Assembly (NCBI GenBank): GCA_044343545.1
Contig: JAWBZR010000007.1
Span: 1 to 28,140 of the forward strand
Source: Candidatus Aenigmatarchaeota archaeon
Lineage (GTDB): Archaea; Aenigmatarchaeota; Aenigmatarchaeia; CG10238-14
Direction: 5' to 3'
Length of the DNA stretch: 28,140 bases
Made by a program: the position numbers and the translations under genes. The notes under the pieces are model-generated. The model saw only the letters and a program-made list of their open reading frames with translations, was not told the DNA's origin and did no database searches. This document shows, one piece after another, positions 1 through 28,140 of this stretch. Position 1 is the first letter of the stretch. The number at the start of each line of letters is the position of its first letter.

Positions 1-1690
1 TGTTAGATACCCAATCCCCACAATCTGAATAGAGGCAACCTCCACCTAAACAATAACCAGTGTTTGGACAAATTCTTGGTATGCAACCGATAGTAGAATT
101 TTCATTTGAAGGCGAGCATTGAACGTTAGCAATTCCGTCTGTCATTAAAACTATGAATCTCGACCTAGAAGAATTACTTTGGTTTAGCAGCAAATTTGTG
201 GCCATTCGAAGAGCCCCACAAATACCTGTAGCACCTGAAGGTGTGTAGCTGTTTATTTGATTGATAAGGGATGTTGAGTTATTGCTCAAATTGTGATAGG
301 AGATTATCATTTGACTATTGGCAGTAGGAATGTAATTTGGAATACCACTATAAGCAACCAATCCAACTCTATTTCCACTTACATTCAATACTATCTCTAC
401 GAATTCCTTATCCAAACATTTTGCGAGGCTTATTCTATTGGTGTCACTTTCATTTACCCTGCTACAATCCTTATTCACACCATTTGTATTGCTGTTTAAC
501 CTCCAATTCATGCTACCTGAAACATCGGTTATCAATATGACATCTGCCTTTCCACCAATTTGCTCTGTAAACATTTCAGTTCCGAACCTTATAGGCACAG
601 TTTTATTGCTGAGTTCGTAAAAAGATAGAATGTTTGACAATGTAGAGTTTGAAATTTTTTGGTTTACTTCAGTAGCGTTACTTCTCCAAACGGTTTTATT
701 TCCTACATTCAAAAATACAGTATAATTTGTTTTGTATTTCAACGATATTTCCATATCTCTCAAATTTCCAGGCACATCAAAGGAAGAATAGATGTTGATT
801 ATTCCTTTTATTCCTGGAAAATTATATGTCGATGAGTTGGTTTGGTTCGATAGTTGCGATGTGTTGAAAGTTATTTTTAAAAAACCTCCTCCAACGAATG
901 CATTTTTTTTACTGGAAAAGTTAATCTGGAATTCATTCTTACCTGGTTTGATGTTTTTGCAATAGTTGCTGTTAAATGTTTGGTTGCATATAATCCAACT
1001 GCTTGGTTCTACACTAGAGACAGAAATATTGTAAATGCCAGAAAAGTTTCCATTAATGTAAAGCGTAAAGTTATTGCCAAAAACACCTTCAATATAAGAT
1101 GAAACTATTTTCGCATCTTCGGGTAAAAACATCCATTTTGTTATGTTTCCGTCACCTTCGTAGCCTCCAAAGAATGTATATTCAGATGTTGTTTTATTTT
1201 TTATAGTTCTCAAGTAAGCTCTAGCAATATAACCAGAGGCAGGTTTACCCATCTCATAACCTGTTTCTATTCTACTTGCAACTACCACGACATTTCCGCT
1301 TTTGTTACAATTTTGATAAATTACGTCATCAGCTTCTAAGGATATGCACACATCATCAAAAACTGATAAAATTTCTTTAGATATGTTTGTAGCCAAACTT
1401 TTATTGCCGCCATACCAAAAACTCGCTATCAAATCCAAAACACTTTTATTCGCGTCATCTTCTCTTATTTCTCCCGCAAGTATAAGTTTATTAATAGTTT
1501 CGGATTGCACTTCGTAGACTTTGAGGTTAGATAAGACACTCAATATATCTCTTGCCATAAGATTCAAATATTCAAATTCCAAGTTTTCCACGGACGTTTC
1601 GTTTTGAATTTTTGTTAGAAAAATTACTATAAATATAGCTATAGTTATGCTTAAAAGCACGTCTAAGGTAAATACAAACCCCCTCTTCAT
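1..1690 (-). CDS. Class III signal peptide protein with vWA domain (pilus-associated adhesin/minor pilin-like); runs off the left edge
   Basis: Not in the ORF track; translated by hand. ATG at 1690 overlaps the upstream TGA (ATGA). N-terminus MKRG|FVFTLDVLLSITIAIFIVIFL. In-frame MIDAS motif ADVILITDVSGSM (about 510-545) and IVLMTDGIAN (about 125-155). Many N-x-S/T sequons and a Cys-rich stretch near the edge. Confidence 0.85.
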   Translation of the reverse strand, partial: MKRGFVFTLDVLLSITIAIFIVIFLTKIQNETSVENLEFEYLNLMARDILSVLSNLKVYEVQSETINKLILAGEIREDDANKSVLDLIASFWYGGNKSLATNISKEILSVFDDVCISLEADDVIYQNCNKSGNVVVVASRIETGYEMGKPASGYIARAYLRTIKNKTTSEYTFFGGYEGDGNITKWMFLPEDAKIVSSYIEGVFGNNFTLYINGNFSGIYNISVSSVEPSSWIICNQTFNSNYCKNIKPGKNEFQINFSSKKNAFVGGGFLKITFNTSQLSNQTNSSTYNFPGIKGIINIYSSFDVPGNLRDMEISLKYKTNYTVFLNVGNKTVWRSNATEVNQKISNSTLSNILSFYELSNKTVPIRFGTEMFTEQIGGKADVILITDVSGSMNWRLNSNTNGVNKDCSRVNESDTNRISLAKCLDKEFVEIVLNVSGNRVGLVAYSGIPNYIPTANSQMIISYHNLSNNSTSLINQINSYTPSGATGICGALRMATNLLLNQSNSSRSRFIVLMTDGIANVQCSPSNENSTIGCIPRICPNTGYCLGGGCLYSDCGDWVSN

Positions 1691-2157
1691 TTAGACCACA
1701 ATATAGTTTCTATGAAAACAATACCCCCTTCCATTATGCTCACTCTCTTTACTTTTACCATCATTTTCGATTTTTCTAGTTTACCAAATTCAAATTTAGT
1801 TCTATTTTCGACATCGTAAATTCTCAAAAAGAATTCATATTCATTTAATCCCAACATGCTTTTCACTTTAGAATAACTTAAATTCTTCAAATAATTCATT
1901 TTTGTTTCATTTAATCTACCATCATCATGCAGTCCCAAATCTATTACATTTTCATCATTCCAATATTTTGGAATACCTTCCCTCATCCAAACATTAGAAA
2001 CTATGCGTGCGTGATCAGTAATCTTATTCAAACTTTTTTCTTCCTCCAAATCACTCATTTTTATCATCCATAGGTAATATGTTATGGAAATAGCGAGGAT
2101 GAATATAAAAGAAGCAAAGATAAAGTCAGACGAAAAAATTTGTGCTTTAGTTGACAT
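1687..2157 (-). CDS. Pilin-like protein with class III signal peptide
   Basis: MSTKAQ|IFSSDFIFASFIFILAI: basic-A-Q motif followed by a hydrophobic helix; overlaps both neighbours. Confidence 0.8.
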   Translation of the reverse strand: MSTKAQIFSSDFIFASFIFILAISITYYLWMIKMSDLEEEKSLNKITDHARIVSNVWMREGIPKYWNDENVIDLGLHDDGRLNETKMNYLKNLSYSKVKSMLGLNEYEFFLRIYDVENRTKFEFGKLEKSKMMVKVKRVSIMEGGIVFIETILWSK

Positions 2158-2536
2158 ATATTACACCATCAACATTTCTTATAATATTCCATTCCTTCGT
2201 AAAATTTCCATTTATATTGTTAGTTGCGGCAAAAGCATAGTAATGCTTGTTATTAGCTTCTACTTCGATAATATTTCCGTGAATTGTTATGTTAAATTCC
2301 CTTATCGTTGGTGAATATTCCTTCATGTTAAATCTTCTTTCATATCCATCACCGCCTCTTACTGCCGAGTTCAATTCAAATACAGCAGCAGACGCGATTT
2401 CTTCCAATTCACTTTCCACCTTTCTACTTATTAATTGATAGTTTGTAGAAAAAGATGAGTAAAGAAAAACGTCAAGCAATATTATTATTATGGATAAATA
2501 AATCAAAAATTCTATACCAGCTTGACTTTTCATCAT
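2147..2536 (-). CDS. Pilin-like protein with class III signal peptide
   Basis: MMKSQAGIEFLIYLSIIIILL: K-S-Q-x-x-x-E pattern plus hydrophobic segment. Confidence 0.85.
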   Translation of the reverse strand: MMKSQAGIEFLIYLSIIIILLDVFLYSSFSTNYQLISRKVESELEEIASAAVFELNSAVRGGDGYERRFNMKEYSPTIREFNITIHGNIIEVEANNKHYYAFAATNNINGNFTKEWNIIRNVDGVIYVN

Positions 2537-2940
2537 ATCACTGTTAATCTTACGCCATCATTTTCTGCGATGATCTCAACTTTATAATATCCCTCAAAAA
2601 GAGGCAAGCTTCCATTTATGTTACACGTAGAACTTTCGCTTATATCTACAACACCACTTTTTGTTTTTATTTTAAATACTATTGTTTTGTTTAAAAAAAC
2701 TATTTTTTCCAGGTTGTTTGGTATATATATCATTGTGTTGACTCTTGCAGGCTCGCCTTGCGTACACACCCAATCAGATAATTTTACCATCTTGCTTACA
2801 GAATTTTTTGCCAGGTTAATGTTGCTTTCATCTCTGTATGAGACGTATAGATCGTTAATATAAGTAATTAATGGAATTAGTATCGTCAAACTCAAAACTG
2901 CAATGGTAAGATATTCCGTTGCAACCTGACTTTTTCTCAT
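2533..2940 (-). CDS. Pilin-like protein with class III signal peptide
   Basis: Start moved to ATG 2940, giving MRKSQVATEYLTIAVLSLTILIPL (RKSQ-x-x-x-EY pattern). Confidence 0.85.
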   Translation of the reverse strand: MRKSQVATEYLTIAVLSLTILIPLITYINDLYVSYRDESNINLAKNSVSKMVKLSDWVCTQGEPARVNTMIYIPNNLEKIVFLNKTIVFKIKTKSGVVDISESSTCNINGSLPLFEGYYKVEIIAENDGVRLTVI

Positions 2941-3003
2941 ATAATAATTATTTGGCAATACTATTATTAAATAGAAAACCAAACAATAATTATTGGGGTT
3001 TTT

Positions 3004-3777
3004 ATGAAAAAAAACATAGCTAAGAAGTTAATTAGAAAAATGAAAAAAAGAGAAAGGGAAATTAAACAGCATAAGAAAAGAGAAGAGATTCATAGGATTA
3101 TAAGAGAGGATATAAAGGAAGGTTATGTAGCTATAGAAACGCCTGTAAAAAATATTATGAGCACTAATTTGAAAGTGGTTGAAGTGGGTCAAAATCTAAG
3201 AGAAGTTATAGAACTCCTAGGAGATTTTGAAATAACAGGAGTTCCAGTAAAAAAAGGAAACAAGGTCGTCGGCGTCGTAAGCGATACGGACATAATGAGA
3301 GTGATGAGGGAGAGAAATCTCATCGATACAAAAAAAGATTTTATAAATTTAGAGGGACTGGAAAGGATAAAGGTAGAAGAAATAATGAGTTCACCGCCAA
3401 TCACAATCAACCAAAATGAAAAAATAACAGACGCGAGTGACTTGATGATAAAGCATAAAATTGATAGACTTATAGTGGTTGATGATAACAACAAAACCGT
3501 CGGAATAATCACAAGAGAAGATGTCGTTAAAGGATTGACAGCAGAATTTTTTTTAAAAGCTATAAAGAAAGACGAAAAAAATACTATATCAAGCACGGCA
3601 GATTTGTTATTATCTATCTTGAGAAAAAAAGAATCTATAAGCATAAAATCTTTGGCCAAAGAAATGAAAGTGAATGAGAAAGAATTGGAAGAATTAATAA
3701 GAATTCTTGAAAATAGAGGTATAGTTGAAGTATACTATCCTTTGATAGGTGGGCCAAAAATTAAGGTGAAAAAATGA
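3004..3777 (+). CDS. CBS domain pair protein with C-terminal winged-helix-like domain
   Basis: Two CBS repeats (VKNIMS...GVPV...VVGVVSDTDI; VEEIMS...LIVVD...VGIITREDV). C-terminal ISIKSLAKEMKVNEKELEELIRILENRGIVEV is wHTH-like. Confidence 0.85.
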   Translation: MKKNIAKKLIRKMKKREREIKQHKKREEIHRIIREDIKEGYVAIETPVKNIMSTNLKVVEVGQNLREVIELLGDFEITGVPVKKGNKVVGVVSDTDIMRVMRERNLIDTKKDFINLEGLERIKVEEIMSSPPITINQNEKITDASDLMIKHKIDRLIVVDDNNKTVGIITREDVVKGLTAEFFLKAIKKDEKNTISSTADLLLSILRKKESISIKSLAKEMKVNEKELEELIRILENRGIVEVYYPLIGGPKIKVKK

Positions 3778-5282
3778 CTCAGTTGCTGGAAAGTTATACT
3801 GTTATGGCAAATAAAGTTTTGGCTACTGTAGAAATAATGAAAAAACCAGAAGAATTTGTTCCCGTGTACAATTTAATAAAACCAACTATAGAAAAAGGAA
3901 CCCAAATAATCATAGATGAAGTTAAAGAAAGATTGATAGGTGAGTTGCAAATAAAAGTTTCAGAATTAATAGACCCATCTTCTATCGAGGAACTTAAAAA
4001 TAAGTTTTATGCAAGATCTTTGCAATTAATAAGTAACCTTCTACCAAACATTAACTTGGAAAAAAAGGAACTATTATCCGGTATTTTGATTAATGAAATG
4101 TTGGGTTTGGGAGATATAGAAATTCTACTCGCAGATCCTAACTTGGAAGAAATAGTAATCAATAACTCTAAGGAGCCTGTGTGGGTTTATCATCGAAAAT
4201 ATGGTTGGTTGAAAACCAATTTATATGTTAGAGATGAGCAGCAAATACAAAACTATGCTTCAACAATAGGTAGAAAGGTCGGAAGGCAAATAAGTATTTT
4301 GAATCCCCTACTCGATGCTCACTTAACTTCAGGTGATAGGGTAAATGCAACTCTTTTCCCCATTTCAACTTTTGGAAACACGATCACCATAAGAATGTTT
4401 AGAAGAAACCCATGGACCATTACAGATTTAATAAGCAATAAAACTTGCGACGTTCACATAACATCTCTCTTGTGGCTATCCATAGAATATGAAATGAATA
4501 TTATAATTTCAGGCGGAACAGGTTCAGGTAAAACCAGCTTTTTAAACGCTTTGATGTTTTTCATTCCTCCAAATCAAAGAATAATAAGCATAGAGGATAC
4601 GAGAGAATTGAGGCTGCCAGACTTTTTGCATTGGGTTCCATTGACAACAAGAGAACCAAACCCCGAAGGTAAGGGAGAAGTAGACATGTTAGCACTCCTT
4701 GTTAACAGCTTGAGAATGAGGCCAGATAGGATAGTAGTAGGCGAGATAAGAAAAGAAAGACAAGCAGAAGTTTTATTTGAAGCCATGCATACTGGTCATA
4801 GCGTATACTCTACTGTTCATGCAGACACTGCAGAGCAAACATATAAGAGGTTAACAAATCCACCTATAAACATACCCGAGTCCCTTTTGGATGCCATAGA
4901 TTTGAATATAGTGATGTTTAGAGATAGAAAAAGAGGTAGGCGAAGAGTGTATCAGATAGCAGAATTTATTCCTGAAAGTAAAGAGAAAGTGAAAATATTG
5001 TTTTTTTGGAATGCTGCGAAGGATGTTTTTGAGCAAAAGGAAAAGAAATTTAATTTTTTGGAGAAGATCAAGATGCATACGGGCATGAGCGATAAGGAAA
5101 TAATAACAACTTTAAAGGAAAGAGAAAGAGTGTTGAATTGGATGATAAAGCATAATGTAAACACAGTAAATGGTGTTGGTAAAATAATAGCCGAATATTA
5201 TATGGATTCAAAAAATGTGATGAAGATAGTGGAGAAAAATGATAAACCAGAAAAGATAGTTCCCAAAGAATGGTTGAAATGA
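3774..5282 (+). CDS. Type IV pilus / type II-IV secretion ATPase (VirB11/CpaF/FlaI family)
   Basis: Walker A GGTGSGKT, IEDTREL Asp box, LRMRPDRIVVGEIR Walker B region, MHTGH-S-Y-STVHA His box. Confidence 0.95.
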   Translation: MTQLLESYTVMANKVLATVEIMKKPEEFVPVYNLIKPTIEKGTQIIIDEVKERLIGELQIKVSELIDPSSIEELKNKFYARSLQLISNLLPNINLEKKELLSGILINEMLGLGDIEILLADPNLEEIVINNSKEPVWVYHRKYGWLKTNLYVRDEQQIQNYASTIGRKVGRQISILNPLLDAHLTSGDRVNATLFPISTFGNTITIRMFRRNPWTITDLISNKTCDVHITSLLWLSIEYEMNIIISGGTGSGKTSFLNALMFFIPPNQRIISIEDTRELRLPDFLHWVPLTTREPNPEGKGEVDMLALLVNSLRMRPDRIVVGEIRKERQAEVLFEAMHTGHSVYSTVHADTAEQTYKRLTNPPINIPESLLDAIDLNIVMFRDRKRGRRRVYQIAEFIPESKEKVKILFFWNAAKDVFEQKEKKFNFLEKIKMHTGMSDKEIITTLKERERVLNWMIKHNVNTVNGVGKIIAEYYMDSKNVMKIVEKNDKPEKIVPKEWLK

Positions 5283-6160
5283 ATACAATACCTTTTTTGC
5301 CAATGTCTCTTCAACAAGCGAAAAGATTAGCCAAACCTTTTTATACTGTAGGTAGAAGGTTTTCTAAACTGTTTCCAACTTTGGGTGTACAATTAGATAG
5401 ATGCGAATTGGGTATAGATGCAAGCGAATATCTTTCCATATCAATTTTTGCTTTCATTTTTTGGTTCCTTATAACATTTTCTCTAATATTCATAGTAGAA
5501 AATTATTATTCTTTAAAACTTTCTCCCTATTTTCATTTTTTATTTTCATTCATAGTAGCCTTTTCAGTGCTGATAAACATTATAATCTATCCAAATGTGT
5601 TGATTGCTAGAAGAGTGAGAGAAATTGAAAGAAATTTACTGTTTGCCTTACGTCATTTGCAAATACAAGTCAAGTCGGGTGTTACTCTTTTTGACAGTTT
5701 GGTTTCTGTTGCAAATGCAGATTATGGGTTGGTTTCTGAAGAATTTAAAAAGGCAATAAAAAAGATATCAACAGGTATGCCAGAAATAGAAACTTTAGAG
5801 GAATTGGCAGTAAAAAACCCATCACTCTATTTTAGAAGAGCTATATGGCAAATCACAAATTCTATTCGTTCCGGCTCAGACTTGGGAGAAACTTTATCCG
5901 TTTTGGTTTCAAGCTTATCAAACGAAGAAAGGATAGCAATCAGAAAATATGGCTCTCAATTAAATCCCTTGGCAATGATGTATTTGATGACTGCGGTAAT
6001 CATTCCAAATTTAGGCATAACATTTCTTTTGATTTTATCTTCTTTTACTGGTTTTGGAATCACAGAGCAAGTTTTTTGGCTGATTTTATTTTTGATAGCA
6101 GTATTTCAATTCTTTTTCATAGGACTTGTTAAAAATAGAAGGCCGGCGATGGAAATATGA
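5270..6160 (+). CDS. Type II secretion system F / TadC-like membrane platform protein
   Basis: Multiple TM segments; LLFALRHLQIQVKSG...YGLVSEEF...G..L.E pattern; directly follows the ATPase. Confidence 0.9.
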   Translation: MVEMNTIPFLPMSLQQAKRLAKPFYTVGRRFSKLFPTLGVQLDRCELGIDASEYLSISIFAFIFWFLITFSLIFIVENYYSLKLSPYFHFLFSFIVAFSVLINIIIYPNVLIARRVREIERNLLFALRHLQIQVKSGVTLFDSLVSVANADYGLVSEEFKKAIKKISTGMPEIETLEELAVKNPSLYFRRAIWQITNSIRSGSDLGETLSVLVSSLSNEERIAIRKYGSQLNPLAMMYLMTAVIIPNLGITFLLILSSFTGFGITEQVFWLILFLIAVFQFFFIGLVKNRRPAMEI

Positions 6161-7125
6161 TAGAGATTTACAAGTATTTGTATAAAATATCCCCACCTTT
6201 TTACAGGAATTGGGTAAAAAAATATTTGAAATATTGTAATTTTGCAATTCCAGAAGAAAAATTTATAGGCTTTGCCATACTATACGGCTTGGCACTTTTT
6301 TTATGTTTCTATTTTCTATTTTCTCTCTTGGGCAAGCCTCCATTTTATGCATTTATTCTTCTATTAATTTTTGAGGCAGTTATGCATGCTTCGCTAGTTT
6401 TAGTAGCAGATAGTAGAGCAAATTTTGCTGATGAAATACTGCCAGATGTTTTGAGCTTGTTTTCTTCTAACTTGAGGTCAGGTTTAACGCCTGACAAAGC
6501 TTTGATGTTAGCAGCAAGACCTGAATTTGGTCCATTGGAAGAAGAAATAAGAAGGGCAGCAAAAAAGACGCTTTCCGGTGAATCGATAGAAGAAGCCATA
6601 AAAATCATACCAGAAAGAATTAATTCGAAAACGTTGGAAAGAACGATAAAACTTCTTTCAGAAGGTATGGCCAAGGGAGGTAATTTGCAAAATTTATTAG
6701 ATGGTTTGGCTAATGACATAAGAGAGTCAAAATTAATAAAAAAAGAAATTTCTGCTCAAGTGATGATCTACGCTATATTTATATTCTTCGCCGTTGCCAT
6801 AGGCGCGCCTATACTGTTTGCCACTTCTAATCATTTAATAGAAACTATGAGTGCTATAAGCAGTAACATAAACATTAATGTGGTAAGCTCAGAGCAGCTT
6901 CCCATGAAAATCCAAAAAATAAACATAAGCAAGAGTTTCCTTTTAGAATATTCTTTGGCTTCTTTGACAATTACATCTATTTTCGGTGGTTTGCTGATAG
7001 GGTTGATAAGGGAAGGTAAAGAAAAGGCAGGTTTAAAATACATACCTTTAATCTTAGTTTTGAGTATTTTCCTTTTCTTTTTATCGAAAGCCTTTTTAGC
7101 TAAGATATTCGTCATAGCAGCATAA
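6157..7125 (+). CDS. Type II secretion system F / TadC-like membrane platform protein
   Basis: LPDVLSLFSSNLRSGLTPDKALMLAARPEFGPL motif; several TM helices. Confidence 0.9.
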   Translation: MIEIYKYLYKISPPFYRNWVKKYLKYCNFAIPEEKFIGFAILYGLALFLCFYFLFSLLGKPPFYAFILLLIFEAVMHASLVLVADSRANFADEILPDVLSLFSSNLRSGLTPDKALMLAARPEFGPLEEEIRRAAKKTLSGESIEEAIKIIPERINSKTLERTIKLLSEGMAKGGNLQNLLDGLANDIRESKLIKKEISAQVMIYAIFIFFAVAIGAPILFATSNHLIETMSAISSNININVVSSEQLPMKIQKINISKSFLLEYSLASLTITSIFGGLLIGLIREGKEKAGLKYIPLILVLSIFLFFLSKAFLAKIFVIAA

Positions 7126-7161
7126 ACAATTTTTATATTAACAAAAGTATAATTTTTATCT

Positions 7162-9834
7162 GTGAAATCGGATAGGGAGGTTAATATAGAAAGCGAGTTA
7201 AGAAAGACTCAGAGGCAGGTTAACCTTCTTCAAAAGCAAGATATAAAGATGAGTAAGTATTTGAAAAAAAGTGAAAAATCTTTGTTGGCTTTGAAAAATG
7301 AAATAAAAGAGATTGATGATTGTTTGTCAAGTTTAAAGGGTGAAATAAAAGATTTGAAAAAATATTTTGATGAACAAAGTAGAAGAAATTATGATGCAAT
7401 AAAAAAGGACGTAAGTGAATATTTGGATAGGCGTGAAGAATTAATTGAGGAAAAAATAGAAGTCATACAAAGTCAAATGGAAGATTTCAATAAAAAAATA
7501 ATAAACCTTGCTGAATTGATAAATGAGCATGTAGCGGATTTTGATAGAAAGATCGATGAAAGTTTTAAAGAATTTAATGAACAAAAATTAGATAAAATTT
7601 CTTTTGAAAATACTATTTCTTCTATTAATTCTGAGTTGACAAACATAATCGAAATGTTTAACGGGGTGAGAAAAGAAATAACATCGCTCTTCGAAGTTTT
7701 CAACAATAAAATAGATTTGGTGAGTGATAGTTTAGGTAAAAAGATTCAAAAAGAAGTTGATGTTTTAGACGAAAGATTTAGTGCAGGTTTACTAAACGTT
7801 GAAGAAAAAATGAGTAAAGTTGCTGTGGATGTTGAAAGCAAGATGAAAAATATCGAAGTTTCTTTAGAAAAGAAATTGGAGAATATTAGTAATGAGTTAA
7901 ATGAAAAATTGGAAAAAGATATAGAAAACTTGAAACAACTAGTAAACGTTATAAAAGAAGCTTTGCAATCAAAGGATGAAGATATTTTGAATAAATTTTC
8001 TTTTCTTGAGAAAAACTGCTATGATGTTTTAAATAATTTAAAGTTGGATGTAAATCAAACATTTTTGAACTATAAAAAAGAAATAGATGAAAAGTTGGAT
8101 GGATTTAAAAATTACTTGAATGAAAAAATAGTTTCTTTTCAAAATAACATAGATAAGTTTGAAGGTGATTATAACGAGTTAGTTAATCTCAATAAGATGC
8201 TTACAACTCTTGTCAATAGTTTTGATAAGAGACTGGTAGATTTATCTGAAAAAATGGATGCTAAAATTATGGAGATCAGAGAAAGTTTTGAAGAAAAATT
8301 GAAAAATGTTTCAGATTATGTATTAAGGCTCGTGGATGATATGGATGGTTATTTGAATGAAAAGTTGAAAGGAATAGATATGAAAATGAATTCTCTGGAA
8401 AGTGAAAGAACCGAGTTTGATAAGTTTAAAGATAATGTTAGATGGATTGAAGCAGAAATGAATAAAATGGTGGATGAGTATAAAAAGGTTCAAAAAAATT
8501 TAAACATGTTTGAAGAAAAAATTTCAGATTTAAAAAAGAGGTTAGATGAATTAAATGTTAAAAGTTTAGATTTAAATCAACAGTTGAGAACAGAGTTGGA
8601 AGATTCGATAAAAAGTATGAAAGTTTATTTAGAAGAAAAATCACTTGAAGATGCGAAAAAATTGGAAAGTAAGTTCAATGAACATTTGAGTTTAAATTTG
8701 GAAAGGTTGAATAGCTTTGAAAAGGAATTTAATAAAAATTTAGAAAGGACTGAGGAAATTTCGAGTTATATTAGAGTGTTAGATAAAAATCTAATTGAAG
8801 TTAAAAGTAAATTTGAAAATACGATGGCGAAGTTAAATGAATTAAGCGAAAAATTAAATGAAGATGTATCAAAACTTGAAAGTAAAATTGAATCATTAAA
8901 CTCATTGAATGAAAAAAGATATAATGATATAAAAAATGTTGTTGATGAAAAAATTAGTTTTGAAGAATTTCCTATCGAGGAAATAAAAATTTTAATTTCT
9001 CAAAACAAAAATATTTCAGAAAAGATCGAAGATTTGAAATCGAAAACATCGAAATTAATGGAAGATTATAATTTTTTGAAAAATGAACTTTTGAAATATT
9101 CAAATATCATTCCATCGATAAAAGAGGAAATGTCGAATGACTTTTCAAACAAATTTGCATCTTTGAACAAAAATATAGAGGATATTAATAGGAAAATTAA
9201 TGATTTGAAAGAGAAGGTAAGTTATTTGGAAAAAATAGAAGAAGAGGTAAGAAACCTTTCATCAATTAAACACGAATTTTCAGATAAAATAGAAACTTTA
9301 ACGAAAGCTTTGCTATTAAAGGAGTCAGAAATATACAAGAAGATAAGGGAGCTATCATCGCAACAGCCAACAACATTTACAAGGTTTCAATTAAGCAGGT
9401 TGAACGAATCAATTAACGAAGTAAAAAGTGATTTTTATGGTAAAATAAATGATTTAAGTGAAAAAATTGATGCTTGTTTTGATCTCGTCGAAAATTTAAA
9501 AAGCAAATTAGAAGATACTTTAGTTTCACGCAAGACCTTGAATAAAGAAAGTAATTTTATGGAGAAAAGCTATTATTATGATTTGAAAATAAAGAATTTG
9601 GAGTATTTAGTTGAGGTCTTGTTGAAAAAAGTTAACCAACTTGAGGATGATTTGCCAAAGAATAATGTGTTAGATAAATTGAGAGAGATTGATTCTTTAA
9701 AGAACATGTTAAATAATTATGTCGAAGAAACGAAAAAAGAATTAAATGTTATTAAGAGTCAAATTGGAAATAAAAGAGACTATTATAATGAGAATGAAAT
9801 AATTAATATTTTGGAGAGGTTGAAAAATGAATAG
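7162..9834 (+). CDS. Large coiled-coil protein (890 aa), function unknown
   Basis: E/K/L/N-rich heptad-like sequence throughout. No Walker motifs, TM segment or signal peptide seen. GTG start uncertain. Confidence 0.8.
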   Translation: MKSDREVNIESELRKTQRQVNLLQKQDIKMSKYLKKSEKSLLALKNEIKEIDDCLSSLKGEIKDLKKYFDEQSRRNYDAIKKDVSEYLDRREELIEEKIEVIQSQMEDFNKKIINLAELINEHVADFDRKIDESFKEFNEQKLDKISFENTISSINSELTNIIEMFNGVRKEITSLFEVFNNKIDLVSDSLGKKIQKEVDVLDERFSAGLLNVEEKMSKVAVDVESKMKNIEVSLEKKLENISNELNEKLEKDIENLKQLVNVIKEALQSKDEDILNKFSFLEKNCYDVLNNLKLDVNQTFLNYKKEIDEKLDGFKNYLNEKIVSFQNNIDKFEGDYNELVNLNKMLTTLVNSFDKRLVDLSEKMDAKIMEIRESFEEKLKNVSDYVLRLVDDMDGYLNEKLKGIDMKMNSLESERTEFDKFKDNVRWIEAEMNKMVDEYKKVQKNLNMFEEKISDLKKRLDELNVKSLDLNQQLRTELEDSIKSMKVYLEEKSLEDAKKLESKFNEHLSLNLERLNSFEKEFNKNLERTEEISSYIRVLDKNLIEVKSKFENTMAKLNELSEKLNEDVSKLESKIESLNSLNEKRYNDIKNVVDEKISFEEFPIEEIKILISQNKNISEKIEDLKSKTSKLMEDYNFLKNELLKYSNIIPSIKEEMSNDFSNKFASLNKNIEDINRKINDLKEKVSYLEKIEEEVRNLSSIKHEFSDKIETLTKALLLKESEIYKKIRELSSQQPTTFTRFQLSRLNESINEVKSDFYGKINDLSEKIDACFDLVENLKSKLEDTLVSRKTLNKESNFMEKSYYYDLKIKNLEYLVEVLLKKVNQLEDDLPKNNVLDKLREIDSLKNMLNNYVEETKKELNVIKSQIGNKRDYYNENEIINILERLKNE

Positions 9835-10600
9835 AGACATATTAAAAGAAATTTTGGATATACTTCAAGATTTAAAGAAAGAAAACAAAACACTTGAATC
9901 CAACTATTTAAAAATGATTAAAACAATGGAAAGCATTTCATCTATGACTAAAGAAAATTCCGAGGCAATTTTAAAAATTGAACAGCAAATAAACAATATT
10001 CTTTTGGATAGTGAAAAAGAAAAATCCATAATCCAACAGATTAACAACTCGCTCTCTTTGTTGGATGGTAGAATAGCTAAGTTGGAAAAATTCAATGATA
10101 TTCAAGAAATCAAAAAAACGCTTTCTTCGATTTTATATGATATTTTGAATTTTAAAAATGATTTGACAAAGAAAATTAGTATGCTGGATAACAAAATTTT
10201 GCTAATCGAAAGTAAGGTTAATATGAAAGATGCTACTGATATTGATAGTATACAAGCTTCCATTTCCGAAGTAAAGGATATAGTTAAAATAAGTGTTCAA
10301 GGCATAAATGCAAAAGTCACAAACCTTTTCGAGAGAATATCAAGCTTAGAGTTTAGAATAAAAATCAATGAAGTAATGCTATCTTTGGCGACATCTTCCG
10401 AAAAGGAAAACATAGTCAAGCAATTGAATGAGTTGTCAAAATTATTAATGGAAGCTAAATCAAAAAATCTCTTTGAAAGGGATTTAATTTATCAAATATC
10501 TACAATGCTCGAAAATATGCAATCTTACTATAAGAGTAGCGGGCAAGTTGATCTTGCAAAAATTTTTATGCAAAAGAAGGTTGAAATAGAAAATATGTAA
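9827..10600 (+). CDS. Coiled-coil protein, function unknown
   Basis: Helical, heptad-like 257-aa ORF. GGAGAGG SD-like sequence upstream; overlaps the previous gene. Confidence 0.75.
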   Translation: MNRDILKEILDILQDLKKENKTLESNYLKMIKTMESISSMTKENSEAILKIEQQINNILLDSEKEKSIIQQINNSLSLLDGRIAKLEKFNDIQEIKKTLSSILYDILNFKNDLTKKISMLDNKILLIESKVNMKDATDIDSIQASISEVKDIVKISVQGINAKVTNLFERISSLEFRIKINEVMLSLATSSEKENIVKQLNELSKLLMEAKSKNLFERDLIYQISTMLENMQSYYKSSGQVDLAKIFMQKKVEIENM

Positions 10601-10672
10601 CTACTGCTTAATAATTATTGTGTTTTGATAAATTTATTAATCGAAACTTTTAATAATAAAATAGGTGAAGAT

Positions 10673-11065
10673 ATGAAAAGAAAAGCACAAGCTGCAATGG
10701 AATATCTGATGACATATGGCTGGGCCATATTGATAATAGTAGTAGTGATAGCAGCATTGTATGCGATGGGCGTCTTCAAGACAAGATCTACAGTACCTTG
10801 CAGTCCATGTTTCGGTTATTTTGCGTATGTTGATCACAACACAAATACTCTTGTTTTAAGAAATGGTCCAAAGGAAGTAAATATTTCAGCAGGCAATGGC
10901 GACCAGAGCGGATGTACCTTCCCAACAGAAACATTCTCTCCAGGACAAGAAATAAGATTGACGGGTTGCGATATTCAAAACAATGAAAAAGTAGTAATCG
11001 CATACACCTCATCGGATTCAGGATTGACAAAAACAGATAGTGCAACATTGCATACGGTATCTTAA
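10673..11065 (+). CDS. Probable major type IV pilin (class III signal peptide)
   Basis: AGGTGA SD then ATG 10673: MKRKAQ|AAMEYLMTYGWAILIIVVVIAALYAMGVF, a classic archaeal pilin N-terminus. Confidence 0.9.
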   Translation: MKRKAQAAMEYLMTYGWAILIIVVVIAALYAMGVFKTRSTVPCSPCFGYFAYVDHNTNTLVLRNGPKEVNISAGNGDQSGCTFPTETFSPGQEIRLTGCDIQNNEKVVIAYTSSDSGLTKTDSATLHTVS

Positions 11066-11077
11066 AAATTTGATGTT

Positions 11078-11098
11078 AGTTTTTCTTTTTTCTTTTTT
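11078..11098 (+). terminator. Oligo-T tract, probable archaeal terminator after the pilin gene
   Basis: T-rich tract (tttttcttttttctttttt) immediately after the stop, between convergent genes. Confidence 0.5.
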
Positions 11099-12584
11099 AA
11101 AAAGCTTCCAAATCATTTTTGTTTATTTTATGCTTGAGGCTGTATTCTATCAAAGCTTCTTCATAAGTTTTTTCTATTTCAGATTTTTTCGACCTTCTTT
11201 CTCTTACCTTTATCATGATAGGATAATTTACAGCTTCCCCAACTATTACAGCTTCCCCGGTCTTTAAAGATGGAAGATTTTTTATGAGTTCTTCGTTGAT
11301 TCCCTCGCTGCTTTTACCTATATGGTCTATATCATACGGATTTGTAACTCTTAGTATTATGTGAGTATTACATTGAGATAATACGGTAGGGTTCAACCTT
11401 ATGGGTCTTTGAGAGACAAGCATAAGAGATGCATGAAATTTTCTACCTTCTCTTGCAATTGTTTCTATTATTCCTCTTGATATAGCTTCTTCTTTTTTTG
11501 TTTCGGGACAAAACTGATGTGCTTCTTCTATTATGAGTAGGAAAGGAGGTATGTTTCCCTTTCTTCTTTCATAAAACAATTTTTTTGCAAAAAAGGATGC
11601 AATAATTTGTCTTTCTTTTAATTCTACAAAATTAGATAGATCAAAAACACACAATTGTCCCGGCTTTGCTATCGAATTTATGGATGGTTGCGTATATTTA
11701 TCAAACAATTGAAAAACCTTTAAGCTACTTAAAGCTCCTGATAGATTTTCTTTTATAGGACTCTTCACGTCACTTTTATCTATAAGTTCTATTAGTTCAT
11801 CCAAATTGTAATTTTGATTTTTCATATTTTGAAGTATTCTGCTCAATTCTCTTTTTTGTGCGTTCGAAAGCTCTAAAAATTCGCCAAAGTGAGTCGTGTT
11901 CAAGTTAGAAACGCCTATCTTTATGTTTTCGCTTGTATAAATTTTTGTGAATCTTTTATAAAAAGAATCTTCTCCAAACTTTTTATATTCTCCATGAGGG
12001 TCAAACACTATTATTGCAGGTTTTCCCAAAGAATCGTCTCTATCAAGCAATTCCTCTATGATAACGCTTACGAGGTGGCTTTTTCCCGCACCTGACATTG
12101 CAAGTATGGCAACGTGTTTCTGTAAAAGTCTGGTCACGTTGATCCTAGCTTCCAAGTTGTGATGAAATATTTTTCCCAAACACAAACCATTCTTATCAAA
12201 GCCAAGAAATTTTTCCAATATCATCTCATCTATTTCGCTGATTTTCATTCCAGGAGAAGGAGGAAAAGTTACTCTTTCTATTTTACCTTCATTAAAAAAA
12301 CCTAGTATACTGCAGTTTGCAACCAAATATTCCCATCTCTCTATCGGAAAAGCTTCGCTTATAGGATTGTTCCCCCTTTCATATTCTATCACAGATTCGG
12401 CTCTTGAAAAATATCTATTCGTTTTATATATCTCGTTAACTCTTGCTATTATTATTCCATTACCTGTATCTACTTGGACGAATTGACCTTTTCTTACAGA
12501 AGAATCGGTTATCGCAAAATCAAATTCCATTGTGTTAGGGCCTTTTTCATTTGATATGATGCTACCAAAAATTTTCATAATCAA
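11097..12584 (-). CDS. HerA-like ATPase (HAS-barrel plus HerA/FtsK ATPase domain)
   Basis: N-terminal VRKGQFVQV..IIARV HAS barrel; HVAILAMSGAGKS Walker A; FDPHGEY; IIEEAH Walker B; IAREGRKF; SQRP; LSQCNT. Confidence 0.9.
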   Translation of the reverse strand: MIMKIFGSIISNEKGPNTMEFDFAITDSSVRKGQFVQVDTGNGIIIARVNEIYKTNRYFSRAESVIEYERGNNPISEAFPIERWEYLVANCSILGFFNEGKIERVTFPPSPGMKISEIDEMILEKFLGFDKNGLCLGKIFHHNLEARINVTRLLQKHVAILAMSGAGKSHLVSVIIEELLDRDDSLGKPAIIVFDPHGEYKKFGEDSFYKRFTKIYTSENIKIGVSNLNTTHFGEFLELSNAQKRELSRILQNMKNQNYNLDELIELIDKSDVKSPIKENLSGALSSLKVFQLFDKYTQPSINSIAKPGQLCVFDLSNFVELKERQIIASFFAKKLFYERRKGNIPPFLLIIEEAHQFCPETKKEEAISRGIIETIAREGRKFHASLMLVSQRPIRLNPTVLSQCNTHIILRVTNPYDIDHIGKSSEGINEELIKNLPSLKTGEAVIVGEAVNYPIMIKVRERRSKKSEIEKTYEEALIEYSLKHKINKNDLEAF

Positions 12585-12628
12585 TAATTAAAGCATCAAT
12601 AAATTAATTAAGTTATGCATTAAATTTT

Positions 12629-13381
12629 ATGAAAATGAAATTCATACTCAACGAGCCAGCCTTATATTTGAGCGATGTAAATTCGCTTGTAATAGGAGAT
12701 TTGCATATAGGTTTAGAATATGAGTTGAGCAGGAAAGGAATAAACTTGCCAAAACAAACAAACATGATGCTTGAAAAAATTCAATCTTTGATAAAAAAGA
12801 CGAATGCAGATAACTTGATCATCTTGGGTGACATAAAACACCAAGTTCCTGGAATTAGTTACACGGAAGAAAATGATATAAAACATTTTTTTGAAACACT
12901 CCAAAGAAAAGTCAAGATTTCTGTTTGTTTGGGAAATCATGATACTTTTTTGAAAAAAATTCTTTCATCGAGAAAAATAAAACTATATAGTTCAAGGGGA
13001 TTCAAGATTAAAGATTACGGTTTCTTTCATGGTCACGCGTGGCCAAGGAAAGATTTGTTCAAATGCAAGTATCTTATATCTAGCCACATTCATCCTACAA
13101 TACTTTTTCTTGGAAAGTTTGGTCATAGAATTACTGAGCCTGTTTGGATTAAATTCAAGCTTGACACAAAAAAGATAGAGAAAAAATATGACATAAAAAA
13201 CAAGGGTTTGGAAATGATAATAGTCCCCGCATTTAATAGGCTTTTAAGCGGATCAAATATAAATGTTTCTAAAATAAAAGAAGATTTAGATCCATTGTTA
13301 AGTGATTTAGTGATAAAGGAAGAGACAGAATTTTACTTGCTTGATGGCACATACCTTGGGAGGTTGAAGGATATTGGTTGA
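12629..13381 (+). CDS. Calcineurin-like metallophosphoesterase (ICC-like)
   Basis: GDLHIG, LGDIKH, GNHD, HGH and SHIHP motifs, plus VPAFN. Confidence 0.9.
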   Translation: MKMKFILNEPALYLSDVNSLVIGDLHIGLEYELSRKGINLPKQTNMMLEKIQSLIKKTNADNLIILGDIKHQVPGISYTEENDIKHFFETLQRKVKISVCLGNHDTFLKKILSSRKIKLYSSRGFKIKDYGFFHGHAWPRKDLFKCKYLISSHIHPTILFLGKFGHRITEPVWIKFKLDTKKIEKKYDIKNKGLEMIIVPAFNRLLSGSNINVSKIKEDLDPLLSDLVIKEETEFYLLDGTYLGRLKDIG

Positions 13382-13799
13382 TAGTGTTCAAGCTGTAATA
13401 TTCAATGAAGATATGAAATTTTTGCTAATAAAAAGGAGAGGATATCATGATAGTAACTTTTTTTGGCGTTTGGTAAAGGGTAGAAAAAGGTCGGGAGAAA
13501 CGGATGAGGATGCTTTAAAGAGGGAAATAGAAGAAGAAACAGGTTTAGAGAAATTCAATATTTTAAAAAAAATTTACAGTTATTCTTTCATATCTCCTGA
13601 AGGAGACAAGGTCAAGGTTAATACATATTTAGTTTTTGCCAAAAAAGATCAAAGGTTGCAAAAAAAAGACGAAGAAGAGGATATCGTGGAGTACAAGTGG
13701 GCTAGTTTTGATGAAGCGAAAGAATTACTTCATTATGTCGAGGAAATCGAAGCTGTTCAAAGAGCAAAAGAAAATTTAAATCATCCCCCATTCTTTTAA
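13374..13799 (+). CDS. NUDIX hydrolase
   Basis: Nudix box KGRKRSGETDEDALKREIEEETGL. Confidence 0.9.
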   Translation: MVDSVQAVIFNEDMKFLLIKRRGYHDSNFFWRLVKGRKRSGETDEDALKREIEEETGLEKFNILKKIYSYSFISPEGDKVKVNTYLVFAKKDQRLQKKDEEEDIVEYKWASFDEAKELLHYVEEIEAVQRAKENLNHPPFF

Positions 13800-15542
13800 T
13801 AGTTGTTTTTCATCATCTTGGAGTTTGTCTAGAATTTCCACGAGGATTTTCAAGTTATGAGGTGTGATTACGCTTACGAGTATATCACCTTCAAATATTT
13901 GCCTACCAACTGTGGGTTCGTCCATAGAGATGGCAGCCTTTTCACCAGTTTTTATTTGATTTATGTTTTTCCCTTCTTTTTGAATTTGTTTAACTTTGCC
14001 AACATCTTTTTTGTTTTCTAGAGCTAATGGAGTGTTGACTTTTAAAACCCCAGCTAAAACTTCCACTCCAAATATGGCAGGTTGCCTCTTTCTAAAAACA
14101 AAACCAGGCAATATTCTTATCTTTGCAGGTCTGATAACACTTTCCAGTTTTTCCAGTTTTTCTCTTTCTTTTTTATCTTCTCTCCATTTTTTAAAATCTT
14201 CAACTATCTTGTAAATAATGTTGCTTTTGAAAACTGGTATCTTCTTTTCTCTTGCCATAATTTCAGCTTCTTCAAGCAAATCTACGTTAAAACATAAAAT
14301 AGCTTTCTTGTCTTCATCTTTCACAACGTCGAGTTCTACGATATCTTGTTTCGTCACATGACCTATTTCTGCCTTTTTTACCGGTATTTGATTGTCTGTC
14401 AATATCTTAACCAACGCTTCCAAGCTTCCAAGCGTGTCTGCTTTTGCTATGACACCTTCTATATCTTTCGAAAATTCTATTTTTTCAGTTTCTTCCTCTA
14501 CTATTTTCTTTGCCATTTCTATTTCATCTTCACTTTTCACGCAAACTATCGGACTCCCGGCTATCACGTTTTCCAAGTTTGGTGCGGCTATTTTGATACC
14601 GGCAGCAGCAACTACTTCATTTACAGATTCAAATTTCTTTTCCATTCTTAACTCTCTCAATTCTGGTGGTTTCAGCAAAGCTTTTATTTTTGTCACAACC
14701 ACGCCATCCTTTCCACCTACTATTAAAATGTCTCCTACCCTAACCACGCCGTCATATATTATAGCATCAATAGTCGTCCCAAGACCTTTAACTTCTTTTA
14801 CTTCCAGCACACTACCTCTCGCTTTTTCGCTCATTATTAGATTTTGAGTAAGAAATTTTTGAGCAAGACCTGCTAACATGACAAGTAATTCTGAAATTCC
14901 TTCACCCGTTTTTCCTGAGCAAGGAACAATTGCAACTTGCTTTTTAAAATCTATAATTCTATCAAACCTTTCGGCTTCAAACCCTCTTTCATAAAGTTGA
15001 GCAACAAGTGAATACAGCTTGGATTCCAATTCGTCTTGAACTTCTTTTGATTGGAAAGAAAAACTATCATGAAAACATGTTGTTCTTTTGTTTTGCCATC
15101 CGAAAATTAAATCTATTTTTGTTGCTGCTACAAGGAACGGAGTTTTGTATTGCTTTAGAAAATTTAGTGATTCGTCTGTTTGAGGTTGGAAACCTTCGTT
15201 TATGTCGATCACTAAGATAGCTAAATCAGCTATTGATCCACCTCTTTTTCTCAACGTTACAAATGCTTCATGTCCTGGAGTGTCGATGAATAGCAAACCA
15301 GGAATTGTAATGTCTATTTTCAATCTTTCTAACAAGTTTCCGCATAACTTTTTTATTACGCTAGTAGGGACGAAGCTTGCACCTATGTGCTGCGTTATTT
15401 GTCCGGGTTCAGCAGCATTGATAGCAGTACCTCTTATAGCATCTAACAATGACGTTTTCCCATGGTCTACATTTTCGGTTAGCCGCGATTAAGCGAGCTA
15501 ATGTCCGAGGACCGATACGATGGGTTGCCTTATGCGAGTGAT
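13776..15542 (-). CDS. infB: Translation initiation factor aIF5B (IF-2), interrupted by a 30-nt putative intron (exons 15542-15503 and 15472-13776; about 578 aa spliced)
   Basis: The tracked ORF has GQITQHIGA, DTPGHEAF and TKID G-domain motifs but no G1. Upstream sequence encodes RIRQPIVSVLGH, and VDHGKTSLLD follows a 30-nt insert. Start codon uncertain (ATC 15542, GTG 15563 or TTG 15566). Confidence 0.92.
15473..15502 (-). other. Putative archaeal mRNA intron with bulge-helix-bulge/BHL splice motif
   Basis: Intron sequence AUUAGCUCGCUUAAUCGCGGCUAACCGAAA, with in-frame UAG and UAA. 4-bp helix UCGG/CCGA followed by ACA and AAA bulges. Removal gives GGA CAU GUA GAC CAU GGG AAA ACG (GHVDHGKT). 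Confidence 0.85.
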
Positions 15543-15600
15543 ACAATCACCTCTTTTTAACACCAATAGATTTATCTTTTAAAGTTTTAATTTATATTTA

Positions 15601-16047
15601 ATGTCTTTGACCATTCACGATATAAAACCAATAGGTTTATGCATAGCGACGCAAGAATTATTTGATACAAAAAAATTTATTTTAAATTATTGTGACAATC
15701 TACTTCTTCGAGGCAAGGAACCTTCATTAGCAAGCAAAATAAATACAATCAAGAGAGATTTGAATAGTATAAGGACGCAACCAAAGTTTTTAGATGGTTA
15801 CAAGGCTATATTGATAAGCAACATCGATAGAATAATCGCTCTCGTCGAATCTAGATATGGTAAAACATTTTCGGATGAGGTAGATCTTGTGAAGAAAAGC
15901 GGAAAAAATATTATAGAAAAAATCATCAATGCTCAGTCGTTCGACGAAATTTCACTACTCGAAGATGTTTTTAAGACGAACATCGTCCATCCAACATATA
16001 GGCTTTTCGTCGAAGATATGAAGAAACTAAAAATAAACATTATTTAG
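15601..16047 (+). CDS. Hypothetical helical protein
   Basis: 148-aa ATG ORF filling the gap between infB and the topoisomerase gene; no motif recognised. Confidence 0.75.
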   Translation: MSLTIHDIKPIGLCIATQELFDTKKFILNYCDNLLLRGKEPSLASKINTIKRDLNSIRTQPKFLDGYKAILISNIDRIIALVESRYGKTFSDEVDLVKKSGKNIIEKIINAQSFDEISLLEDVFKTNIVHPTYRLFVEDMKKLKINII

Positions 16048-16050
16048 TTT

Positions 16051-17736
16051 TCAACATTCTTCAACCCAGGAAAACTTTTTTTGCAACGTTTTCGGGTAAT
16101 ACTTTTTCCAGTCAAAACCTATTTTTTTGAACCATTTATAATAAACTCTTGGATCAATGTAACTTTTCAGTGAAGTATTTAAATTATAATCTCTCGTCTT
16201 TTCCATAATTTCAACCTTTAATTTCATGTTCTTAATTTTTTTCTCCATTTTCTCCATTTTCTCGGCCAATCTTTTTTTCATCTTTTTTTCAATCTCCCTC
16301 ATTTGTTTTTCAATCTTTTTCATCCTTTCTTCTAGCTTGACATCTTTTCCACCTTTTTTCTCTATTCTCAATCTTAATTCTTCCATCTTTTTTTGCATTT
16401 TCTCCATTCTTTGTTTCATTTGTTTTTCAATCTTTTCTTTTGCTTCATTTTTTTGTCTTTCCAACTTTTCAATACTTTCAAACTTCTTTTTCAGCGAATT
16501 TTCCCAATTCTTGGGCAAACTCCTTTTGTGATTACAAGTAATAGCTGCTTCAAGATTCGCCAGAGTGGCAACAAATTTTTTGTATTCTTCCTCATCGGTT
16601 TCTTTGACTTTTGCCTTTTTCAGATATTCGTCTATCGTTTTTGTTGCATGATATGTCCTAAAAACTTTTGCCGTAATACCTGGAACAATGCTGCTTAAAA
16701 ATTCATTTACATTTTCAGATCTAATACCACCAAATATTCTACCATTCTTTCCTGGTTTTGATATGAACTCTTTCAAGTTATTGACAACTTCTTTTGGCAA
16801 TTTTACTTCTTTATGCCAATGAACCGAATCTTTTCCGAGAAAATCGAAAACGACTACATTATTTTCTTTTATTTTAACATTTTCTACTGTTAATGTCGTT
16901 GCACCTACCGTGTTCGCTTCGTCCTTATCCTTTTCGTCGCCAACCCTCATCTTGATCGCGTCTATAAGATAGCAAACCGTCGCAATTTTTCTCGTTTTAA
17001 CATCTTCTGAAGTCAAGTTATTCACTATATGTTTCATGAGTTTGTCATAATTGTTTCCCAATTCTATTGCTTTGTCATATTTTTCCTTTTCCCGGTTTTG
17101 CTTTACAAAACAGGAATCAGCAAGCCAAACATATTTTTCTTTCCCAGTTAGTTTATCATCCCATTTTGCTATCCACATACAGTTTGGCATCCAAACGATT
17201 TCTTTCCAATTTCCTTTTGGCCTAGGCGCATCCGGTGACAAGTTCAATATTATATCCTCTTCTTTAGGACCTTCTTTCCATCTACCTCTCAGTGGGTGAT
17301 CCCCTCTTCCCATGAATATGCTGCTCGGCTCCGCTATATAATTAGCTATCTCTACTTTCATGCCGTCAACAATAGCATATCCGTATTTTTCCTTGTTTTC
17401 TTCCCTTATTTTTTTTCTTTGCTCTGCCAAGGCTTTTTTTTCTTCTTTGCTCATTCTTTCTTTGCTCATTCTTTCCTCGTTCAAATAATTAATTATTTCA
17501 GAAAAATCAAAATCATCTTTCGTTCCTTCAACTCCGAGAGCTTTACAAAAATCTGAAAAGAAATTTTTTACGAAAACAGGGTCTTCTACATATTTGGTTC
17601 CAAGTTTTTTTACCCACGCCACTGCCATTTCTTCTTGTTGAGGAGTTAGTGAAATGAGTTTGTTTTTAAATTTTATTTTAAATCCTTTAGGCTCGTATTT
17701 TGTCACAAGTATACCATTGTGTATCAACTGATACAT
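16051..17736 (-). CDS. DNA topoisomerase IB, eukaryote-like
   Basis: LIHNG N-terminus, FMGRGDHPLRG, MRVGDEKD, FDFLGKDS, AKVFRTYHA, CNH, a coiled-coil linker, and TSLKSYIDPR with the catalytic Tyr. Confidence 0.95.
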   Translation of the reverse strand: MYQLIHNGILVTKYEPKGFKIKFKNKLISLTPQQEEMAVAWVKKLGTKYVEDPVFVKNFFSDFCKALGVEGTKDDFDFSEIINYLNEERMSKERMSKEEKKALAEQRKKIREENKEKYGYAIVDGMKVEIANYIAEPSSIFMGRGDHPLRGRWKEGPKEEDIILNLSPDAPRPKGNWKEIVWMPNCMWIAKWDDKLTGKEKYVWLADSCFVKQNREKEKYDKAIELGNNYDKLMKHIVNNLTSEDVKTRKIATVCYLIDAIKMRVGDEKDKDEANTVGATTLTVENVKIKENNVVVFDFLGKDSVHWHKEVKLPKEVVNNLKEFISKPGKNGRIFGGIRSENVNEFLSSIVPGITAKVFRTYHATKTIDEYLKKAKVKETDEEEYKKFVATLANLEAAITCNHKRSLPKNWENSLKKKFESIEKLERQKNEAKEKIEKQMKQRMEKMQKKMEELRLRIEKKGGKDVKLEERMKKIEKQMREIEKKMKKRLAEKMEKMEKKIKNMKLKVEIMEKTRDYNLNTSLKSYIDPRVYYKWFKKIGFDWKKYYPKTLQKKFSWVEEC

Positions 17737-17788
17737 ATGTCGTCGCCTTTAAATAAAGCAAGTGAAAAAATTAAAAATTTTTAGGTTC

Positions 17789-18532
17789 TTACTCTTCTTC
17801 TTGAATTCTCGGTGCCAAAATGAAACTTATTTCAACTTTATCCAAATCTTTGAAAATCATTTTCATCGGGTAATCTGTTGACCACATAATAGTGACTTCA
17901 TCAGACAGCTTTGCCGCCTTTATCATCTTTTTCAAATAATCTAAGGGATATCTTGCTTTACTTTCACTCCCTTGTAACTCTATCAAACCCTCATCTCCTT
18001 TTTGAAGTATTAATTCGGTCGAGCTCATATCACCAACGGCTCTCATGATGAACATATCTTTTTTTGCTTCAAAAACTACAGAATCCGCAACAATTTCAGC
18101 ATCCTCTATTCCGCTTTTTAAAATGTCAGAGTTTATCACCGCTTTTGTTTTGAATTCTAACTTTTCTATTGATGGAAGTTCTTCTTCCTGTATTTCTATA
18201 AGCGGAAGAGTAAACTTTCTTGTAGAATTTTCTTTTATCGTAATTTCGATATTATTTCCTTTTAATTCCAATATGCATTTATCACTACTTTTTGCTCTTT
18301 TGAGTATCGAAACCAAATTTGTGATGTTTATGGGCATACTTGCTTGATCTGCTTTGAATTCTTCAAAAATGTTTGGAGGCATTCTGAATTGCACAACTGC
18401 AACCATGGCCCTGTCAGCTGCTGAAAGACTGAGTCCGTTTTTATCAGCTTTTAACACACCTTCATCTATAAGTTCTCCTATGGTTACGAAAGCATCTCTG
18501 AGAGCATCTATTTTTGAACAAACTATTCTCAT
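17789..18532 (-). CDS. pcn: DNA polymerase sliding clamp PCNA
   Basis: LIDEG...GLSLSAADRAMVAVV...YPLDYLKKMIKA...DYPM...FILAPR. Start reassigned to ATG 18532 (ATGA overlap with the upstream gene, GGGGGTG SD). Confidence 0.95.
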   Translation of the reverse strand: MRIVCSKIDALRDAFVTIGELIDEGVLKADKNGLSLSAADRAMVAVVQFRMPPNIFEEFKADQASMPINITNLVSILKRAKSSDKCILELKGNNIEITIKENSTRKFTLPLIEIQEEELPSIEKLEFKTKAVINSDILKSGIEDAEIVADSVVFEAKKDMFIMRAVGDMSSTELILQKGDEGLIELQGSESKARYPLDYLKKMIKAAKLSDEVTIMWSTDYPMKMIFKDLDKVEISFILAPRIQEEE

Positions 18533-18858
18533 TGATACACCCCCCACTTTTTATATAATTCTTCCATTTTTTTATAAAAGTTTAAGTTTATCCCTGTCAA
18601 ATCTTGGACGACGTCTGCTTTTATTTCAAAGCCATCTTCTGTCGGTATTACCGTTCCATAAACTGCTACAAGTTGATGAATATCAATTTTTTCTTCCATC
18701 TCAGGATCTATGTATATGTTTACTTTATCCTTGCCATCATCAACTATTATTGATAGCTCGCTCTTGTCAACTACTAGCCCTATAATCTTTACCTTTAAAT
18801 CTATTTCAGGATTTATTTCGCTCAAAGATTTCTTGAAATATTGGTTTTTTGCAGGCAC
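18529..18858 (-). CDS. Single OB-fold protein, RPA small-subunit-like
   Basis: KVKIIGLVVD...IIVDDG...LVAVYGTV...IKADVVQD OB-fold pattern; coupled to PCNA. Confidence 0.7.
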   Translation of the reverse strand: MPAKNQYFKKSLSEINPEIDLKVKIIGLVVDKSELSIIVDDGKDKVNIYIDPEMEEKIDIHQLVAVYGTVIPTEDGFEIKADVVQDLTGINLNFYKKMEELYKKWGVYQ

Positions 18859-18918
18859 ATTTAAATAATGTTTTCAATACTTTTAATATTTGTTTTTTAA
18901 AATAGGTGAGAGGTAAAA

Positions 18919-20064
18919 ATGCAAGAATTTATTGATATCGCATTGAAGAACATTCTCAGACAAAAAACGAGATCGTTGTTAACTATAATAGGCATTATGA
19001 TAGGCATAGCTGCTATAGTAGCTCTTGGCTCTATTTCGGAAGGATTGAAAATTTTGGTTGAAAAAAACCTGCAGCAGGCAAGCGGTATGATAACAGTGTT
19101 ACAAAAAACAGACGGATCTTTTTTTGCGGCAATTTCAAGAAGCAGAATTACAGAGGAGCAAATCGATGAAATATCAAAAGTTAGTGGCGTGAAAGACGTT
19201 ACCGGTATAGTTATGAGAGGCGTTTATTTAAGCGGGCAGGGTGGCTTCACTCAACCTGATATGTTTTTTGTTGGTGTTGATCCGAATAAAATAGATATGT
19301 TCATAACAAGCAATATAAGGTATGATGGAGAATTATTAGATAAGAGTGACACGTTTGAAGTTGTTTTAGGAGAAAACCTGGCAAAAAAACTTGATGCTGA
19401 GATAGGAGATATAGTTACGTATAGAGGTTACGAATTTCAAGTAAAAGGAATTTTAGAAAAAACAGGAGATGCAAGTATAGATTCATCTTTTGTAGTAAAC
19501 ATAGAGACAGCTAGGAACATACTTGATATGGATTATTATAATATGGCCATAGTTTTACCGGAAGATATAGATGAGGTGGGCGAAGTGGCTAAAAGCATAG
19601 AAGATAACGTAGAAGGTGTCGCTGCTATTACAACAGAGCAGTTTGCAAAGCAAATTTCAAATGTGATCGATCAAATAAGATTCTTTACTGTGGGTATAGC
19701 AGCAATTTCGGCTATAGTAGGAGGTTTGGGAGTAATGAATACGATGATAATGTCTGTAATGGAGAGAAAAAAGGAAATTGGAATATTAAAAGCCATAGGG
19801 GCGACAAGGGATTTCATTATAAAACAAATAATAGTCGAGTCAGCCCTTTTAAGCCTTATAGGTGGTTTGCTCGGCTTGATGTTAGGTCAGCTTGGAAGTT
19901 GGTTGATTACATATTTTTCGGAAGGTTTGGCCTTTGCTAAAACAACACCAACACTTTTATTAAATGCTTTGGTTTTTGCCATGTTTTTGGGCGTAATTGG
20001 AGGCATGTATCCGGCTATCATGGCATCAAAATTAGATCCAATAAAGGCGTTGAGATATGAGTAA
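18919..20064 (+). CDS. ABC transporter permease (MacB/FtsX/SalY family)
   Basis: RSLLTIIGIMIGIAAIV N-terminal TM, a large extracellular domain, GVMNTMIMSVMERKKEIGILKAIGA, and C-terminal DPIKALRYE. Confidence 0.95.
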   Translation: MQEFIDIALKNILRQKTRSLLTIIGIMIGIAAIVALGSISEGLKILVEKNLQQASGMITVLQKTDGSFFAAISRSRITEEQIDEISKVSGVKDVTGIVMRGVYLSGQGGFTQPDMFFVGVDPNKIDMFITSNIRYDGELLDKSDTFEVVLGENLAKKLDAEIGDIVTYRGYEFQVKGILEKTGDASIDSSFVVNIETARNILDMDYYNMAIVLPEDIDEVGEVAKSIEDNVEGVAAITTEQFAKQISNVIDQIRFFTVGIAAISAIVGGLGVMNTMIMSVMERKKEIGILKAIGATRDFIIKQIIVESALLSLIGGLLGLMLGQLGSWLITYFSEGLAFAKTTPTLLLNALVFAMFLGVIGGMYPAIMASKLDPIKALRYE

Positions 20065-20734
20065 TGTGATAGAATTACATAATGTTGAAAAGGTTTATAA
20101 TGAAGGTAAAGAAAATGAGTTGAAAGTTTTGAAGGGCATAAATATAAAAATAAAGGAAGGCGAATACGTATCGATAGTTGGGCCATCAGGGTCAGGAAAA
20201 AGCACGCTTATGCATATAATGGGTTGTTTAGATAGGCCGACGAGAGGAAAGGTAATTATAGACGGTCAAGATGTTTCTAAGCTTAACGATGAAAAGCTGG
20301 CAAAAATAAGGAGAGAAAAAATCGGATTCATATTTCAACAATTCTATTTGATACCTGTGTTAAATGCTCTAGAAAATGTAAAAGTTCCGATGAATTTGCT
20401 TTCCAAGAGTGTTTACGATAAAGATGAAAGGGCAAAAGAGTTGTTAAGACTTGTTGGATTGGAGCATAGACTTTATCATTTTCCGAATCAACTTTCTGGT
20501 GGAGAAATGCAGAGGGTGGCTATAGCGAGAGCATTGGCAAATAATCCAAAGATTATTTTGGCGGATGAGCCAACGGGAAACTTGGATACTAAAAGAGGAG
20601 AGGAAATTATAAATTTATTGGAAAATTTAAATAAGGAAGGAAAAACATTAATAATAGTAACTCATGATTTATCCATAGCAAAGAGAGCTGAGAGGAAAAT
20701 AATGATAAGAGATGGCATGGTGATAAAGGAATGA
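20057..20734 (+). CDS. ABC transporter ATP-binding protein (LolD/SalX family)
   Basis: GPSGSGKS, LSGGEMQR, ILADEPTGNLD, VTHD. Confidence 0.95.
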   Translation: MSNVIELHNVEKVYNEGKENELKVLKGINIKIKEGEYVSIVGPSGSGKSTLMHIMGCLDRPTRGKVIIDGQDVSKLNDEKLAKIRREKIGFIFQQFYLIPVLNALENVKVPMNLLSKSVYDKDERAKELLRLVGLEHRLYHFPNQLSGGEMQRVAIARALANNPKIILADEPTGNLDTKRGEEIINLLENLNKEGKTLIIVTHDLSIAKRAERKIMIRDGMVIKE

Positions 20735-21843
20735 AAAAATTATTGATCTTGTTGCTATTGCTTCCACTTGTTGCAGCAAAGGTAGACATATCTTTGAAAA
20801 CCGCTTACACGAATCCGTATCCGATTGAGCCAGGAAAGAATTTTTTATTAGGGGTGCAAGTTTCAAATAACGGCGATGAAGAGGCTAAAAATGTTGCGAT
20901 ATCTCTATCACCCAATTCACCATTCACGATTGTTGACAAGCTAAATGAGGATCCTATCACTCTGAGTCCTGGAGCGATGAGGATAATAGAATATAGATTG
21001 TTTGTTGATTCTTCTGCCGTTTCTTCAACATATCAAATGCCAGTGAAAATAAAATATAGTGGCTCTGAAGAGATCACAAGAAACATAGTCGTGAGGGTTC
21101 AAGGAAAGCCTAATATAGCATACATAGAAGTTAACAATTTTTCCATTTCTCCTGGAGAAACCAAAATTATGGAAGTTCAATTGAAGAATGTGGGCAGCGG
21201 AACGGCAAAGAGGGTGATAGCCACACTCACGCCTTTAACAGATAATATCAAGATAGTGCTTTCAGGCGGTAATTATTTTGTTGGAGATATATCTTATGAA
21301 GATAGAAAGAGCGCTTATTTTCAGATTTATGTGACGCCAGATACAAGTTATGGTGTTTATGATGCAATTGTTAGGTTGATTTATGAAGATGAAGCAGGTA
21401 ACATGCAGGTAAAAAACTTTTCTATTGGTATTTTTGTGACAGGGAAACCGCAAATAAAGATTATCAAAGTCGCAACTGATACTTCAAAAGGTGAATTAAA
21501 GGTGGACGTGATAAATGACGGTAACGCAGAAGCAAGAGGTATAAAAGGAGAGTTGATGGTTGGTGATAGCATAGTCGATGTGGACTATATATCAAAAATA
21601 AATGCCCAAAAGAGCTCGACGTTAAAGTTTGATATACCTCCAGTAAAGGAAAACAGAATCGATATACGCATTTCCTATTATGGAGCAAACAACGAGCAAT
21701 ATGTGTTTAAAGAAAATATATCTTGGAGGAATAAAAATAAAGTTAATTGGGTGTTGTTGGCTATAGGCCTGTTAATGACCTATTTACTAATAAAGAATTT
21801 CGGATCAAAAGTTTTGACAAAATTAAAGAGGGCTAAAAAATAG
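20731..21843 (+). CDS. S-layer-domain / Ig-like surface protein (COG1361-like)
   Basis: Signal peptide, repeated N-x-G-x-x-x-A beta-sandwich modules and a C-terminal TM anchor; typical neighbour of this ABC type in archaea. Confidence 0.8.
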   Translation: MKKLLILLLLLPLVAAKVDISLKTAYTNPYPIEPGKNFLLGVQVSNNGDEEAKNVAISLSPNSPFTIVDKLNEDPITLSPGAMRIIEYRLFVDSSAVSSTYQMPVKIKYSGSEEITRNIVVRVQGKPNIAYIEVNNFSISPGETKIMEVQLKNVGSGTAKRVIATLTPLTDNIKIVLSGGNYFVGDISYEDRKSAYFQIYVTPDTSYGVYDAIVRLIYEDEAGNMQVKNFSIGIFVTGKPQIKIIKVATDTSKGELKVDVINDGNAEARGIKGELMVGDSIVDVDYISKINAQKSSTLKFDIPPVKENRIDIRISYYGANNEQYVFKENISWRNKNKVNWVLLAIGLLMTYLLIKNFGSKVLTKLKRAKK

Positions 21844-21846
21844 ATT

Positions 21847-22107
21847 TTATAATCTTTGAAAGAGTTGTTTCATTTTGAGTAAATTTTCGGTCGGAGCCAC
21901 TATTTTTGACATTCCCATCTCGAAAAACATTATCAATCCCAGAATAGCGAGAACTTCGAGCATGCCAGCCAATTTATGCCTCTCTATGCCTGTCTTCTTG
22001 GAAAGCTCTGTTAAACTTAAACCGGGCTTGCCCGCTTGTCTTTCCTGAAATAAAAGCTTGAATATTTTTACCATGGTTTTATCTTTAAATACATTCTTAA
22101 TGTCCAT
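21847..22107 (-). CDS. Small winged-helix DNA-binding protein
   Basis: GLSLTELSKKTGIERHKLAGMLEVLAILGLI HTH. Start probably ATG 22107, after GGGGGAT. Confidence 0.75.
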   Translation of the reverse strand: MDIKNVFKDKTMVKIFKLLFQERQAGKPGLSLTELSKKTGIERHKLAGMLEVLAILGLIMFFEMGMSKIVAPTENLLKMKQLFQRL

Positions 22108-22162
22108 ATCCCCCCTAATATAGTTTGTTAGCACCAACTTTAAATAATTTTCTTATCACTCT

Positions 22163-22489
22163 TTAATACTCTCTCCATTTATGCTTGCAATGACTGCAAC
22201 AATAAAATATTGTTGGTGGCTCATCAGCGGCTCTTGTTTGTCTCAGAAACCAATACGCGCCTTTCTTTCCACACTCGGGGCATTTCGCATCTTCATCGAT
22301 TGGATATTGTTCCAACTCTTTTTCTTCGTCAAACACGACGATCACATCTTCTTTCTTTTTCATTTTTTCTGAAATAGTCGTAACGTCACCTGTCTTTTCT
22401 TGACTTCCACATTTTCTGCAGACGTATACTAATGCTTCCTTCTTTTTTTCTGAAATCATCAAGTTACCACATTTGTTGCAAAATTTCAT
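22163..22489 (-). CDS. tfs: Transcription factor S (TFS / RpoM-like)
   Basis: MKFCNKCGNLM and CRKC N-terminal Zn ribbon; CPECG...QTRAADEPPTIFY..C.HKWREY with the acidic DE loop. Confidence 0.95.
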   Translation of the reverse strand: MKFCNKCGNLMISEKKKEALVYVCRKCGSQEKTGDVTTISEKMKKKEDVIVVFDEEKELEQYPIDEDAKCPECGKKGAYWFLRQTRAADEPPTIFYCCSHCKHKWREY

Positions 22490-22500
22490 TTAAATCACCC

Positions 22501-23034
22501 TCAAATGATCAATGAAATTATCCAAGAAACTATATAGGTAAATATAATTTTCGGCCAACCCAAGAATGGAATGATGAAAATTACTTTACCGTGAATTTTT
22601 TTTACTTCCCAAGGGTCTGTTACTTGGTTGTGGTCACCCTTCGTTATTATTCTATCATCTTCTAATTTTACAACTCTATGTACTATGGGTATTCTTTGCT
22701 CATCTATATCAAAAACTATCACATCACCTACTTTAACTTCATTTTTATCCACACCTTTTATTACCAAAACATCACCCTTTCTAAAACCATTCTTTATTGG
22801 CCAACTTTCTATATAATTTCTACTGTAGCCGTATTTTTCTTCCAAGAATTTGTAATGGACTATTTCTGTCGTGTGGTCATGGGTCATGGATTCTGAAATA
22901 ACTGCAACTACTGGTAGGTCAGTTCGAAGCAAAAAACCCAAGCCATAATTCATGAAAAGGATCAATAGTATTGCTGTTACCAGAAATTTTATGTTTTCTT
23001 CCAGTTCCTTTTTCTTCAAGCTCGCCCACCACAT
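22501..23034 (-). CDS. Signal peptidase I (SEC11-type)
   Basis: TM segment, VISESM (catalytic Ser), GDVIVF, PIVHRV, TKGDHN. Start probably ATG 23034 (AAGGAG SD) rather than 23106. Confidence 0.9.
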   Translation of the reverse strand: MWWASLKKKELEENIKFLVTAILLILFMNYGLGFLLRTDLPVVAVISESMTHDHTTEIVHYKFLEEKYGYSRNYIESWPIKNGFRKGDVLVIKGVDKNEVKVGDVIVFDIDEQRIPIVHRVVKLEDDRIITKGDHNQVTDPWEVKKIHGKVIFIIPFLGWPKIIFTYIVSWIISLII

Positions 23035-23597
23035 TCTCCTTTTACTATGGCTGAAGCTATCATGTGTGCTAACCTTAACGGCTCTGGGATAAGGCTTTTT
23101 GTGCACGTGAGTGAAATTATTTCTTCCGCCACTTCTTTCTCGACTCCTTTAAATTGGAAATAGATATTTTTATTGTTTTTTATTTCAAATGCATACACTT
23201 TTCCAGCCTTTTTAATAATTTTCCATCTAATTTTCCAATCACTAAGATTTTTTATAGCACTGTAAATCTTCTTAAAGTTTGGTTTTTTTCTGCTCACAAC
23301 GATCACTGGTAATTTTAAAACATCGTGCAATTCATCTATGTCTATGACGTTGAAGCCAGCAATGGTTAAACCCTTGAACATCACAACCTTTAATTCTTTG
23401 AAATACTTGCATCCTTTTATAGCGTTGGCGATCTTTTCCGTTGCATCTAAGCCGTCAACTTTCACGCTGGTGACTATCATTCCATCAAAATCCTTTCCAC
23501 CCCTCATAACTATGCCAACAACTATAGCTTCGTTTTTTTGCTTATGGAAGGGGCCGTCATCTATTCCCAAAACTCTGATTTCGTTTTTGATTTTCAT
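23016..23597 (-). CDS. DUF99 family protein (endonuclease V-like fold)
   Basis: RVLGIDDGPF, VDGLDAT, IAGFNVID, IPEPLRLAH. Confidence 0.88.
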   Translation of the reverse strand: MKIKNEIRVLGIDDGPFHKQKNEAIVVGIVMRGGKDFDGMIVTSVKVDGLDATEKIANAIKGCKYFKELKVVMFKGLTIAGFNVIDIDELHDVLKLPVIVVSRKKPNFKKIYSAIKNLSDWKIRWKIIKKAGKVYAFEIKNNKNIYFQFKGVEKEVAEEIISLTCTKSLIPEPLRLAHMIASAIVKGECGGRA

Positions 23598-23657
23598 ATA
23601 AACTAATATTTTTAAATTTTAGTTTTATTGAATTTAATTTAAATTTTGGTGATGTTT

Positions 23658-23834
23658 ATGGTGAAAAAGATATTTCCAGAAGCTATGCAGAGACTTTTTA
23701 ATAGAGTGTACGTGTGTAGAAAATGTAATCATAAAATAAAAGCGGATTATGCAAAGGTTAGAAGTGGTAAAGTCAAGTGCAGGCATTGTGGTTCGCGTGC
23801 CTTGAGGCCGAAAAGAAAAGAGAGAAAGGCGTAA
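23658..23834 (+). CDS. rpl40e: 50S ribosomal protein L40e
   Basis: FPEA..RLF...VCRKC....CRHCGS..LRPK pattern; GGTGA SD before ATG 23658. Confidence 0.85.
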   Translation: MVKKIFPEAMQRLFNRVYVCRKCNHKIKADYAKVRSGKVKCRHCGSRALRPKRKERKA

Positions 23835-23837
23835 TTT

Positions 23838-24110
23838 ATGGAAAGCAAATTGTTAAAGGAGTGGCGAGAAAAGGGTTTGAAACTCTCTGTAGATTTTGAA
23901 TTCTTTACAAAAAGGGATTATGTTGTTATAGGGAAAATAAAAGGTCAACCTGCCGTGGCAGAGTATGAATGTCCGAACTGCAAGCATTACGAGATAACCA
24001 ATGACGTAGACCTTGAAAAAACAAAGAGTGGGAAAAAGTTTCAAAGACCAAAAATAAAATGCGGAAAATGCGGAAAGGTAATGGTTATCGAATCCTTGAA
24101 AAAATTATAA
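23838..24110 (+). CDS. Small zinc-ribbon protein
   Basis: YECPNC...KCGKCG, two CxxC pairs; follows rpl40e. Confidence 0.75.
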   Translation: MESKLLKEWREKGLKLSVDFEFFTKRDYVVIGKIKGQPAVAEYECPNCKHYEITNDVDLEKTKSGKKFQRPKIKCGKCGKVMVIESLKKL

Positions 24111-24476
24111 AGGTTTTTCATCATTTTTGTAAAGAAATTCGACACCATCTCTGGTAGGTTTAGCTACTCTCGTAACGCTTTGCACATTTAATCGCCTTGC
24201 TATATTCTTCGAATCTTTGAATATGAGGGACATCACCAGGTAAACCATTTGACTTTTTGAAGGAATAATCTTTGAAGTAATTATCTTTAGGGTTGTATCC
24301 GTATTCCGGGGGCTGAGCACATCTCATCATTGACTCATGAATAATGCTCATTATTTGTGGATCTACCAATATTGTGATAGGTAATGTATGTGAATCAACT
24401 CCAAAGTAGTTGCATAAAAATTTAGCAATATAACTCGGAGGTTTTCTGTTAAACTAACATGAAAATACATGTTTAT

Positions 24477-24541
24477 TCCACAGGAAATCCACAGGAAATC
24501 AACATTATGTATTCAGTTTCCATATGAAATTCCACAAGAAA
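24477..24541 (+). repeat. Four TCCAnnnGAAA repeats (mini-ORB-like)
   Basis: TCCACAGGAAA at 24477 and 24488, TCCATATGAAA at 24519, TCCACAAGAAA at 24531. Confidence 0.7.
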
Positions 24542-24593
24542 TTCATATAATTTTTTTTAGAAATCGTTTTAAATACTCTAATAGAAATATAAA

Positions 24594-24670
24594 TTTGGGA
24601 CTAATTCTAACGTGAAGGTTCACGTGAATTTAATCAATGAATATTATCTTTGGGACTAATTCTTCACGTT
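24594..24670 (+). promoter_or_regulatory. 15-bp direct repeat pair plus palindrome upstream of ftsZ
   Basis: TTTGGGACTAATTCT at 24594-24608 and 24649-24663; perfect palindrome TTCACGTGAA at 24619-24628. Confidence 0.6.
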
Positions 24671-24756
24671 TAATAAACAAATGAATGATTGAATTAAAAA
24701 TGATTTCGGAAAGAAAAAATATAGATTAAAAAATAATAAATGGAGGATGAGGGAGA

Positions 24757-25914
24757 ATGAATTCGATCGTGCAAAATGCTTTGAAAAGAAGTTTTGGCTC
24801 CACTGGAGAGTTTGAGCAAGCAAATAGATTTAGGTTGCAGTCAGCTTCGGGTGCGACACACAGGAATATCGACTATTTCAAGTTGGCTGCAGAAGAGTTT
24901 GGTTTTGAAGTGAAAAAAGCAAGAATAGTATGCATAGGTTGTGGTGGCGGTGGAACAAACACAATAACACGATTGACTGAAATGGGCGTTGAAGGAGCAT
25001 TTACAGTTGCTATAAATACAGATGCAAAACACTTGGCAGTAGCTAAAGCAGATAAAAAAATACTTATAGGTAAAGAGTTAACAAGAGGTTTAGGTGCTGG
25101 CGGTTATCCAGAAATAGGTAGAAAGGCGGCAGAAGAAAGCAGGAATGAAATAAAAAATGCATTGGAAGGAGTAGATCTGGCTTTTGTCACAGTTGGTTTG
25201 GGTGGAGGAACCGGTACTGGTTCGGCACCTATAGTGGCTGAAATCGCGAAATCCATGGGAGCAATAGTAATTGGCGTAGCTACAATGCCATTCAAGATTG
25301 AAGGTGCAAGAATGGCAAAAGCAGAGGAAGGCTTAGCGAGATTAAGAGCAGCTGCTGATACAGTAATAGTTATAGAAAATGATAGGTTGTTAAAGTATGC
25401 GGGAAATTTACCTCTTCAGCAAGCATTTGCCGTTGCAGACGAACTTGTAGCAAGCATGGTCAAAGGTATAACAGAGACAATTACATTACCATCTCTCGTA
25501 AACGTAGATTATGCAGATGTGAAGGCTATTATGCATTCTGGCGGTGTAGCAGCTTTGGGTGTAGGCGAAAGTAGCAGTAGCGATAGAGCATTGGATGCGG
25601 TGACAAAAGCTTTAACAAACCCGTTGTTGGATGTAGACTATACAGGCGCCACAGGTGCTTTAATACATATCACAGGAGGAGAAGATTTGAGGTTGGATGA
25701 AGTAAATCTCATAGGCGAAACAGTCTCGCAATATTTGGATCCACAAGCGCAAGTTATATGGGGAGCAAGAATTTTGCCAGAGTTTGGTAACAAAATCCAA
25801 GTAATAACCATTGTTACAGGAGTTCAATCACCATACATTTTGGGTAGCGTGTCAAGAGAAAGGCCGACAACGAGAGAAGTGGATTTAGGCTTGGGAATAG
25901 ATATTCTCAGATAA
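24757..25914 (+). CDS. ftsZ: Cell division protein FtsZ
   Basis: IGCGGGGTNT, NTD, TRGLGAGG, tubulin signature GLGGGTGTG, and T7 loop VNVDYAD. Confidence 0.97.
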   Translation: MNSIVQNALKRSFGSTGEFEQANRFRLQSASGATHRNIDYFKLAAEEFGFEVKKARIVCIGCGGGGTNTITRLTEMGVEGAFTVAINTDAKHLAVAKADKKILIGKELTRGLGAGGYPEIGRKAAEESRNEIKNALEGVDLAFVTVGLGGGTGTGSAPIVAEIAKSMGAIVIGVATMPFKIEGARMAKAEEGLARLRAAADTVIVIENDRLLKYAGNLPLQQAFAVADELVASMVKGITETITLPSLVNVDYADVKAIMHSGGVAALGVGESSSSDRALDAVTKALTNPLLDVDYTGATGALIHITGGEDLRLDEVNLIGETVSQYLDPQAQVIWGARILPEFGNKIQVITIVTGVQSPYILGSVSRERPTTREVDLGLGIDILR

Positions 25915-25915
25915 T

Positions 25916-25970
25916 ACTCCTTTTTGGAGTCACCCCCTTAAACTTCCCCCCCTTTTTTTTCTTTTTTTTT
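25916..25970 (+). terminator. Probable terminator after ftsZ
   Basis: Short hairpin ACTCC-TTTTT-GGAGT, then a pyrimidine tract ending T8-C-T9. Confidence 0.65.
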
Positions 25971-25993
25971 AATTAAAGCGAGGTGAAAAGAAA

Positions 25994-26185
25994 ATGAATG
26001 AAGAAAAAATATTGTTAAGCCTCATAAGAAAGGATTGCGAGATTAACGGTTATACAGATGAGGACAGGTTAGCAAAGATGGCGGGATTAATGAACATACA
26101 TCCAGAAAAATATCAGAAAATTTTGGAAAATCTAATAGCTACCAAGCAAATCAATAAAAAAGGCAAGCATTTTTTTATTGTTTAA
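25994..26185 (+). CDS. Small hypothetical protein, possibly winged-helix
   Basis: GAGGTGA SD before ATG; 63-aa helical ORF ending KQINKKGKHFFIV. Confidence 0.65.
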   Translation: MNEEKILLSLIRKDCEINGYTDEDRLAKMAGLMNIHPEKYQKILENLIATKQINKKGKHFFIV

Positions 26186-26202
26186 TTTTTTCCAAAATTT
26201 TT

Positions 26203-26421
26203 TTAATTGACTTTTTTAAAGAATTTTTCATCTTCAACAATACTTGAGCTAATTTTGAAAGGTCTTTTATTTTTGCTCATAATGAAGTAAACGCCTTTTG
26301 ATTTTTGAACTATTTGTACTTTGTATATTTCTCCCACTTTTAGCTGAGGAAGATGAGGATTAGACCTAAGACAAATTATTTTATCGTTAGGCATGTAGAC
26401 TCCTGGTTGTGGCTTCCTCAT
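26203..26421 (-). CDS. Small hypothetical protein
   Basis: GGTGA SD before ATG 26421; 72 aa, beta-rich. Confidence 0.6.
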   Translation of the reverse strand: MRKPQPGVYMPNDKIICLRSNPHLPQLKVGEIYKVQIVQKSKGVYFIMSKNKRPFKISSSIVEDEKFFKKVN

Positions 26422-26486
26422 ATTTCACCACTATTTAATATTAAATAGAAATCCTTTTATTTAAAATTTTCGCTACTTTACAGAAG

Positions 26487-27767
26487 TTATGGATTTACCG
26501 CTATTGCAGACTCGCCCGCGTGCCAGGTAAGTCTCGGTCTCGTTTGCATTTGAAATATTCTTTCAGAATTATCGTCCAAAATTATCGAAGCGCCTCTCCA
26601 TTTCGGAAGCGTTTGAATATATTTCCATACATCTTCCATCAAGTATGTTTGCATAGTTGCATGCAAAGCTTCTAAATCACTTTTGGCGGTTAATCTATGC
26701 GAAATTACCATATCAGCTTGCGAGACCACTTCCGGATGTATTTTGTTGGGCATTTGTGTCATGGGAACCAAGCTAATTCCAGGCTCCCTACCTTGCTTGA
26801 CTATTGTCAGTATAGGTCCTGTAGAAACCGTTTCGGCACCTGAAGGAACAAAATTATGAGCCTCATCGATGATTAGCCAAACCATGGGAAATCTCTCCTT
26901 TAACTTTATCTCCCCCACCCTAGCTAATTCTTCCTGTTTTCTCGCCAAAACTCGCTTGTAGTATATATCTTTTGCTATTAGAGCTACAAGTAAATTTCTC
27001 ACAGACCATGCTTCTGTTGATCTTAATCTGGAAACATCAAATACATTTATCATACCAGCTTTCATCACTTCTTCTGTTTTCACTCCTTCCTCTCCAAAAA
27101 CGCCCCAACTATCTGCTACAACTAACATGCTTTCCAAGGAAGATTTCACATGAGTATCCAACGTGATATCATCCTTTATTGTGGAAATCAAGTCGTTTAT
27201 TTCAAAATTTTCATTTTTTCTTTTCAAGCTATTAACAGCTTTTTGAAGACCCACAGATAAAGGGTTGGTTGGAGGTAGATTAAAAGCCATGGACCATTCT
27301 TCTGCAGAAAATGCATTAGGAGGTATAGAAATTCCATAATCTACTGGTATACCAGCTGCTTCATAATTTTCCTTTTGCTGATAGGGTACGTAAACCTTTA
27401 CTCTATCTTTTAGTCCTATAGGCTTTAATCCCCATTCATCTAATAATACTACTTGCTCTTCATTAGGTAGTTTCATTGACCAATATATACCCATGGTATC
27501 AATCATCACAGTCGTTAGATTTTTTCTCTGATTTTCCGGAAGTAAGGCTATCTCTTCAGCTATTACACCACCAAAATAGCTTTTTCCAGTACCTCTCTTG
27601 CCGCATATCAAAAGTAGATGTGGTCTCAATAAATCCATTAAAATTTTGTTGGCTAAGTGAGCTTCTTCTCCCTTGCCAACTATGTGTCTACCTAAGTATG
27701 CTGTAGCTTCTGTGCCAAATTTTGCCAAATCTTCCTTTAATCTTCCGACAACAATTTCGTTTGCCAT
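26487..27767 (-). CDS. HerA-like / DUF87 P-loop ATPase without HAS barrel
   Basis: ICGKRGTGKS Walker A, IDTMGIYW, LIIDEAH Walker B, KQGREPG, TQMP, SQAD. Confidence 0.88.
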   Translation of the reverse strand: MANEIVVGRLKEDLAKFGTEATAYLGRHIVGKGEEAHLANKILMDLLRPHLLLICGKRGTGKSYFGGVIAEEIALLPENQRKNLTTVMIDTMGIYWSMKLPNEEQVVLLDEWGLKPIGLKDRVKVYVPYQQKENYEAAGIPVDYGISIPPNAFSAEEWSMAFNLPPTNPLSVGLQKAVNSLKRKNENFEINDLISTIKDDITLDTHVKSSLESMLVVADSWGVFGEEGVKTEEVMKAGMINVFDVSRLRSTEAWSVRNLLVALIAKDIYYKRVLARKQEELARVGEIKLKERFPMVWLIIDEAHNFVPSGAETVSTGPILTIVKQGREPGISLVPMTQMPNKIHPEVVSQADMVISHRLTAKSDLEALHATMQTYLMEDVWKYIQTLPKWRGASIILDDNSERIFQMQTRPRLTWHAGESAIAVNP

Positions 27768-27859
27768 TACAAATTATAAGATAGTTTTTGTTGAAATTAT
27801 TTTTTAGTTTAATTTTTTGTAGTCATTTTTAAATGTTTTGTTGTTTTAAATTTTAAATT

Positions 27860-28140
27860 ATGGACGAATTTTTGGTTAGGGTACTACCCTCATATTGTTA
27901 TGCGCCCCATACAGCGGTGATTGAAAGTGGACCAGAAGTATTAGGCGCAAATCTTCAGTATGAAGGTAAACCATCAATCTCAAAAGCTTATGCTGGTGAT
28001 ATAGCTGTTGAATTATATGATATACCATTAAGGGTTTTAGGCAATCGTTCCAGAGATCGCTTCTCTGTACCTGAAGGACACTTTAGGTTAGGTTATCTGC
28101 TCTCATTATTTTATGATCCCAACCAAATAGATAAATTAAG
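27860..28140 (+). CDS. Hypothetical protein, partial (runs off the right edge)
   Basis: ATG 27860 (MDEFLVRVLPSYCYAPH...); no stop before the window end. Confidence 0.55.
   Translation, partial: MDEFLVRVLPSYCYAPHTAVIESGPEVLGANLQYEGKPSISKAYAGDIAVELYDIPLRVLGNRSRDRFSVPEGHFRLGYLLSLFYDPNQIDKL

Follow-up and report, generated by a model that had tools for sequence, protein, structure and literature searches.

The pre-mRNA of cbf5 in Crenarchaeota reportedly carries a bulge-helix-bulge (BHB) intron, as Watanabe in 2002 and Yoshinari in 2006 are said to have described. Archaeal introns that lie in coding sequence and are removed by the tRNA-splicing enzymes have been in print, since 2002, for this crenarchaeal gene alone. 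According to PMC2738675, cbf5 introns are short (from 16 nt upward), lie within protein-coding sequence, mostly have unconventional or relaxed BHB motifs and are cleaved between the second and third residues of the bulge (Yokobori 2009); their patchy occurrence among relatives points to gain and loss, and they are too short for a homing enzyme. The insert described here resembles them in length, setting, motif class and patchiness. It differs in its hosts, namely the P-loop codons of two paralogous genes (aIF5B and aIF2-gamma), in its lineage, which is DPANN rather than crenarchaeal, and in the enzyme that would act on it, since one alpha-type EndA subunit carrying an L3-like insert takes the place of the crenarchaeal heterotetramer. 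The tRNA splicing endonuclease also acts on the Haloferax volcanii mRNA HVO_1309, whose 5' UTR contains a BHB intron, and the corresponding paper names cbf5 as the only other reported mRNA case as of 2020 (PMC7714728). The HVO_1309 intron is outside the translated region and has been confirmed both in vivo and in vitro, and cbf5 splicing was seen with cDNA, whereas the predicted aIF5B intron interrupts the coding part of an essential gene.

Three further systems offer partial parallels. The non-canonical HBh'/BHL introns of tRNA genes belong to the same motif class, in which a 4-bp helix and an inner stem are combined with one canonical bulge, and in PMC5829648 alpha4 EndAs of DPANN archaea with the Nanoarchaea/ARMAN-2 (L3) loop are linked to disrupted tRNA genes; the aIF5B substrate, in contrast, is an mRNA without a tRNA body. 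The inteins of the aIF5B ('IF2') P-loop, represented by the long form NF011418 (1049 positions), occupy the same hot spot but are removed from the protein, whereas the insert considered here would be removed from the RNA. Finally, HAC1/XBP1 splicing of eukaryotes is likewise a protein-only cut-and-ligate process that frees a coding mRNA from a small intron and uses an RtcB ligase; it differs in its nuclease, IRE1 (mentioned in PMC13149111), in recognizing another stem-loop and in having a demonstrated regulatory role.

The locus analysed here lies on the minus strand of a 28,140-nucleotide stretch of an aenigmatarchaeal contig (the window). Its host is a very small hot-spring archaeon with an assembly of 651 kb (G000). 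The first-pass annotation had claimed that the invariant G1 motif GHVDHGKT of aIF5B is split by 30 nt containing UAG and UAA, and both the sequence and its read-through confirm this: exactly 30 nt (15502-15473) separate GH from VDHGKT, with in-frame stops at 15500-15498 (TAG) and 15491-15489 (TAA), so that translation with stops written as X reads IRQPIVSVLGH-X-LA-X-SRLTEN-VDHGKTSLLD. The positions it had assigned to the two helix strands and the two bulges are likewise correct (Table 1). Three deletions, 15502-15473, 15501-15472 and 15500-15471, give the same spliced product, a two-position ambiguity of which the last option is ruled out by relatives with G after ACA. The predicted junction is GGAC|AUGUA, with the predicted junction peptide QPIVSVLGHVDHGK. 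Splicing would restore an intact product, as had been proposed. Its length depends on the start codon, which is uncertain: in place of the suggested 578 aa or so, we obtain 586 aa if translation begins at TTG 15566 and 585 aa if it begins at GTG 15563.

Table 1. Features of the interrupted aIF5B gene, in window coordinates
Feature	Position	Strand	Details and basis
aIF5B exon 1	15503..15566	-	21 codons from TTG 15566 (20 from GTG 15563) plus C 15503 of the His codon
H1, strand UCGG of the central helix (4 bp), on the exon side	15505..15508	-	pairs with 15478-15475 in the MFE fold
5' bulge ACA	15502..15504	-	3-nt bulge in the MFE fold; predicted 5' splice site between 15503 and 15502
30-nt predicted intron	15473..15502	-	sequence; same-site inserts in relatives; identical in two other samples
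Inner hairpin h'	15479..15501	-	UUAGC/GCUAA, bulged U, CGC/GCG, 6-nt loop; MFE fold
H2, intron-side strand CCGA of the central helix	15475..15478	-	MFE fold; 26-site alignment
3' 'bulge' AAA	15472..15474	-	predicted 3' splice site between 15473 and 15472; 7x1 internal loop, not a closed bulge
aIF5B exon 2	13776..15472	-	AU of the His codon, 564 codons (VDHGKT...), stop codon

Inserts at the same place recur among relatives. A protein similarity search recovered 30 relatives' aIF5B loci, 12 of them interrupted at this position (by 30, 29, 30, 29, 30, 27, 27, 27, 29, 30, 18 and 24 nt, three of these lengths shifting the frame) and the other 18 uninterrupted. A pattern built on the insert boundaries found 26 sites in 25 of the 370 genomes of the phylum, where the reversed control pattern found 0. 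Extended to 185,579 species genomes, the scan returned 30 stretches, 27 of them genuine and lying in aIF5B or aIF2-gamma; pairing H is present at all 27 and fails at all 3 chance hits, which come from records labelled bacterial or haloarchaeal. The hosts are Aenigmatarchaeota, joined by a handful of records that bear the labels Micrarchaeota, Iainarchaeum or Hadarchaeota. Cutting each bulge after its second nucleotide (AC|A and AA|A), the rule applied by the first-pass annotation, restores the His codon CAY, the following V/I codon and the frame at every site: at 12/12 of the protein-search loci, and at 27/27 genuine pattern sites, where the outcome is partly fixed by the pattern itself.

Across relatives the inserts measure 18-33 nt, with lengths that are not multiples of three at 12 of the 26 sites. 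A translated 10-residue insertion was rejected on account of stops and frameshifts, and stop-codon reassignment because the insert holds both TAG and TAA and those 12 lengths shift the frame; the same frame-shifting lengths and the two in-frame stops reject an intein for the 30-nt insert. A group I or II intron or a known ribozyme was rejected on size and because Rfam gave 0 matches at E up to 1 across 15300-15700. Since it brings stop codons or a frame shift, the insert would have to leave the RNA.

The gene itself is not decayed: its exon 2 matches NF003078 ('translation initiation factor IF-2') at 761 bits against a cut-off of 468. Read-through extends the NF003078 match from positions 20-585 to 7-585 and lets TIGR00491 reach 1-578, adding 15 and 12 bits to these two IF-2 family matches, respectively. 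A single aIF5B match was found in the assembly, which is 90.45% complete, so that a second copy could lie only on DNA outside it. Neither the second intact infB nor the decay contemplated by the first-pass annotation as contrary outcomes was seen; aIF2-gamma of G000 was not found in the assembly searched. We consider it extremely improbable that the gene is dead or mis-assembled, or that it yields a truncated P-loop-less protein from TTG 15449 with the insert left unprocessed. Gene callers do give such an ORF, and the genome is 90% complete, but the insert recurs unchanged in two further samples, where contigs of run X2 (1066 nt) and of run X3 (379 nt) cover it with neither a difference nor a gap, which also answers the concern about an assembly artefact raised earlier. 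Moreover, the exon-1 peptide fits the N-terminus of the IF-2 family, the proteins of relatives start M-x-IRQPIV, and loss of the G1 motif would inactivate the GTPase, of which this is the single copy. Interrupted relatives, too, keep both parts of the gene: exon-2 frames are intact in the 12 protein-search loci (562-564 aa), exon 1 is conserved in 21/21 interrupted aIF5B genes, and the frame is open to the end of the sequence examined in 20 of these 21 (502-503 aa in the pattern-found loci), the interrupted gene of relative G130 having a frame open for 242 aa.

The MFE fold of the G000 transcript (-22.6 kcal/mol, z = -2.2) brings together the central helix, ACA as a 3-nt bulge, and the inner hairpin, and 7/200 shuffled controls were as stable as the native fold; with this z and this number of equal shuffles, the fold on its own is modest evidence. 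The comparison of relatives lends strong support. The central helix is paired at 26/26 sites, as UCGG/CCGA at 22 and UUGG/CCAA at 4, its second position covarying with its partner (C-G at the 22 sites, U-A at the 4); the two 5' bases of H1 were left out of the search pattern, so that helix pairing there is independent of it, whereas the invariance of ACA, AAA and part of the exon in the 26-site set is no evidence, being fixed by that pattern. The inner stem proposed in the first-pass annotation (UUAGC/GCUAA with CGC/GCG) is present in the fold and covaries: it follows the ACA bulge with 3-11 bp at all 26 sites, pairing holds in 96.1% of cells across the five pairs that close it, and 4/5 of these have changed on both sides. 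The covariation score of the whole structure was reached by 0/500 shuffles, and sliding the partner column by 1 to 3 lowers pairing from 86.6% to 19-45%. The infB alignment, a check proposed in the first-pass annotation, displays patchy presence at one site and covariation of central helix and inner stem.

The outer pairings fared differently. They are present in G000, as claimed, but lack conservation: pairing in the GGUC/GACC columns extends to 61.5% of cells, and 1/4 pairs has changed on both sides (in 2/26 cells), without consistent covariation. At the 3' site of G000, AAA and 4 further unpaired bases face a single C, which bears out the earlier description of this site as a relaxed loop. 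Of the elements of the strict hBHBh' motif, the 4-bp helix and the 5' bulge are there, and a 3' bulge closed by an outer helix is lacking. The relaxed HBh'/BHL motif, as defined in PMC5829648, has all its elements here (a canonical bulge, a 4-bp helix, an inner helix and a second site in a loop), and we assign the insert to the relaxed HBh' type since the outer helix is not conserved. A generic form of the motif was written as 4 nt followed by ACA, an inner stem of 5 bp or more, the complement of the first 4 nt and AAA, with 2 or more G/C in the helix. Searching the two strands of the 651-kb genome with it gives 3 occurrences, the aIF5B site being one of these.

These patterns also bear on programmed ribosomal bypass of the phage T4 gene 60 type, by which the ribosome would skip the 30 nt and land before GUA GAC on an uncut RNA. 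Gene 60-type bypass features a stop after the take-off codon, a hairpin in the gap, and matching take-off and landing codons. The stop directly after the codon at the gap, the hairpin in the gap and the variable gap length are reminiscent of it, but the take-off/landing pair is absent: CAU or CAG precedes the gap, AAU precedes GUA, and there is no GGA landing codon. At 5/26 sites, moreover, the gap is preceded in frame by CAG, with UGA as the next codon, so that bypass would give Gln or lose the invariant His, whereas a cut at the bulge position followed by joining yields CAY at 26/26 sites. The perfect covariation between the exon and the 3' end of the insert, 4 bp from a 3-nt bulge, is an endonuclease signature for which bypass has no need, and we regard bypass as very improbable. 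Taken with the recurrence of the insert, the evidence instead makes it very probable that 15502-15473 is an archaeal endonuclease-type intron of the BHB family, of the relaxed HBh' type, in the pre-mRNA of the single aIF5B gene. Because the same insert sits at the same codon in many relatives, translation of the aIF5B message would almost certainly have to await its cutting and rejoining by the tRNA-splicing enzymes.

Those enzymes are encoded in the same genome. There is one EndA gene, of 177 aa and alpha-type (PF01974, 98.9 bits), whose product aligns over its full length to the alpha4 enzyme of M. jannaschii (1a79, E 1e-35) and, relative to it, has a lysine-rich insert of 6 residues ahead of the catalytic His. 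Its alignment to the N. equitans alpha subunit 3iey_A is gap-free, and the insert was aligned to those of N. equitans and ARMAN-2. RtcB is intact (PF01139, 538 bits). Of the 31 tRNA genes detected by ARAGORN, 11 have introns, so the splicing machinery is heavily used. Classically, alpha4 EndAs, which are homotetramers, are strict. The lysine-rich insert may give this EndA a relaxed specificity, as suggested by the alignment and by the correlation reported in PMC5829648.

Removal of the insert from the RNA by other means, whether another nuclease/ligase pair or a self-processing RNA, might be entertained because the 3' site is not a canonical bulge and the sole EndA is a single alpha-type subunit. 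An insert of such a size, with no Rfam counterpart, speaks against it, as do the conserved geometry, which is exactly helix(4)-bulge(3)-helix, and the joint presence of RtcB, many tRNA introns and an EndA with a Nanoarchaeum-like insert; this alternative therefore seems to us improbable. For the endonuclease-type intron we propose the following course. In the transcript, exon UCGG would pair with intron CCGA and the intron hairpin would stack upon this helix, leaving ACA as a 3-nt bulge; EndA would cut between nucleotides 2 and 3 of ACA and at the symmetry-related position in the AAA after CCGA; RtcB would then join the exons, which would recreate the His codon in GHVDHGKT and leave some 585 codons in one open frame. 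Unspliced RNA would give only a 22-residue peptide (from TTG 15566) or a P-loop-less protein. Cleavage and ligation, and the efficiency of both, we infer.

The same type of intron is found in aIF2-gamma of relatives, at 5 sites that agree with those of aIF5B in codon position and in boundary sequence. One genome, G016, has introns in both genes, and its aIF2-gamma intron is closer to the aIF5B intron of G150, a member of another family, than to its own aIF5B intron. Within genus g10, a GUGA...CAC-type intron is present in aIF5B of G013 and G020, and in G022 it is in aIF2-gamma, with none in G022 aIF5B. An aIF5B tree of 38 sequences requires at least 8 gains or losses, 5 of them forced by well-supported branches, and presence differs even between close relatives. 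This last point speaks for an intron that is tolerated, as opposed to required; together with the occurrence of the family at the same codon of aIF2-gamma, it makes a tolerated, possibly mobile element more likely than a regulator. We tentatively suggest, at somewhat short of even odds, a mobile mini-intron family that targets the GHVDHGK P-loop DNA or RNA of translational GTPases and moves between paralogues and between DPANN lineages. Such a family might, with the same reserve, be seen as the RNA-level counterpart of P-loop inteins. A bolder and less likely extension is that, with two initiation factors dependent on EndA and RtcB, initiation would be gated by splicing capacity.

We also searched G000 for further introns. 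A scan combining the motif with ORF fusion reduced 6101 raw candidates to 791 with a dominant-ORF filter and to 53 with stricter helix rules, and on inspection by eye all but the aIF5B site were AT-rich pairings at the boundaries of neighbouring genes. The scan would miss relaxed motifs, introns above 120 nt and stop-free in-frame inserts, and cannot discriminate without homology, so the absence of other introns from G000 is a weak result. Further copies of the 30-nt intron were not found in G000 by blastn-short, and its rtcB, aEF-2 and cbf5 are uninterrupted, the cbf5 match covering profile positions 36-287 free of stops.

The P-loop of relatives also harbours other interruptions. There is a second intron site (site B) within the same P-loop; the pattern written for it was too loose, returning 32 genomes against about 16 control hits, and most of its matches are uninterrupted GTPases. 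In relatives G024 and G060 the aIF5B P-loop reads ...VHN|TTLLD, which marks an intein, and with inteins at the same hot spot, conserved P-loop-coding DNA appears to attract different types of insert. The aIF2-gamma introns, the second intron site and the P-loop inteins in relatives are new in this analysis, and our literature searches turned up no report of such introns in aIF5B, aIF2-gamma or DPANN protein genes.

Two essential translation-initiation GTPases are thereby added to the known hosts of such introns, with covariation support across dozens of genomes, and the introns are suggested to spread between paralogous targets. The single-subunit EndA of a DPANN archaeon would here have to handle a relaxed motif in an mRNA devoid of a tRNA body, so that the aIF5B intron offers a direct way to test what the 'L3 loop' contributes to EndA substrate range. 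There is a practical consequence as well. As the first-pass annotation foresaw, gene callers would output a P-loop-less truncation, here an ORF of 557 aa starting at TTG 15449; because this ORF still passes the NCBIfam equivalog cut-off, annotations and alignments drawn from such MAGs silently lose the N-terminus of aIF5B.

On the minus strand of the window, GHVDHGKT, the invariant G1 motif of the archaeal IF-2/aIF5B family, is broken by exactly 30 nt containing in-frame TAG and TAA codons: CUC GGA CAU / UAG CUC GCU UAA UCG CGG CUA ACC GAA AAU / GUA GAC CAU GGG AAA ACG, translated, with X for both stops, as MVLKRGDCITRIRQPIVSVLGH-X-LA-X-SRLTEN-VDHGKTSLLDAIRG. Re-reading of the window sequence bore out every coordinate assigned to this interruption in the first-pass annotation. 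Three adjacent placements of the 30-nt deletion yield an identical product; one of them is ruled out by relatives with G, not U, after ACA. A gene caller would, as had been foreseen, see a truncated gene: the ORF that it would list, of 557 aa, begins past the P-loop, at TTG 15449. By itself, exon 2 matches NF003078 ('translation initiation factor IF-2') with 761 bits over profile positions 20-585; in the read-through product this match widens to 7-585 and that of TIGR00491 to 1-578, adding 15 and 12 bits, respectively, despite the 10-residue insertion. Because read-through both extends the profile matches and raises their scores, exon 1 does encode the N-terminus of the IF-2 family. There is no in-frame ATG ahead of IRQPIV in the aIF5B of the window's genus (window 15533-15566, minus strand); the start candidates are TTG 15566, GTG 15563 and some non-standard codon that follows GAGGTGAT. 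With TTG as the start, TIGR00491 position 1 corresponds to residue 11 of the protein.

An assembly artefact is made unlikely by Logan contigs from two further hot-spring samples, which span the insert with 0 differences and 0 gaps (X2, 1066 nt, spanning 15348-15800; X3, 379 nt, spanning 15308-15686); these are separate runs, though the probable source sample belongs to that study too. A search for sequencing runs covering the locus turned up none from RNA. Nor does the assembly (G000; 651 kb, 22 contigs, of which the window is C20, 90.45% complete, 33% GC) contain a second intact infB: it has a single aIF5B locus, with another GTPase as the second-best match. A diverged, more abundant 511-nt contig, found in X2, X3 and a further run, X6, matches both flanks of window 15393-15500 and has 78 letters there against 108 in the window, 30 fewer, a hint of a co-occurring relative with an intron-less aIF5B.

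We regard the comparison with relatives as the decisive evidence. Used as a protein query against 60 relatives, exon 2 yielded 30 loci, in whose alignment, called for by the first-pass annotation, the same codon is interrupted in 12 and uninterrupted in 18, the latter with GH(V/I)DHGKT unbroken. Interruptions are found in all five genomes of the window's genus; the remaining interrupted loci come from four further genera of the family. Their inserts measure 30, 29, 30, 29, 30, 27, 27, 27, 29, 30, 18 and 24 nt; since three of these 12 lengths would shift the frame, the insert cannot be translated. If the 5' cut follows the second nucleotide of ACA and the 3' cut the second A beyond CC(G/A)A, joining the ends restores CAY (His) and then a V/I codon in all interrupted loci; the same cleavage position is confirmed for the cbf5 intron in PMC2738675. 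In the relative G016, UUGG...CCAA replaces UCGG...CCGA, and the spliced motif reads GHIDHGKT.

All 370 genomes of the phylum were searched with a boundary pattern that did not specify the first two (5') bases on the exon side of the central helix. It hit 26 sites in 25 genomes, among them 11 of the 98 rated high-quality, while a reversed control pattern gave 0 matches over the same 370. The central helix pairs at all 26 sites, as UCGG/CCGA in 22 and as UUGG/CCAA in four, which come from four different families. Pair counts were computed on the alignment of these 26 pattern-matched sequences, where the inner stem shows exchanges such as G-C 15 / A-U 11 and A-U 10 / G-C 9 / C-G 3. The whole-structure covariation score was equalled by 0 of 500 shuffles, and sliding the partners by 1 to 3 columns lowers pairing from 86.6% to 19-45%. 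The outer GGUC/GACC helix of the first-pass model gains no support from covariation: 61.5% of its cells are paired, and one of four pairs is changed on both sides (2/26 cells), not consistently. Over one genome per species from 185,579 species, the boundary pattern found 30 stretches, 27 of them in aIF5B or aIF2-gamma, with the central helix paired in 27/27. The other three, labelled Parcubacteria, Natrialbaceae and Gammaproteobacteria, lie outside P-loop GTPases and all fail pairing, and so provide a helpful control within the scan itself. By record label, the genuine matches are mostly Aenigmatarchaeota, with single records labelled Micrarchaeota, Iainarchaeum, Hadarchaeota and Nanoarchaeota (labels as recorded).

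Features of the split aIF5B gene and of related inserts (plain coordinates, window positions; L, stretches of relatives' genomes; G, genomes; C, contig)
Feature	Location	Strand	Remarks
GAGGTGAT Shine-Dalgarno-like motif	15553-15546	-	upstream of possible non-standard aIF5B start codon
Central helix	15508-15505/15478-15475	-	100% of cells paired; one pair changed on both sides
Inner stem			96.1% of cells paired; 4/5 pairs changed on both sides
aIF2-gamma mini-intron	L079:1501-1547 (G016, contig C11); L054, L056, L060, L076		five genomes
Second-site inserts	L034 (G032), L035 (G053), L051 (G036)		hairpins, 18-32 nt, stop codons
Second-site inserts, further	L083-L085, L089, L098, L102		G046, G048, G183, G202, G285, G326
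Topoisomerase IB ORF	16051-17736	-	561 aa

The MFE fold of 15530-15455 recovers the proposed UCGG/CCGA central helix with its 3-nt ACA bulge and an inner hairpin, whose 5-bp and 3-bp segments flank a bulged U and are capped by a 6-nt loop; AAA sits in an internal loop, not a closed bulge, in keeping with the relaxed 3' site postulated earlier. Taken alone, the folding energy is unremarkable (-22.6 kcal/mol vs -16.3 ± 2.9 for shuffles; z = -2.2; 7/200 shuffles as stable). A generic version of the motif has only three matches in the whole genome on both strands, one being the aIF5B site. The comparative data strongly support reading the insert as a genuine and conserved splicing-endonuclease intron, in the relaxed bulge-helix-bulge form HBh' (one canonical bulge, helix and inner stem, with the second site in a loop).

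The genome encodes one EndA (PF01974, 98.9 bits; ORF of 177 aa) that aligns over its whole length with the homotetrameric enzyme of M. jannaschii (1a79, E 1e-35), save for one insert of six residues, lysine-rich and directly ahead of the catalytic His. With 3iey_A, the alpha subunit of N. equitans, its alignment has no gaps, and with the ARMAN-2 EndA (4fz2_A) it is almost gapless. PMC5829648 gives the name 'L3' to an insert common to Nanoarchaea/ARMAN-2 EndAs, reports alpha4 EndAs with L3 alongside heavily disrupted tRNA genes in several DPANN lineages, and argues that loop inserts determine relaxed-motif cleavage. We infer that the lysine-rich insert is L3 and confers such cleavage. RtcB (538 bits) is encoded by an intact gene free of stops, and the EF-2 gene of G000 is uninterrupted too. 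ARAGORN found only 31 tRNA genes in G000, 11 with an intron and several at odd reported positions, which suggests that it misses additional tRNA genes of multi-intron or non-canonical type. In the proposed scheme, the aIF5B pre-mRNA would fold into the HBh' motif, EndA would cut at C15503/A15502 and A15473/A15472 and RtcB would join the exons, yielding an mRNA for a protein of ~585 aa with an intact P-loop, while translation of unspliced RNA would end after the His codon; cleavage, ligation and their efficiency at this insert are all predictions. A required regulatory role, coupling initiation to splicing capacity as the first-pass annotation envisaged, is less likely given the patchy distribution of the intron. 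A tree of 38 aIF5B sequences, in which eight were picked for carrying the intron and its frequency is thus inflated, demands at least 8 state changes, 5 forced by well-supported branches, and the intron-bearing G016 and G150 have intron-less sister genomes (branch lengths 0.04-0.09).

Of the 26 pattern sites, five belong to aIF2-gamma instead of aIF5B. They share the His codon and the boundaries with the aIF5B sites, in contexts of PEVNIG(T/M/L)(L/V/F)G, the break and VDHGK(S/T)T; the G016 copy matches NF003077 with 595 bits. G016 has the intron in both genes and G022 in aIF2-gamma only, and the GUGA...CAC intron type occurs in aIF2-gamma of G022 and in aIF5B of its congeners G013 and G020. 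The mini-intron may plausibly have moved between paralogous targets. In the 90%-complete G000 assembly, aIF2-gamma was not found by genome search or tblastn, whose only matches were aIF5B and, on C11, an EF-1-alpha-like gene; aIF2-gamma itself probably sits on unassembled DNA. A second aIF5B site lies inside the Lys codon of GHVDHG/KT, three codons downstream of the first; its central helix uses exon (A/C)(U/C)GG, and the genomes with inserts there belong to other families of the order and class. G024 (L038) and G060 (L053) have P-loop inserts ending VHN/TTLLD, with open frames of 872 and 724 aa, which by their motif are probably inteins; the 739-aa open frame of G052 is probably of the same intein-like kind. 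The presence of both second-site hairpins and intein-like inserts marks the P-loop-coding sequence as a hot spot for inserts of more than one kind.

The cbf5 pre-mRNA introns of Crenarchaeota are described in PMC2738675 as short, mostly relaxed in motif, gained and lost, and linked to a broad-specificity heterotetrameric EndA; PMC7714728 reports a Haloferax 5'-UTR intron and names cbf5 as the only other mRNA case. Like those of cbf5, the aIF5B insert is short, relaxed in motif and patchy among relatives; unlike them, it and its kin reside in aIF5B/aIF2-gamma. The literature searched, including passages of PMC13149111, PMC8784108 and PMC11291895, contained no report of such introns in aIF5B, aIF2-gamma or DPANN protein genes. 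The kind of intron is already known; the host genes and the lineage are new.

Next to aIF5B lies a eukaryote-type DNA topoisomerase IB. A profile search of the window found no NCBIfam model for this ORF, which matches PF02919, PF01028 and PF14370 (E 1e-66 to 6e-17) and contains a Lys/Glu-rich linker.
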